Source of the DNA: Escherichia coli | GTDB taxonomy: Bacteria; Pseudomonadota; Gammaproteobacteria; Enterobacterales; Enterobacteriaceae | DNA: 64,000 nucleotides | Reading direction: 5' to 3' (one strand) | NCBI RefSeq assembly: GCF_003334255.1 | Contig: NZ_QOWU01000019.1 | Shown: one piece after another, positions 1 to 64,000 of the stretch | How the letters are laid out: every line of letters starts with the position of its first letter | How positions within the stretch are numbered: the first letter of the stretch is position 1 | Position numbers and translations under genes: made by a program | Notes under the pieces: model-generated | What the model was told of the DNA's origin: nothing | The model's input: the letters and a program-made list of their open reading frames with translations, nothing else | The model's database searches: none

Positions 1-270
1 ATGCTTCCATCGGAAACGATGATCTGGCAGCCTGAGTTCACAGATAAAACACTCTCCAGGAAACCCGGGGCGGTTCAAGCTCATTTAAACTATCTGGTCT
101 GTTTCCTCCGGTTCTACAAAAATAGATAGGGGTGCACCTACGTTACCAATACTGGCATCATGGCTACATACGGCGGTCAGTTTACGCTTACTCACCATTC
201 TTTACTTTTTTATAAGCGTCAATAGGTTTGGGATATGACTTTTTCAAGAAGCCAAACTGTTTGGAGTAAG

Positions 271-301
271 CAAAAAAGCCTCCACAAATTGCTGCGGAGG
301 C
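271..301 (-). terminator. Rho-independent terminator-like hairpin downstream of the lut operon
   Basis: GC-rich inverted repeat gcctcc...ggaggc (278-301) followed on the minus strand by a T-run (A6 at 272-277 on plus); lies just past the ykgG stop. Confidence 0.5.
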
Positions 302-398
302 ATAAAGAAACACAATTATGCCTAACCTTTAGTCTATTGTTGCCTTTTCACAAGACGATTGCAATATCACCTTAAGGCCATTTTTTTATTAGCAATCG

Positions 399-1097
399 TT
401 AAGCGCAATCATCAATGATCAAATAGGTTGCATGTACAGGACCATGTACGCCAACAACTTTGATCAGTTCTATATCTGCAGTAGAACTTGGGCCTCCAAT
501 CAGATTTATACAGGACGGCATCCGTTGTCCTTCCTGAGCCATATCATGAAGTTTTTGCGCAAGCTGCGCCACTCTGGGGAGAATGGTGCTTTTACGTAAA
601 ACAAATAATGATGCTTCAGGCAAAAGGCTTACTGAGCGCCCACGTTCTGGTGCGGAGAATAAGACAATGCCTCCTGATTCTGTCAGCCCATACTCAGCGA
701 AAACGACACCAGTTTTTGCCTTTTCAGCAATATGGATATTTTCATCGCCCTTCTCCGGATCCCACAGAGCAGCGCCCATTTCTTTTTGTAGCAATGGCGT
801 AATCCCTGTATCGACCAGTCGTTGATCGTTGCTGATAATGACTGGCCCGGAACCGAACTTCCAACAGATGTCTAAGGCTTTTGATGGTGCGTTTTCAGGC
901 GACACCAGAACACACTCGGCAAGCATCACTTCTGAGGCAAATTTAATAAACGCCTCACAGCGTTGGTCTGATGTCAACTCTGTTAAACGTGTTGTAGCCA
1001 GCGTATTTACAGGCTCCGGCATTGCTTCGGGAATATGTCTTACTGGTCTGCCAAGCTTTCTGGCGATCGCAACGAGAAATTCCTCTCTGTTTTCCAT
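399..1097 (-). CDS. ykgG: Lactate utilization protein C (LutC/YkgG family)
   Basis: Translation resembles YkgG/LutC; start moved from the track's 1151 to the ATG at 1097, which has a strong AAGGAGG RBS 8 nt upstream and sits 4 nt after the ykgF stop. Confidence 0.8.
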   Translation of the reverse strand: MENREEFLVAIARKLGRPVRHIPEAMPEPVNTLATTRLTELTSDQRCEAFIKFASEVMLAECVLVSPENAPSKALDICWKFGSGPVIISNDQRLVDTGITPLLQKEMGAALWDPEKGDENIHIAEKAKTGVVFAEYGLTESGGIVLFSAPERGRSVSLLPEASLFVLRKSTILPRVAQLAQKLHDMAQEGQRMPSCINLIGGPSSTADIELIKVVGVHGPVHATYLIIDDCA

Positions 1098-1101
1098 AAA
1101 A

Positions 1102-2517
1102 TTACCCCTCCTTCTTATGTCGCTTGAACCAACTACGGAAGCTTTCTCCATCAGGTGATGGCAGGTCTCTGGCTTCAGTCCACTCTTTTATCGCTCCAAC
1201 ACTAATCGGCGTTTTTCCTTTCCTGATGAACAGACGGGCTGTTTTGGCCCCAGCAACCATACCTACCTTCCACAACGCCGGATGGCTGTTTATGTAATTG
1301 AATGCTCTGGTTATACGGCGTTCCGTTAATGGTGTGATTTCAGACTCTGCCATAACCTGGCGATGTTTTTGTATTAGCGTTGCCAGAGGTATTTTTACAG
1401 GACATACCCCATTGCAGGCAGTGCACAATGAGCAGGCATAGGGTAAATCCCTAAAGTCTTCATATCCCCCAAGCAATGGGGAAATAACCGCGCCGATTGG
1501 CCCCGGGTAGATTGAACCATAACCATGCCCACCAATCTGACGATAAGCCGGGCAGGTATTAATGCAAGCCCCGCAGCGGATACATCGTAATACATCGCTG
1601 AATTCTGAGCCGAGAATCTCTGAACGCCCATTGTCAACAATAACGAGATGGAACTCTTCCGGACCATCAACATGTCCTTCTTCTCTGGGGCCTGTAAGCC
1701 AGGTGTTATAACCTGTCAGTCTCGCCCCGACAGCACTCCTTGCAAGCATGGTAATCAGAACATCCACCTCCTGGAATGTCGGAGCAATACGCTCCATACC
1801 CATAACAGCAATATGTGTTTTAGGTAATGTGGTGCACATCCGTGCGTTGCCTTCGTTTGTCACAAGGCAAACTGACCCTGTTTCTGCAACGGCAAAGTTA
1901 CATCCCGTTACGCCAACTTCAGCACTCAGAAAATCTTGTCTGATTTTCTCACGGATGAACAATGTCATTGCTTCTGGAGTTTCAGGCCCGTCATACCCCA
2001 GATGTTCATGTAAAACTCTGCGGATTTGATGGCGATCCTTATGTATTGCCGGCACAACCACATGCGATGGCGGCTCATGTGCTAGCTGAAGAATATATTC
2101 CCCAAGGTCCGTTTCAATCACGGGTATCCCGGCTTTCTGAAGAACGGCATTCATGCCAATTTCCTCAGTCACCATTGATTTGGATTTAACAACCTTCCTG
2201 GCGTTTTTTTCTTTCGCCACCTTCAGTATGTAACTGGTTGCATCCTCTCTGGTACGGGCAAAATATACATGCCCGCCATTCGCGGTAACTTTTTCGGACA
2301 ATTGATACAAATAAGCATCAAGATTTTCCAGAACATGCCGACGAATCTGTTCAGCTCGTGAACGCCATTCCTCCCAGTGTCCCAGTTCATCAACCATTTT
2401 CTGTCGATTAGTCCCTATGCGCTCCTGTGCGTTAGCCACAGCTTTTCGCATGATCGGGTCCTGAATCTGAATACGGATACGCTCTTTAAACCTGATATCA
2501 CTTGTTTTCAAAGACAT
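1102..2517 (-). CDS. ykgF: Lactate utilization iron-sulfur protein (LutB/YkgF family), 4Fe-4S ferredoxin-type cysteine motifs
   Basis: 471 aa ORF with CxxCxxCxxxCP cluster motifs (CIRCGACINTCPAY, CSLCTACNGVCP); operon position between ykgE and ykgG. Confidence 0.85.
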   Translation of the reverse strand: MSLKTSDIRFKERIRIQIQDPIMRKAVANAQERIGTNRQKMVDELGHWEEWRSRAEQIRRHVLENLDAYLYQLSEKVTANGGHVYFARTREDATSYILKVAKEKNARKVVKSKSMVTEEIGMNAVLQKAGIPVIETDLGEYILQLAHEPPSHVVVPAIHKDRHQIRRVLHEHLGYDGPETPEAMTLFIREKIRQDFLSAEVGVTGCNFAVAETGSVCLVTNEGNARMCTTLPKTHIAVMGMERIAPTFQEVDVLITMLARSAVGARLTGYNTWLTGPREEGHVDGPEEFHLVIVDNGRSEILGSEFSDVLRCIRCGACINTCPAYRQIGGHGYGSIYPGPIGAVISPLLGGYEDFRDLPYACSLCTACNGVCPVKIPLATLIQKHRQVMAESEITPLTERRITRAFNYINSHPALWKVGMVAGAKTARLFIRKGKTPISVGAIKEWTEARDLPSPDGESFRSWFKRHKKEG

Positions 2518-2527
2518 TCTGTTTACC

Positions 2528-3247
2528 TCATCTGTGCATCAGGACTTCAGCAATATGCATCACTTTTACAGGATGCCCTTCACGGTTAAGCCGACCGCCG
2601 ATGTTTAGCAGACAACTGGCGTCAGCCCCGATAAGAAAATCAGGTTTAACATCCATAATATGCCCAACTTTCTCTTTCACCATTTCACCAGAGATCTCCG
2701 CCATTTTTACAGAGAATGTGCCGCCAAACCCGCAGCACGTTTCCTGAGCGTGAAACGGCAGTAGCTCAAGCCCCTGTACATTCTCAAGTAGCAAAAGCGG
2801 CTCTCTGGTTACACCCAGTTTACGGGAAAGGCTGCAGGAGGGATGGTACACAGCGCGACCATTGAGTTTTGCCCCAACATCTGTGATGCCAAGATGATTT
2901 ACTATAAATGATGTCAAATCATGCAGGCGTTCAGCCACTTTTTCAGCTCGTGCTGCCCACTCAGGTTCTTCACTGAGATAGCGAGCGTAATTTTTTATCG
3001 TGTAAGTGCATGACCCGGCAGGAGATACTACCGGCCAGTCATTCTCTTCCAGCGAAGATATGAGATTTTTCATGCCTGGGATGGCATCACGAACATAACC
3101 GCCATTTATCGCTGGCTGACCACAACATCCCTGCTTTTCGGGGAAATGGACATTGCAACCCAATTGCTCCAGTAACAGCACACTCTTTTGTGCCATCCGG
3201 GATTTAAACGCATCACCAATGCAGGTGACGAAAAAGTTAACATTCAC
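2528..3247 (-). CDS. ykgE: Cysteine-rich (CCG-domain) Fe-S oxidoreductase subunit LutA/YkgE
   Basis: 239 aa ORF, N-terminal MNVNFFVTCIGD and CCG motifs typical of YkgE/LutA; first gene of the ykgEFG-type operon. Confidence 0.85.
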   Translation of the reverse strand: MNVNFFVTCIGDAFKSRMAQKSVLLLEQLGCNVHFPEKQGCCGQPAINGGYVRDAIPGMKNLISSLEENDWPVVSPAGSCTYTIKNYARYLSEEPEWAARAEKVAERLHDLTSFIVNHLGITDVGAKLNGRAVYHPSCSLSRKLGVTREPLLLLENVQGLELLPFHAQETCCGFGGTFSVKMAEISGEMVKEKVGHIMDVKPDFLIGADASCLLNIGGRLNREGHPVKVMHIAEVLMHR

Positions 3248-3296
3248 AGAAATTTCTCCTGTTGATTAATATTCCACGTCCTTTTGTTGTTTTTTC

Positions 3297-4853
3297 TCAG
3301 GCCATGAACAGGTGGTAGACAAGGCCTACTTTCAGTCCAAGAATAACAATATAAGCAAAGCAGTACTTCAGTGTTCCTGACATGATTACGCTGCCCTGAC
3401 CATCCATACGGGTGGCTGAAACAGCGATAGCAATACTCTGAGGAGAAATCATTTTGCCGCCTGTTGCGCCAGATGTATTTGCGGCAGCCAGCCAGAGCGG
3501 GTCCACATGCAATTTTTCAGCCGCAGTGGTCTGCAATTTACCGAACAGAATGTTGGAGTTTGTGTCACTGCCTGTAACAAATGTACCAAGAGCGCCAATA
3601 ACCGGAGCAATGAAGAGGTAGGCTCCACCAGTGAGATCCACAAGGCTTTGTGCCAGAGTGCCAATTAACCCACAAACATCCATTACCGTTGCCATGGCAA
3701 CAATCGCAGAAATGGCAATAATGGAGTTTTTGAGCTGTTTTACCGTACTGATAAATACGTTTAACAGACATGACAGGGATGCTTTTTGTATCAAGCCGCC
3801 AATAACACTGGCAATGATAATCAGAACACCGGGGGTTGCGATCCATTCAATCTTCATCGACAGATTGCTGCCGTTACTCAGAGAGAAACTGAGTGACGAG
3901 GCAATCTGAGACACCGCACTTTTTATCGTCGGGAACAGTGGAGAGCAAAGCAGAATGAACAGAAAAATCAGGATGTAGATTGAGCACGCACGTAACAACG
4001 CCCCACGAGAGTATGAAAGTGCGCTGGCGCTATCTGCTGAAGTATCAATAAGAAATTCAGGTTCTGTTTTTTCTTTACGGTTTTTTGCCATAAAGACTAT
4101 AACGATCAGACTGACAAGACTTCCCGCGAAAGCCGGGAGTTCTGCACCAAGATTAACAGCCACCAGATACTGAGGTATCAATGTGCTGACACCGCACATC
4201 AGGGTAATTAATCCTACGCCTCGTATAGCCTTCATCCCTCCACCGATAATCGCGACGATGACGAAGGGGAGCAGAATGTTGAACAGTGCCAGCTGAAGAA
4301 TAATCGTCCCACTGAGTGTGGTTACAGGCAAATTAACTTGTTCAGCAAGTACAGAGACAGGTATACCGACTGCTCCAAATGCTGTAGGGACTGTATTAGC
4401 AACCAGTGACGCAATTGCTGCTTTTAGTGGGTTAAAGCCCAGTGCAATCAGTATACCAATGGGGATTGCTACAGCTGTACCGTAACCGGCTGCCGCCTCA
4501 AGAAATCCGCCAAAACACCATGAGATAAGAAGTACCTGGATACGCTTGTCATCACTAACGCTCGCCAGAACATTTCTCAGAATATCCATGCTTTTTGTCG
4601 CATTCATCAGGTTATAGCTGTAAATGGCAGCAAGGATAACAATCACAATTGGCCACAAACCTTTGATTGTGCCGTATACCACAGCAGATCCCATATCCAT
4701 AACTGGCGTCTGCCAGAAAACACCCCCAAGGATTAGCGTGATCAGGAGAGTGCTAAGCACGGCATAATGTATGGGCATTTTGACTTTCAGAATCAAAATG
4801 ATCATCGCCAGAAGCGGTGTAAGTCCCAGTAAAAAAAGCAGGTAATCGTGCAT
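3297..4853 (-). CDS. L-lactate permease family (LctP) transporter
   Basis: 518 aa polytopic membrane protein with LctP-family character; directly upstream of and co-oriented with ykgE (44 nt gap). Confidence 0.8.
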   Translation of the reverse strand: MHDYLLFLLGLTPLLAMIILILKVKMPIHYAVLSTLLITLILGGVFWQTPVMDMGSAVVYGTIKGLWPIVIVILAAIYSYNLMNATKSMDILRNVLASVSDDKRIQVLLISWCFGGFLEAAAGYGTAVAIPIGILIALGFNPLKAAIASLVANTVPTAFGAVGIPVSVLAEQVNLPVTTLSGTIILQLALFNILLPFVIVAIIGGGMKAIRGVGLITLMCGVSTLIPQYLVAVNLGAELPAFAGSLVSLIVIVFMAKNRKEKTEPEFLIDTSADSASALSYSRGALLRACSIYILIFLFILLCSPLFPTIKSAVSQIASSLSFSLSNGSNLSMKIEWIATPGVLIIIASVIGGLIQKASLSCLLNVFISTVKQLKNSIIAISAIVAMATVMDVCGLIGTLAQSLVDLTGGAYLFIAPVIGALGTFVTGSDTNSNILFGKLQTTAAEKLHVDPLWLAAANTSGATGGKMISPQSIAIAVSATRMDGQGSVIMSGTLKYCFAYIVILGLKVGLVYHLFMA

Positions 4854-5761
4854 GTCATTTCCTCAAACGAAAACAAAGTCAGCATCATTACTGTGGATAT
4901 TGATAGTCTCCACACCCTGTCGGACGAGAGCGTTTAGTTATCAGGGGGAGAATGAGTATCGCCTCCAAAATTGGGATGTACTTATAAAGTATTTTTTAGT
5001 TTAAAAAATATAGCTGAATCGTTTCATTGTTATCTTCCATGAATAAATGTTATGGAATAATACTTTTTGGGTATTTTTTGTTTATGCTTGTAACACTTGT
5101 GTGCTATCCCGATATAACCTTAAGACTGGAGTTGCAACTGGAGCTCGTCGAAAATCAACGCCCAAATCCTCGACAAATGGAGAAAGAGAATGAGCAATAT
5201 CACCAGGAATAGTTTAGTTGTAGCAGGCGTTCTGGCTTATGGCAGGGAATGTTGCGTTGGCATCTGATGTGCCTACTGAAGTGACTCTAATAGAAAAACA
5301 AACGCTGGTACGTAACAACGGTGCAGAGGTTCAGTCAGAGCAGGACACTGACTGTCGTCTGAGAGGAAGTGGATAAAGCCGGAGCAAGAGAGCCAAATCA
5401 TGATCGATTCGAATGCCAAACTATGATCGATTCAGATGCCATTTTGCAATTAATTTAAAGTTTTATAAAAAACATGACAAAAAATATGTTATATAGTTGT
5501 ATATAAAGTATTATTATCTGAACAGGTTATTATATATTAAATGGAACAGAAGATTATTAATTACTTATCCAGTAATAGCCCTGCAAAATTAGGCGTTTTA
5601 TTGAATGATTTAAATATAACAAAGGAGGTGCATTACTCCGCAACATTAATTTTAGAAGAATTATACACCAGAGAAATGTTGGTGTAATTCTCTTGTGTGA
5701 TAATGTTATACAGAATATGCAAATGTAGTTTACATTTGTCCTGTCTATTCTTATTTGTAAG

Positions 5762-5990
5762 CGTTAACCGAGTGCCGCATTGACGCTTATTTATTAGTGA
5801 GTACTACGTTCCATGGCGAGAGTTCGTCAACACGGTTGGAAGGCCATTCCAGTAGTACGCCCAGGATATGGCGCAAATACGCTTCCGGGTCGATACTGTT
5901 CAGTCGGCAGGTGCCAATCAGCCCGTACAGTAGCGCTCCACGCTCTCCACTGTGATCGTTGCCGAAGAACACGTAGATGATATGACCTTT
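5762..5990 (-). mobile_element. IS66-family element 3' remnant (transposase C-terminal fragment plus terminal repeat)
   Basis: ORF 5787-5972 encodes the conserved IS66 TnpC C-terminus (…LYGLIGTCRLNSIDPEAYLRHIL…SPWN); terminal sequence tgtaagcg at ~5760-5770; truncated on the other side by the IS110-type insertion. Confidence 0.55.
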
Positions 5991-6032
5991 ATATACTCAC
6001 TATAGCATTGGTGGGATATTCCAGAGGTCATC

Positions 6033-6939
6033 ATGGATTCGGAAAATATTGCAGCTTACGTCGGGCTGGATGTTCATAAAGAAACCTTGGCGATTGCTAC
6101 ACCTGAATGGCTTGGCGAAGTTCGTTATTATGGTACGATTAACAACGAAGTCCTGGCTGTACATCGATTATGTCAGAAATTGCAGGGACCTTACGGAAAC
6201 ATTCTTTCCTGCTATGAAGGTGATCCCTGTAGTTTTGGGCTATATCATCAACTCACAGTGATGAATATAAAATGCCTGGTTATTGCCCCCTTCCCGTATA
6301 CCCAAATCACCGGCAGACAGGATCAAAAATGACCATCGGGATGTAATTTCTCTCGCCAGGTTACTGAGGGATGGTGAGGTTCCCCCAGTCTGGCTCCCTG
6401 AGCTGACTCATGAAGCTATGCGGGATTTAATCAGAGCCCATGCCGCTGCAAAACGTGACACGAACAGACAAACGTTATGCCAGGAAGCACTGAACCGGCA
6501 AACATCGAACCTGGTTAGTTAATCAATCATTTGGTCTGCTATCTCAACAGATTGCTTTCAACATTATTGTCAGAATCTGGAGCAGATTGAAGATCGCATA
6601 CTTCAACTCGATCAGGAAATATCTCGCCTGTTACCTGAGTGATCTCTGTGCAATCTGGTCTGCCAGTTGCAGGCTCTTAAAGGTGTTGGTCAGCTAATCG
6701 CAATAACCCTGGTTGCTGAACTGGGTGATTTTTCTCGATTTTCCAATCCTGAACGGCTCATGGCTTTTCTGGGACTGGTGCCAGGTGAATATTCCAGCGG
6801 AAACAGCATTCGCCCCAGAGGAATAACAAAAGTTGGAAACAGTGAACTGAGACATCTGCTTTACGGATATCAAATAAATTCAGATTATTTAACAGTAAAA
6901 CCCCACTTATGTGATGAATCTCATAAAAAAGCAAAGTGA
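6033..6939 (+). pseudogene. IS110-family transposase, disrupted by frameshifts
   Basis: Three consecutive ORF fragments (6033-6332, 6283-6522, 6667-6939) in different frames; N-terminal VGLDVHKETL motif and C-terminal LKGVGQLIAITLVAELGDFSRF…PGEYSSG motif typical of IS110-family transposases. Confidence 0.65.
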
Positions 6940-7172
6940 AGTAATAATATCCAATTTATCCCTCATTCCTTAAGTAAGCGTACACTGGCCGCGTACACCA
7001 TGGCATAATAATACGTTGTTTTACTGATATTTCCGGCTGTTAAAATCCCCGACGGCCCGGCTGAAGCTGGTGCAGGAAAGCGGGTTAATTGTCACTACGC
7101 GGGATAGCCTGTCTGGCTGGATACAACGTATTGCCACAGATATGCAGCAACTGCGTCAGTCCGGAATGTCAG

Positions 7173-7445
7173 TCATCTCCGGGGATGTTGAGGTCTCAGG
7201 CACACTGACCGGCCCCCCGTGTTGTTTCCGGGTACTGTTTTTGATTTATGCAACAAAGTATCGCAGCGTCGAATATGAGCTATGGCCAGATTTTTGTTAA
7301 TCGTGGTTGTTGCAACATGTAAGGCGAATGACCACACTATTCTGGCACGCTCGTAATCACGCTGAAATTCCGCTTCCTGTGCTGCCGTGAAGAGTTCCGA
7401 CCAGGACATACGGCGAAGTGTATGTCTGTCAGTAATATCCGTCAT
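7173..7445 (-). CDS. Hypothetical small protein (90 aa); has a diverged paralog at 13956-14171
   Basis: ORF overlapping the upstream ORF by 4 nt; a ~75% identical nucleotide segment occurs in inverted orientation at ~13950-14180, and this frame is the better conserved one. Confidence 0.35.
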   Translation of the reverse strand: MTDITDRHTLRRMSWSELFTAAQEAEFQRDYERARIVWSFALHVATTTINKNLAIAHIRRCDTLLHKSKTVPGNNTGGRSVCLRPQHPRR

Positions 7446-7657
7446 GAGCTCTCAGCCTCCTCCTTCGTATTTCCGTCAGAAACACAAACGCCCCGCAGAG
7501 AAAATTCGCCAACATTCTCCTTTTTAATGGCGCGCAATGCATCGCGACAGGCCCGTTCGGTATGAAATGCCTGGCTGTGCACCGCCAGTGTGGGCTGCCG
7601 GGCATCACCGGAAGAGACATTAAAGGGAGATGAAAGCCAGAAAATCAGTAGCCACAT
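7442..7657 (-). CDS. Hypothetical small protein (71 aa) with hydrophobic N-terminus (possible signal peptide)
   Basis: ORF within a tightly packed co-oriented cluster; N-terminal MWLLIFWLSSPF hydrophobic stretch. Confidence 0.3.
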   Translation of the reverse strand: MWLLIFWLSSPFNVSSGDARQPTLAVHSQAFHTERACRDALRAIKKENVGEFSLRGVCVSDGNTKEEAESS

Positions 7658-7660
7658 GCG

Positions 7661-8044
7661 TCACACCTCGTCCTTTTTATGCGGGTATCTGGCCAGAATA
7701 TTGAGCGCCTGTAATGGAGCTTCATGCATTTCACGGATACAACGGGCATCGGTGATGTTTTCCCTGTAATGCGTGGTTTCCAGCATCATATGATGCATAT
7801 GCAGCATCCGGGCCAGGGCTGCGCGGAGTTCTTCAATATGTTGTTCATGGGAATACTGGCGGGGCTGTATCCGGCAGAGAGGGATAACCTCCACATCATC
7901 CGGGTGCGCGCGAAGCCACGCGTCAGTGACTGCAATGTCTTCAGTGTAAAACCATGTGCCGGATGTCCCGTTGGCCAGAAAACGCATTTTCCAGGCTTCT
8001 GGGGTGGCGGTTGTGTTGTTATCTTTCATGGTGCCACCACTCAT
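7661..8044 (-). CDS. Hypothetical protein (127 aa)
   Basis: ORF 3 nt upstream of the next ORF and overlapping the preceding one by 4 nt; no family recognised. Confidence 0.35.
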   Translation of the reverse strand: MSGGTMKDNNTTATPEAWKMRFLANGTSGTWFYTEDIAVTDAWLRAHPDDVEVIPLCRIQPRQYSHEQHIEELRAALARMLHMHHMMLETTHYRENITDARCIREMHEAPLQALNILARYPHKKDEV

Positions 8045-8232
8045 TCAACAGGCTTAATGCTGTCCAGGCGCAGTCTGCTCAGACTGTCGTGGCTGCCACA
8101 GCGGCGTCCTGTACTTTTGCTGTAGCACTCCTGCCCCCTGATACACCATGCCGTTGGCGTTTCGTAGAGGCTGACACGTCGGGTTTTATCTTTACTGGCT
8201 AGAAGCCCGGTGTGAGTTTTTGTCTTTTTCAT
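8041..8232 (-). CDS. Hypothetical small basic protein (63 aa)
   Basis: ORF overlapping the downstream ORF start by 4 nt (operon-like coupling). Confidence 0.25.
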   Translation of the reverse strand: MKKTKTHTGLLASKDKTRRVSLYETPTAWCIRGQECYSKSTGRRCGSHDSLSRLRLDSIKPVE

Positions 8233-8319
8233 CGGTGGGGTACAAACGCAGAAATTTTGTTGTCATCAGTTTTTGCCTGCAGAGGCCTGAAAAGACAGCG
8301 TTTTCAGGCCCTGTTCAGG

Positions 8320-8562
8320 TTAGTGAATATTCTTGCCTGGCCTTTCGGCAATATCAATCCCCTGAAGTTGCATGGATATCCCATGCCCATTGAGCATCTG
8401 GCTGTCCATGGAATGGATACCGCATGTCATCATCAGGTTGTAACAAAGCGTACTCAGCATGGCGAGTGCCTCTTCTGAGGATTTACAATGTGTGTTCATA
8501 AGGGCCAGAAACTGCTCAACAACATCCGGGTTAATGCTGGTACTGTGTATTTCATCCTTCAT
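8320..8562 (-). CDS. Hypothetical small protein (80 aa); possibly a YmgA/AriR-like small regulatory protein
   Basis: Start trimmed to the ATG at 8562, which has an AAGGA RBS 4-8 nt upstream; weak resemblance of the C-terminal end (…GKNIH) to the YmgA family; family assignment is a guess. Confidence 0.3.
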   Translation of the reverse strand: MKDEIHSTSINPDVVEQFLALMNTHCKSSEEALAMLSTLCYNLMMTCGIHSMDSQMLNGHGISMQLQGIDIAERPGKNIH

Positions 8563-8679
8563 GATGTGTCCTTGTTTTTTATTATTTTGCATTTCAGAAA
8601 ATAACACGATGCATGTAACCCAGAAAACCGATATGTGCACGCGTAGTCACTTTCTGGCAGATTCCGGTCTCTGAAACAA

Positions 8680-9240
8680 AATACGAGGTGGCATGAAGCG
8701 GATTGTGGCGGACAGGGAAAGTGATTTGATTCCGGGGAAGGCGCTGTGCAGCAGTCTTATCCGGCAGTTTAAAGGGGTGGACGGAGACCAATGAGGCACT
8801 GGAGCAGATTCAGTGCAGAGGTGACCTGCTTTATCAAACTTAATTGTGACAAAATGGCGATTGAGAAGGTGCAATTGACTTATCCGGATTCGGTCGTGGC
8901 GAGGTGGTGACCCTGCATTCTGCTAACCGGGTTATGAGCCAGGAGTCAGCGATAGACAAAGGGACTTATCTGACCGGGCCCCCGGAAAAATGGCGGGAGA
9001 GAATGATACCTTCCTGCTGACGAGACCGGACTTTGAGATGACGAGCGATAGTGCGGCAGTGATGTACAGCCTGATCGGTAGCTGCAAAACTTAACGGAAT
9101 CGAGCCGGAAACGTGGCTACGCCACGTGATCAGTGTAATCAACACCTGGCCTGCCAACCGCATGAAAGAGTTGTTGCCCTGGAACGTCACTCTCTCTGTA
9201 AACTAATTTTTACCCCACGTCCTTCACGGTGCGCTTACAC
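8680..9240 (+). mobile_element. IS66-family element 3' remnant (frameshifted transposase C-terminus plus terminal repeat)
   Basis: Plus-strand translation across ~8950-9210 gives the IS66 TnpC C-terminal motif (…MYSLIGSCK…NTWPANRMKELLPWN) broken by stops; terminal gcgcttaca at ~9230-9240; inverted relative to the remnant at 5762-5990. Confidence 0.5.
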
Positions 9241-9423
9241 TCTGGACAAGTATGTAAATGATAAGTTAAAAATAATCCGTGCATTTCCTGTGACGATATT
9301 AGTTGTTGGTAACGAAATCTCATTAGCGGATCGGAAATGCACTTAACCTAATACGTTGCCACTGTTCCGCCAGGAGTTGCAGTGGCAACGTATTCTACCG
9401 TCAGTGATAGCGTTTTGTTATTA

Positions 9424-41234: not shown

Positions 41235-42647
41235 ATGGTAGATCAGGTAAAAGTCGTTGCCGATGATCAGGCTCCGGCTGAACAGTCGCTACGGCGCAAT
41301 CTCACAAACCGACATATTCAGCTTATTGCCATTGGCGGTGCCATTGGTACGGGGTTGTTTATGGGGTCTGGCAAAACGATTAGCCTTGCCGGGCCGTCGA
41401 TCATTTTCGTTTATATGATCATCGGTTTTATGCTCTTTTTCGTGATGCGGGCAATGGGGGAATTGCTGCTTTCGAATCTGGAATACAAATCTTTTAGTGA
41501 CTTCGCTTCCGATTTACTCGGGCCGTGGGCAGGATATTTCACCGGCTGGACTTACTGGTTCTGCTGGGTTGTAACCGGTATGGCAGACGTGGTGGCGATC
41601 ACTGCTTATGCTCAGTTCTGGTTCCCCGATCTCTCCGACTGGGTCGCCTCGCTGGCGGTGATAGTGCTGCTGTTGACGCTCAACCTTGCCACCGTGAAAA
41701 TGTTCGGTGAGATGGAGTTCTGGTTTGCGATGATCAAAATCGTCGCCATCGTGTCGCTGATTGTCGTCGGCCTGGTCATGGTGGCGATGCACTTTCAGTC
41801 ACCGACCGGTGTGGAAGCGTCATTCGCGCATTTGTGGAATGACGGCGGCTGGTTCCCGAAAGGTTTAAGTGGCTTCTTTGCCGGATTCCAGATAGCGGTT
41901 TTCGCTTTCGTGGGGATTGAGCTGGTAGGTACAACAGCTGCGGAAACCAAAGATCCGGAGAAATCACTGCCACGCGCGATTAACTCCATTCCGATCCGTA
42001 TCATTATGTTCTACGTCTTCGCGCTGATTGTGATTATGTCCGTGACGCCGTGGAGTTCGGTAGTCCCGGAGAAAAGCCCGTTTGTTGAACTGTTCGTGTT
42101 GGTAGGGCTGCCTGCTGCCGCAAGCGTGATCAACTTTGTGGTGCTGACCTCTGCGGCGTCTTCCGCTAACAGCGGCGTCTTCTCTACCAGCCGTATGCTG
42201 TTTGGTCTGGCGCAGGAAGGTGTGGCACCGAAAGCGTTCGCTAAACTTTCTAAGCGCGCAGTACCAGCGAAAGGGCTGACCTTCTCCTGCATCTGCCTGC
42301 TCGGTGGCGTGGTGATGCTGTATGTGAATCCTAGCGTGATTGGCGCGTTCACGATGATTACAACCGTTTCCGCGATTCTGTTTATGTTCGTCTGGACGAT
42401 TATCCTTTGCTCGTACCTGGTTTACCGCAAACAGCGTCCTCATCTGCATGAGAAGTCGATCTACAAGATGCCGCTCGGCAAGCTGATGTGCTGGGTATGT
42501 ATGGCGTTCTTTGTGTTCGTGGTCGTGTTGCTGACACTGGAAGATGACACTCGCCAGGCGCTGTTGGTCACCCCGCTGTGGTTTATCGCACTGGGGCTGG
42601 GCTGGTTGTTTATTGGTAAGAAGCGGGCTGCTGAACTGCGGAAATAA
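41235..42647 (+). CDS. cycA: D-serine/D-alanine/glycine transporter CycA (APC family)
   Basis: 470 aa, 12-TM amino-acid permease; MVDQVKVVADDQAPAEQSLRRNLTNRHIQLIAIGGAIGTGLFMGSG…. Confidence 0.9.
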   Translation: MVDQVKVVADDQAPAEQSLRRNLTNRHIQLIAIGGAIGTGLFMGSGKTISLAGPSIIFVYMIIGFMLFFVMRAMGELLLSNLEYKSFSDFASDLLGPWAGYFTGWTYWFCWVVTGMADVVAITAYAQFWFPDLSDWVASLAVIVLLLTLNLATVKMFGEMEFWFAMIKIVAIVSLIVVGLVMVAMHFQSPTGVEASFAHLWNDGGWFPKGLSGFFAGFQIAVFAFVGIELVGTTAAETKDPEKSLPRAINSIPIRIIMFYVFALIVIMSVTPWSSVVPEKSPFVELFVLVGLPAAASVINFVVLTSAASSANSGVFSTSRMLFGLAQEGVAPKAFAKLSKRAVPAKGLTFSCICLLGGVVMLYVNPSVIGAFTMITTVSAILFMFVWTIILCSYLVYRKQRPHLHEKSIYKMPLGKLMCWVCMAFFVFVVVLLTLEDDTRQALLVTPLWFIALGLGWLFIGKKRAAELRK

Positions 42648-42691
42648 CCGCATTATCATGCTGGATGGCGCAATGCCATCCAGCTTTTAGA

Positions 42692-43354
42692 TTACTCACC
42701 CGCCAGCGCGCGTGGGAACAGTACATTGTTTTCCAGACTGATGTGATCCATCAGGTCATCAATCAGTTCATTAATGCCGTTATACATCGCTTTCCAGGTG
42801 GTGCAGGCTTCTGGCGGCGGTGTGACGTTATTGGTAGTGTGTTTGATCACTTCCAGCAGTTCGCCCGCTTCATCGTGCTCGCTTTCCATTACGCTGATTG
42901 GCCCCATTGCCTGGCTGCCCATGCCTTGTTTGATCATCGGGAAGAGGATCTGCTCTTCTTTCATCATGTGGCTGGAAAGCTCTTCATGCAGCATGGTCAG
43001 GTATTTTGTCAGCCCTTTTGGCACGCTCGGTTTGTCGGCGTGAACGCGCTCGACTTTAGTCGCTTGCAGGATCAGCTCCGGCAGTTGCTCGCGGTGACGA
43101 TCGTGGTAGCGCACGATGATATGGTCGATGATTTCTGCCAGCGGGGCGCTACGCCAGTCTTTCTCAATCGGTTGTTCAGCAAGCTTTGCCAGCTCAGCTT
43201 CAATGACCTCAACATCCAGTTCTTTACGTGCCGCCGCACGCGCCAGCGTTTGCTTACCGCCGCAGCAGTAATCCATATCATATTTACGAAACAGAGCCGA
43301 AGCGCGAGGGATAGAGAGCGCCAGTTCACCTAAAGGTTGGTCGCGATAAGCCAT
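42692..43354 (-). CDS. ytfE: Iron-sulfur cluster repair di-iron protein YtfE (RIC)
   Basis: 220 aa, [42 protein letters not shown]… with hemerythrin-like HxxxE motifs. Confidence 0.9.
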
Positions 43355-43380
43355 AGCTGATACCTCATTCTTAATAAGAT

Positions 43381-43403
43381 AAGATGTATTTTAAATGCAT
43401 CTT
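43381..43403. promoter_or_regulatory. NsrR operator in the ytfE promoter
   Basis: Near-perfect 23-bp palindrome AAGATGTATTTTAAATGCATCTT, matching the NsrR consensus AAGATGCATTTAAAATACATCTT; ~27 bp upstream of the ytfE start codon. Confidence 0.75.
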
Positions 43404-43461
43404 TAAGGCAAATGCTATAACCCTTACGTAGCAGAGGCTTATTTAACTCACTGCCAGTATG

Positions 43462-44436
43462 TCAACTTTCTGAGACAGATTCAGTTAAAGGCTTTTCCGG
43501 TTTTGCTCTGACTGCAATGACCACGCCAACCACTAACAGCGCGATACCGCTCAGCGTCATCAGCGGCGGCATTTGCTGGCGTATCAAAAAGGTGTACAGC
43601 AAACCTGCCAGTGTTTCGAAAACGATCAGCGGCCCGAGAATCACTGTCGGTAATCGCTGGCTGGCGACGTTCCAGCAGAGTGCGCCAACCCATGAGCAAA
43701 GCACGGCTATCGCAACCATCAGACTAATAAACACCAGCGGACGGGGGCCAAAAGGTAAGGAGAAGTCCGGCGTTTGTATATTCAGCCAGTAACAGGCGAC
43801 GAGATAGCCGATGAGAGAAACCGGCAGCGTGACCAGCGCCTGCGCCGTCGCCCACATCATCGGATGTTTGTCGGGATTTTCCCGCAGCCAGCGGGCGTTG
43901 CGCAGGGCATACCATGCCCAGCAGACCACGGAAACTAACGCTAGCACGATGCCAGAGGTATAACGTGCCCAGTCAAAATCGGGGAGTCCGTGGTTTAACT
44001 CAGCAATATTCACACACGCCAGGCCGATGCCAATACAAATCAGTGCCGGGGCGAGTTTTCCCCACGCGAGTTTGCCGTCGCGCTGGCTATAAAGCAGATT
44101 GGCAAAGACAGGAATGACCACCGGCAGGGTGCCAATAATCATCGTAGAAACAGGCGCGCCAGTACGTTGAATGGCACTGGCAAGGCAGAAGTAATAGATG
44201 AGGTTGCCCATCATAGTGAGCATCAAGGCGGTAAGCCAGTCGCGACGCGCCAACTGACGCAGACGCACGCGTCCCAGCCAGGCAATGGGTAGCGCAATTA
44301 ACCCTAACGCCAGATAACGCCCCATCGACTGCAACATCGCCGGGTATTCCGGCACGATCAACGGCCCGACAAAAATAAGCCCCCACATCAACCCTGCTAA
44401 CAGGGCGTACAGCACGCCGCTAATCATTACTGGCAT
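43462..44436 (-). CDS. ytfF: Inner membrane DMT-superfamily (EamA-like) transporter YtfF
   Basis: 324 aa polytopic membrane protein in the conserved ytfE-ytfF-qorB context. Confidence 0.8.
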   Translation of the reverse strand: MPVMISGVLYALLAGLMWGLIFVGPLIVPEYPAMLQSMGRYLALGLIALPIAWLGRVRLRQLARRDWLTALMLTMMGNLIYYFCLASAIQRTGAPVSTMIIGTLPVVIPVFANLLYSQRDGKLAWGKLAPALICIGIGLACVNIAELNHGLPDFDWARYTSGIVLALVSVVCWAWYALRNARWLRENPDKHPMMWATAQALVTLPVSLIGYLVACYWLNIQTPDFSLPFGPRPLVFISLMVAIAVLCSWVGALCWNVASQRLPTVILGPLIVFETLAGLLYTFLIRQQMPPLMTLSGIALLVVGVVIAVRAKPEKPLTESVSES

Positions 44437-44535
44437 CCATTGGTCTGTCAGAAGAAACGTTCAGGAAGCAGACATGATTGCTCCCGGCATCCCGTCATTA
44501 TCAGAGAGGATGCGGGAGGATGCCACTTTAATTAA

Positions 44536-45396
44536 CTATTTATTAACATTAAAAAGATGGCTTACGCTTTCGGCTAACGTTGTCGTTGGGCGGCCAATCA
44601 ATTTGCTCAGCGTTTTGCTGTCATCAAACAGACCGCCTTTCGATGCGCCAACGTCAGAATCCGCCAGCATATCCGCCAGTCCGTCAGGCAGGCCAACGCT
44701 TTTCAGCGCCGCAGCGAAATCGGTTTCGCTCAGATTTTGATAGGTAACCTGTTTGCCGCTCTGTTTGGTCAGCTCTGCCGCTAACTGTGTCAACGTCCAG
44801 GCACTATCGCCCGCCAGCTCGTAAACCTTGCCTTCGTGACCGGCTTCGCTAATCACGCATGCCGCAGCTGCCGCATAATCTGCCCGCGTTGCCGAGGCAA
44901 TTTTGCCATCGCCCGCGGCACCGATAAATACGCCGTGCTCCAGTGCTGCCGGGGCGCTGGCGAGATAGTTTTCGGTGTACCAGCCGTTGCGCAGCAGGGT
45001 GTAAACGATGCCAGAATCAGCCAACATTTTCTCCGTCTCGATGTGCTCATCGGCGAGGCCGAGCGGAGATTTATCCGCGTGAAGCAGACTGGTATAAGCG
45101 ATAAATTTCACGCCAGCCGTCTTTCCGGCATTAATAACATTACGATGCTGCGGGGCACGTTGACCCACTTCGCTGGAAGAGATCAGCAGTAGTTTTTCCA
45201 CTCCCTGAAGTGCAGATGTCAGTGCGGCTTCATCGCCGTAGTCAGCCTGACGCACGGTAATGCCTTGTGCTGTCAGTGCCTGGGCTTTTGCCGGATTACG
45301 AACGATAGCCACTATTTGGCTGGCAGGAACCGTTTTCATCAAGGATTTAATAACATAGTGACCAAGTTGGCCAGTGGCACCAGTAATAGCGATCAT
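44536..45396 (-). CDS. qorB: NAD(P)H:quinone oxidoreductase QorB (YtfG), NmrA-like
   Basis: 286 aa, N-terminal MIAITGATGQLGHYVIKSL Rossmann motif. Confidence 0.85.
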   Translation of the reverse strand: MIAITGATGQLGHYVIKSLMKTVPASQIVAIVRNPAKAQALTAQGITVRQADYGDEAALTSALQGVEKLLLISSSEVGQRAPQHRNVINAGKTAGVKFIAYTSLLHADKSPLGLADEHIETEKMLADSGIVYTLLRNGWYTENYLASAPAALEHGVFIGAAGDGKIASATRADYAAAAACVISEAGHEGKVYELAGDSAWTLTQLAAELTKQSGKQVTYQNLSETDFAAALKSVGLPDGLADMLADSDVGASKGGLFDDSKTLSKLIGRPTTTLAESVSHLFNVNK

Positions 45397-45484
45397 GGGA
45401 AGTCTCCATCGTTTTGTCTTGTGTTTAAATACGCTAACACCTAAACTTACTTTTAGTAAGTACGTACAAAAAGGTAAGTATGAA

Positions 45485-45865
45485 ATGAGTCAGGTTAGCC
45501 TGTCACAACAACTGAAAGAGGGTAATCTCTTTGCGGAACAGTGCCCGTCGCGCGAGGTGTTGAAACACGTCACCAGCCGTTGGGGGGTGTTGATTCTGGT
45601 GGCGCTACGCGAAGGTACTCATCGCTTTAGCGACCTGCGGCGCAAAATCGGTGGGGTGAGTGAAAAGATGCTTGCGCAGTCGTTACAGGCGTTAGAACAG
45701 GATGGTTTTCTTAACCGTATCGCGTATCCGGTGGTGCCGCCGCATGTGGAATATAGCCTCACGCCGCTGGGCGAGCAGGTGAGCGAAAAGGTTGCTGCAC
45801 TGGTGGACTGGATTGAGTTGAATTTGCCCGAGGTGTTGGCGGTGCGGGATGAACGTGCGGCATAA
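45485..45865 (+). CDS. ytfH: HxlR-family transcriptional regulator YtfH
   Basis: 126 aa from MSQVSLSQQLKEGNLFAEQCPSREVLKHVTSRWGVLILVAL…; divergent from qorB. Confidence 0.85.
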   Translation: MSQVSLSQQLKEGNLFAEQCPSREVLKHVTSRWGVLILVALREGTHRFSDLRRKIGGVSEKMLAQSLQALEQDGFLNRIAYPVVPPHVEYSLTPLGEQVSEKVAALVDWIELNLPEVLAVRDERAA

Positions 45866-45869
45866 CTGC

Positions 45870-45975
45870 CGGCTGCGCTTATCCGGCCTACGGTTCATGA
45901 CTTGTAGGGCGGATAAGATGCGCCAGCATCGCATCCGACAAAAGTGCCGGATGCGGTTGATGATTTATAGGCCGA
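45870..45975. repeat. REP/BIME-type extragenic palindromic repeats
   Basis: Repeated gccggatgcgg / ttatccggcctac-type palindromic units between ytfH and cpdB. Confidence 0.6.
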
Positions 45976-45987
45976 AAAAGAAGTGTA

Positions 45988-47931
45988 TTACTTACTCAAA
46001 TCCACCTGATAAATCGCAAACCCGATATCATCGGTCGCGACTTTATTCATCGGATATTGCCCTTTCTCTTTAATAAACGCCGCGGCTTTATCTGATGGAG
46101 AGGTTTCGAAACGGATATCCAGTTTCTTATCGCCAGCTATCGGTGCTAAACGCCAGTTGTTATCTGCCGCCGGGTGAATTTCCCCCGCACGTTTCGACTC
46201 ATCAGCAATCCACGCTGCCAGCACCGAGCGGTTCTCATCCGGTGAAGCAAAAGCGATATGGCTGTCGCCCGTACCGGCAAATTTGCCGCCGTAAGCGCGA
46301 TAGTTATTGGTGGCAACCAGGAACATGGCGTTCGGATCAATCGGCTTGCCATTAAAGGTCAGGTTCTTAATCCTTTCCGCATTGGCATTAACCATCTGGC
46401 ACTCGCCGTCATAACGGGCAGGCTGGGTAACATCAATCTGATAATTCACACCATCAATCACATCAAAGTTATAGGTGCGGAAACCATCCCAGTTGATGAG
46501 TGACTGTGGTTTCGTGTTGTCAGGATCAATCTGGTTAAACTGTCCGGCGGAGCACTCCAGCCACTCTTTCACCTCTTTACCGCTGGCTTTCACCACAATC
46601 AGCGTATTGGGGTAGAGATAAAGATCGGCGGCATTACGGAAGGTCAACTGGCCTTTTTCCACCTCCACATAGCTTGCCGGATCATTTTTGCGACCACCAA
46701 CTTTAAACGGTGCAGCAGCTGAAAGCACCGGCAGTTTTGCCAGATCCGGATCGCCCTGAATGTAATGCTCGACATACGCTTTTTGCGCGTTGTTCACCAC
46801 CTGCACGGTCGGATCGTCCTGCACCAGCGCCAGATAGCTATACATATTGTCGGCGGATTTACCGATTGGCTTGCTGACGAACTGGCGTGTGGCATCGTGA
46901 TCGGCTTTGAGTGTTTCTACCAGCTTGCTGTCTTCCGCCGCGAGGGATTTTTTATTGGCGATGTCGTAAATCGGCCGTGCTTCCGCTTTCGCCTGCGTCA
47001 CCTGCCATTTACCGCTGTTATTACTGAGTTGTAAGTCGACCACCCCAAGATGATCGCCCCACATGCCCGGCATTACCGCCGGAACACCATTCAGCGTGCC
47101 TTTCGCGATATCAGCCCCTTCGATATCAGCAAAATCTTTACCTGGGAAAACGGCGTGAGCATGGCCAAACATAATGGCGTTAACGCCAGGAATTTCACTG
47201 AGGTAATAAACTGAGTTTTCCGCCATCACTTTATACGGATCGGCAGATAGCCCGGAATGCGCCAGAACGACAACGACATCGGCACCTTTCTCGCGCATTT
47301 CAGGCACGTATTTGCGCACGGTTTCGGTAATATCATTCACCGTCACTTTTCCGGATAAATTAGCTTTATCCCAGCCCATGATTTGCGGCGGCACGACGCC
47401 AATATAGCCAATCTTCAGCGTCTGTTTTTTTCCGTCTTTATCGACCACTTCGGTATCTTTAATTAAATACGGTGTAAACATTGGCTGTTTGGTTCTGGCG
47501 TCAATGACGTTGGCATTTACATAAGGGAATTTCGCTCCCGCCAACGCATTTTTCAGGTAATCCAGACCGTAGTTAAATTCATGATTGCCGAGTGTACCGA
47601 CCGTATAATCCAGCGTATTCAGCGCCTTATAAACCGGATGAACATCACCTGCTTTTAATCCTTTCGCCGATATGTAATCGGCCAGCGGACTCCCCTGAAT
47701 CAAATCGCCGTTATCGACCAGTACGCTGTTTTTCACTTCATTGCGGGCATCGTTAATCAGGCTTGCCGTACGTACCAGTCCGAATTTTTCCGTGGCGGTG
47801 TCTTTGTAATAATCGAAATCCATCATGTTGCTATGCAGATCAGTGGTTTCCATGATACGTAGATCGACCGTCGCTGCATTCACACTGGCGGCAATCAGCG
47901 TGGCCAGGAGCGTTGCGCTAAACTTAATCAT
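45988..47931 (-). CDS. cpdB: 2',3'-cyclic-nucleotide 2'-phosphodiesterase / 3'-nucleotidase CpdB
   Basis: Start set at [33 protein letters not shown] (signal peptide); metallophosphatase and 5'-nucleotidase C-terminal regions. Confidence 0.9.
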
Positions 47932-48120
47932 CAGGGACATCCTTTTATCATCGGGAATACGAAAGAAAAGGGAGAATAAACGCCTTACTTATAGAACAGT
48001 GAAGAATGCCACAATTTTACGCTTTGAAAATGATGACACTATCACAGTTGGCGCATTCATTAACGATAGGGTATAAGTAAAACAATAAGTTAACACCGCT
48101 CACAGAGACGAGGTGGAGAA

Positions 48121-48861
48121 ATGTTAGATCAAGTATGCCAGCTTGCACGGAATGCAGGCGATGCCATTATGCAGGTCTACGACGGGACGAAACCGATGGA
48201 CGTCGTCAGCAAAGCGGACAATTCTCCGGTAACGGCAGCGGATATTGCCGCTCACACCGTTATCATGGACGGTTTACGTACGCTGACACCGGATATTCCG
48301 GTCCTTTCTGAAGAAGATCCTCCCGGTTGGGAAGTCCGTCAGCACTGGCAGCGTTACTGGCTGGTAGACCCGCTGGATGGTACTAAAGAGTTTATTAAAC
48401 GTAATGGCGAATTCACCGTTAACATTGCGCTCATTGACCATGGCAAACCGATTTTAGGTGTGGTGTATGCGCCGGTAATGAACATAATGTACAGCGCGGC
48501 AGAAGGCAAGGCCTGGAAAGAAGAGTGCGGTGTGCGCAAGCAGATTCAGGTCCGCGATGCGCGCCCGCCGCTGGTGGTTATCAGCCGTTCCCATGCAGAT
48601 GCGGAGCTGAAAGAGTATCTGCAACAGCTTGGCGAACATCAGACCACGTCCATCGGCTCTTCGCTGAAATTCTGCCTGGTGGCGGAAGGGCAGGCGCAGC
48701 TGTACCCGCGCTTCGGACCAACGAATATTTGGGATACCGCCGCTGGTCATGCTGTGGCTGCAGCTGCCGGAGCGCACGTTCATGACTGGCAGGGTAAACC
48801 GCTGGATTACACTCCGCGCGAGTCGTTCCTGAATCCGGGATTCAGAGTGTCTATTTATTAA
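48121..48861 (+). CDS. cysQ: 3'(2'),5'-bisphosphate nucleotidase CysQ
   Basis: 246 aa inositol-monophosphatase-fold protein (…[31 protein letters not shown]…). Confidence 0.9.
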
Positions 48862-49408
48862 TTAATTTATGCAGCAGGTCCATCACTTGCTGCACCTCTT
48901 CCTGTGTGAGCGCCCCGTCTTTGGCCCATTGCACGCGACCATCCTTATCCAGCACCACTACAGCGGAACTTTCTTCATCCAGCTGCCAGGCACCGCGCGC
49001 GACGCCATTGCTATCGACAATAAACTGCGACCAGGGATAAAGCTTTTTATTACTCTCCAGACTGCTGCGCACAAACATCCCTGAACCCGGAATCGCGTCG
49101 TCGGTGTTAACAATGGTGGTGGTCTGGTAGCGATCGTGCGGTAACTTCGCTGATTTAATCGCTTCAATCAGCGTCGCGTTTTTCTCTTTTGCAGAGGTGC
49201 GACCAGCAATATGTTGCAGTACTCGCACTTTTCCCACTAACTGTGCGCTGTTCCAGGTTTTGTAGCTAAACTGATCTTTATCAAGCACCAACTCGCCTCG
49301 ATCGGTAATGCCAATCGGCGGCACTCGCTGACCGGTTTCGAACTGATGTGCGGAAGCCATCATCGGCAACAGCAGGCAGGTGAGTGCCAGAATCTTGCGT
49401 AGGGTCAT
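48851..49408 (-). CDS. ytfJ: Periplasmic protein YtfJ
   Basis: 185 aa with signal peptide; convergent with cysQ, 3' ends overlapping by ~11 nt. Confidence 0.8.
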
Positions 49409-49732
49409 GGTGTTTCCTTCTTATGATATGCAGGTGATCCGACCACTTGGGTCTGAGTTTTAATCATATGTGCTATTTATCGAATTTCCCGCAAGTGTGA
49501 TGCCAGTTTGCGGTCAAGCGCACAAATCATATGAAAAATGAATGCTTATACTGAAGACCGCGCTTCGGTAAAAAGATAATTCTGAATAATTGTAACCTTT
49601 AGGTAAAAAAAGTTATACGCGGTGGAAACATTGCCCGGATAGTCTATAGTCACTAAGCATTAAAATTTGCGCCTCATAATAGTTGGGCCGATTGTGGCAC
49701 CGCACAGGCGTAATACTCAGCAGGAGATAACA

Positions 49733-49939
49733 ATGAAAATTTTCCAACGGTACAACCCACTTCAGGTGGCGAAGTACGTAAAGATCCTGTTCCGTGGACG
49801 GTTATACATCAAGGACGTTGGCGCTTTTGAATTTGATAAGGGTAAGATTCTTATCCCAAAAGTGAAGGATAAGCTGCATTTGTCAGTGATGTCCGAAGTT
49901 AACCGTCAGGTTATGCGTCTGCAAACAGAGATGGCTTAA
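49733..49939 (+). CDS. ytfK: Small protein YtfK (DUF1107)
   Basis: 68 aa from [38 protein letters not shown]…. Confidence 0.85.
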
Positions 49940-49962
49940 CCAAAGTGCTATGCAGTAATAAG

Positions 49963-49985
49963 ACGGCTCCTGATTCAGGAGCCGT
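49963..49985. terminator. Bidirectional terminator-like hairpin between convergent ytfK and ytfL
   Basis: Perfect stem acggctcc/ggagccgt with 7-nt loop. Confidence 0.55.
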
Positions 49986-50000
49986 TGATGTTTCTGGGGG

Positions 50001-51344
50001 TTACGCGACGCTTTCTTCTTTATCTTTAGCGTCAGGCAGTTTTGGCGAAAGGGCGGTGGCCTTGCTGTCGATCCGGGTCACCAGCAGCTGGTCGATGCGG
50101 TAGTTATCGATATCCACCACTTCAAATTTGTAGCCGGCGAATTTCACCGAATCGGTGCGTTTCGGGATCTTACGCAGCATAAACATCATAAAGCCGCCGA
50201 TGGTTTCGTAGTTGCCCGACTGCGGGAACTCGTCAATATCCAGCACGCGCATGACGTCGTCAATTGGGGTGCCGCCGTCAATCAGCCATGAGTTCTCATC
50301 ACGGGCGACAATCTGCTCTTCCAGCCCCTGACCGACTAGATCGCCCATCAGCGTGGTCATCACGTCATTGAGGGTGATGATCCCCACCACCAGCGCGTAC
50401 TCGTTCATGATCACCGCGAAGTCTTCACCTGCGGTTTTAAAACTTTCCAACGCCTCTGAAAGGGTTAACGTATCCGGCACAATCAGCGTGTTGCGAATTT
50501 GTACGCCGCTGTTCAGTGCCAGGCTTTGGTTAGCCAGCACGCGGTTCAGCAGGTCTTTAGAATCGACATAGCCGATGATGTGGTCAATATCTTCATTACA
50601 GACGAGGAACTTAGAGTGCGGATGTTCCGCCACCTTATTCTTCAGGCTTTGCTCATCTTCGTGGAGATCAAACCAAATCACGTTTTCACGCGGTGTCATT
50701 GACGACGGAACGGTACGGGATTCCAGCTCAAAGACGTTTTCAATCAGCTCGTGTTCCTGTTTACGTAACACGCCCGCCAGCGCACCGGCTTCCACTACCG
50801 CGTAGATGTCATCAGAAGTGATGTCATCTTTACGTACCATTGGCAGTTTGAAAATACGGAAGATTATGTTCGCCAGTCCGTTGAAGAACCACACCAGCGG
50901 GGTGCAAACGTACAGGCAGAAGCGCATCGGGTTGATGATACGCAAAGCGACAGCTTCTGGCGCAATCATACCGATGCGTTTCGGGGTTAAATCCGCAAAC
51001 AGGATAAACATGCCAGTCACTAACGAGAAAGAGAGAATAAAGCTCAGTTGCTCAGAGAGCTCTGCCGACATATAGCGGGAGAACAGGCTGTGAAAAGCTG
51101 GAGAAAATGCCGCATCACCGACGATACCGCCGAGAATCGCCACTGCGTTCAGACCGATTTGGACCACGGTAAAGAACATGCCGGGATTTTCCTGCATATT
51201 CAGAACGCGTTGGGCATTTATATTGCCTTCATCAGCCAGCAGTTTAAGTTTGATTTTGCGTGAGGCGGCAAGTGAGATCTCGGACATCGAGAAGAACGCA
51301 CTTACAGCGATCAAGCAGAGTATGACTAAAATACTGTTTAACAT
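50001..51344 (-). CDS. ytfL: Inner membrane protein YtfL (CNNM/CorC-HlyC family, DUF21-CBS-CorC_HlyC)
   Basis: 447 aa; N-terminal TM region, CBS pair and CorC/HlyC C-terminal region. Confidence 0.85.
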   Translation of the reverse strand: MLNSILVILCLIAVSAFFSMSEISLAASRKIKLKLLADEGNINAQRVLNMQENPGMFFTVVQIGLNAVAILGGIVGDAAFSPAFHSLFSRYMSAELSEQLSFILSFSLVTGMFILFADLTPKRIGMIAPEAVALRIINPMRFCLYVCTPLVWFFNGLANIIFRIFKLPMVRKDDITSDDIYAVVEAGALAGVLRKQEHELIENVFELESRTVPSSMTPRENVIWFDLHEDEQSLKNKVAEHPHSKFLVCNEDIDHIIGYVDSKDLLNRVLANQSLALNSGVQIRNTLIVPDTLTLSEALESFKTAGEDFAVIMNEYALVVGIITLNDVMTTLMGDLVGQGLEEQIVARDENSWLIDGGTPIDDVMRVLDIDEFPQSGNYETIGGFMMFMLRKIPKRTDSVKFAGYKFEVVDIDNYRIDQLLVTRIDSKATALSPKLPDAKDKEESVA

Positions 51345-51509
51345 ATCTTATCCGACCTTTCAGGCCAGATCCTCGGAAGGGGAAGTTGATTAATTTGTGT
51401 GAAATACACATTGAAAGCCGATTCGAAGAAAGTGAACCGGCATTTTCAGTGGCTAGTATAGCGTAAGGTACTGTAAAGTCGCCAGAGGGTTAAAATTCAG
51501 ACTGCTGAT

Positions 51510-51640
51510 AAATGCAATACTGCCTGATGCGCTATGCCAATCAGGCCTACGCAGTCCTTGCAATATATTGAATTTGGACGATTTTGTAGGCCTGGTAAGG
51601 CGTTTACGCCGCATCTGGCATAAATAAAGCGCACTTTATC
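51510..51640. repeat. REP/BIME-type extragenic palindromic repeats
   Basis: gcctgatgcg…caggcctac and taggcctggtaaggcgtttacgccgcatctggca units between msrA and ytfL; boundaries approximate. Confidence 0.5.
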
Positions 51641-51666
51641 AACAATCTACATTTGTACCCGTAACG

Positions 51667-52305
51667 CTATGCTTCCGGTGGCAGACAGACGCCAATTCCG
51701 CCAATTCCACAGTAACCATACGGGTTTTTATGCAGATATTGCTGGTGGTCATCTTCGGCATAATAAAACGGTGTGGCGTTAGCGATTTCCGTGGTGATGT
51801 GACGATCATCATCGGCGGCAAGCATCGCCGCCTGAAAACGTTCCAGACTGGCGCGAGCTGCGGCATCCTGTTCTGGGGTCAGCGGATAAATCGCTGAACG
51901 ATACTGCGTGCCGTGGTCATTGCCCTGACGCATTCCCTGGGCGGGATCGTGATTCTCCCAAAATACCTGTAGCAACTGCTCATAGCTGATGACGGAAGGA
52001 TCGTAAACAATGCGTACCGCTTCGGCATGACCCGTATCACCGGAGCACACTTCCCGATAAGTCGGATTTGGCGTATAGCCTCCGGTATAGCCTGCGGCGG
52101 TGCTGTAAACGCCGGGTAACTGCCAGAACAGACGCTCCACACCCCAGAAACAACCCATCGCAAAAATGGCAATCTCCATTCCGTCAGGTACATTGGTCAT
52201 TGAGTGACCGTTGACCGCATGCAGCGTGGCTACGGGCATCGGGGTGTTACGTCCAGGCAGGGCATCGGCGGGGGAAACCAGATGCTTTTTATCAAATAAA
52301 CTCAT
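51667..52305 (-). CDS. msrA: Peptide methionine sulfoxide reductase MsrA
   Basis: 212 aa from [62 protein letters not shown] (GCFWG active-site motif). Confidence 0.9.
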
Positions 52306-52468
52306 GGTGTCGCTCTCCCGAAAATCGGTCATTGGGGTTAAGGTTGTAACAAGAGGCGTATTTGCACACAATAACCACCGTGAATAGGTCTAAAGTAAAA
52401 CATAAGAAATATTTGGGGTTTAGTCTGCTTTTTAATCCATATTACTGGATTTTTGTTAAGCCGTTTAA

Positions 52469-58020
<5,552 letters not shown>

Positions 58021-58022
58021 CA

Positions 58023-64000: not shown

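What the first reader, a model, noticed from the sequence alone, without database searches (positions are those of the whole stretch)
399..4853. Lactate permease fused to a lutABC (ykgEFG)-type operon
An LctP-family permease gene directly precedes ykgE-ykgF-ykgG on the same strand (44-nt gap), forming a four-gene lactate uptake/oxidation unit like the Bacillus lutP-lutABC logic. From memory, the K-12 ykgEFG locus has no adjacent permease. This copy sits in the accessory region next to IS debris, so it may be a horizontally acquired, self-contained lactate-utilisation module.
Basis: partly seen in the sequence, partly recalled or inferred. Interest (0 to 1): 0.35.

Follow-up and report, generated by a model that had tools for sequence, protein, structure and literature searches.

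The report
Island-borne lactate uptake and oxidation operon
This is an intact, horizontally acquired four-gene operon (lactate permease plus a three-subunit iron-sulfur L-lactate dehydrogenase) in an E. coli pathogenicity island, giving the strain a second lactate-burning unit with its own transporter; the region is already annotated and described, so it is ordinary.

Summary
On the minus strand lie lctP (4853..3297), lutA (3247..2528), lutB (2517..1102) and lutC (1097..399). The gaps are 49, 10 and 4 nt, and a strong terminator follows at 301..278.

All four proteins pass family or domain tests. They are 77/83/65% identical to K-12 YkgE/F/G. The permease is only 33-35% identical to LldP and GlcA.

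K-12 ykgEFG has no permease. The closest genome carries both the core ykgEFG and this island copy. The intact module occurs in 205 of 5426 complete E. coli genomes, on islands and on plasmids. About 650 more genomes keep only a permease fragment.

Alleles differ by dS up to 0.5, with dN/dS of 0.03-0.11. The same lctP-lutABC order is chromosomal in many Enterobacterales, and no donor is closer than 79%.

A 2022 paper on ST127 UPEC already describes this lutP-lutABC-hsdMSR region, without functional tests.

Two things are new here. An exact Cra (FruR) box lies upstream of lctP. It is conserved across genera, 26 nt from a -10-like hexamer, which suggests gluconeogenic control. K-12 also keeps a 25-codon relic of a lost permease beside ykgE.

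Verdict: real, correctly read, already known; low interest.

The parts
5013..5028 (-). Cra (FruR)-type operator upstream of lctP. The 16-mer is AATGAAACGATTCAGC on the minus strand. The exact 14-mer GCTGAATCGTTTCA occupies 5013-5026 on the plus strand.
   Evidence: It is an exact match to the published Cra logo GCTGAANCGNTTCA (logo cited in PMC8085971 and PMC4323418). It was the only exact match in 64 kb, where 0.30 matches with up to one mismatch are expected. An equivalent box scores 12-14 of 14 upstream of lctP in all 18 promoters sampled across about 16 genera. None of 450 control windows reached 13.
4981..4986 (-). Putative -10 hexamer TATAAG of the lctP promoter, with no good -35.
   Evidence: A -10-like hexamer (TATAAG, TATAAA, TATAAT or TAGAAT) lies 26 nt after the 16-mer box in most genera and 27 nt in Kosakonia; it is weak or absent in Citrobacter, Tenebrionibacter and Proteus. 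The transcription start has not been mapped, so this is inferred.
3297..4853 (-). lctP, an LctP-family (TC 2.A.14) lactate permease of 518 aa.
   Evidence: Pfam PF02652 matches full length at 433 bits. TIGR00795 scores 409 bits against a cutoff of 341. Identity is 35% to LldP and 33% to GlcA. dN/dS among alleles is 0.03-0.09.
2528..3247 (-). lutA (ykgE/lldE-like) Fe-S subunit of 239 aa, with a GTG start.
   Evidence: It has two CCG cysteine-rich domains, is 77% identical to K-12 YkgE, and shows dN/dS of about 0.05.
1102..2517 (-). lutB (ykgF/lldF-like) subunit of 471 aa.
   Evidence: TIGR00273 scores 722 bits against a cutoff of 445. It contains LUD, 4Fe-4S dicluster and LutB_C domains. It is 83% identical to YkgF.
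399..1097 (-). lutC (ykgG/lldG-like) subunit of 232 aa.
   Evidence: It has a LUD domain at E 8e-28, is 65% identical to YkgG over its full length, and shows dN/dS of about 0.1.
268..301 (-). Intrinsic terminator closing the operon: GCCTCCGCAGCAATTTGTGGAGGC followed by TTTTTTGCTT.
   Evidence: The stem has 10 bp with 6 G-C pairs and is followed by a T-run. It is conserved in the 98% and 92% alleles and in Escherichia sp.. No terminator-like site lies between the four genes.
5190..5342 (+). [quoted passage not shown] It is context, not a working part.
   Evidence: RefSeq annotates it as a pseudogene beside lctP in the ST69, pheV and thrW islands. PMC9769692 lists it in the same region.

Best explanation
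This is a self-contained, horizontally acquired L-lactate utilisation operon carried as cargo of E. coli genomic islands and virulence plasmids. The LctP-family permease imports lactate; proton symport is inferred from the family. LutABC, a three-subunit non-flavin iron-sulfur L-lactate dehydrogenase of the YkgEFG/LldEFG type, oxidises L-lactate to pyruvate and passes the electrons to the respiratory chain. All four genes are transcribed from one promoter upstream of lctP and end at one terminator. The module brings no regulator of its own. A Cra (FruR) operator sits just upstream of a promoter with a weak -35, so the host's global regulator Cra most likely activates it when glycolytic flux is low. 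The operon duplicates the core ykgEFG but adds a dedicated transporter, which the core locus has lost. Shown here: gene content, family membership, intactness, purifying selection, accessory distribution, the second core copy, and conservation of the operator. Inferred: substrate, direction of regulation, and any benefit to the host.
For: - **Gene order and signals:** the four genes are co-oriented with 49/10/4-nt gaps, ribosome-binding sites and a terminator.
- **Family tests:** all pass.
- **Orthology:** the enzyme subunits are 77/83/65% identical to K-12 YkgEFG.
- **Enzyme function in relatives:** E. coli YkgEFG behaves as a respiratory L-lactate dehydrogenase under nitrate respiration (PMC9701030). 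C. jejuni Cj0073c-75c has NAD-independent L-LDH activity and sits beside lctP cj0076c (PMC3417520).
- **Selection:** dN/dS is 0.03-0.11 at dS up to 0.5 among four E. coli alleles.
- **Distribution:** the module is intact in 205 of 5426 genomes, on islands and plasmids.
- **Second copy:** the core ykgEFG is also present in the nearest genome.
- **Ancestral arrangement:** the same colinear operon occurs in Edwardsiella, Pectobacterium, Samsonia, Dickeya, Serratia, Proteus, Budvicia and Sutterella, among others.
- **Regulation:** the Cra box is exact and is conserved in position and spacing across genera, far above controls.
Against: - No experiment bears on this copy, so substrate and activity rest on homology.
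- The host already has lldPRD, dld, glcA and ykgEFG, so any added benefit is unproven.
- Core ykgEFG gave no fitness effect in the mouse colitis models tested (PMC9701030).
- About three times as many genomes carry only a permease fragment as carry the intact module, so it is often lost.
- Cra binding and the transcription start are not measured.
- Comparing the geometry with the ppsA promoter was inconclusive.
- The comparative FruR regulon paper does not list lactate genes in its main text.
Confidence: 0.8

Rival explanations
1. The operon is intact, but its physiological substrate is another small 2-hydroxy acid, such as D-lactate or glycolate, rather than L-lactate.
For: The permease falls below the equivalog cut-offs for both LldP (273 bits against 918) and GlcA (243 against 1121), and is only 33-35% identical to them. 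LctP-family carriers in E. coli are annotated as taking lactate and glycolate. LutA also shows homology to GlcF and GlpC.
Against: LutB passes the LutB/LldF equivalog model by a wide margin. [quoted passage not shown] In C. jejuni, D-lactate use was unaffected by loss of the homologous enzyme.
Confidence: 0.1
2. The module is a decaying passenger of islands and plasmids and makes no current contribution in E. coli.
For: About 650 genomes retain only a 0.5-0.8-kb permease fragment flanked by IS debris, for example Nissle 1917. One plasmid copy is interrupted by IS600 (H36). The module is redundant with four core lactate genes or operons.
Against: All four ORFs are intact in every allele class examined. 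dN/dS is 0.03-0.11. The promoter box, ribosome-binding sites and terminator are conserved. The module persists on independent replicons and at independent integration sites.
Confidence: 0.1
3. The conserved palindrome upstream of lctP is not a Cra activator site. It may bind a different LacI-family regulator, or Cra may repress there.
For: LacI-family operators resemble each other. Budviciaceae and Proteus keep only one good half-site. The FruR regulon reconstruction text does not mention lactate genes. The transcription start is unmapped.
Against: The box is a 14/14 match to the Cra logo. It lies upstream of, and does not overlap, the predicted -35/-10. By established knowledge (Saier and Ramseier 1996, recalled) that arrangement is associated with Cra activation. 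Lactate is a gluconeogenic substrate, like the products of the Cra-activated genes ppsA and fbp (PMC9948231).
Confidence: 0.3
4. The permease-ykgEFG arrangement is simply the normal E. coli core locus, and K-12 is the exception.
For: None was found. K-12 does keep a 25-codon permease relic next to ykgE, showing an ancestral linkage.
Against: About 5150 genomes have ykgEFG at about 71% nucleotide identity to the island copy, while only about 220 records hold the island type. No E. coli core-type permease beside ykgE was found using a Citrobacter lctP probe. The ST69 genome has a permease-less core locus plus the island copy.
Confidence: 0.01

Closest known systems
The lutP-lutABC-hsdMSR accessory region next to intA and tRNA-Phe in UPEC ST127 and other sequence types (PMC9769692)
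   Same: It has the same gene set and neighbours: the peptide ABC substrate-binding fragment, lutP, lutABC and a type I restriction-modification system. This layout appears in the pheV and thrW islands fetched here.
   Different: In the window the hsdRSM side has been replaced by IS elements, and the module sits deep in a hly/iha island. The paper made no functional, regulatory or evolutionary analysis.
E. coli core YkgEFG (LutABC/LldEFG-type respiratory L-lactate dehydrogenase)
   Same: It has the same three subunits, domain content and order, at 77/83/65% amino-acid identity.
   Different: The core locus has no permease (only a 25-codon relic), has no Cra box (best 11/16), has higher GC3, and is near-universal rather than present in about 4% of genomes.
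Chromosomal lctP-lutABC operons of other Enterobacterales (Edwardsiella, Pectobacterium, Samsonia, Serratia, Proteus and others)
   Same: They share the same four genes in the same order and orientation and the same upstream Cra-like box.
   Different: These are core chromosomal loci in their species. The nearest is only 79% (permease) to 85% (LutB) identical, so none is the donor.
Campylobacter jejuni lctP (cj0076c) with cj0075c-cj0073c, Shewanella lldP/lldEFG, and Bacillus lutP/lutABC
   Same: They follow the same logic: an LctP-family carrier linked to a LutABC-type NAD-independent L-lactate dehydrogenase (PMC3417520; PMC9701030).
   Different: They are distant in sequence. Bacillus uses a dedicated regulator, LutR (recalled, not tested here), whereas this module carries no regulator gene.
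Plasmid module lctP-dld-ykgEFG of pFec10 and Klebsiella/Raoultella plasmids (PMC7984374)
   Same: It is another mobile lactate-utilisation module found in E. coli.
   Different: It is a different lineage. Its lutABC shows about 71% nucleotide identity to the island lutABC. Its permease is 80-90% identical at the nucleotide level to Citrobacter lctP, against 68-70% for the island permease. It also includes dld and has a different arrangement.

Membership tests
LctP family lactate permease (TC 2.A.14; Pfam PF02652; TIGR00795) | Full-length match to the family profile above the curated cut-off | tested here: met
   TIGR00795 scores 409.2 bits against a cutoff of 341.15, covering residues 2-511. 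PF02652 scores 432.6 bits over residues 7-510.
LldP or GlcA equivalogs of E. coli | Score above the NCBIfam equivalog cut-off | tested here: not met
   NF007740 scores 273 bits against 918. NF007249 scores 243 bits against 1121. Identity is 35% and 33%. It is therefore a separate LctP-family paralogue, not a copy of LldP or GlcA.
LutABC / LldEFG / YkgEFG L-lactate dehydrogenase | LutA subunit with two CCG cysteine-rich domains | tested here: met
   PF02754 matches twice, at residues 3-85 and 133-216. Identity to YkgE is 77%.
LutABC / LldEFG / YkgEFG L-lactate dehydrogenase | LutB subunit with a LUD domain, a 4Fe-4S dicluster and the LutB C-terminal domain, above the equivalog cut-off | tested here: met
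   TIGR00273 scores 722.2 bits against 444.8. PF02589, PF13183 and PF11870 all match. Two CxxCxxCxxxCP motifs are visible in the sequence.
LutABC / LldEFG / YkgEFG L-lactate dehydrogenase | LutC subunit with a LUD domain, encoded directly after lutB | tested here: met
   PF02589 matches at E 7.9e-28. Identity to YkgG is 65% end to end. The gap after lutB is 4 nt. No NCBIfam model hit this protein.
LutABC / LldEFG / YkgEFG L-lactate dehydrogenase | NAD-independent oxidation of L-lactate to pyruvate | not testable with these tools
   This is inferred from homologues only (PMC9701030; PMC3417520).
Cra (FruR) regulon | Operator matching GCTGAANCGNTTCA in the promoter region | tested here: met
   An exact match lies at 5013-5026. 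Orthologous promoters score 12-14 of 14, against at most 12 in 450 control windows.
Cra (FruR) regulon | Cra binding, and Cra- and fructose-1-phosphate-dependent expression | not testable with these tools
   No data could be obtained. The literature searched does not list lctP or lutABC as Cra targets.
Genomic-island or plasmid cargo (accessory genome) | Patchy distribution, several integration sites or replicons, flanking integrase or IS elements, and atypical composition | tested here: met
   The module is in 205 of 5426 genomes and 61 plasmids. It occurs in pheV and thrW islands with integrases and is flanked by IS debris. GC3 is 0.40-0.46.

The most novel reading that the evidence does not exclude
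The island operon is a Cra-activated, LldR-independent route for L-lactate uptake and respiration. It would give ExPEC and STEC a measurable fitness gain in lactate-rich host sites such as urine, inflamed gut, blood or CSF. More broadly, Cra would directly control lactate catabolism across Enterobacterales, a regulon member not listed in the literature searched.
Probability: 0.3. Interest if true: 0.45.

Novelty: already known. Interest (0 to 1): 0.22.

Why it matters
Lactate is abundant in inflamed gut, urine and blood, and respiratory lactate use aids E. coli, Salmonella and Campylobacter in vivo. A mobile operon that travels with haemolysin, iha and STEC plasmid virulence genes could be a small metabolic fitness factor, because it restores the dedicated permease that the core ykgEFG locus has lost.

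The conserved Cra operator suggests how a regulator-less acquired operon plugs straight into the host's carbon-flux sensing.

None of this changes the classification. The genes are routinely annotated, the arrangement is common in other bacteria, and the region has been reported before.

Tried and rejected
1. **Donor search.** A scan of one genome per species (100,044 species) with the permease found nothing closer than 79% outside Escherichia. The donor remains unknown.
2. **Synteny of the Citrobacter locus with K-12.** I tested whether the 285-aa neighbour of lctP in Citrobacter is RclR. It is not. Only the lctP relic and the ykgE promoter region support the link between the two loci.
3. **Cra box at the core locus.** I looked for one upstream of K-12 ykgE and found none (best 11/16).
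4. **Geometry against ppsA.** I compared the box-to-promoter geometry with the Cra-activated ppsA promoter. A box is present (2 mismatches), but without a mapped transcription start the spacing comparison was inconclusive.
5. **Prior reports of Cra control.** Literature searches for Cra/FruR control of lctP or ykgEFG found nothing.
6. **The pheV-island evolution paper.** PMC11537424 does not mention lactate or restriction genes.
7. **The generic sigma-70 scan.** It gave no more promoter-like sites than shuffled sequence (7 against 9.8), so I did not rely on it.
Full report
**1. Observation**

The span 399-4853 holds four co-oriented minus-strand ORFs:
- a 518-aa permease at 4853..3297;
- a 239-aa protein at 3247..2528, with a GTG start;
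- a 471-aa protein at 2517..1102;
- a last ORF that runs from 1151 as listed, but that RefSeq starts at 1097 (232 aa). That start aligns end to end with K-12 YkgG.

The gaps are 49, 10 and 4 nt. The 49-nt gap has an AGGAG ribosome-binding site and no terminator. A strong intrinsic terminator (10-bp stem, 6 G-C pairs, T-run) lies at 301..278 on the same strand, about 100 nt after lutC. It is conserved in other alleles.

**2. Identity of the genes**

- **Permease.** It passes the LctP family model (TIGR00795, 409 bits against 341) and Pfam Lactate_perm (433 bits, full length). It fails the LldP and GlcA equivalog cut-offs and is only 35% and 33% identical to them. It is a third LctP-family paralogue, not a copy of either.
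- **LutA.** It has two CCG domains.
- **LutB.** It passes the LutB/LldF equivalog (722 bits against 445) and has LUD, 4Fe-4S dicluster and LutB_C domains.
- **LutC.** It has a LUD domain.

Against K-12 YkgE/F/G the identities are 77, 83 and 65%, and about 71% at the nucleotide level.

**3. Core or accessory**

K-12 ykgEFG lies between rclR and ykgH with no permease.

A sensitive search with the island lutABC finds a ykgEFG-like locus in about 5150 of 5426 complete genomes at 60-80% identity. Only about 220 records hold the island type at 80% identity or more. The full four-gene module is intact (at least 80% coverage) in 205 genomes, on chromosomes and plasmids, and in 61 PLSDB plasmids, all E. 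coli.

The window is colinear at 99.4% identity with the chromosome of an ST69 O15:H18 CSF isolate, from window 78 to 28009. There the module sits in an island with hlyCABD, iha and much IS debris. That same chromosome has an intact, permease-less core ykgEFG between rclR and ykgH.

About 650 further genomes, including Nissle 1917, keep only a 0.5-0.8-kb internal permease fragment between IS remnants.

**4. Ancestral island layout**

In a pheV island (strain 2009C-3133) and a thrW island (strain SW071611) the order is: integrase, fragment of a peptide ABC substrate-binding gene, lctP-lutABC, type I hsdRSM. On a plasmid of STEC O178:H19 the module lies near espP.

This is the region reported in UPEC ST127 as 'lutABCP/hsdMSR' next to intA and tRNA-Phe. 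That paper also found it in ST1485, ST40, ST117, ST1266 and ST95, and only hypothesised a role for lactate (PMC9769692). In the window the hsd side has been replaced by IS sequence to the left of position 78.

**5. Selection and origin**

Four alleles were compared: the window, a 98% allele, a 92% allele and a 90% plasmid allele. They differ by dS of 0.03-0.67 but by dN/dS of only 0.03-0.11 for all four genes. The operon has therefore been kept functional over a divergence far larger than I would expect for E. coli core genes (recalled, not measured here).

GC3 is 0.40-0.46, against 0.49-0.53 for K-12 ykgEFG.

A scan of one genome per species found the same colinear lctP-lutA-lutB-lutC order as a chromosomal locus in many genera:
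- Edwardsiella, Samsonia, Pectobacterium, Dickeya, Mixta, Kosakonia and Serratia;
- Proteus, Budvicia, Pragia, Leminorella and Limnobaculum;
- Sutterella, outside the order.

Citrobacter has lctP divergent from lutABC. The best non-Escherichia identities are 79% for the permease and 85% for LutB. The arrangement is thus ancestral and ordinary in the order, and the donor is not among sequenced species.

**6. How it most likely works**

By homology, the permease imports lactate. LutABC then oxidises L-lactate to pyruvate without NAD and feeds the respiratory chain.

Support for the enzyme comes from E. coli YkgEFG, whose mutant shows a defect with L-lactate plus nitrate but not with D-lactate (PMC9701030). 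It also comes from the C. jejuni Cj0073c-75c enzyme, encoded next to lctP (PMC3417520).

The module encodes no regulator. Upstream of lctP, however, there is an exact match to the Cra logo GCTGAANCGNTTCA at 5013-5026 (logo from PMC8085971 and PMC4323418).

The same box is present upstream of lctP in every genus examined, scoring 12-14 of 14. By comparison, 450 random 300-nt windows from the same loci mostly scored 9-11, and none reached 13. In most genera the 16-mer is followed after exactly 26 nt by a -10-like hexamer (TATAAG, TATAAA, TATAAT or TAGAAT), with no good -35. The spacing is 27 nt in Kosakonia, and the hexamer is weak or absent in Citrobacter, Tenebrionibacter and Proteus. This places the operator centre near -46.5, just upstream of the -35 position.

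Cra is known to activate gluconeogenic genes such as ppsA and fbp (PMC9948231). From established knowledge (Saier and Ramseier 1996, recalled) it activates when bound upstream of the polymerase site. I therefore infer Cra-dependent activation when glycolytic flux is low, with a probability of about 0.55-0.6. A check against the ppsA promoter found its box but could not settle the geometry without a mapped start.

**7. Relation to known systems**

This is a member of the LctP plus LutABC/LldEFG/YkgEFG kind of lactate utilisation operon. All sequence-level defining features were tested and met. Enzyme activity and Cra binding could not be tested.

It is distinct from a second mobile module, lctP-dld-ykgEFG of the Klebsiella/Citrobacter type. 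That module is described on pFec10 (PMC7984374) and occurs in about 110 E. coli genomes.

**8. Verdict**

The finding is ordinary, for three reasons. The genes are named by the standard annotation pipeline. The arrangement is the norm in related genera and in Campylobacter. This exact accessory region has been published.

The conserved Cra operator and the permease relic in K-12 are modest additions. Interest is 0.22; novelty is 'already known'.

Noticed in passing
L002 9070-9144 (K-12 NC_000913.3 about 321069-321143), minus strand, between rclR and ykgE: There is a 25-codon relic of an LctP-type permease, 80% identical to Citrobacter LctP residues 334-358 (E 3e-8; nucleotide bit score 42.8 against at most 28.3 in 100 shuffles). 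It lies in the orientation expected for a divergent lctP. The E. coli core ykgEFG locus therefore seems to have lost a permease that Citrobacter still has.
   Followed up: partly
E. coli genomes and plasmids, e.g. NZ_CP148376.1 5148-7130 and NZ_CP159644.1: A second, unrelated mobile lactate module (lctP-dld-lutABC, Klebsiella/Citrobacter type) occurs in E. coli. About 110 genomes show 80-90% nucleotide identity to Citrobacter lctP. It is common on Klebsiella and Raoultella plasmids and matches the pFec10 description (PMC7984374).
   Followed up: partly
L088 6003-6512 (Nissle 1917) and about 650 other complete genomes: A 0.5-0.8-kb internal fragment of the island permease (about 92.5% allele) survives between IS remnants in many ExPEC-type genomes. 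Degraded copies outnumber intact ones by about three to one.
   Followed up: partly
window 3297-4853 compared with 1102-3247: The module is a mosaic. Between the window and the thrW-island allele (L085), lctP has dS 0.15 while lutA and lutB have dS 0.03-0.04. This suggests a recombination breakpoint inside the operon.
   Followed up: no
window 24542-25723 (-) and 25894-26713 (+): A tyrosine integrase directly abuts ulaE. ARAGORN finds no tRNA gene anywhere in the window. The ulaE reading frame matches its family profile only from about position 29-34. The island therefore appears to be inserted in the ula operon rather than at a tRNA.
   Followed up: partly
window 9424-11514 (-) and 16467-24260 (-): Other island cargo includes the iha siderophore receptor/adhesin (1617 bits to its equivalog). 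There is also a cluster of a ferric-type ABC transporter, a UhpC-like sensor/transporter, a UhpB-like kinase and a response regulator.
   Followed up: no
window 5029-5053 (-), just upstream of the Cra box: A second conserved block, ATAACATTTAnT, is shared by divergent E. coli alleles and resembles ATAATCA(T/A)TT in Budviciaceae promoters. It may be another regulator site, possibly ArcA-like TGTTA repeats on the other strand. This was not tested.
   Followed up: no
window 1-77 compared with L001 19665-19913: To the left of position 78 the window carries the end of an IS3-family (IS1203-like) element. The closest genome instead has a remnant of the type I restriction hsdR gene at that place. The source strain therefore differs from NZ_CP102488.1 at this junction.
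   Followed up: no

What the first reader, a model, noticed from the sequence alone, without database searches (positions are those of the whole stretch)
5400..5738. Tandem 19-bp repeat and an 8-3-8 palindrome in the non-coding stretch between the lut promoter and IS66 remnant
atgatcgattcgaatgcca and atgatcgattcagatgcca are repeated with a 4-bp spacer (5400-5441), and a perfect palindrome CAAATGTAgttTACATTTG lies at 5720-5738 in an AT-rich region. These could be regulator binding sites or relics of an element end.
Basis: seen in the sequence. Interest (0 to 1): 0.2.

Follow-up and report, generated by a model that had tools for sequence, protein, structure and literature searches.

The report
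Leftover end of an IS21-type jumping gene
The tandem repeat is the surviving 57-bp tip of a known IS21-family insertion sequence, made of two transposase-binding repeats and the terminal CA; the nearby palindrome is an unremarkable AT-rich hairpin at the end of a decayed small gene, so the finding is ordinary.

Summary

**Tandem repeat.** It is a 23-bp-period array of 2.2 copies (5392-5441) that runs on to 5448. Read on the minus strand, 5448→5392 equals positions 1-57 (55/57 identical) of the left end of an intact 2,639-bp IS21-family element. That element carries istA and istB, PGAP labels its IstB 'ISSso4 family', and it has many copies in E. coli. Its ends are TG…CA, it makes 5-7-bp target duplications, and its left end holds five 23-bp direct repeats. 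The window keeps TGCAAAA, repeats L1 and L2, and 4 nt of L3; the rest of the element is deleted. The same block occurs in about 1,300 of 5,426 complete E. coli genomes and on plasmids of other enterobacteria, in unrelated contexts. So it is a relic of an element end, not a host regulator site.

**Palindrome (5720-5738).** It lies in a 308-bp AT-rich fragment bounded by the IS21 terminus (5448) and an IS66-type inverted repeat (5757). It overlaps the stop codon of a 65-aa winged-helix ORF, which is frameshifted in this window by a 10-bp deletion. A palindrome of this kind is expected by chance about 19% of the time. It is broken without compensation in both diverged copies, and it is a poor terminator. 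Most likely it has no function.

**Verdict.** Known kind, low interest.

The parts
5190..5342 (+). 5' fragment of an oppA-like peptide ABC transporter substrate-binding gene (pseudogene). Context only.
   Evidence: PGAP annotates it in the 99.5%-identical locus L001 (6331-6483 = window 5190-5342). Homology to OppA N-termini ends at ...NNGAEVQS, and different sequence follows in other contexts.
5338..5391 (.). 54-bp scrap of unknown origin between the oppA' fragment and the IS21 end.
   Evidence: It is found only in this context and in L008 (91% identical). It does not match the IS21 interior or the IS66 inverted repeat.
5392..5448 (-). Remnant of the left terminal inverted repeat (L-TIR) of an IS21-family (PGAP: ISSso4-like) insertion sequence, element positions 57 to 1. 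The outer terminus, with the CA dinucleotide, is at 5447-5448.
   Evidence: 55/57 identical to the left end of intact copies L013-L015 and L005. Homology to unrelated contexts breaks exactly at 5448 in L004, L005 and L007.
5419..5441 (-). Direct repeat L1 (TGGCATCTGAATCGATCATAGTT on the element strand), a presumed IstA-binding site.
   Evidence: Unit 1 of five 23-bp repeats in the intact element. The 23-bp spacing and the L1/L2 nomenclature come from PMC10122671.
5396..5418 (-). Direct repeat L2 (TGGCATTCGAATCGATCATGATT), a presumed IstA-binding site.
   Evidence: Unit 2 in the intact element, identical here.
5449..5756 (.). 308-bp AT-rich (about 25% GC) fragment of island DNA into which both insertion sequences inserted.
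   Evidence: Composition profile. In L008 the homologous sequence runs on uninterrupted past both junctions. It is absent from the GTDB species representatives, from phages and from Rfam.
5541..5687 (+). Decayed copy (48 aa, frameshifted by a 10-bp deletion after about 5653) of a 65-aa stand-alone winged-helix ORF.
   Evidence: The ORF is 65 aa in L002, L012 and L008-L011. Variable sites by codon position are 10/7/22. The AlphaFold2 model has pLDDT 88.6 with a winged-helix topology and Foldseek TM-scores around 0.7 to CggR, MntR and BirA DNA-binding domains.
5720..5738 (.). Perfect 8-3-8 palindrome CAAATGTAgttTACATTTG that overlaps the TAG stop codon of the ancestral 65-aa ORF.
   Evidence: Sequence. 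RNA hairpin of -7.2 kcal/mol, z about -2. No compensatory changes: 2 pairs broken and 1 wobble in L010 and L008. Chance expectation 0.19.
5757..5975 (-). Right-end remnant of an IS66-family element: inverted repeat GTAAGCGTTAACC... starting at 5757 and a 61-aa C-terminal transposase fragment at 5787-5972. An IS110-family remnant follows.
   Evidence: PGAP annotation of L001. The inverted repeat resembles the other IS66 end in L001. Intact IS66-family copies stop at the equivalent terminus in L004.

Best explanation
**Tandem repeat.** It is a dead relic: the outermost 57 bp of the left terminal inverted repeat of an IS21-family insertion sequence (an ISSso4-like element with istA and istB). In this family each end consists of several direct repeats spaced 23 bp apart. 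These repeats are bound by the transposase IstA, which assembles as a tetramer that pairs the two ends and cleaves after the terminal CA.

- Shown: the sequence identity with the intact element's end, the 23-bp spacing, the terminal CA at 5447-5448, and the element boundary at 5448.
- Inferred: the element once inserted into an AT-rich stretch of this E. coli genomic island with its left end at 5448. A later deletion or rearrangement then removed everything inward of position 57 (the three inner repeats, istA, istB and the right end) and joined the stump to a 54-bp scrap next to an oppA-like pseudogene. With no transposase and no second end it cannot move by itself, and it has no role in regulating the lactate genes.

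**Palindrome.** It belongs to the 308 bp of target DNA left between this IS21 stump and an IS66 stump. It overlaps the stop codon of a small winged-helix gene that is itself inactivated in this window. It is most likely a fortuitous AT-rich inverted repeat with no function, or at most a weak transcription stop.
For: **Identity with an IS21-family left end**
- Window 5448→5392 is 55/57 identical to positions 1-57 of intact copies.
- The intact element is 2,639 bp, runs TGCAAAATGGCAT...GAATACGCA, and is flanked by 5-7-bp target duplications (CCCGG, GTCAAT, CGCAGAC) in three independent chromosomal insertions.
- It encodes IstA and IstB.
- It has five 23-bp direct repeats at the left end and two or three at the right end.

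**Distribution**
- 226 of 5,426 complete E. coli genomes carry a copy covering at least 80% of the element, with up to 34 places per genome.
- The terminal block occurs in 1,303 genomes and on Salmonella, Shigella, Klebsiella and Edwardsiella plasmids, with different neighbours each time.
- Homology breaks exactly at 5448 in three unrelated contexts.

**Literature**
- IS21 ends consist of direct repeats L1/L2 and R1/R2 spaced 23 bp apart, end in CA and give 5-bp duplications; IstA needs two full repeats (PMC10122671).

**Palindrome**
- Chance expectation 0.19.
- Zero compensatory changes; the pairing is broken in L010 and L008.
- No further half-sites nearby, no Rfam hit, and it is not picked up by the terminator scan.
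- L008 shows the AT-rich DNA continuing past both IS junctions.
Against: - No intact element at this exact site exists in the 5,426 complete genomes, so the original insertion and later deletion are inferred rather than observed.
- The inner truncation point (position 56/57) coincides with the point where an IS66 inverted repeat abuts the same IS21 end in 239 Nissle/ATCC 25922-type genomes. The history may therefore involve IS66-mediated rearrangement rather than a simple deletion.
- The stump retains two complete repeats plus the terminal CA. That is the minimum that IstA needed in vitro, so residual binding by IstA supplied in trans cannot be excluded.
- IstA binding to these particular repeats was not tested; it rests on family knowledge.
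- For the palindrome, perfect symmetry in all E. coli copies and a folding z-score of -2 to -3 leave some room for a function.
Confidence: 0.88

Rival explanations
1. The palindrome is a weak intrinsic (Rho-independent) terminator that ends the transcript of the small winged-helix gene. The hairpin forms at the stop codon and is followed by a pyrimidine/T-rich tract.
For: It overlaps the TAG stop of the 65-aa ORF found in relatives. It forms a 9-bp RNA hairpin of -7.2 kcal/mol with z = -2.1, followed by UCCUGUCUAUUCUUAUUUGU. In L008 a T-rich tract also follows it.
Against: The stem has only 1-2 G-C pairs, and no uninterrupted U-run adjoins it. The terminator scan does not list it; it lists a different hairpin at 5664-5686. 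Stem pairs are broken without compensation in L010 and L008, where the fold is no better than shuffles (z = -0.6). The homologous genes in L017 and L018 have no equivalent hairpin.
Confidence: 0.2
2. The palindrome is an operator bound by a dimeric DNA-binding protein, possibly the adjacent winged-helix protein itself.
For: The dyad is perfect, 8-3-8. The gene immediately upstream is predicted to fold as a winged-helix DNA-binding domain.
Against: It lies downstream of the gene, not at its promoter. No other half-site (at most 1 mismatch) occurs in the 308 bp or in the 800 bp of L008. The symmetry is lost in the two diverged copies. It is compatible with chance.
Confidence: 0.06
3. The solo IS21 left end is still active in trans. 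IstA from an intact copy elsewhere in the cell binds L1-L2 and uses this end for aberrant (one-ended or two-left-end) transposition or rearrangement, or it attracts new IS21-family insertions.
For: The stump keeps two complete repeats and the terminal CA, which is the minimal substrate for IstA integration in vitro; products with two left ends were seen there (PMC10122671). L008 carries a separate IS21 right-end remnant 108 bp from the left-end remnant, and the DNA outside the terminus differs between L008 and the window. Both observations hint at rearrangements at this terminus.
Against: There is no direct evidence of activity. The arrangement is stable across 79-82 genomes and 16 metagenome contigs. 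No partner end or intact copy lies in the 64-kb window.
Confidence: 0.1
4. The tandem 19-mers are operator sites for a host regulator of the divergent lldP-lutABC lactate operon.
For: Only their position, about 540 bp upstream of lldP, and their repeated nature.
Against: The same block sits at the end of IS copies in hundreds of unrelated loci and plasmids. An oppA-like pseudogene separates it from the lldP promoter. L008 keeps lldP-lut with only 24 bp of the block.
Confidence: 0.01

Closest known systems
IS21-family terminal inverted repeats with multiple direct repeats (L1/L2, R1/R2), as in IS21 and IS5376; here an ISSso4-like element of E. coli and Shigella
   Same: TG...CA termini, direct repeats spaced 23 bp apart, an istA-istB operon in intact copies, and 5-7-bp target duplications. 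The window stump is 55/57 identical to the intact element's left end.
   Different: Only positions 1-57 survive, so there is no transposase, no helper ATPase and no right end. The intact E. coli element has five left-end repeats rather than the two of the IS5376 model system.
Solo IS ends or IS scars in genomic-island 'IS graveyards'
   Same: The truncated terminus is flanked by other IS fragments (IS66, IS110) and pseudogenes inside an ExPEC island that carries iha and lldP-lutABC.
   Different: Nothing notable. The same truncation point also abuts an IS66 inverted repeat in a different island lineage (Nissle type).
Intrinsic transcription terminators
   Same: The palindrome forms a hairpin right after a stop codon, followed by T-rich sequence.
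   Different: The stem is AT-rich (-7 kcal/mol), has no contiguous U-tract, and is not maintained in diverged copies.

Membership tests
IS21-family insertion sequence, left terminal inverted repeat | Termini 5'-TG ... CA-3' | tested here: met
   Window 5447-5448 is CA, and on the element strand the end starts TGCAAAA. Intact copies run TGCAAAA...ACGCA.
IS21-family insertion sequence, left terminal inverted repeat | Multiple direct repeats within the end, spaced about 23 bp apart (L1, L2, ...) | tested here: met
   TRF gives period 23 and 2.2 copies. There are five 23-bp units in the intact left end. The 23-bp spacing is stated in PMC10122671.
IS21-family insertion sequence, left terminal inverted repeat | Adjacent istA (DDE transposase) and istB (AAA+ helper) genes | tested here: not met
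   Absent from the window: the stump ends at 5392, and no other copy of the repeat lies in the 64 kb. Both genes are present next to the identical end in intact copies L005 and L013-L015. The window therefore holds a fragment of a member, not a complete member.
IS21-family insertion sequence, left terminal inverted repeat | Short (4-8 bp) target-site duplication | tested here: inconclusive
   Seen for intact copies (5-7 bp). It cannot be tested in the window because the right end is gone.
IS21-family insertion sequence, left terminal inverted repeat | Repeats bound by IstA | not testable with these tools
   Inferred from biochemical and cryo-EM work on IS5376 IstA (PMC10122671).
IS66-family terminal inverted repeat (as a home for the palindrome) | The feature lies within the roughly 20-30-bp inverted repeat beginning GTAAGCG | tested here: not met
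   The inverted repeat starts at 5757 and the palindrome ends at 5738. L008 has the palindrome with no IS66 beside it.
Intrinsic terminator | G+C-rich stem immediately followed by a U-run | tested here: not met
   Not reported by the terminator scan. The stem has 1-2 G-C pairs and folds at -7.2 kcal/mol.
Structured RNA or conserved dyad operator | Pairing or symmetry maintained across diverged homologues (covariation) | tested here: not met
   0 pairs change on both sides; 2 pairs are broken and 1 is a wobble, in L010 and L008. There is no Rfam match.

The most novel reading that the evidence does not exclude
The 57-bp solo left end, which retains the two IstA-binding repeats and the terminal CA that suffice in vitro, could still be a live substrate for IstA supplied in trans by intact ISSso4-like copies. 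It would then drive rearrangements at this island junction. That could explain why the DNA outside the terminus differs between lineages (window versus L008) and why an IS66 end sits at the same truncation point in another lineage. Separately, the neighbouring 65-aa winged-helix ORF would be a new small DNA-binding protein family, with the palindrome as its site.
Probability: 0.08. Interest if true: 0.3.

Novelty: already known. Interest (0 to 1): 0.07.

Why it matters
It matters little. The result removes a candidate 'regulatory repeat' upstream of the accessory lactate-utilisation genes of an ExPEC island and re-labels it as an unannotated IS21-family end fragment. PGAP leaves 5343-5786 unannotated in the close relative. 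Practically, it shows that short tandem 23-bp repeats ending in CA are a signature of IS21-family termini, and that annotation pipelines miss such solo ends. It also maps the exact IS junctions (5448 and 5757) that delimit a 308-bp piece of island DNA carrying a decayed orphan winged-helix gene.

Tried and rejected
**Native context for the AT-rich 308 bp**
- An exact-pattern scan and a peptide-pattern scan of 100,044 species genomes found nothing.
- Phage records gave no match.
- The metagenome scan returned only near-identical E. coli-type copies plus one chance hit, L030.
- There was no Rfam family, even at E ≤ 1.

**The small ORF**
- No match in Pfam or NCBIfam, and only one marginal PHROG match (E = 0.006).

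**An intact IS at this exact site**
- A chimeric query (IS left end plus window flank) found none in 5,426 genomes. One apparent 23-nt extension (H146) was a chance AT-rich flank upstream of fadM.

**The palindrome**
- Tested as part of the IS66 inverted repeat: rejected.
- Tested as one of several half-sites: none found.

**The 54-bp scrap at 5338-5391**
- Tested as a continuation of oppA or as an IS66 end: neither holds.

**History of the locus**
- I could not reconstruct a full rearrangement history linking the window-type, L008-type and Nissle-type arrangements.

Full report
**Observation.** The sequence reads as the first-stage reader reported.
- atgatcgattcgaatgcca lies at 5400-5418, the spacer aact at 5419-5422, and atgatcgattcagatgcca at 5423-5441.
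- CAAATGTAgttTACATTTG lies at 5720-5738.
- Tandem Repeats Finder and the repeat finder describe the first feature more naturally, as a 23-bp-period array of 2.2 copies at 5392-5441.
- The repeat core occurs twice in the window against 0.16 expected by chance.

**Setting.** The window is an E. coli genomic island.
- Positions 4860-6000 are 99.5% identical to strain G1/2 and to ST69 strains.
- PGAP annotates there: lutCBA and lldP on the minus strand; a 153-bp 5' fragment of a peptide ABC transporter substrate-binding gene (window 5190-5342); nothing at all for 5343-5786; an IS66-type transposase C-terminal fragment (5787-5972, minus strand); a degraded IS110-family gene; several hypothetical genes; and iha.
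- 79-82 of 5,426 complete E. coli genomes share this arrangement.

**What the tandem repeat is.** A search with 5343-5786 showed that only window 5392-5448/5452 recurs widely.
- It is found in 1,303 genomes, with up to 33 places per genome, and on plasmids of Escherichia, Salmonella, Shigella, Klebsiella and Edwardsiella. Its neighbours differ each time.
- In plasmid pGF60-D the block is the outer part of the region upstream of istA in an intact istA-istB element, whose IstB PGAP names 'IS21-like element ISSso4 family'.
- Three independent chromosomal insertions define the element precisely. It is 2,639 bp and runs 5'-TGCAAAATGGCAT ... GAATACGCA-3'. It is flanked by direct target duplications of 5-7 bp (CCCGG, GTCAAT, CGCAGAC).
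- Its left end is TGCAAAA followed by five direct repeats of about 23 bp (TGGCAT-N6-CGATC-N-...). The right end has two or three such units in inverted orientation.
- Read on the minus strand, window 5448→5392 is 55/57 identical to element positions 1-57. That comprises the 7 terminal bases, repeat L1 (5441-5419), repeat L2 (5418-5396) and the first 4 nt of L3.
- Homology to unrelated contexts ends exactly at 5448 in ATCC 25922 (L004), pGF60-D (L005) and strain cM8a (L007, where an ISL3 element follows).
- The element is common and evidently active: 226 genomes hold a copy covering at least 80% of it, and some hold 29-34 places.

**Match to the literature on IS21 ends.** These features are those described for IS21-family termini (Spinola-Amilibia et al. 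2023, PMC10122671).
- The terminal inverted repeats are composed of direct repeats L1-L2 and R1-R2, separated by 23 bp.
- There is a reactive terminal CA, and target duplications are 5 bp.
- IstA requires two complete repeats for integration in vitro, and a tetramer synapses the two ends.

**How the stump arose.** This part is inferred.
- Inward of position 57 the window has a 54-bp scrap (5338-5391) instead of repeats L3-L5 and istA. That scrap occurs only in this context and in L008.
- No complete genome carries an intact element at this site, so the original insertion and its later truncation are not directly observed.
- In 239 genomes of the Nissle 1917 / ATCC 25922 type, the inverted repeat of an IS66-family element abuts the same IS21 end at position 56. 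That is one base from the window's truncation point.
- In the window, an IS66 end with the same IS110-disrupted structure (86% identical to the Nissle-type copy) lies 308 bp away in the opposite orientation.
- This suggests that IS66 insertion and IS66-mediated rearrangement, rather than a random deletion, shaped the stump. I could not reconstruct the steps.

**The 308 bp between the two IS termini (5449-5756).** This stretch has about 25% GC. It is bounded by the IS21 terminus at 5448 and by the IS66-type inverted repeat GTAAGCGTTAACC... starting at 5757.
- *Empty sites in L008.* In the metagenomic or SRA contig L008 the homologous sequence (84% identical) continues uninterrupted beyond both junctions. 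This gives 'empty sites' for both insertions. In L008 the segment is also inverted relative to lldP and is not adjacent to the IS21 stump.
- *A decayed ORF.* The segment carries an ORF (5541-5687). It is 65 aa in VR50, JNEC-KY176, L008 and three other contigs. In the window and its closest relatives it has a 10-bp deletion after about 5653, giving a frameshifted 48-aa product.
- *Evidence that it was a real gene.* Variation among the 65-aa copies is concentrated at third codon positions (10/7/22). Against L008 the first 40 codons show 7 synonymous changes and 1 non-synonymous change.
- *Predicted fold.* AlphaFold2 gives a winged-helix fold (best model pLDDT 88.6, the other four models 58-67). 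Foldseek TM-scores are about 0.7 to the DNA-binding domains of CggR, MntR and BirA, but with weak E-values (≥0.009).
- *Rarity.* The only remote relatives among 1.8 billion cluster representatives are two small proteins, P0007 and a frameshifted P0008. Pfam and NCBIfam give no match. The family is absent from 100,044 species representatives.

**The palindrome.** It overlaps the TAG stop codon of the 65-aa ORF and lies 18 bp outside the IS66 inverted repeat. L008 retains it without any IS66 nearby, so it belongs to the target DNA and not to an IS end.

*Is it more than chance?*
- In composition-matched random 308-mers, at least one perfect 8-nt-arm inverted repeat with a 0-10-nt loop appears 19% of the time.

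*Is it conserved?*
- It is identical in all E. coli-type copies, including 16 metagenome contigs, but those copies are 95-100% identical overall.
- The two diverged copies break it. L010 has T→C in the left arm. L008 has two changes in the right arm.
- Across the alignment, 0 pairs change on both sides, 2 pairs are broken and 1 becomes a wobble.

*Does it look like a terminator or an operator?*
- As RNA it forms a hairpin of -7.2 kcal/mol (z about -2 on the plus strand). In L008 the fold is no better than shuffled sequence.
- The terminator scan does not list it.
- No other half-site occurs nearby, and there is no Rfam match.
- Homologues of the small gene in other contexts have no equivalent hairpin.

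My reading is that it is a fortuitous AT-rich inverted repeat. A weak terminator role is the main rival (about 0.2), and an operator role is unlikely (about 0.06).

**Comparison with known systems and membership.** The repeat block meets the sequence-level definitions of an IS21-family terminus: TG/CA ends, 23-bp direct repeats, and identity to an element with istAB and short target duplications. It lacks the genes and the second end, so it is a fragment of a member, not a member. IstA binding is inferred from family knowledge. The palindrome fails the tests for an IS66 inverted repeat, an intrinsic terminator and a covarying structure.

**Verdict.**
- Novelty: already known.
- Interest: low (0.07).
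- The most novel reading not excluded is that the solo end, which still has the minimal two repeats plus the CA, is used in trans by IstA and contributes to rearrangements at this junction (probability about 0.08).

Noticed in passing
window 5541-5687 (intact 65-aa versions at L002 about 6708-6905, L008 1802-1999): An orphan stand-alone winged-helix ORF, 65 aa in relatives. The window copy is frameshifted by a 10-bp deletion. The substitution pattern looks like a coding sequence, and the AlphaFold2 model is a confident winged helix. There are almost no relatives in 1.8 billion protein representatives and no Pfam or NCBIfam family.
   Followed up: partly
window 5757-6346 versus L004 3398-4000: The same composite, an IS110-family remnant inserted in an IS66-family right end, occurs with a shared junction in two lineages that are only 86% identical. 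This reflects either old shared ancestry or site-specific targeting of IS66 by the IS110-family element.
   Followed up: no
L004 3990-4060 (ATCC 25922, Nissle 1917 and about 239 genomes) versus window 5391/5392: An IS66 inverted repeat abuts the IS21 left end at element position 56, one base from the truncation point in the window. The reason for the coincidence is unexplained; it may reflect an ancestral IS66 insertion followed by rearrangement.
   Followed up: partly
L008 (Logan SRR18070594) 3013-6759, equivalent to window position about 5082: A group II intron (RVT_1 and GIIM ORFs, fragmented) is inserted between lldP and the oppA-like fragment in this variant of the island. L008 also carries a separate IS21 right-end remnant (2467-2505) 108 bp from a left-end remnant that is only 24 bp long.
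   Followed up: partly
window 4991-5009: A second perfect 8-GTT-8 palindrome, ATTTTTTAgttTAAAAAAT, lies in the AT-rich region upstream of lldP. It is altered in L002 and L008, so it too is probably fortuitous.
   Followed up: partly
window 5338-5391: A 54-bp scrap of unknown origin joins the oppA-like fragment to the IS21 stump. In other contexts the oppA homology ends at the same point (...VQS) and is followed by different sequences, for example an IS2 end.
   Followed up: partly
L006 (plasmid CP099079.1) and NZ_CP035852.1: The lldP-lut / oppA' / IS21-stump module, up to window-equivalent 5503, also occurs on IncF conjugative plasmids. There it is interrupted by IS3-family and IS1 elements.
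   Followed up: no

What the first reader, a model, noticed from the sequence alone, without database searches (positions are those of the whole stretch)
5762..9240. Nested IS wreckage: two inverted IS66-family 3' remnants and a frameshifted IS110-family transposase
An IS66 C-terminal fragment with its terminal repeat (minus strand, 5762-5990) is immediately followed by an IS110-type transposase broken into three frames, and a second IS66 C-terminal remnant lies on the plus strand at ~8680-9240. The inverted IS66 ends bracket the small-ORF cluster, suggesting repeated insertion and deletion or an inversion. These are likely the recombination substrates that built this island.
Basis: partly seen in the sequence, partly recalled or inferred. 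Interest (0 to 1): 0.3.

Follow-up and report, generated by a model that had tools for sequence, protein, structure and literature searches.

The report
Dead insertion-sequence scraps beside iha gene
This stretch of an E. coli virulence island is a patchwork of dead mobile-element fragments (two unrelated IS66 ends, a broken IS110-type element, a slice of IncI1 plasmid and a decayed gene) already annotated as such in public genomes, so it is ordinary, although one junction preserves a site-specific insertion of one insertion sequence into another.

Summary
The window is E. coli, from a haemolysin/iha pathogenicity island (99.9% to ST69-type chromosomes). The core observation holds. An IS66-family 3' end with its terminal repeat lies at 5757-5971 (-). 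An IS110-family pseudogene lies at 5972-6865 (+). A second IS66 3' end lies on the + strand, but only at 9045-9238, not 8680-9240. RefSeq already annotates all three.

- The IS66|IS110 junction is not a random break. It is the standard insertion site of ISEc45-like IS110 elements inside IS66 tnpC, seen at about 56 of 60 sampled ISEc45-like left ends.
- The "small-ORF cluster" (about 7000-8720) is a 1.7-kb piece of IncI1 plasmid backbone, 94.5% identical.
- 8707-9056 is a decayed DUF2235 gene, not IS66.
- A solo IS66-type left repeat sits at 6974-6999.

The two IS66 ends are only 57% identical, come from different subgroups (ISEc23-like and pO145-type) and have no flanking duplication. They are therefore not inversion partners or a composite element. 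The one recombination substrate I could demonstrate is the IncI1 segment: plasmid pE2022-9 shows a single crossover at about 7360. Verdict: real, ordinary, already known; low interest.

The parts
5757..5971 (-). IS66-family (ISEc23-like) 3' end. It holds the last ~62 codons of tnpC (stop at 5787-5789) plus the right terminal inverted repeat, which ends at 5757 (+ strand reads GTAAGCGTTAACCGAGTGCCG...).
   Evidence: 88% nt to ISEc23 positions 2318-2532. Blastx 83% aa to ISEc23 TnpC 472-537. NCBIfam transpos_IS66 E=2.8e-6. PGAP: 'transposase domain-containing protein, missing N-terminus'.
5972..6865 (+). ISEc45-like IS110-family (IS1111-group architecture) remnant. It holds the left end (about 60 nt, with the subterminal repeat ATGACCTTT) and codons 1-292 of 378. 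Defects: -3 bp at the RBS, -6 bp in frame, +1 in a C run near 6290, -38 bp, -1 bp, TGG>TGA, and truncation at 6865. The right end, where a bridge RNA would lie, is absent.
   Evidence: 87.8% nt to ISEc45. Alignment with the listed defects. Three ORF pieces hit NCBIfam transpos_IS110 at model positions 1-87, 77-140 and 223-288. Same left junction as intact ISEc45 copies in IS66 tnpC.
6866..6973 (.). 108-bp AT-rich sequence of unassigned origin.
   Evidence: Found only in this iha-island context: 693 genomes, all >=99% identical. No similarity to ISEc45, IS66 or IncI1 loci.
6974..6999 (+). Probable solo IS66-type left terminal repeat (GTAAGCGTACACTGGCCGCGTACACC) that directly abuts the IncI1-derived DNA.
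   Evidence: After the GTAAGCG heptamer, 10 of 12 bases match the ISEc23 left repeat. This rests on my own rough chance estimate, so I treat it as probable rather than certain.
7000..8720 (.). Fragment of IncI1 plasmid backbone (the region between the nuc/HTH gene and pndA). It holds the 3' part of the HTH gene (+, about 7000-7250) and five intact small ORFs on the minus strand: 7173-7445 (weak ANR-like; legacy name 'neurotensin receptor R8'), 7442-7657, 7661-8029, 8041-8232 and 8320-8562.
   Evidence: 94.5% nt identity over 1,738 bp to pHUSEC41-1 and many other mostly conjugative plasmids. No Pfam hits. PHROG families of unknown function. ANR E=1.6e-5, below the curated cutoff. Names.
8707..9056 (+). 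Decayed remnant of a DUF2235-domain gene (aa ~140-236 and 318-353 of a 563-aa protein), with stops, frameshifts and an internal deletion of about 243 bp.
   Evidence: 78% nt over 311 bp (E=1e-68) and 81% over 64 bp to the DUF2235 gene of pSTEC2018_166-a. Blastx E=6e-12.
9045..9238 (+). IS66-family (pO145-type) 3' end: the last ~52 codons of tnpC with a +1 frameshift near 9084, plus the right terminal repeat ending ...CACGGTGCGCTTAC at 9238. It is joined to the DUF2235 remnant through an imperfect microhomology of about 12 bp.
   Evidence: 96.9% nt to the IS66 of pO145-13514. Pfam DDE_Tnp_IS66_C E=1.2e-15. Junction sequences. The same module sits beside iha in CFT073 and O157:H7.

Best explanation
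The interval is a non-functional mosaic of seven pieces in a known E. coli pathogenicity island, downstream of iha.

What the sequence shows:
1. An ISEc23-like IS66 copy on the minus strand was hit by an ISEc45-like IS110-family element at that element's habitual target inside tnpC (target ...GAAGAACATAAAG|TTTTTCTTTCC...).
2. A later deletion removed the 3' quarter of the IS110 element, including the right end, together with the rest of the IS66. Point mutations then broke the reading frame.
3. Further right come a 108-bp orphan, a solo IS66-type left repeat, 1.7 kb of IncI1 plasmid backbone with five small intact ORFs, a decayed DUF2235 gene, and the last 194 bp of a different, pO145-type IS66.
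4. The DUF2235|IS66 scar is joined at a microhomology of about 12 bp. It is linked to iha in UPEC and O157:H7 islands alike.

What is inferred:
- The order of events.
- That ISEc45-like targeting of IS66 is RNA-guided. ISEc45 has IS1111-group architecture, in which the bridge RNA is encoded in the right end.
- That nothing here can still transpose.
For: - Identity and context.
- IS66 remnant 1.
- IS110 remnant and its defects.
- Shared junction with intact ISEc45 copies. UPEC957C and PMV-1 carry the identical transposase WP_000555401.1 inside IS66 hosts that differ by more than 10%. In an even sample of 926 records, about 56 of 60 ISEc45-like left ends continue into the same IS66 flank. A diverged paralogous junction occurs in ST131.
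- IncI1 origin.
- DUF2235 remnant and microhomology junction.
- IS66 remnant 2 limits.
- Conservation of the scar beside iha in CFT073 and O157:H7.
- ISEc45 architecture (short left end, right end of about 247 nt, 9-bp subterminal repeats). This matches the IS1111-group description in PMC11208160.
Against: - The order and mechanism of the deletions is inferred. No intermediate genomes were found.
- No empty site was found for either IS66.
- The 108-bp piece is unassigned.
- The solo IS66 repeat rests on 26 bp only.
- The bridge RNA of ISEc45 was not demonstrated. Rfam finds nothing. The right-end fold gives only z=-2.3. The single 7-mer match to the target is at chance level.
- Many ISEc45/IS66 junctions could be inherited copies rather than independent insertions, so the 56/60 figure overstates the number of events.
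- The DUF2235 remnant is 78% identical to its plasmid relative while the adjoining IS66 piece is 97%. A shared ancestry of the two arrangements is therefore uncertain.
Confidence: 0.85

Rival explanations
1. The two inverted IS66 3' ends are the relics of an inversion or of repeated insertion and deletion between related IS66 copies, and they served as the recombination substrates that assembled the island.
For: The two remnants are inverted with their terminal repeats facing outward. The island is rich in IS66-family pieces: ISEc8, ISEc43 and ISEc23-like scraps at 138-191 and 5346-5387, and a tnpA fragment near 16 kb.
Against: - The remnants are 57% identical and belong to different subgroups.
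- There are no flanking 8-bp duplications.
- Remnant 2 with its DUF2235 scar is an old iha-linked module also present in O157:H7, where remnant 1 is absent.
- The variant breakpoints seen in other genomes lie elsewhere.
Confidence: 0.08
2. 6974-9238 is a non-autonomous IS66-derived cassette: a left repeat, passenger DNA, then the last 194 bp with the right repeat. It transposed here as a unit, using an IS66 transposase supplied in trans.
For: An IS66-type left repeat at 6974 and a right repeat at 9238 are correctly oriented and 2,265 bp apart, close to the IS66 length seen here (ISEc23 = 2,532 bp).
Against: - No 8-bp target duplication (TTCCTTAA vs ACTCTGGA).
- The left repeat resembles ISEc23, while the right end is pO145-type.
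- The unit is never seen outside the iha context in 5,426 genomes.
- O157:H7 and CFT073 carry only right-hand parts of it.
Confidence: 0.04
3. The IS66|IS110 junction is a chance truncation. A deletion happened to fuse two unrelated remnants.
For: Both elements are truncated, and the locus has suffered several deletions.
Against: The same junction, to the base, flanks intact ISEc45 copies. In those cases the rest of IS66 tnpC resumes on the other side. The junction recurs at nearly all sampled ISEc45-like left ends.
Confidence: 0.03

Closest known systems
ISEc23 (IS66 family) and an unnamed pO145-type IS66 element
   Same: Remnant 1 is 88% identical to the last 215 bp of ISEc23, including the GTAAGCG... 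repeat. Remnant 2 is 97% identical to the last 194 bp of the IS66 on pO145-13514.
   Different: Each is under 10% of a full element. There is no tnpA, no tnpB, no catalytic part of tnpC and no second end. At 88%, remnant 1 is a diverged relative rather than ISEc23 itself.
ISEc45 (IS110 family, IS1111-group architecture)
   Same: 87.8% nt identity over 894 bp. Same left end, same subterminal repeat and same insertion site in IS66 tnpC.
   Different: It is a pseudogene with three frameshifting indels, a nonsense codon and the last 86 codons missing. The right end of about 250 nt is gone. No intact copy of this diverged lineage was seen in the E. coli complete genomes.
IS4321/IS5075, IS1111-group elements that insert into the terminal repeats of Tn21-family transposons (Partridge & Hall 2003, cited in PMC11208160)
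   Same: In both cases an IS1111-group element has another mobile element as its specific target.
   Different: Here the target lies inside the IS66 transposase gene, not in a terminal repeat. This comparison is from the literature and my own knowledge, not tested here.
The iha-flanking region of PAI-CFT073 and the O157:H7 tellurite-resistance/adherence island
   Same: 8823-12003 is 99.9-100% identical in CFT073, and 8847 onward is 98.9% identical in O157:H7. Both include the DUF2235|IS66 scar.
   Different: CFT073 has an ISEc10 insertion at 8823-8827 and a different left boundary at 7114. In O157:H7 the ter operon is fused at 8847. Neither carries the IS66::IS110 junction at this locus.
IncI1 plasmid backbone between trbA/nuc and pndA (for example pHUSEC41-1)
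   Same: 94.5% identity over 1.74 kb with the same small ORFs in the same order.
   Different: Only a fragment is present, now chromosomal. The HTH gene is cut at its 5' side and pndA is absent.

Membership tests
IS66 family | Homology to the TnpC DDE transposase | tested here: met
   Only the C-terminal tail is present. Remnant 1: NCBIfam NF033517 E=2.8e-6 (positions 348-384 of 387) and 83% aa to ISEc23 TnpC. Remnant 2: Pfam DDE_Tnp_IS66_C E=1.2e-15.
IS66 family | Terminal inverted repeat beginning 5'-GTAAGCG | tested here: met
   5757 (+ strand GTAAGCGTTAACCG...) and 9238 (...GGTGCGCTTAC). Both align with the ends of intact ISEc23 and pO145-type elements. A further solo repeat lies at 6974.
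IS66 family | tnpA-tnpB-tnpC gene set and two ends (complete element) | tested here: not met
   Only 215 bp and 194 bp remain. There is no tnpA or tnpB in 5400-9500. These are derivatives of the family, not elements.
IS66 family | 8-bp target-site duplication | tested here: not met
   Flanks are tcttattt / actctgga for 5757..9238 and TTCCTTAA / ACTCTGGA for 6974..9238. For each remnant alone the test is impossible, because the second end is missing.
IS110 family (IS1111 group) | DEDD/RuvC-like N-terminal domain and C-terminal Tnp domain of the recombinase | tested here: met
   NCBIfam NF033542 hits at model positions 1-87, 77-140 and 223-288 of 343. 72-83% aa to ISEc45 residues 1-292. The last 86 residues are absent.
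IS110 family (IS1111 group) | Intact recombinase ORF | tested here: not met
   Three frameshifting indels, one nonsense codon and a 3' truncation. PGAP flags it as a pseudogene.
IS110 family (IS1111 group) | Sequence-specific insertion site | tested here: met
   The left junction is identical to that of intact ISEc45 copies inside IS66 tnpC. About 56 of 60 sampled left ends share the flank.
IS110 family (IS1111 group) | Bridge/seek RNA encoded in the long right end | tested here: not met
   The right end is deleted in the window. For intact ISEc45 the right end is about 247 nt, with modest fold support (z=-2.3) and no Rfam match. Guide-target pairing was not established.
IncI1 plasmid backbone | Collinear nucleotide identity to the IncI1 transfer-region backbone | tested here: met
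   94.5% over 1,738 bp to pHUSEC41-1 (IncI1/B/O, MOBP, MPF_I) and many other mostly conjugative plasmids.
ANR (AraC negative regulator) family | Score above the curated NCBIfam cutoff | tested here: not met
   ORF 7173-7445 scores 24.6 bits against a cutoff of 32 for NF033650. No Pfam hit. It resembles the family only.

The most novel reading that the evidence does not exclude
ISEc45-family IS110 elements are dedicated, probably bridge-RNA-guided, parasites of IS66-family elements. They insert at one conserved site in the 3' part of tnpC and so split the IS66 transposase gene. The 5971/5972 junction in this window would be a fossil of such an event. I found no description of this specificity in the searchable literature.
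Probability: 0.5. Interest if true: 0.35.

Novelty: already known. Interest (0 to 1): 0.14.

Why it matters
Mostly it does not. The locus is a well-sampled scar region of the iha/haemolysin islands of extraintestinal E. coli, and nothing in it appears able to move or to act.

Three points have modest value:
- **Annotation.** The corrected map separates an IS66 fragment from a DUF2235 pseudogene and recognises IncI1 plasmid DNA inside a chromosomal island.
- **Island-plasmid exchange.** The shared IncI1 segment is a demonstrated crossover point. Through it, island DNA next to the toxin gene sat has moved onto a conjugative IncI1 plasmid (pE2022-9).
- **A natural target preference.** The recurrent ISEc45-in-IS66 junction is a natural example of an IS110-family element programmed against another insertion sequence. 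It could be used to read out the guide rules of an IS1111-group bridge RNA.

Tried and rejected
- **Rfam** on 4800-9700 and on an intact ISEc45 copy: no hits.
- **Repeat finder:** did not link the two IS66 ends, because they are too diverged.
- **IS66 homology upstream of 9045:** I tested three frames against NCBIfam, a stitched translation against NCBIfam and Pfam, blastx with four TnpC sequences, and global and local DNA alignment with shuffles. All were negative. I had myself first read 'AGENDTFLL...' as a decayed IS66 GRKN motif. It is DUF2235 sequence.
- **Target-site duplications** for 5757/9238, 6974/9238 and 5757/16280: none found.
- **Empty site for IS66 remnant 1:** none found. 5451-5756 exists only in this configuration.
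- **Phage origin of the small ORFs:** no DNA match in phages, and only PHROG families of unknown function.
- **Pfam on the five small ORFs:** nothing.
- **Guide-target complementarity in the ISEc45 right end:** one 7-mer, at chance level.
- **Origin of the 108-bp piece at 6866-6973:** not found.
- **Literature:** no paper on ISEc45 targeting IS66 or on this junction.
Full report
**Source and context**

The window is Escherichia coli. Positions 5400-9500 match 81 complete genomes over at least 80% of their length, the best at 99.9% (ST69 and other human isolates). In a RefSeq genome collinear with the window, the interval lies in a pathogenicity island that runs:
- hlyCABD;
- ISEc8 interrupted by IS100;
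- a lactate-utilisation module (lutABC, L-lactate permease);
- the interval under study;
- iha on the minus strand (window 9424-11514);
- an iron ABC transporter and an integrase next to ulaE.

PGAP already annotates three pseudogenes here:
- a partial "transposase domain-containing protein" at window 5787-5975 (-);
- a frameshifted, truncated IS110-family pseudogene at 6033-6864 (+);
- a second partial transposase-domain pseudogene at 9056-9206 (+).

It also annotates five hypothetical proteins between the last two.

**Checking the observation**

IS66 remnant 1 spans 5757-5971 on the minus strand. It is 88% identical to the last 215 bp of ISEc23. It translates to 83% identity with TnpC residues 472-537. 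It ends in the family's GTAAGCG... terminal repeat at 5757.

From 5972 to 6865 the sequence is 87.8% identical to ISEc45, an IS110-family element. The three ORF pieces hit the NCBIfam IS110 model at positions 1-87, 77-140 and 223-288.

A base-by-base alignment shows the following differences from ISEc45:
- a 3-bp loss at the ribosome-binding site;
- a 6-bp in-frame loss;
- a +1 insertion in a C run;
- a 38-bp deletion;
- a 1-bp deletion;
- a TGG>TGA change;
- truncation after codon 292 of 378.

"Frameshifted IS110-family transposase" is therefore correct.

The second IS66 remnant is real but shorter than claimed. Homology to an intact element (the IS66 of pO145-13514, 96.9%) covers only 9045-9238, with a +1 frameshift near 9084 and the terminal repeat ending at 9238. 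Pfam finds only the 39-residue IS66 C-terminal domain.

Upstream of 9045 nothing relates the sequence to IS66. I tried frame translations, a stitched translation, blastx with four TnpC proteins, and global or local DNA alignment against shuffles.

**The IS66|IS110 junction**

The junction is not a random break. Intact ISEc45 copies in other genomes sit in exactly this place.

In UPEC957C, a 215-bp IS66 3' end is followed by ISEc45 (as a tandem dimer) and then by the remainder of tnpC, tnpB and tnpA. In PMV-1 the same ISEc45 protein (WP_000555401.1) lies in a different IS66 host, whose flanks are only 81-88% identical to ISEc23. The uninterrupted target reads ...GCCAAAGAACATAAAG|TTTTTCTTTCCGAG....

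I used a query of 30 bp of IS66 flank plus 200 bp of IS110 left end. It found 926 records. In an even sample of 60 of these, about 56 alignments ran into the IS66 flank. Only two began at the IS boundary.

ST131 carries a paralogous copy of the same truncated junction, 87% identical.

ISEc45 has the following architecture:
- a left end of about 60 nt;
- a right end of about 247 nt;
- 9-bp subterminal repeats (ATGACCTTT / AAAGGTCAT).

This is the IS1111-group architecture, in which the bridge RNA is predicted in the right end (PMC11208160). That right end is missing from the window.

I could not show the RNA itself:
- Rfam has no match.
- The fold is only modestly better than shuffles (z=-2.3).
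- The single 7-mer match to the target is at chance level.

RNA guidance is therefore an inference from family knowledge.

**Between the two IS66 ends**

- **6866-6973** is a 108-bp AT-rich piece. It occurs only in this island context (693 genomes, all >=99% identical).
- **6974-6999** reads GTAAGCGTACACTGGCCGCGTACACC. This looks like a solo IS66 left repeat: 10 of the 12 bases after the heptamer match ISEc23.
- **About 7000-8720** is 94.5% identical over 1,738 bp to IncI1 plasmid backbone, the region between the nuc/HTH genes and pndA. It matches pHUSEC41-1 and many other mostly conjugative plasmids.

The "small-ORF cluster" is therefore captured plasmid DNA. It comprises the 3' part of an HTH gene and five intact ORFs. 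None has a Pfam family. Three hit PHROG families of unknown function. ORF 7173-7445 resembles ANR regulators but scores below the curated cutoff, and it carries the legacy name "neurotensin receptor R8".

- **8707-9056** is a decayed DUF2235-domain gene. It is 78% identical over 311 bp and 81% over 64 bp to the gene on pSTEC2018_166-a, with blastx E=6e-12. It covers residues ~140-236 and 318-353 and has stops, frameshifts and an internal deletion.

The DUF2235 remnant meets the IS66 fragment at an imperfect microhomology of about 12 bp. On that plasmid, DUF2235, DUF2931 and a 507-bp piece of the same IS66 3' end lie in the same order. The window's arrangement may therefore derive from a similar one by a deletion of about 2.3 kb. 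The unequal divergence (78% against 97%) leaves this open.

- The two IS66 ends are 57% identical over 196 aligned bases, and each clusters with a different element. Homologous inversion between them is not credible.
- No 8-bp duplication flanks 5757..9238 or 6974..9238.
- The DUF2235|IS66 scar is an old iha-linked module. It is 100% identical in CFT073 and 98.9% in O157:H7, where the ter operon is fused at 8847 and the annotated TerF C-terminus is read from DUF2235-derived DNA.

Variants of the locus break at the following positions, none at an IS66 end:
- 4575|6523, a deletion that joins the lactate permease gene to the IS110 remnant;
- 7114;
- 8823-8827, an ISEc10 insertion with a 5-bp duplication;
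- 8847.

The one recombination event I could document used the IncI1 segment. Plasmid pE2022-9 is an IncI1-type conjugative plasmid carrying sat. It is island-type at all 71 informative sites up to about 7359 and IncI1-type at all 68 sites from 7360 on. This is a single clean crossover.

**Likely history (inferred)**

1. An ISEc23-like IS66 was disrupted by a site-specific ISEc45-like insertion.
2. Deletion removed the IS110 right part and the rest of the IS66.
3. Separately, IncI1 DNA became joined to the older DUF2235|IS66|iha module. A solo IS66 repeat marks its left junction.
4. Point mutations accumulated in the IS110 remnant.

Nothing in the interval retains the parts needed for transposition.

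**Verdict**

It is wrong on the extent of the second remnant. Its mechanistic inferences are unsupported. The locus is ordinary and already annotated. The recurrent ISEc45-into-IS66 targeting was not found in the searchable literature and is the only mildly novel by-product.

Noticed in passing
window 138-191 (-) and 5346-5387 (-): Two further ISEc23-like scraps, both about 88% identical to ISEc23: the left terminal repeat (element positions 1-54) and a 42-bp tnpA piece (positions 363-404). Together with remnant 1 they bracket the lutABC/lactate-permease module with ISEc23-like pieces in the same orientation. This hints at a former composite arrangement.
   Followed up: partly
window 5392-5450: A sequence of about 57 bp containing a 23-bp tandem repeat (GCCAAATCATGATCGATTCGAAT / GCCAAACTATGATCGATTCAGAT). 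It occurs in more than 1,300 E. coli genomes, usually beside IS elements of various families. In ST131 it directly abuts an IS66 right repeat (L002 5246-5304). Its nature is unknown.
   Followed up: partly
L004 4961-7941 (E. coli UPEC957C): ISEc45 is present as a perfect tandem dimer: two 1,491-bp units, 100% identical, each including about 40 bp of IS66 flank, inside one IS66 tnpC.
   Followed up: partly
L010 (plasmid pE2022-9, NZ_OR345929.1), equivalent to window ~6523-8720: An IncI1-type conjugative plasmid carries sat and island DNA. A single crossover at about window 7360 lies inside the shared IncI1-derived segment, so virulence-island DNA moved onto a conjugative plasmid by homologous recombination.
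   Followed up: yes
L013 3678-4064 (O157:H7) vs window 8847-8910: The annotated 128-aa 'TerD family protein' (TerF) of O157:H7 ends in ...DKMAIEKVQLTYLDLVVARW. This tail is read from the DUF2235-remnant DNA past the fusion point, so its C-terminus is a fusion artefact.
   Followed up: partly
window 14076-14183: A stretch about 71% identical (opposite strand) to 7239-7346, which lies within the ANR-like small ORF. It is possibly a paralogue a few kb beyond iha.
   Followed up: no
window 15956-16280: Another IS66-family left end (…GGGGCGCTTAC at 16280) with a decayed tnpA fragment on the minus strand. Its repeat type differs from both remnants in the finding.
   Followed up: partly
window 9350-9394: A perfect 15-nt inverted repeat (AATACGTTGCCACTG / CAGTGGCAACGTATT, 15-nt loop) lies just downstream of the iha stop codon. 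It is probably the iha terminator.
   Followed up: no
whole window; integrase at about window 24,500-25,700: ARAGORN finds no tRNA gene anywhere in the window. The island's tyrosine recombinase sits directly beside ulaE, so the island does not appear to use a tRNA attachment site at this end.
   Followed up: no
window 7173-7445 (-): This 90-aa ORF carries the legacy database name 'neurotensin receptor R8' in many records. That is clearly a propagated mis-annotation. Its only family resemblance is a sub-threshold ANR match.
   Followed up: partly

What the first reader, a model, noticed from the sequence alone, without database searches (positions are those of the whole stretch)
7173..8562. Operon-like cluster of four to five overlapping small ORFs of unknown function embedded in IS debris
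Four co-oriented ORFs (63, 127, 71, 90 aa) are packed with 4-nt overlaps or 3-nt gaps (8232 down to 7173), preceded by a further 80-aa ORF with a good RBS. None matches a family I can name with confidence. One encodes a probable signal peptide, and the upstream small protein has faint resemblance to YmgA/AriR-type connector proteins. Tight coupling argues for real, co-translated genes rather than noise, and island-borne small-gene operons of this kind are often toxin/antitoxin or regulatory modules.
Basis: seen in the sequence. Interest (0 to 1): 0.5.

Follow-up and report, generated by a model that had tools for sequence, protein, structure and literature searches.

The report
Plasmid-derived small-gene block beside iha
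The five small ORFs are real, conserved genes captured from IncI-complex conjugative plasmids into an E. coli virulence island; one resembles a small anti-activator regulator, the rest have no known function, and nothing suggests a toxin/antitoxin pair.

Summary
Five co-oriented minus-strand ORFs (80, 63, 127, 71 and 90 aa) lie at the stated coordinates, tightly packed and flanked by IS remnants. They are not noise and not fragments of a larger gene. The same block, in the same order, is a fixed accessory segment of I-complex (IncI1/K/B/O/Z) conjugative plasmids, between excA-pnd(hok) and ECs1377-nuc-trbA. It occurs in 999 of 5,426 complete E. coli genomes, mostly chromosomal, next to iha. Divergent alleles (66-78% nt identity) keep every frame, with dN/dS 0.08-0.16.

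The last ORF is a three-helix protein that consistently hits the ANR (AraC negative regulator, Aar-like) model just below its cutoff. The other four match no Pfam or NCBIfam family. orf63 and orf71 belong to function-unknown phage families. The C-terminal half of orf127 is a widespread, unannotated ~50-aa domain.

Published TraDIS on plasmid pMS7163B, which carries this block, covers four of the five genes. Those four are dispensable for plasmid maintenance and surface conjugation, which argues against a toxin/antitoxin module. The YmgA/AriR resemblance is unsupported.

Best reading: an mobile-element accessory operon ending in an ANR-like protein-binding regulator. That mechanism is inferred, not shown. 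Interest is low to moderate.

The parts
8320..8562 (-). orf80: an 80-aa acidic protein of unknown function. In plasmids it always lies divergently next to the hok/pnd killer gene. It is a separate unit from the four downstream genes.
   Evidence: ORF and RBS. dN/dS is 0.16 against a 77%-nt allele. It has no Pfam, NCBIfam, PHROG, PADLOC or PDB match. All 89 homologous clusters are unnamed, most exactly 80 aa. One allele occurs in 8,651 blocks of the collection, and in the three places shown it has the same synteny. It is absent from the paralogous trio loci.
8276..8319 (-). Stable 13-bp hairpin immediately after the orf80 stop codon, with no U tract. It may be a transcript-end or stabiliser element separating orf80 from the operon.
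   Evidence: MFE -24.4 kcal/mol, z = -2.65. It is conserved in plasmid lineages, with paired C->T changes in both arms that give G.U pairs. The consensus scan did not call it a terminator.
8041..8232 (-). orf63: a 63-aa basic protein (pI 10) with three conserved Cys. It belongs to a phage and plasmid family of unknown function.
   Evidence: phrog_1226 E = 1e-16, and it also occurs as a domain of longer phage proteins. Homologues occur in 100 phage records, mostly Stx2a-converting phages. dN/dS is 0.12 at dS 1.6. It is often left unannotated in RefSeq records although intact.
7661..8044 (-). orf127 (probably 122 aa, starting at 8029): an N-terminal domain restricted to close relatives, plus a C-terminal ~50-aa helical domain shared with many small proteins, including one in a prophage-like gene array.
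   Evidence: It has no Pfam, NCBIfam, PHROG or PADLOC hit. dN/dS is 0.13 at dS 2.1. An exhaustive profile search found 72 representatives, the remote ones matching only profile positions ~62-114, with the motif LxxALxRMxxMHxLMMxKxNHGxSFYDAxCIREMNEAPxQA. The AF2 model is poor (pLDDT 50). Start-codon evidence.
7442..7657 (-). orf71: a 71-aa protein with a short hydrophobic N-terminus (MWLLIFWLSSPF) and two conserved Cys. It belongs to a phage and plasmid family of unknown function.
   Evidence: phrog_3766 E = 2.5e-11. A 54-aa homologue lies directly after 'EaD' in Klebsiella phage 2b LV-2017. dN/dS is 0.08. Hydropathy.
7173..7445 (-). orf90: an ANR/PerC-like three-helix small protein (core residues ~13-69). 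The tail after residue ~70 is lineage-specific; the plasmid form is 83 aa.
   Evidence: NCBIfam ANR_neg_reg NF033650 scores 24.6 bits against a cutoff of 32. Relatives score 20.6-30.7 bits over nearly the whole 54-position model. AF2 gives pLDDT >90 over residues 11-65, with helices at 15-27, 31-44 and 48-69. Beyond its own family, the Foldseek hit list is dominated by proteins annotated as ANR and PerC regulators. Alignment A3 shows a conserved core and a variable tail.
7040..7213 (+). Degraded 3' fragment of the convergent ECs1377-family winged-HTH gene, which follows the block in plasmids. Its 3' end overlaps the 3' end of orf90.
   Evidence: tblastn of the plasmid ECs1377 protein aligns aa 139-197 at 67% identity. 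The intact plasmid gene scores 298 bits on NF052300 and hits HTH_39 PF14090.
6034..6864 (+). IS110-family transposase pseudogene bounding the block on one side.
   Evidence: PGAP annotation of the identical record NZ_CP060083.1, mapped as window = 17701 - L001 coordinate.
9056..9206 (+). Transposase fragment between the block and iha (9424..11514, minus strand). It occupies the position where the plasmids carry hok/pnd.
   Evidence: PGAP annotation. The plasmid context, with Hok/Gef upstream of orf80.

Best explanation
Shown: the cluster is a ~1.65-kb piece of the I-complex (IncI1/IncK/IncB/O/IncZ) conjugative-plasmid backbone. It is the accessory segment between excA-hok/pnd and ECs1377-nuc-dqlB-trbA. 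It was captured into an E. coli genomic island next to iha and trimmed by IS elements, losing hok on one side and most of the ECs1377 gene on the other. It holds five genuine protein-coding genes under purifying selection. These comprise a solitary gene (orf80), then a hairpin, then a tightly packed unit orf63-orf127-orf71-orf90. The order of that four-gene unit is preserved in a second allele so diverged that synonymous sites are saturated.

Inferred: the four genes form one operon of small accessory proteins of the kind that plasmids and temperate phages carry to act on host factors. The last product is a divergent ANR-like three-helix protein. It most likely works as the characterised ANRs do, by binding another regulator (an AraC/XylS-type activator or H-NS) rather than DNA. 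That would tune host or element gene expression and reduce carriage cost. The three upstream proteins have no assignable biochemical role. The block is not needed for plasmid replication, stability or surface mating, and it is not a toxin/antitoxin pair.
For: Origin and synteny: 100% identity to E. coli G1/2. The block is found in 999 of 5,426 complete genomes, at 812 chromosomal and 263 plasmid places, and in 599 PLSDB plasmids, 510 of them conjugative. The gene order is identical on I-complex plasmids.

Real genes: frames are intact in all loci. dN/dS is 0.08-0.16 against alleles with dS 1.05-2.1, with third-position excess p<=5e-4. An in-frame 9-nt deletion is tolerated in a chromosomal copy.

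Operon: the order 63-127-71-ANR-like is conserved in the ~72%-nt paralogous allele on IncK2/Z and IncFIB/IncI-gamma/K1 plasmids. On the IncF plasmid L009 the same order is present but the ANR-like gene is cut short.

ANR-like protein: every family member hits NF033650 nearly end to end at 20.6-30.7 bits. The AF2 three-helix model is confident. Proteins annotated as ANR or PerC regulators dominate the non-self Foldseek hits. The published ANR mechanism is protein-protein binding to AraC-family regulators and to H-NS (abstracts of PMC4983702, PMC5570504 and PMC10148876).

Links to phages and other mobile elements: PHROG hits and contexts in phages and a prophage-like array.

Dispensability: the pMS7163B TraDIS gives logFC -0.78, +2.08, +1.29 and +1.62 for the orf80, orf127, orf71 and orf90 homologues, with abundance values (apparently logCPM) of 12.6-13.2 (PMC10286972, S1 Table A).
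Against: The ANR assignment is below the curated cutoff, and direct profile comparison with Aar is weak (hhalign probability 4%). No AraC/XylS gene is adjacent in any locus examined, unlike canonical ANRs. dN/dS for orf90 among close alleles is only 0.3-0.8, from very few substitutions. Co-transcription is inferred from spacing alone, and no convincing sigma-70 promoter was found. Four of the five proteins have no functional handle at all. The chromosomal copy may be an inert passenger: the neighbouring ECs1377 gene is truncated and all chromosomal copies are >98% identical, so selection after capture cannot be measured.
Confidence: 0.6

Rival explanations
1. Inert relic. The genes are functional on plasmids, but the chromosomal copy in this window is a hitch-hiking fragment with no role in its present host. 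It persists only because the capture is recent and the island spreads clonally or horizontally.
For: The block is bounded by IS pseudogenes, hok/pnd is lost, and the ECs1377 gene is reduced to a degraded fragment. The orf90 tail is altered relative to the plasmid form. Chromosomal copies are 98-100% identical, so they give no independent signal of selection. A second ANR-like copy in the same island is already frameshifted.
Against: The sampled full-length chromosomal matches carry four or five annotated CDSs with no pseudogene named under the match. The ORFs are intact in the loci fetched, and the one indel seen is in-frame. Neighbouring IS-derived genes have decayed, whereas these have not.
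Confidence: 0.25
2. Modulator of conjugative transfer. The products damp the expression or activity of the neighbouring tra/trb genes, acting as a fertility-control module.
For: The block sits inside the transfer region, upstream of and co-oriented with trbABC. Transposon insertions in the orf127, orf71 and orf90 homologues were enriched after mating (logFC +1.3 to +2.1), as were insertions in ECs1377 (+2.9) and nuc (+2.2). In the R64-type plasmid pESBL, the region flanking trbA and pndCA holds a protein annotated as fertility inhibition and an Hha/YmoA-like regulator (PMC4288162 table).
Against: [quoted passage not shown] The one candidate, impB, did not validate. Enrichment across the whole co-oriented stretch is also what read-through from the transposon promoter into trbA would produce. 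The chromosomal copies have no tra genes to regulate.
Confidence: 0.12
3. Toxin/antitoxin, abortive-infection or other defence or anti-defence module.
For: The features are small overlapping genes on a mobile element, adjacency to hok/pnd and dqlB type I toxins in plasmids, and phage homologues of orf63 and orf71 in early accessory regions.
Against: There are no hits in PADLOC, and no toxin or antitoxin domains in Pfam or NCBIfam. None of the four assayed genes behaves as an essential antitoxin: insertion abundance is like that of neutral genes (about 12.6-13.2, against 0.98 for repA and 7.8 for parB). The orf127 homologue P0078 occurs alone, without partners.
Confidence: 0.06

Closest known systems
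ANR (AraC negative regulator) family: Aar of EAEC 042, Rnr, Cnr (NCBIfam NF033650)
   Same: It is small (the plasmid form is 83 aa, 9.4 kDa), basic, and has three helices spanning the core. It aligns end to end with the 54-position ANR model, sharing the A..AE...D...A...W..A....N......A....C pattern seen in Aar. Proteins annotated as ANR regulators are the commonest named proteins among the non-self structural neighbours.
   Different: It scores 20.6-30.7 bits, against a cutoff of 32 and 65.7 bits for Aar. It carries a 15-25-residue variable tail. It is the last gene of a four-gene unit rather than a lone gene. No AraC/XylS activator lies nearby. It sits in a conjugative-plasmid transfer region or a UPEC-type island rather than a virulence regulon.
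PerC/Pch family small regulators (Pfam PF06069)
   Same: It shares the helical-hairpin fold class, and several proteins annotated as PerC regulators appear among the Foldseek neighbours. The distant orf127 homologue P0078 lies in a locus with three PerC genes.
   Different: Pfam reported no PerC match for orf90, even at E<=10. PerC proteins are activators, whereas ANRs are anti-activators.
Small accessory ORFs of temperate-phage early regions (exo-xis/ea and nin regions of lambdoid phages)
   Same: These are short, tightly packed, co-oriented genes. orf63 and orf71 belong to PHROG families, with members in Stx2a-converting phages and after EaD in a Klebsiella phage. The orf127 C-terminal domain occurs in a prophage-like gene array beside an integrase.
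   Different: No sequence relationship to a named lambda protein was found. The EaD protein of the Klebsiella phage is unrelated to orf127, and the orf127 domain found no match in the phage collection.
Accessory slot around pnd in R64-type IncI1 plasmids (pESBL Hp24-Hp28, Hha/YmoA)
   Same: It occupies the same backbone position next to pndCA, and holds small non-essential genes that include a nucleoid-associated-protein modulator (PMC4288162 table).
   Different: The gene content differs. Homology between pESBL Hp25 and orf80 was not tested.

Membership tests
ANR family (NF033650) | Score at or above the curated family cutoff (32 bits) | tested here: not met
   The window protein scores 24.6 bits. 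Family members score 20.6, 21.7, 28.3 and 30.7 bits. Aar, as positive control, scores 65.7 bits.
ANR family (NF033650) | Low-mass protein (<10 kDa) with three conserved alpha-helices spanning its length (PMC4983702) | tested here: met
   AF2 places helices at 15-27, 31-44 and 48-69, with pLDDT >90 over residues 11-65. The plasmid form is 9.4 kDa. The window form is 10.5 kDa because of a lineage-specific tail.
ANR family (NF033650) | Genetic association with an AraC/XylS-family activator | tested here: not met
   No AraC/XylS gene is annotated within the flanks of any locus fetched. The nearest regulator is the ECs1377 winged-HTH protein (HTH_39).
ANR family (NF033650) | Direct binding to AraC-family proteins and/or H-NS, with repression of their regulons | not testable with these tools
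   This needs two-hybrid, pull-down or complementation of an aar mutant.
Type II toxin-antitoxin module | Recognisable toxin or antitoxin domain | tested here: not met
   None of the five proteins has a toxin or antitoxin match in Pfam, NCBIfam or PADLOC.
Type II toxin-antitoxin module | Antitoxin gene cannot be disrupted while the toxin is intact | tested here: not met
   In the published pMS7163B TraDIS, the homologues of orf80, orf127, orf71 and orf90 all carry abundant insertions (about 12.6-13.2). orf63 was not annotated there, so it was not assessed.
YmgA/AriR (YmgB) connector proteins, for orf80 | Sequence match to the family profile or to the solved YmgB structure | tested here: not met
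   There is no Pfam-A hit at E<=10, no NCBIfam hit at E<=0.1, and no PDB-sequence hit at E<=10. That these libraries contain YmgB is from my own knowledge. No structure prediction was run for orf80.
Sec signal peptide, for orf71 | Positively charged n-region, a 10-15-residue hydrophobic core, and a small-residue cleavage site | tested here: inconclusive
   There is no Lys or Arg before the hydrophobic stretch. The hydrophobic window covers only the first ~9-11 residues. The N-terminus is near-invariant between alleles and is retained in the phage homologue, together with two conserved Cys. No dedicated signal-peptide predictor was available.
I-complex plasmid backbone segment (excA-pnd ... nuc-trbA) | Same genes in the same order between the same backbone genes on MOBP/MPF_I plasmids | tested here: met
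   Searches show the full flanking order on I-complex plasmids. The mosaic plasmid retains only the downstream flank. PLSDB typing gives IncK2/Z, MOBP and MPF_I. The window retains the segment from just upstream of orf80 to the 3' end of ECs1377.

The most novel reading that the evidence does not exclude
orf63-orf127-orf71-orf90 is a previously unrecognised mobile regulatory operon. A divergent ANR-like anti-activator works together with three dedicated small partner proteins to reprogramme host transcription, for example by counteracting H-NS silencing or AraC-type regulators of fimbrial, iron or virulence genes. This module has been recruited repeatedly next to virulence genes (iha, epeA, ireA) in pathogenicity islands and virulence plasmids.
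Probability: 0.12. Interest if true: 0.55.

Novelty: new member of a known kind. Interest (0 to 1): 0.27.

Why it matters
The block is carried by about a fifth of complete E. coli genomes, including UPEC-type islands and the Nissle 1917 island, and by a very large population of resistance-bearing I-complex plasmids. Yet all five genes are still 'hypothetical' or carry absurd inherited names ('neurotensin receptor R8', 'FlgM', 'P-loop NTPase'). Recognising the block as one plasmid-derived unit with an ANR-like terminal gene gives a concrete, cheap hypothesis to test: binding to H-NS or AraC-type regulators. It would also correct the annotation. If the ANR-like protein is active, it could link plasmid or island carriage to host virulence-gene regulation. 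If it is not, the block is simply a well-conserved passenger. Either way it is not a new kind of system.

Tried and rejected
- **Pfam-A:** none of the five ORFs has a significant hit.
- **PADLOC:** no hits.
- **PDB sequence searches:** searches for four of the ORFs, for the orf127 family profile and for the orf127 C-terminal domain profile found only chance-level hits.
- **AF2 on orf127:** with a 7-sequence alignment the model reached pLDDT 50, too poor for a fold search.
- **Ead/Ea22 lead:** I suspected from memory that the orf127 C-terminal motif was the Ead/Ea22-like domain of lambdoid phages. I reject this. orf127 finds nothing in 50,697 phage records. The remote homologue P0123 matches phages only through its N-terminal part. 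The 'EaD' protein next to the orf71 homologue is unrelated. NCBIfam and PHROGs give no named family.
- **Direct hhalign of the orf90 family against Aar:** weak. The ANR link rests on the family HMM and the fold.
- **Rfam:** a scan of 5000-12000 found nothing.
- **Promoter and terminator scan:** nothing convincing for the operon.
- **Literature:** searches for CFT073 locus tags (guessed from memory as c3611-c3615) and for the 'R8' name gave nothing useful.
- **Leading-region anti-defence island:** I considered this reading and reject it on position. The block lies between excA and trbA within the transfer genes, not beside ssb/psiB/ardA. The TraDIS paper assigns its leading-region genes elsewhere.
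Full report
**Observation.** The minus strand of window 7173-8562 carries the five ORFs described: 8562..8320 (80 aa), 8232..8041 (63 aa), 8044..7661 (127 aa), 7657..7442 (71 aa) and 7445..7173 (90 aa). ATGA overlaps lie at 8041-8044 and 7442-7445, and a 3-nt gap lies between the 127- and 71-aa frames. Shine-Dalgarno-like motifs precede orf80, orf71 and orf90. The window is 100% identical to the chromosome of E. coli G1/2. PGAP annotates all five there as hypothetical proteins, flanked by IS110-family and other transposase pseudogenes, with iha immediately upstream. One detail needs correcting. The first ATG of the 127-aa frame is absent in the divergent allele, and PGAP and the homologues start at the second Met (window 8029, 122 aa). 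The orf63/orf127 overlap is therefore not conserved, although the genes stay about 10 nt apart.

**Where it comes from.** The 1.6-kb stretch is present in 999 of 5,426 complete E. coli genomes, at 812 chromosomal and 263 plasmid places. It is also in 599 PLSDB plasmids, 510 of which are typed as conjugative. On I-complex plasmids (PLSDB typing IncK2/Z, MOBP, MPF_I) the same genes in the same order occupy a fixed slot in the transfer region: traY - excA - (TnsA-like) - hok/pnd - orf80 - orf63 - orf127 - orf71 - orf83/90 - ECs1377-family gene (convergent) - nuc - dqlB - trbABC. A mosaic IncFII-replicon plasmid carries the block with the downstream flank only. One orf80 allele is recorded in 8,651 blocks of the assembly collection, and the three places shown have this synteny. 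In the window the plasmid homology runs from about 8697 to about 7040. hok/pnd has been replaced by a transposase fragment. Only a degraded 3' piece of the ECs1377 winged-HTH gene survives (window 7040-7213, plus strand). The cluster is therefore a captured, IS-trimmed piece of a conjugative-plasmid backbone. The same chromosomal arrangement next to iha occurs in UPEC-type islands (with sat and pap genes) and in a Nissle-derived strain.

**Are they genes?** Yes. All five frames are intact in every locus examined. A second, paralogous allele of orf63-orf127-orf71 plus the ANR-like gene lies next to epeA/S6-peptidase on I-complex plasmids and next to ireA on an IncF plasmid. It is about 72% identical in nucleotides by blastn. 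Over the aligned codons, identity between the window and the divergent alleles is 66-78%. Between them, dN/dS is 0.16 (orf80), 0.12 (orf63), 0.13 (orf127) and 0.08 (orf71), at dS 1.05-2.1. Differences pile up at third codon positions (p = 9e-5 to 2e-8). orf90 is too diverged from its paralogue for dS to be estimated (44% aa identity). It still keeps its frame and an invariant core (MSW..L...DY...I.W..A......INKNLA.A.I..C). Among close alleles it has few substitutions, and dN/dS is 0.3-0.8. Its tail beyond residue ~70 differs between the plasmid (83 aa) and island (90 aa) forms, and overlaps the 3' end of the convergent ECs1377 gene. Conserved gene order at saturated synonymous divergence is the main argument that orf63-orf90 is one functional unit. 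orf80 is absent from the paralogous loci and is followed by a conserved 13-bp hairpin (dG -24.4 kcal/mol, z -2.65, no U tract). I therefore treat it as a separate, pnd-associated gene.

**What the proteins are.**
- **No family assignment.** None has a significant Pfam-A hit and none hits PADLOC.
- **orf63.** It belongs to phrog_1226 (E = 1e-16), and the same domain occurs inside longer phage proteins. Homologues lie in Stx2a-converting phages and in a Yersinia phage.
- **orf71.** It belongs to phrog_3766 (E = 2.5e-11). A 54-aa homologue with the same MW(L/V)LI(F/I)W N-terminus and two conserved Cys follows 'EaD' in Klebsiella phage 2b LV-2017.
- **orf127.** Its full-length family is narrow. 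An exhaustive profile search showed that its C-terminal half is a ~50-residue domain (LxxALxRMxxMHxLMMxKxNHGxSFYDAxCIREMNEAPxQA). That domain is fused to many different N-termini in 60-220-aa proteins. One of these lies in a packed array of small ORFs beside a phage integrase. The domain has no PDB, NCBIfam or named PHROG match. The AF2 model of orf127 was unusable (pLDDT 50). A 55%-identical homologue stands alone in a locus with T3SS, PerC, ProQ and SSB genes.
- **orf80.** It has no match to anything named, and all 89 related clusters are hypothetical, most exactly 80 aa.

**The one functional handle.** orf90 and every relative tested hit the NCBIfam ANR_neg_reg model (NF033650) across almost its full length, at 20.6-30.7 bits. 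That is below the curated 32-bit cutoff; Aar itself scores 65.7 bits. AF2 gives a confident three-helix model (pLDDT >90 for residues 11-65). This matches the published description of ANRs as proteins under 10 kDa with three conserved helices (PMC4983702). In the Foldseek search, the hits after the protein's own family (misnamed 'neurotensin receptor R8' and 'FlgM') are dominated by proteins annotated as ANR or PerC regulators, each individually weak (E = 0.02-0.3). Direct hhalign against Aar alone is weak. No AraC/XylS gene is adjacent in any locus. I therefore call it ANR-like, not an ANR family member. Characterised ANRs act by protein-protein binding to AraC-family activators and to H-NS (PMC4983702, PMC5570504, PMC10148876). 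That is the mechanism I infer for orf90.

**Experimental data from the literature.** Plasmid pMS7163B (CP026855) carries this block at 95% identity and was subjected to TraDIS (Lian et al. 2023, PMC10286972). S1 Table A gives logFC values after surface mating of:

| Gene (homologue) | logFC |
|---|---|
| orf80 | -0.78 |
| orf127 | +2.08 |
| orf71 | +1.29 |
| orf90 | +1.62 |
| ECs1377 | +2.94 |
| nuc | +2.20 |

Insertion abundance for these genes is 12.6-13.3, in what appears to be the logCPM column, against 0.98 for repA. The genes are therefore dispensable for maintenance and surface conjugation, and none of the four assayed behaves as an essential antitoxin. [quoted passage not shown] The mild enrichment could also reflect read-through into the co-oriented trbABC genes.

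**Verdict.**
- **Observation:** confirmed.
- **Interpretation:** partly right. The genes are real, coupled and possibly regulatory. The TA suggestion, the AriR resemblance and the signal peptide are not supported or not demonstrated.
- **Best explanation (confidence about 0.6 overall):** near-certain for origin and coding status, and about 0.35 for the ANR-type mechanism. The block is a plasmid-derived accessory unit: a pnd-associated orphan gene, plus a four-gene operon of small accessory proteins with phage and plasmid relatives, ending in an ANR-like protein-binding regulator.
- **Rivals:** an inert passenger in the chromosome (0.25, not exclusive), a modulator of transfer (0.12), and a TA or defence module (0.06).
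- **Novelty and interest:** this is not a new kind of system. It is a very common, still uncharacterised and partly mis-annotated block. Interest is 0.27.

Noticed in passing
window 13995-14183 (+): A second, degraded copy of the ANR-like gene lies in the same island. It is 48% identical to orf90 residues 5-69, and PGAP calls the region a frameshifted hypothetical protein.
   Followed up: partly
window ~24533-25714 (-) and ~25889-26704: The genomic island that holds iha and this cluster begins at a tyrosine integrase directly abutting ulaE. It appears to be inserted in the ula (ascorbate) operon rather than at a tRNA. Core genes (ulaF, rpsF-rplI ... ytfQRT) fill the rest of the window.
   Followed up: no
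window 7173-7445 and homologues (UniProt O87514; L005 8836-9108; L004 12678-13046): Database names for these proteins are artefacts that have propagated. The orf90 family is called 'neurotensin receptor R8', its paralogue is called 'FlgM', and one orf127 allele is called 'P-loop NTPase family protein'. None is supported by any search here.
   Followed up: yes
window 8041-8232 (-): orf63 is left unannotated in many RefSeq records (e.g. L002, L003, L015, L016). It is nevertheless intact, under purifying selection (dN/dS 0.12) and a clear PHROG family member.
   Followed up: yes
window 7664-7860 (C-terminal half of orf127); alignment A4: This is a conserved ~50-residue domain (LxxALxRMxxMHxLMMxKxNHGxSFYDAxCIREMNEAPxQA) with no Pfam hit for orf127 and no NCBIfam or PDB match. 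It is fused to varied N-terminal domains, some Cys-rich, in at least 50 representative clusters. It looks like an undescribed domain family of small prophage and plasmid proteins.
   Followed up: partly
L002 13586-13666 (downstream of the block in ST-type variants; not in this window): In some chromosomal variants the block is followed by an 81-nt pseudogene fragment, annotated as a TOTE conflict-system archaeo-eukaryotic primase, instead of the IS110 remnant seen here.
   Followed up: no
L006 4849-6293; L022 2116-4243: On some I-complex plasmids the hok/pnd gene is tandemly duplicated upstream of orf80. In L006 the duplication includes a partial orf80 copy.
   Followed up: no
L005 3606-9108; L008 1617-7108; L009 6001-12768: The paralogous orf63-orf127-orf71(-ANR-like) unit repeatedly sits next to virulence genes: the epeA/S6 autotransporter protease on I-complex plasmids and ireA on an IncF plasmid. 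This parallels the iha linkage in this window.
   Followed up: partly
window 11453-11635 (+): PGAP annotates a 60-aa hypothetical ORF antisense to the 5' end of iha. In other genomes it is flagged as a pseudogene with an internal stop, so it is probably not a real gene.
   Followed up: no

What the first reader, a model, noticed from the sequence alone, without database searches (positions are those of the whole stretch)
43355..43461. Textbook NsrR palindrome upstream of ytfE
AAGATGTATTTTAAATGCATCTT is an almost perfect 11-1-11 palindrome matching the NsrR consensus, placed where ytfE is known to be nitric-oxide regulated. It is a useful internal control that motif-level reading of this window is reliable.
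Basis: partly seen in the sequence, partly recalled or inferred. Interest (0 to 1): 0.2.

Follow-up and report, generated by a model that had tools for sequence, protein, structure and literature searches.

The report
Known NsrR operator at ytfE promoter
This is the already well-characterised binding site of the nitric-oxide-sensing repressor NsrR in front of the E. coli iron-sulfur repair gene ytfE; it is real, strongly supported and ordinary.

Summary
Confirmed, and already known. The 23-bp motif lies at window 43381-43403, inside the quoted interval 43355-43461, which is the whole ytfF-ytfE intergenic gap. It ends 26 nt upstream of the ytfE ATG. ytfE is 42692-43354 on the minus strand. On the ytfE strand the site reads AAGATGCATTTAAAATACATCTT, with 10 of 11 arm pairs complementary.

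Palindromy alone is not remarkable: 4 sites in the window reach >=10/11, against 0.57 expected. The sequence-specific match is what counts. A PWM built from 25 published NsrR sites, with ytfE's own site left out, scores it 30.15 of a possible 31.1 bits (P about 8.5e-13). The next best hit in the window scores 13.35.

The site is identical to K-12 MG1655. It differs by one base from CFT073, where it is the top NsrR ChIP-seq/PatSer 11-1-11 site and ytfE is induced 69.6-fold by nitrate-derived NO.

All 80 ytfE loci fetched from about 25 enterobacterial genera carry the site 24-27 nt before the ATG. Conservation is 94% in the site against 46% in the upstream spacer.

Rival readings (Fur, FNR, IscR, RNA hairpin) fail. 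The overlap of the operator with the -10 hexamer (TAAAAT) is inferred, not shown.

Extras: a decayed NarL/NarP-like site upstream, and an A/G operator polymorphism within E. coli.

The parts
43381..43403 (-). NsrR operator: 11-1-11 inverted repeat, AAGATGCATTT-A-AAATACATCTT on the ytfE strand
   Evidence: Exact match. Held-out PWM 30.15 bits, P = 8.5e-13. Identical to K-12. 94% column conservation across 81 sequences. The orthologous CFT073 site is ChIP-seq positive.
43393..43403 (-). Promoter-distal half-site AAGATGCATTT
   Evidence: 11-mer PWM 15.4 of a maximum 15.47 bits. Listed as a ytfE half-site in PMC5320621 Table 2.
43381..43391 (+). Promoter-proximal half-site AAGATGTATTT (read on the + strand). 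It carries the single departure from symmetry, at 43387.
   Evidence: 11-mer PWM 14.59 bits. Position 43387 is A in 38 and G in 43 of 81 enterobacterial sequences, read on the ytfE strand. G in CFT073.
43388..43393 (-). Inferred sigma-70 -10 hexamer TAAAAT embedded in the centre of the operator
   Evidence: Inference. T, A, A and T at hexamer positions 1, 2, 5 and 6 are invariant in 81/81 sequences. Variation is confined to hexamer positions 3 and 4 (TAAAAT, TAATAT, TATAAT). This fits my recollection of the Bodenmiller & Spiro 2006 abstract that the repeat overlaps the -10, a paper not held in the library. No TSS data found. The strict promoter scan found no full -35/-10 pair.
43418..43433 (-). 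Candidate NarL/NarP 7-2-7 site, decayed in Escherichia (TGCTACG-TA-AGGGTTA); possible activator site overlapping the weak -35
   Evidence: Second conserved block. It scores >=12/14 to TACYYMT-NN-AKRRGTA in 42 of 81 loci, at a 29-nt offset from the operator in 75 of 81 loci (null P(>=12) about 0.001). In the window it scores only 10/14 (null P about 0.06) at offset 30. Rodionov 2005 predicted a NarP site for dnrN/ytfE.
43363..43366 (-). Shine-Dalgarno GAGG of ytfE, 8 nt before the ATG
   Evidence: Read from the sequence. GAGG columns invariant in 81/81 sequences.
42692..43354 (-). ytfE (RIC), di-iron iron-sulfur cluster repair protein; the regulated gene
   Evidence: ORF. NCBIfam NF008221, 416.7 bits against a cutoff of 254. 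RefSeq annotation in identical strains.
43462..44436 (-). ytfF (DMT-family transporter), upstream neighbour on the same strand; bounds the promoter region
   Evidence: ORF. RefSeq annotation. No terminator-like site between ytfF and ytfE.

Best explanation
The 23-bp inverted repeat at 43381-43403 is the operator through which the NsrR repressor shuts off the ytfE promoter. NsrR is an Rrf2-family, iron-sulfur-cluster-containing homodimer. In this strain it is encoded outside the window. Each winged-helix subunit of the cluster-loaded dimer reads one AAGATGCATTT half-site. The operator is centred on a -10-like hexamer (TAAAAT, 43393-43388), so bound NsrR would exclude RNA polymerase. When nitric oxide nitrosylates the cluster, or iron is limiting, NsrR loses DNA affinity. 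ytfE is then transcribed and YtfE/RIC repairs NO-damaged iron-sulfur centres. Shown here: the site's presence, its near-maximal NsrR PWM score, its identity to the K-12 site, and its strict positional and sequence conservation across genera. Taken from the literature: in vivo NsrR occupancy, and NO/NsrR-dependent induction of ytfE. Inferred: the exact -10 overlap and the steric-occlusion step.
For: Sequence and statistics: (30.15 of 31.1 bits, P = 8.5e-13, unique in the window). Gene identity. Identity with K-12 MG1655 and a one-base difference from CFT073. CFT073 ChIP-seq peak 50 bp upstream of ytfE, best PatSer 11-1-11 site in that genome (ln P -25.13), and ytfE 69.6-fold up with nitrate: PMC5320621; the same paper cites K-12 ChIP-chip binding at ytfE. 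Comparative prediction of the site, plus Spiro's communication that the repeat mediates NsrR repression of ytfE: PMC1274295. The RegulonDB-derived NsrR consensus taaGatGCatttsarataCayCtt matches 22 of 24 positions (compared by eye). PytfE is used as an NsrR-dependent NO reporter in EHEC: PMC7336997. Phylogenetic footprint: 80 of 80 loci have a 23.8-31.0-bit site 24-27 nt before the ATG, with 94% conservation against 46% in the upstream spacer. nsrR is present in 5426 of 5426 E. coli genomes. Rrf2 mechanism: a [4Fe-4S] NsrR dimer on a 23-bp 11-1-11 operator, with binding abolished by NO, shown for Streptomyces coelicolor NsrR (PMC4432287 and PMC9338935).
Against: Nothing contradicts the assignment. 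Several gaps remain. No binding or expression experiment exists for this exact strain. The ytfE transcription start was not found in any held source, and the strict sigma-70 scan finds no complete promoter, so the -10 overlap is an inference. A/T richness at the centre is also part of the NsrR motif itself, so a -10-like centre is partly expected. The structural and biochemical mechanism is established for the Streptomyces orthologue, whose operator sequence differs. The cluster type of E. coli NsrR was not addressed here.
Confidence: 0.96

Rival explanations
1. The palindrome is only the AT-rich core promoter (-10 region) of ytfE, symmetric by chance, and no repressor reads it.
For: 11-1-11 repeats with >=10/11 pairs are not rare (4 in the window, 0.57 expected). 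The centre is a good -10 hexamer. The gap is AT-rich (GC 0.35).
Against: The outer arm positions (AAGATGC...GCATCTT, with R in place of G in the second arm) have no role in sigma-70 recognition, yet they are 89-100% conserved across about 25 genera while the adjacent spacer is 46% conserved. They match an NsrR PWM trained on other genes at P about 1e-12. ChIP-seq shows NsrR on the orthologous site.
Confidence: 0.01
2. The site is bound by a different iron- or oxygen-responsive regulator (Fur, FNR or IscR), which would explain the reported derepression of ytfE in fur mutants and under iron limitation.
For: The Salmonella fur-mutant microarray lists ytfE as 10-fold up and among genes with a putative Fur motif (PMC3212961).
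Against: The best Fur-box match in the region is 11/19, the mode of the shuffled null, and it lies in the ytfE coding sequence. FNR best is 7/10, the null mode. IscR type 1 best is 14/25. The same paper lists no evidence of direct Fur binding for ytfE. An indirect Fur/iron effect through the NsrR cluster is the simpler reading; iron-limitation derepression of NsrR targets is recalled from the Bodenmiller & Spiro 2006 abstract.
Confidence: 0.02
3. The inverted repeat acts at the RNA level, as a hairpin terminating ytfF transcripts or structuring the ytfE leader.
For: It lies 59 nt downstream of the ytfF stop codon on the same strand. No other terminator is predicted in the gap.
Against: The repeat arms do not pair with each other in the minimum-free-energy or centroid fold of the surrounding 61 nt. 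Folding energy is -8.5 kcal/mol against -7.2 +/- 2.2 for shuffles, z = -0.6. The stem would be AU-rich with a 1-nt loop and no T-run, and the terminator scan found none. No Rfam family matches here.
Confidence: 0.01

Closest known systems
E. coli K-12 MG1655 ytfE NsrR operator (NC_000913.3, about 4432010-4432032)
   Same: The 23-bp sequence is identical, the distance to the ATG is the same, and the flanking genes cycA/ytfE/ytfF are the same.
   Different: There are three substitutions in the 151 nt compared, all outside the operator: 43413 (A against T) and 43458-43459 (TA against CG).
E. coli CFT073 ytfE NsrR site (ChIP-seq peak, Table 4 of PMC5320621)
   Same: Same locus and position. It is the top-scoring 11-1-11 site in that genome, bound in vivo, and ytfE is NO/nitrate-induced there.
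   Different: CFT073 has G instead of A at site position 17, which makes a perfect palindrome (30.96 against 30.15 bits). The exact 57-mer carrying the window allele occurs in 3334 E. coli genomes. The one carrying the CFT073 allele occurs in 885.
Other full NsrR operators of E. coli (hmp, hcp, ygbA, yeaR, tehA)
   Same: Same 11-1-11 geometry and the AAGNTGCATTT-type half-site.
   Different: These score 20.0-25.9 bits on the same PWM. The ytfE site is closer to the consensus than any of them.
Streptomyces coelicolor NsrR-hmpA1 operator complex (PDB 7B0C)
   Same: An Rrf2 dimer on a 23-bp 11-1-11 pseudo-palindrome. The [4Fe-4S] form binds and NO abolishes binding.
   Different: The operator sequence is different (AACACGAATATCATCTACCAATT), and ScNsrR binds E. 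coli hmpA only very weakly. ScNsrR makes no base contacts in the central 7 bp, whereas here the centre is highly conserved, plausibly because it doubles as the -10.
yeaR-yoaG-type promoter architecture (NarL activator site near -43.5 plus NsrR repression)
   Same: In many enterobacterial genera the ytfE upstream region has a good 7-2-7 NarL/NarP-like site at a fixed 29-nt offset upstream of the NsrR operator. The yeaR regulation by NarL and NsrR is cited in PMC5320621. The -43.5 position is from my memory.
   Different: In this E. coli window the 7-2-7 match is only 10/14 and is shifted by 1 nt. No experiment on NarL/NarP at ytfE was found.

Membership tests
NsrR (Rrf2-family) 11-1-11 operator of Enterobacteriaceae | Two 11-bp half-sites of the AAGATGCATTT type, inverted and separated by exactly 1 bp | tested here: met
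   43381-43403. Half-site scores are 15.4 and 14.59 of a maximum 15.47 bits, and 10/11 arm pairs are complementary.
NsrR (Rrf2-family) 11-1-11 operator of Enterobacteriaceae | Significant score against a matrix of independently defined NsrR sites | tested here: met
   The PWM from 25 CFT073 sites, excluding ytfE, gives 30.15 bits, P = 8.5e-13 (ln P -27.8). A PWM from ChIP-positive sites only gives 29.09 bits, P = 3.5e-12. The published cut-off was ln P -14.28, computed with the authors' own matrix.
NsrR (Rrf2-family) 11-1-11 operator of Enterobacteriaceae | Located in the promoter of a gene of the nitrosative-stress response, overlapping core promoter elements | tested here: inconclusive
   The site lies 26 nt upstream of the ytfE ATG, in the only intergenic gap: met. 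The overlap with the -10 rests on a conserved TAAAAT-type hexamer and on recollection of Bodenmiller & Spiro 2006. No TSS was found.
NsrR (Rrf2-family) 11-1-11 operator of Enterobacteriaceae | Evolutionary conservation of the site relative to the flanking non-coding DNA | tested here: met
   80 of 80 loci from about 25 genera carry it. Identity is 94% in the site against 46% in the upstream spacer. The distance to the ATG is 24-27 nt.
NsrR (Rrf2-family) 11-1-11 operator of Enterobacteriaceae | Occupied by NsrR in vivo or in vitro | not testable with these tools
   Literature only. There is a ChIP-seq peak at the CFT073 orthologue, and PMC5320621 cites K-12 ChIP-chip binding at ytfE.
NsrR (Rrf2-family) 11-1-11 operator of Enterobacteriaceae | Downstream gene derepressed by NO or by loss of NsrR | not testable with these tools
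   Literature only. ytfE is 69.6-fold up with nitrate in CFT073. The PytfE reporter responds to an NO donor in EHEC. Spiro's communication is reported in PMC1274295.
NsrR (Rrf2-family) 11-1-11 operator of Enterobacteriaceae | Cognate nsrR gene present in the genome | tested here: inconclusive
   nsrR is not in the window (tblastn and blastn negative). It is present in 5426 of 5426 complete E. coli genomes, including strain 720632, which is 100% identical to window 42600-44500. Its presence in this strain is therefore near-certain but was not directly observed.
NarL/NarP 7-2-7 site (TACYYMT-NN-AKRRGTA), considered for the second conserved block 43418-43433 | Two inverted heptamers with 2-bp spacing matching the consensus above chance | tested here: not met
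   The window scores 10/14 (null P about 0.06). Only the promoter-proximal heptamer AGGGTTA is good (6/7). The feature is met in other genera: >=12/14 in 42 of 81 loci, null P about 0.001.
Fur box / FNR site / IscR type 1 site | Consensus match above the shuffled background in the ytfE upstream region | tested here: not met
   Fur 11/19, FNR 7/10 and IscR 14/25. The Fur and FNR scores sit at the mode of their shuffled nulls; no null was run for IscR.

The most novel reading that the evidence does not exclude
The most novel reading not excluded concerns evolutionary tuning of the ytfE promoter in Escherichia. First, an A/G polymorphism at operator position 17 gives an imperfect palindrome (exact 57-mer in 3334 genomes) or a perfect one (885 genomes). 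It could set lineage-specific NsrR affinity and hence the NO threshold or basal level of ytfE. Second, a NarL/NarP-type activator site that is well preserved 29 nt upstream of the operator in many other enterobacterial genera has decayed and shifted by 1 nt in Escherichia. That would imply loss of direct nitrate/nitrite activation, leaving NsrR as the sole dedicated control.
Probability: 0.2. Interest if true: 0.25.

Novelty: already known. Interest (0 to 1): 0.08.

Why it matters
As a discovery it does not matter, because this is one of the best-documented NsrR operators. It is the strongest consensus match in E. coli, and the ytfE promoter is already used as an NO biosensor. Its value here is as a positive control. 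A motif read by eye from raw sequence was verified by a held-out PWM, by cross-genus footprinting and by published ChIP-seq. Motif-level calls from the first stage can therefore be trusted when they are this specific. The check also shows that 'near-perfect palindrome' alone is a weak criterion in a 64-kb window.

Tried and rejected
- Palindromy as evidence: rejected as insufficient. The window has 4 sites at >=10/11 against 0.57 expected, and two GC-rich perfect 11-1-11 repeats occur elsewhere.
- The first Python simulation timed out and was re-run vectorised.
- The strict sigma-70 and terminator scan of 43300-43520 found nothing, so the promoter had to be inferred from conservation.
- The primary K-12 papers are not held in the library: Bodenmiller & Spiro 2006 failed by DOI and by PMC id, and no PMC id was listed for Partridge 2009.
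- ytfE TSS searches found nothing: full-text searches, the Kim 2012 TSS supplements, and Conway 2014, whose supplements are not held.
- Fur, FNR and IscR consensus scans were at background.
- The RNA hairpin/terminator reading is rejected (z = -0.6). There is no Rfam family in the gap.
- I expected nsrR to be in the window, since it lies 25.8 kb from ytfE in K-12. It is absent, because the 5' 24 kb is an iha/lactate-utilisation island.
- NarL/NarP 7-2-7 membership is not met in this window, although it is met in other genera.

Full report
**Observation.** The string AAGATGTATTTTAAATGCATCTT occurs exactly once in the window, at 43381-43403 on the + strand. The finding's coordinates, 43355-43461, are the full 107-bp gap (GC 0.35) between two minus-strand ORFs. 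The ORF 42692-43354 is YtfE: NCBIfam equivalog NF008221, 416.7 bits against a cutoff of 254. The ORF 43462-44436 is the DMT-family transporter YtfF. cycA lies at 41235-42647 on the + strand. The locus is E. coli. 5415 of 5426 complete genomes hold at least 80% of window 42600-44500, and several match at 100% identity, including ATCC 11775. Read on the ytfE strand the site is AAGATGCATTT-A-AAATACATCTT. It ends 26 nt upstream of the ATG, and a GAGG Shine-Dalgarno lies 8 nt before the ATG.

**Is it more than chance?** As a palindrome, no. Ten of 11 arm pairs are complementary, but four 11-1-11 repeats in the window reach >=10/11. The expectation is 0.57 per 64 kb, and about 41% of first-order Markov simulations contain at least one. 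As an NsrR site, yes. I built a symmetrised PWM from the 27 sites in Table 4 of the CFT073 ChIP-seq study (PMC5320621), leaving out ytfE's own site and one duplicate. The window site scores 30.15 bits of a possible 31.1. That is higher than any training site (maximum 25.9). P is 8.5e-13 on a uniform background and 1.2e-11 on a 65% AT background. The next best hit in the window scores 13.35 bits with E about 0.5. A PWM from the 15 ChIP-positive sites alone gives 29.09 bits, P = 3.5e-12.

**Relation to characterised sites.** Over the 151 nt compared, the window differs from K-12 MG1655 at three positions, all outside the operator, so the 23-mer is identical. CFT073 differs at one operator position: G instead of A at position 17 on the ytfE strand (window 43387). 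This makes a perfect palindrome. In CFT073 this site is the best-scoring 11-1-11 NsrR site in the genome (PatSer ln P -25.13). It coincides with an NsrR ChIP-seq peak whose summit is 50 bp upstream of ytfE, and ytfE is 69.6-fold induced during anaerobic growth with nitrate. The same paper cites K-12 ChIP-chip binding at ytfE. Rodionov et al. 2005 predicted the site by comparative genomics. They also reported S. [quoted passage not shown] The RegulonDB-derived 24-mer consensus taaGatGCatttsarataCayCtt (PMC3035439) matches at 22 of 24 positions by my comparison. The ytfE promoter is used as an NsrR-dependent NO reporter in EHEC (PMC7336997).

**Independent comparative evidence.** A scan of species-representative genomes with YtfE returned 80 loci from about 25 enterobacterial genera. 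Every one carries a 23.8-31.0-bit site, 24-27 nt before the ATG; 64 of the 81 sequences compared (the 80 loci plus the window) have the site exactly 26 nt before the ATG. In a MAFFT alignment of the 81 distinct upstream sequences, mean identity to the window differs sharply by segment:
- 0.94 within the operator
- 0.46 in the intergenic DNA upstream of it
- 0.73 between the operator and the ATG
- 0.84 in the first 30 coding nucleotides

The outer arm positions have no role in sigma-70 recognition, yet they are 89-100% conserved. This excludes the reading that the repeat is merely an AT-rich core promoter.

**Promoter geometry (inferred).** The centre of the operator contains TAAAAT (43393-43388). 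Across 81 sequences, hexamer positions 1, 2, 5 and 6 are invariant. Only positions 3 and 4 vary, giving TAAAAT, TAATAT or TATAAT. That is the pattern expected of a -10 element. It agrees with my recollection of the Bodenmiller & Spiro 2006 abstract, which says the repeat overlaps the -10 of the ytfE, hmpA and ygbA promoters. That paper is not held, and I found no TSS data. The strict promoter scan finds no complete -35/-10 pair, which implies a weak -35. A caveat: A/T richness at the centre is also part of the NsrR motif. In the Streptomyces NsrR-DNA structure the central 7 bp make no base contacts and can be changed without loss of affinity (PMC9338935). If that holds for E. coli NsrR, the strong central conservation seen here is better explained by the dual role as a -10.

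**Mechanism.** NsrR is an Rrf2-family dimer. For the S. coelicolor orthologue, the [4Fe-4S] form binds a 23-bp 11-1-11 operator and NO abolishes binding (PMC4432287, PMC9338935). Here, the bound dimer would occlude the -10 and start region of ytfE. Cluster nitrosylation releases it, and YtfE/RIC is made. The regulator acts in trans. nsrR is not in the window but is present in 5426 of 5426 E. coli genomes.

**Rivals.**
- Fur, FNR and IscR: the consensus matches in the region are weak (Fur 11/19, FNR 7/10, IscR 14/25); the Fur and FNR scores equal the mode of their shuffled nulls, and no null was run for IscR. The reported fur-mutant effect on ytfE (PMC3212961) is more simply indirect, through iron supply to NsrR.
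- RNA hairpin or terminator: the two repeat arms do not pair with each other in the predicted fold, z is -0.6, and there is no T-run. No Rfam family lies in the gap.

**Other observations.** A second conserved block lies at 43418-43433. Its cross-genus consensus is T[G/A]CC[C/T]C[G/T]-AA-AGGG[G/T]TA, which resembles a NarL/NarP 7-2-7 site. It scores >=12/14 in 42 of 81 loci, and the block sits 29 nt upstream of the operator in 75 of the 81 (null P about 0.001). In Escherichia it scores only 10/14 and is displaced by a 1-nt insertion at 43413. Rodionov 2005 listed a NarP site for dnrN/ytfE in enterobacteria. Within E. coli, the exact 57-mer with the window allele occurs in 3334 genomes and the one with the CFT073 allele in 885. 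Nine sampled variant genomes all keep the operator and differ only in the flanks. One has the operator fused to a nikR fragment.

**Verdict.** The feature is already known and of low interest except as a positive control.

Noticed in passing
window 43418-43433 (- strand): A second conserved block lies upstream of the operator. Its cross-genus consensus, TRCCYCK-AA-AGGGKTA, resembles a NarL/NarP 7-2-7 site. It scores >=12/14 in 42 of 81 enterobacterial loci, and it sits 29 nt upstream of the operator in 75 of 81 loci. In Escherichia it scores only 10/14 (TGCTACG-TA-AGGGTTA).
   Followed up: partly
window 43413: Escherichia sequences carry one extra nucleotide between the upstream conserved block and the NsrR operator; 77 of 81 aligned sequences lack it. 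At this position the window has A, whereas K-12 and CFT073 have T.
   Followed up: partly
window 43387: There is an A/G polymorphism at operator position 17. The window and K-12 have A (imperfect palindrome; exact 57-mer in 3334 E. coli genomes). CFT073 has G (perfect palindrome; 885 genomes). Across genera the split is 38 A to 43 G.
   Followed up: partly
L092 (NZ_CM151352.1 4305633-4305796): In one E. coli genome the intact NsrR operator and upstream region are followed by an annotated nikR pseudogene fragment instead of the ytfE Shine-Dalgarno and start. This looks like a deletion or rearrangement removing the start of ytfE.
   Followed up: no
window 78-24000: The 5' part of the window is an accessory island carrying the iha siderophore receptor/adhesin, an ABC transporter, an L-lactate permease and lut genes, and a MASE1 sensor kinase. 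It is intact in only 25 of 5426 E. coli genomes. It explains why nsrR, 25.8 kb from ytfE in K-12, is not in this window.
   Followed up: partly
window 13476-13549 (+): Rfam reports a hit to Esr41 (EHEC sRNA 41) just above the gathering score (103.4 against 102). It lies inside the accessory island.
   Followed up: no
window 47932-48054 (+), 28049-28133 (+), 51406-51463 (-), 51543-51585 (-): Other Rfam gathering-level hits: ES239 sRNA (154.5 bits), RpsF leader (110.1), STnc450 (77.2) and ES036/CssrF (39.3, just above its cut-off of 37.6).
   Followed up: no
window 29594-29616 and 49963-49985; also 14297-14319: There are two perfect GC-rich 11-1-11 inverted repeats, AACGCCGACCATTGGTCGGCGTT and ACGGCTCCTGATTCAGGAGCCGT, and one 10/11 repeat. 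They are probably terminator stems. They show that palindromy alone does not single out the NsrR site.
   Followed up: no
window 43378: The window, K-12 and CFT073 have C at this position on the ytfE strand (ATCTTATT). 78 of 81 enterobacterial sequences, and some E. coli (L085, L086, L089), have A (ATATTATT). It lies just downstream of the operator, near the inferred transcription start.
   Followed up: no

What the first reader, a model, noticed from the sequence alone, without database searches (positions are those of the whole stretch)
48851..49408. Backbone differs from the K-12 reference: ytfI absent, cysQ and ytfJ converge with overlapping 3' ends
From memory, the reference has ytfI between cysQ and ytfJ. 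Here cysQ and ytfJ are convergent and overlap by ~11 nt, so the interval is minimal. This is a small indel-type strain difference.
Basis: partly seen in the sequence, partly recalled or inferred. Interest (0 to 1): 0.15.

Follow-up and report, generated by a model that had tools for sequence, protein, structure and literature searches.

The report
Ancestral cysQ–ytfJ junction without ytfI
This E. coli strain lacks the small orphan gene ytfI that K-12 carries between cysQ and ytfJ, but this gene-free, tail-to-tail overlapping arrangement is the ancestral and most common one, so the finding is an ordinary, already documented strain difference.

Summary
cysQ (+, 48121-48861) and ytfJ (-, 48851-49408) converge and share exactly 11 nt (CTATTTATTAA). 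K-12 MG1655 has 1,212 bp, including ytfI, between the two stop codons, a net difference of 1,220 bp.

The direction of change runs the other way from what the K-12 comparison suggests. Among 5,426 complete E. coli genomes, 3,795 (70%) carry the window's junction and 1,623 (30%) carry the ytfI cassette.

In 79 other Enterobacterales species, cysQ and ytfJ overlap by 11, 7 or 4 nt in 53. These include Citrobacter, Klebsiella, Enterobacter and other Escherichia species. Erwiniaceae have a 27-138 nt spacer with a hairpin.

The window is therefore an intact "empty site". K-12 carries a derived, AT-rich (35% GC) insertion encoding an Escherichia-restricted orphan protein with no Pfam or NCBIfam match. 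A true ytfI deletion (strain ETEC1738) leaves an IS1 element, 164 nt of cassette and a truncated ytfJ.

The polymorphism is published: Higashi et al. 2016 (PMC4720273, S10 Fig) describe ytfI as a K-12 insertion bound by H-NS and absent from SE11 and SE15.

The interest is low. Two minor additions came out of this work. The cassette appears as old as the split from a cryptic Escherichia lineage, and convergent junctions in this neighbourhood repeatedly accept unrelated cassettes.

The parts
48121..48861 (+). cysQ, encoding 3'(2'),5'-bisphosphate nucleotidase (246 aa plus the TAA stop)
   Evidence: ORF listed. NCBIfam NF008182 scores 525 bits against a cutoff of 379. The protein is 99% identical to K-12 CysQ. 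RefSeq annotates it on identical DNA.
48851..49408 (-). ytfJ, encoding a YtfJ family protein (185 aa plus the TAG stop), with C-terminus ...HKLINK
   Evidence: ORF listed. TIGR01626 scores 306.8 bits against a cutoff of 151.1. The protein is 98% identical to K-12 YtfJ over residues 1-183.
48851..48861 (.). 11-nt segment coding on both strands, CTATTTATTAA. On the + strand it covers the end of cysQ (…S-I-Y-stop). On the - strand it covers the ytfJ stop, Lys, Asn and part of Ile. This is the empty site where K-12 carries the ytfI cassette.
   Evidence: Read directly from the sequence. The same overlap, CTATTTAYTRA, occurs in 24 other species. An 84-nt probe across the junction matches 3,795 of 5,426 complete E. 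coli genomes.
48862..48869 (-). Last ytfJ codons, which differ from K-12. In the strict alignment, homology to K-12 resumes at 48870.
   Evidence: Pairwise alignment and reading.
48829..48845 (+). Short hairpin (CTGAATC-CGG-GATTCAG) inside the cysQ 3' coding region, followed by the AT-rich overlap. It is terminator-like by pattern only, and its function is not shown.
   Evidence: Pattern scan and fold. It is not conserved in position in Citrobacter or Enterobacter.
48870..48894 (.). Palindrome TGCAGCA-N11-TGCTGCA inside the ytfJ 3' coding region. It forms a hairpin on either strand and has no U-tract. It is present in K-12 as well.
   Evidence: Fold (z-scores -1.2 and -2.0, unremarkable) and repeat I18.

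Best explanation
The window shows the original, uninterrupted tail-to-tail junction of cysQ and ytfJ that is typical of Enterobacteriaceae. The two convergent genes end inside each other, so 11 nt code on both strands and there is no intergenic DNA.

K-12 and about 30% of E. coli differ because a self-contained, AT-rich 1.2-kb cassette was inserted exactly at this junction in an early Escherichia lineage. The cassette consists of a cysQ-proximal hairpin, about 210 bp of AT-rich upstream DNA, the orphan gene ytfI, and a hairpin-plus-T-run terminator. The insertion rebuilt a slightly different ytfJ C-terminus.

Both alleles now segregate in E. coli, presumably exchanged by homologous recombination through the conserved flanks. 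The window strain carries the empty-site allele.

Consequences for the window strain:
- There is no ytfI product. This step is shown.
- H-NS has no AT-rich site from which to spread over cpdB-cysQ-ytfJ-ytfK. This is taken from the literature on strains SE11 and SE15, not tested on this strain.
- cysQ and ytfJ transcripts must terminate inside each other's coding sequence, because no intergenic terminator exists. This is inferred and not tested.
For: Anatomy.

Frequency in E. coli: 5,421 of 5,426 genomes have the region. 1,623 have the cassette. 3,795 have the window junction. The two classes sum to 5,418.

Direction of change: in 79 species loci, cysQ and ytfJ overlap by 11 nt in 24, by 7 nt in 27 and by 4 nt in 2. 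Erwiniaceae have 27-138 nt spacers with GC-rich hairpins, and only 5 loci have insertions larger than 1.2 kb. The window junction is collinear, with no indel, with E. whittamii, Escherichia sp. E1V33, Citrobacter and Klebsiella.

Foreign character of the cassette: its GC content is 0.29-0.39 against 0.50-0.60 in the flanks. YtfI has no Pfam or NCBIfam family. Its only homologues, among 5.8 billion and 1.84 billion proteins, are from Escherichia/Shigella or are fragments of itself.

A real loss looks different: ETEC1738 retains 164 nt of cassette plus IS1 and a truncated ytfJ.

Literature: PMC4720273, S10 Fig, describes ytfI as an inserted K-12 segment bound by H-NS and absent from SE11 and SE15.

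The cassette brings its own hairpins, with z-scores of -5.8 and -3.6.
Against: No mobility signature was found for the cassette: no terminal inverted repeats, no integrase and no clear target-site duplication. The insertion mechanism is therefore unknown.

The right flank of K-12 (CCATTATTTGA) resembles a second, degenerate copy of the 11-nt overlap (about 8 of 11 positions). This is too weak to call a duplication.

ytfI in a cryptic Escherichia lineage (L003) has diverged as much as its flanks (dS 0.70 against 0.59-0.66). The insertion is therefore old, and whether this strain's own ancestors ever carried it and regained the empty allele by recombination cannot be decided.

Termination inside the opposing genes is an inference. 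The only terminator-like pattern, at 48829-48845, lies upstream of the cysQ stop codon.
Confidence: 0.9

Rival explanations
1. The window lineage once carried ytfI and lost it. Loss would have been either by precise excision or, more plausibly, by homologous replacement with an empty-site allele imported from another strain.
For: The cassette is old. An intact ytfI with 69% amino-acid identity sits at the same site in a divergent Escherichia lineage, with dS equal to that of the flanks. ytfI-positive and ytfI-negative strains are mixed across E. coli lineages (K-12, O157:H7 and O55:H7 against Nissle 1917, APEC O78 and O103), which implies allele exchange.
Against: Precise excision that restores an 11-nt dual-coding overlap identical in register to Citrobacter and Klebsiella is very unlikely. 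The one observed deletion left a scar, and no cassette remnant exists in the window. Allelic replacement cannot be distinguished from 'never had it' using this locus alone. In either case the allele itself is the ancestral one.
Confidence: 0.12
2. The 3' overlap is a functional regulatory device, not just compaction. Convergent transcription through the shared end would couple cysQ and ytfJ expression through antisense or transcriptional interference, in the manner of an excludon. This is compatible with the best explanation for the origin of the junction.
For: The overlap is retained in 53 of 79 species across many genera. There is no intergenic terminator. Hairpins flank the AT-rich overlap on both strands.
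Against: Conservation of the 11 nt is already explained by dual-coding constraint. The overlap length varies (11, 7 or 4 nt) and Erwiniaceae do without it. About 30% of E. coli tolerate separation of the genes by 1.2 kb. The hairpin z-scores are unremarkable (-1.2, -2.0), the hairpins lie in coding sequence, and the cysQ-side hairpin is not positionally conserved. There are no expression data.
Confidence: 0.12
3. Assembly or annotation artefact: a collapsed or misassembled junction, or a miscalled ytfJ stop.
For: None found.
Against: An identical junction occurs in 3,795 complete genomes from many laboratories. Independent PGAP annotation gives the same coordinates. YtfJ aligns end to end with TIGR01626.
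Confidence: 0.01

Closest known systems
E. coli K-12 MG1655 cysQ-ytfI-ytfJ locus (b4214-b4216)
   Same: The flanking genes cpdB, cysQ, ytfJ, ytfK and paeA are in the same order and orientation, at 98-99% nucleotide identity.
   Different: K-12 has 1,212 bp between the stops, containing ytfI and two strong hairpins. Its ytfJ is one codon shorter, with a different C-terminus (…QKLLK against …HKLINK). In the window the genes overlap by 11 nt.
ytfI-less arrangement in E. coli SE11 and SE15 (Higashi et al. 2016, PLoS Genet, PMC4720273, S10 Fig)
   Same: The same presence/absence polymorphism. The paper shows ytfI as a K-12-specific inserted segment absent from SE11 and SE15.
   Different: The paper uses the locus to illustrate H-NS spreading. 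It does not describe the 11-nt overlap, its conservation across genera, or the population frequency. H-NS occupancy was not measured in this strain.
cysQ/ytfJ junction of other Enterobacteriaceae (Citrobacter, Klebsiella, Enterobacter, E. whittamii)
   Same: Convergent genes with overlapping 3' ends. The 11-nt overlap CTATTTAYTRA is in the same register in Citrobacter, Klebsiella and Escherichia species.
   Different: Enterobacter, Lelliottia and Leclercia overlap by 7 nt and Trabulsiella by 4 nt. Erwiniaceae have a 27-138 nt spacer with a GC-rich hairpin. A few species carry unrelated cassettes at the site.
Convergent bacterial gene pairs with overlapping 3' ends or bidirectional terminators (general phenomenon; cited from my own knowledge, not checked here)
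   Same: A tail-to-tail gene pair whose transcripts must overlap at their 3' ends.
   Different: No bidirectional intrinsic terminator is present here, because there is no intergenic DNA at all. Whether the transcripts overlap has not been measured.

Membership tests
CysQ, 3'(2'),5'-bisphosphate nucleotidase (NCBIfam NF008182 / TIGR01331) | Full-length match above the curated cutoff of the equivalog models | tested here: met
   NF008182 scores 525.3 bits (cutoff 379) over residues 1-246 of 246. TIGR01331 scores 376.6 bits (cutoff 228.8).
YtfJ family (TIGR01626, ytfJ_HI0045) | Full-length match above the curated cutoff | tested here: met
   306.8 bits (cutoff 151.1), covering residues 1-183 of the 184-position profile.
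Empty-site (ytfI-less) allele of the E. coli cysQ|ytfJ junction | Continuous cysQ-ytfJ junction sequence with no intervening DNA, shared with other ytfI-less E. coli | tested here: met
   The 84-nt junction probe (48822-48905) is covered at 80% or more in 3,795 genomes, many at 100% identity. A 1,701-nt query is 100% identical in several strains.
Empty-site (ytfI-less) allele of the E. coli cysQ|ytfJ junction | Collinear with outgroup species (ancestral state, not a deletion scar) | tested here: met
   The same 11-nt overlap in the same register occurs in 24 other species loci, with no indel. Compare the deletion scar in ETEC1738.
ytfI-bearing allele (K-12 type) | Presence of ytfI or of cassette DNA between cysQ and ytfJ, or elsewhere in the window | tested here: not met
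   tblastn with YtfI gives a best E-value of 3.2. blastn with the cassette finds only 14-24 nt chance matches.
Mobile-element insertion (IS or transposon type) as the origin of the K-12 cassette | Terminal inverted repeats, a target-site duplication, or a transposase/integrase gene | tested here: not met
   No terminal inverted repeats or clear direct repeats at the cassette ends. The single ORF has no family match. There is only a weak resemblance, about 8 of 11 positions, between the two junction copies of the overlap (reading).
Antisense/excludon-type regulation by overlapping convergent transcripts | Experimentally mapped overlapping 3' ends and reciprocal expression effects | not testable with these tools
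   Only sequence is available. There is no intergenic terminator and the hairpin statistics are unremarkable.

The most novel reading that the evidence does not exclude
The ytfI presence/absence polymorphism may be older than E. coli itself. The cassette has diverged as much as its flanks between K-12 and a cryptic Escherichia lineage (dS 0.70 against 0.59-0.66). It remains an intact ORF with dN/dS of about 0.27, while the ancestral empty site persists in 70% of E. coli. This could reflect long-term maintenance of both alleles by selection on an orphan gene or on its H-NS-mediated silencing of cpdB, cysQ, ytfJ and ytfK. On that reading, the empty-site strains, including this one, would differ in how these four genes are regulated.
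Probability: 0.15. Interest if true: 0.3.

Novelty: already known. Interest (0 to 1): 0.08.

Why it matters
It matters little. The result serves mainly as a caution against treating K-12 as the default. At this locus K-12 is the minority, derived state, and the window shows the conserved Enterobacteriaceae arrangement.

Practical consequences:
- Annotation pipelines should expect an 11-nt cysQ/ytfJ overlap in most E. coli.
- K-12 data on H-NS binding or expression of cpdB, cysQ, ytfJ and ytfK may not transfer to ytfI-less strains (PMC4720273).

The locus is also a neat small example of two things. Accessory genes accumulate at convergent, promoter-free junctions. And an orphan gene can persist for a long time under relaxed purifying selection.

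Tried and rejected
Function of YtfI:
- No Pfam match, even at E<=10, and no NCBIfam match.
- PADLOC gave only a 41-residue Cas6b fragment hit (E 8e-4) and PHROGs a weak hit of unknown function (E 1.7e-3). Both were judged to be chance.
- No PDB relative was found (best E 0.79).
- An exhaustive HMMER search of 1.84 billion representatives found only YtfI itself and its fragments.
- The AlphaFold2 model was poor (mean pLDDT 54.5, pTM 0.41), so no fold search was run.

Mobility signatures of the cassette: no terminal inverted or direct repeats. I considered a target-site duplication of the 11-nt overlap, but the two copies agree at only about 8 of 11 AT-rich positions, so I did not claim it.

Terminators at the window junction: there is only a pattern-level hairpin upstream of the cysQ stop. 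The folds are not significant. No Rfam family lies at the junction.

A site-specific insertion hotspot: rejected as a special mechanism. The other convergent junction nearby (ytfK|paeA) accepts insertions at a similar rate (6 of 64 against 5 of 79), while the divergent junctions accept none.

Literature on cysQ/ytfJ transcript overlap: nothing relevant was found. Other papers mentioning ytfI give only an ASKA overexpression hit for HOCl resistance and a strain marker.

Full report
**1. The observation**

The window carries cpdB (-, 45988-47940), cysQ (+, 48121-48861), ytfJ (-, 48851-49408), ytfK (+, 49734-49939) and paeA/ytfL (-, 50001-51344). cysQ ends ...TCT ATT TAT TAA, with its stop at 48859-48861. 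Read on the minus strand, ytfJ ends ...CAT AAA TTA ATT AAT AAA TAG, with its stop at 48851-48853.

RefSeq annotation of identical DNA in strains 300709 and YSP8-1 gives the same overlap. CysQ and YtfJ pass their curated NCBIfam cutoffs over their full length.

**2. Comparison with K-12**

In MG1655 the order is cysQ (b4214), ytfI (b4215, 312 aa, + strand), ytfJ (b4216). There are 1,212 bp between the cysQ stop and the ytfJ stop.

A global alignment gives 844 of 858 identities on the left flank and 826 of 831 on the right. All of the extra K-12 DNA sits at the junction. The net length difference is 1,220 bp, which matches the 2,921-bp against 1,701-bp spans seen in database hits.

The boundary touches the end of ytfJ. 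K-12 YtfJ ends ...QKLLK (184 aa), and the window's ends ...HKLINK (185 aa). Neither ytfI nor any cassette DNA occurs elsewhere in the window.

**3. Which state is derived**

Three lines of evidence show that the window has the ancestral state.

(a) Population frequency. Of 5,426 complete E. coli genomes, 5,421 contain the region. 1,623 (30%) contain the ytfI cassette. 3,795 (70%) contain the window's uninterrupted junction, tested with an 84-nt probe across it. The two classes sum to 5,418, so this is essentially a two-allele polymorphism.
- ytfI-positive genomes include K-12 derivatives, O157:H7 and O55:H7.
- ytfI-negative genomes include Nissle 1917, APEC O78 and O103.

(b) Outgroups. A scan of one genome per species with CysQ returned 80 loci. 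I located cysQ, ytfJ, ytfK and cpdB in each locus and extended the frames to their stop codons. In the 79 loci that have both genes:

| cysQ/ytfJ relationship | Loci | Taxa |
|---|---|---|
| Overlap of 11 nt | 24 | Citrobacter spp., Klebsiella oxytoca group, E. whittamii, Escherichia sp. E1V33, MOD1-EC7003, E69 |
| Overlap of 7 nt | 27 | Enterobacter, Lelliottia, Leclercia, Pluralibacter and others |
| Overlap of 4 nt | 2 | Trabulsiella |
| Spacer of 27-138 nt, mostly with a GC-rich hairpin | 21 | Erwinia, Pantoea, Mixta |
| Insertion larger than 1.2 kb | 5 | see section 6 |

The 11-nt overlap reads CTATTTAYTRA in the same register in all −11 species, so the window junction has no indel relative to them.

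(c) What a real loss looks like. Strain ETEC1738 keeps the first 164 nt of the cassette, followed by an IS1 element and a 3'-truncated ytfJ. Nothing like this is present in the window.

**4. The K-12 cassette**

It is AT-rich, with GC of 0.29-0.39 against 0.50-0.60 in the flanks. It looks like a self-contained module:
- a strong hairpin immediately after the cysQ stop (-21.4 kcal/mol, z = -5.8);
- about 210 bp of AT-rich upstream DNA;
- ytfI;
- a hairpin followed by a T-run (z = -3.6).

YtfI has no Pfam, NCBIfam or PDB relative. It has only marginal PADLOC and PHROG fragment hits. Searches of 5.8 billion clustered proteins and of 1.84 billion representatives found only Escherichia/Shigella YtfI or its fragments. 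An AlphaFold2 model was of low confidence (pLDDT 54.5) and was not used. No terminal repeats or transposase were found, so the insertion mechanism is unknown.

The K-12 right junction (CCATTATTTGA) weakly resembles a second copy of the 11-nt overlap. A short target duplication would neatly explain how both genes kept functional ends. At about 8 of 11 AT-rich positions, this remains conjecture.

**5. Age of the polymorphism**

A divergent Escherichia genome (L003, labelled E. coli SCPM-O-B-8794) carries an intact ytfI at the same site, with the same cysQ-proximal hairpin. It has 69% amino-acid identity to K-12 YtfI.

| Gene (K-12 against L003) | dS | dN/dS |
|---|---|---|
| ytfI | 0.70 | 0.27 |
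| cysQ | 0.66 | 0.014 |
| ytfJ | 0.59 | 0.028 |

This lineage is as distant from E. coli as other cryptic Escherichia species, which have the empty site.

The insertion therefore appears to predate E. coli diversification. ytfI behaves as a real but weakly constrained coding gene. Both alleles have coexisted for a long time, presumably moving by homologous recombination of the flanks. This rests on single-gene pairwise estimates and is an inference.

**6. Other cassettes at the site**

Four other species carry unrelated DNA at the same junction:
- E. albertii: a 385-aa pentapeptide-repeat protein.
- Citrobacter youngae ATCC 29220: a radical SAM/SPASM enzyme plus a TIGR04222 membrane protein, flanked by a 42-nt duplication of the ytfJ 3' end.
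- Intestinirhabdus alba: a sodium:solute symporter.
- An Erwinia MAG: a methyl-accepting chemotaxis protein.

This does not indicate a special hotspot mechanism. Insertions larger than 600 bp occur at a similar rate at the neighbouring convergent junction ytfK|paeA (6 of 64 against 5 of 79). They never occur at the two divergent, promoter-bearing junctions (0 of 74 and 0 of 64). That fits the general tolerance of promoter-free 3' junctions to insertion.

**7. How the junction works**

Shown: there is no intergenic DNA and no canonical intrinsic terminator between the genes. The only terminator-like pattern (48829-48845) lies upstream of the cysQ stop. The palindrome at 48870-48894 lies inside ytfJ and has no U-tract. 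The fold statistics are ordinary. Rfam has nothing at the junction.

Inferred: each transcript must end inside the other gene, so the 3' ends probably overlap. Whether that has regulatory meaning is untested. Conservation of the 11 nt is sufficiently explained by dual coding. The variable positions are the synonymous third base of the cysQ Tyr codon and the TAA/TGA stop, which change only the penultimate residues of YtfJ.

From the literature: the ytfI segment nucleates H-NS binding that spreads to cpdB, cysQ, ytfJ and ytfK in K-12, and this binding is absent in the ytfI-less strains SE11 and SE15 (PMC4720273, S10 Fig). By extension the window strain should lack it.

**8. Comparison with what is known, and verdict**

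The polymorphism is already documented (PMC4720273), and both alleles are routinely annotated in RefSeq. The only correction is that K-12 is the derived minority and the window is the ancestral majority.

- Novelty: already known.
- Interest: low (0.08).
- Most novel reading not excluded: a long-lived, possibly selected presence/absence polymorphism of an orphan gene, with H-NS-mediated effects on its neighbours (probability about 0.15).

Noticed in passing
window 58400-64000: A P2-like myovirus tail module begins right after ytfP. It includes an Ogr-like zinc-finger regulator (58922-59224, -), a gpD-like tail protein (59266-60411, -), a tail sheath (60553-61758, +), a tube-like protein (61758-62270, +) and a gpE-like protein (62322-62702, +) (PHROGs). 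Strain YSP8-1, otherwise 99.25% identical over 32797-58393, has ppa here instead. This is a prophage or its remnant that runs off the end of the window.
   Followed up: partly
window 29632-39500: A metabolic island not found in K-12 lies between rplI and ytfB. It contains a TRAP transporter DctP/Q/M (29682-32550, -), a 693-aa FAD flavoprotein (32547-34628, -) and then CoA-transferase, enoyl-CoA hydratase, sugar-phosphate isomerase, ketoacyl reductase and TetR genes, named by analogy with YSP8-1. YSP8-1 has an MFS transporter plus IS1 where the window has the TRAP genes.
   Followed up: partly
window 47932-48054 (+); also 13476-13549, 28049-28133, 51406-51463, 51543-51585: Rfam matches above the gathering score: ES239 sRNA in the cpdB-cysQ spacer (probably the cysQ 5' leader), Esr41, the RpsF leader, STnc450 and ES036.
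   Followed up: no
L016 6741-6782 and 8872-8913 (Citrobacter youngae ATCC 29220): A 2.1-kb cassette (radical SAM/SPASM enzyme plus a TIGR04222 membrane protein with a C-terminal Gly/Ser/Cys-rich repeat) sits at the cysQ|ytfJ junction. It is flanked by a 42-nt direct duplication (95% identity) of the ytfJ 3' end. This suggests insertion by a Campbell-type or duplicative event that preserved both genes.
   Followed up: partly
L007 6852-8009 (Escherichia albertii NBRC 107761): A 385-aa AT-rich ORF with a pentapeptide-repeat segment occupies the same junction in E. albertii. It has weak similarity to Qnr/HetL-type repeats and to the N-terminal region of a type III secretion effector model, all far below cutoff.
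   Followed up: partly
L084 2501-3800 (E. coli ETEC1738): A third allele. An IS1 element sits next to 164 nt of residual ytfI cassette, with ytfI and the 3' third of ytfJ deleted.
   Followed up: yes
L003 6940-7866 (Escherichia lineage labelled E. coli SCPM-O-B-8794): An intact, highly divergent ytfI (69% amino-acid identity) lies at the same site. Its dS equals that of the flanks and its dN/dS is about 0.27, against about 0.02 for cysQ and ytfJ. It is an orphan gene evolving roughly ten times faster at the protein level than its neighbours.
   Followed up: partly
loci L048, L062, L065, L066, L067, L070 (ytfK|paeA junction): The next convergent junction downstream (ytfK|paeA) also carries 1.2-4.4 kb insertions in several Enterobacter, Klebsiella and Pluralibacter species. 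Their content was not examined.
   Followed up: no
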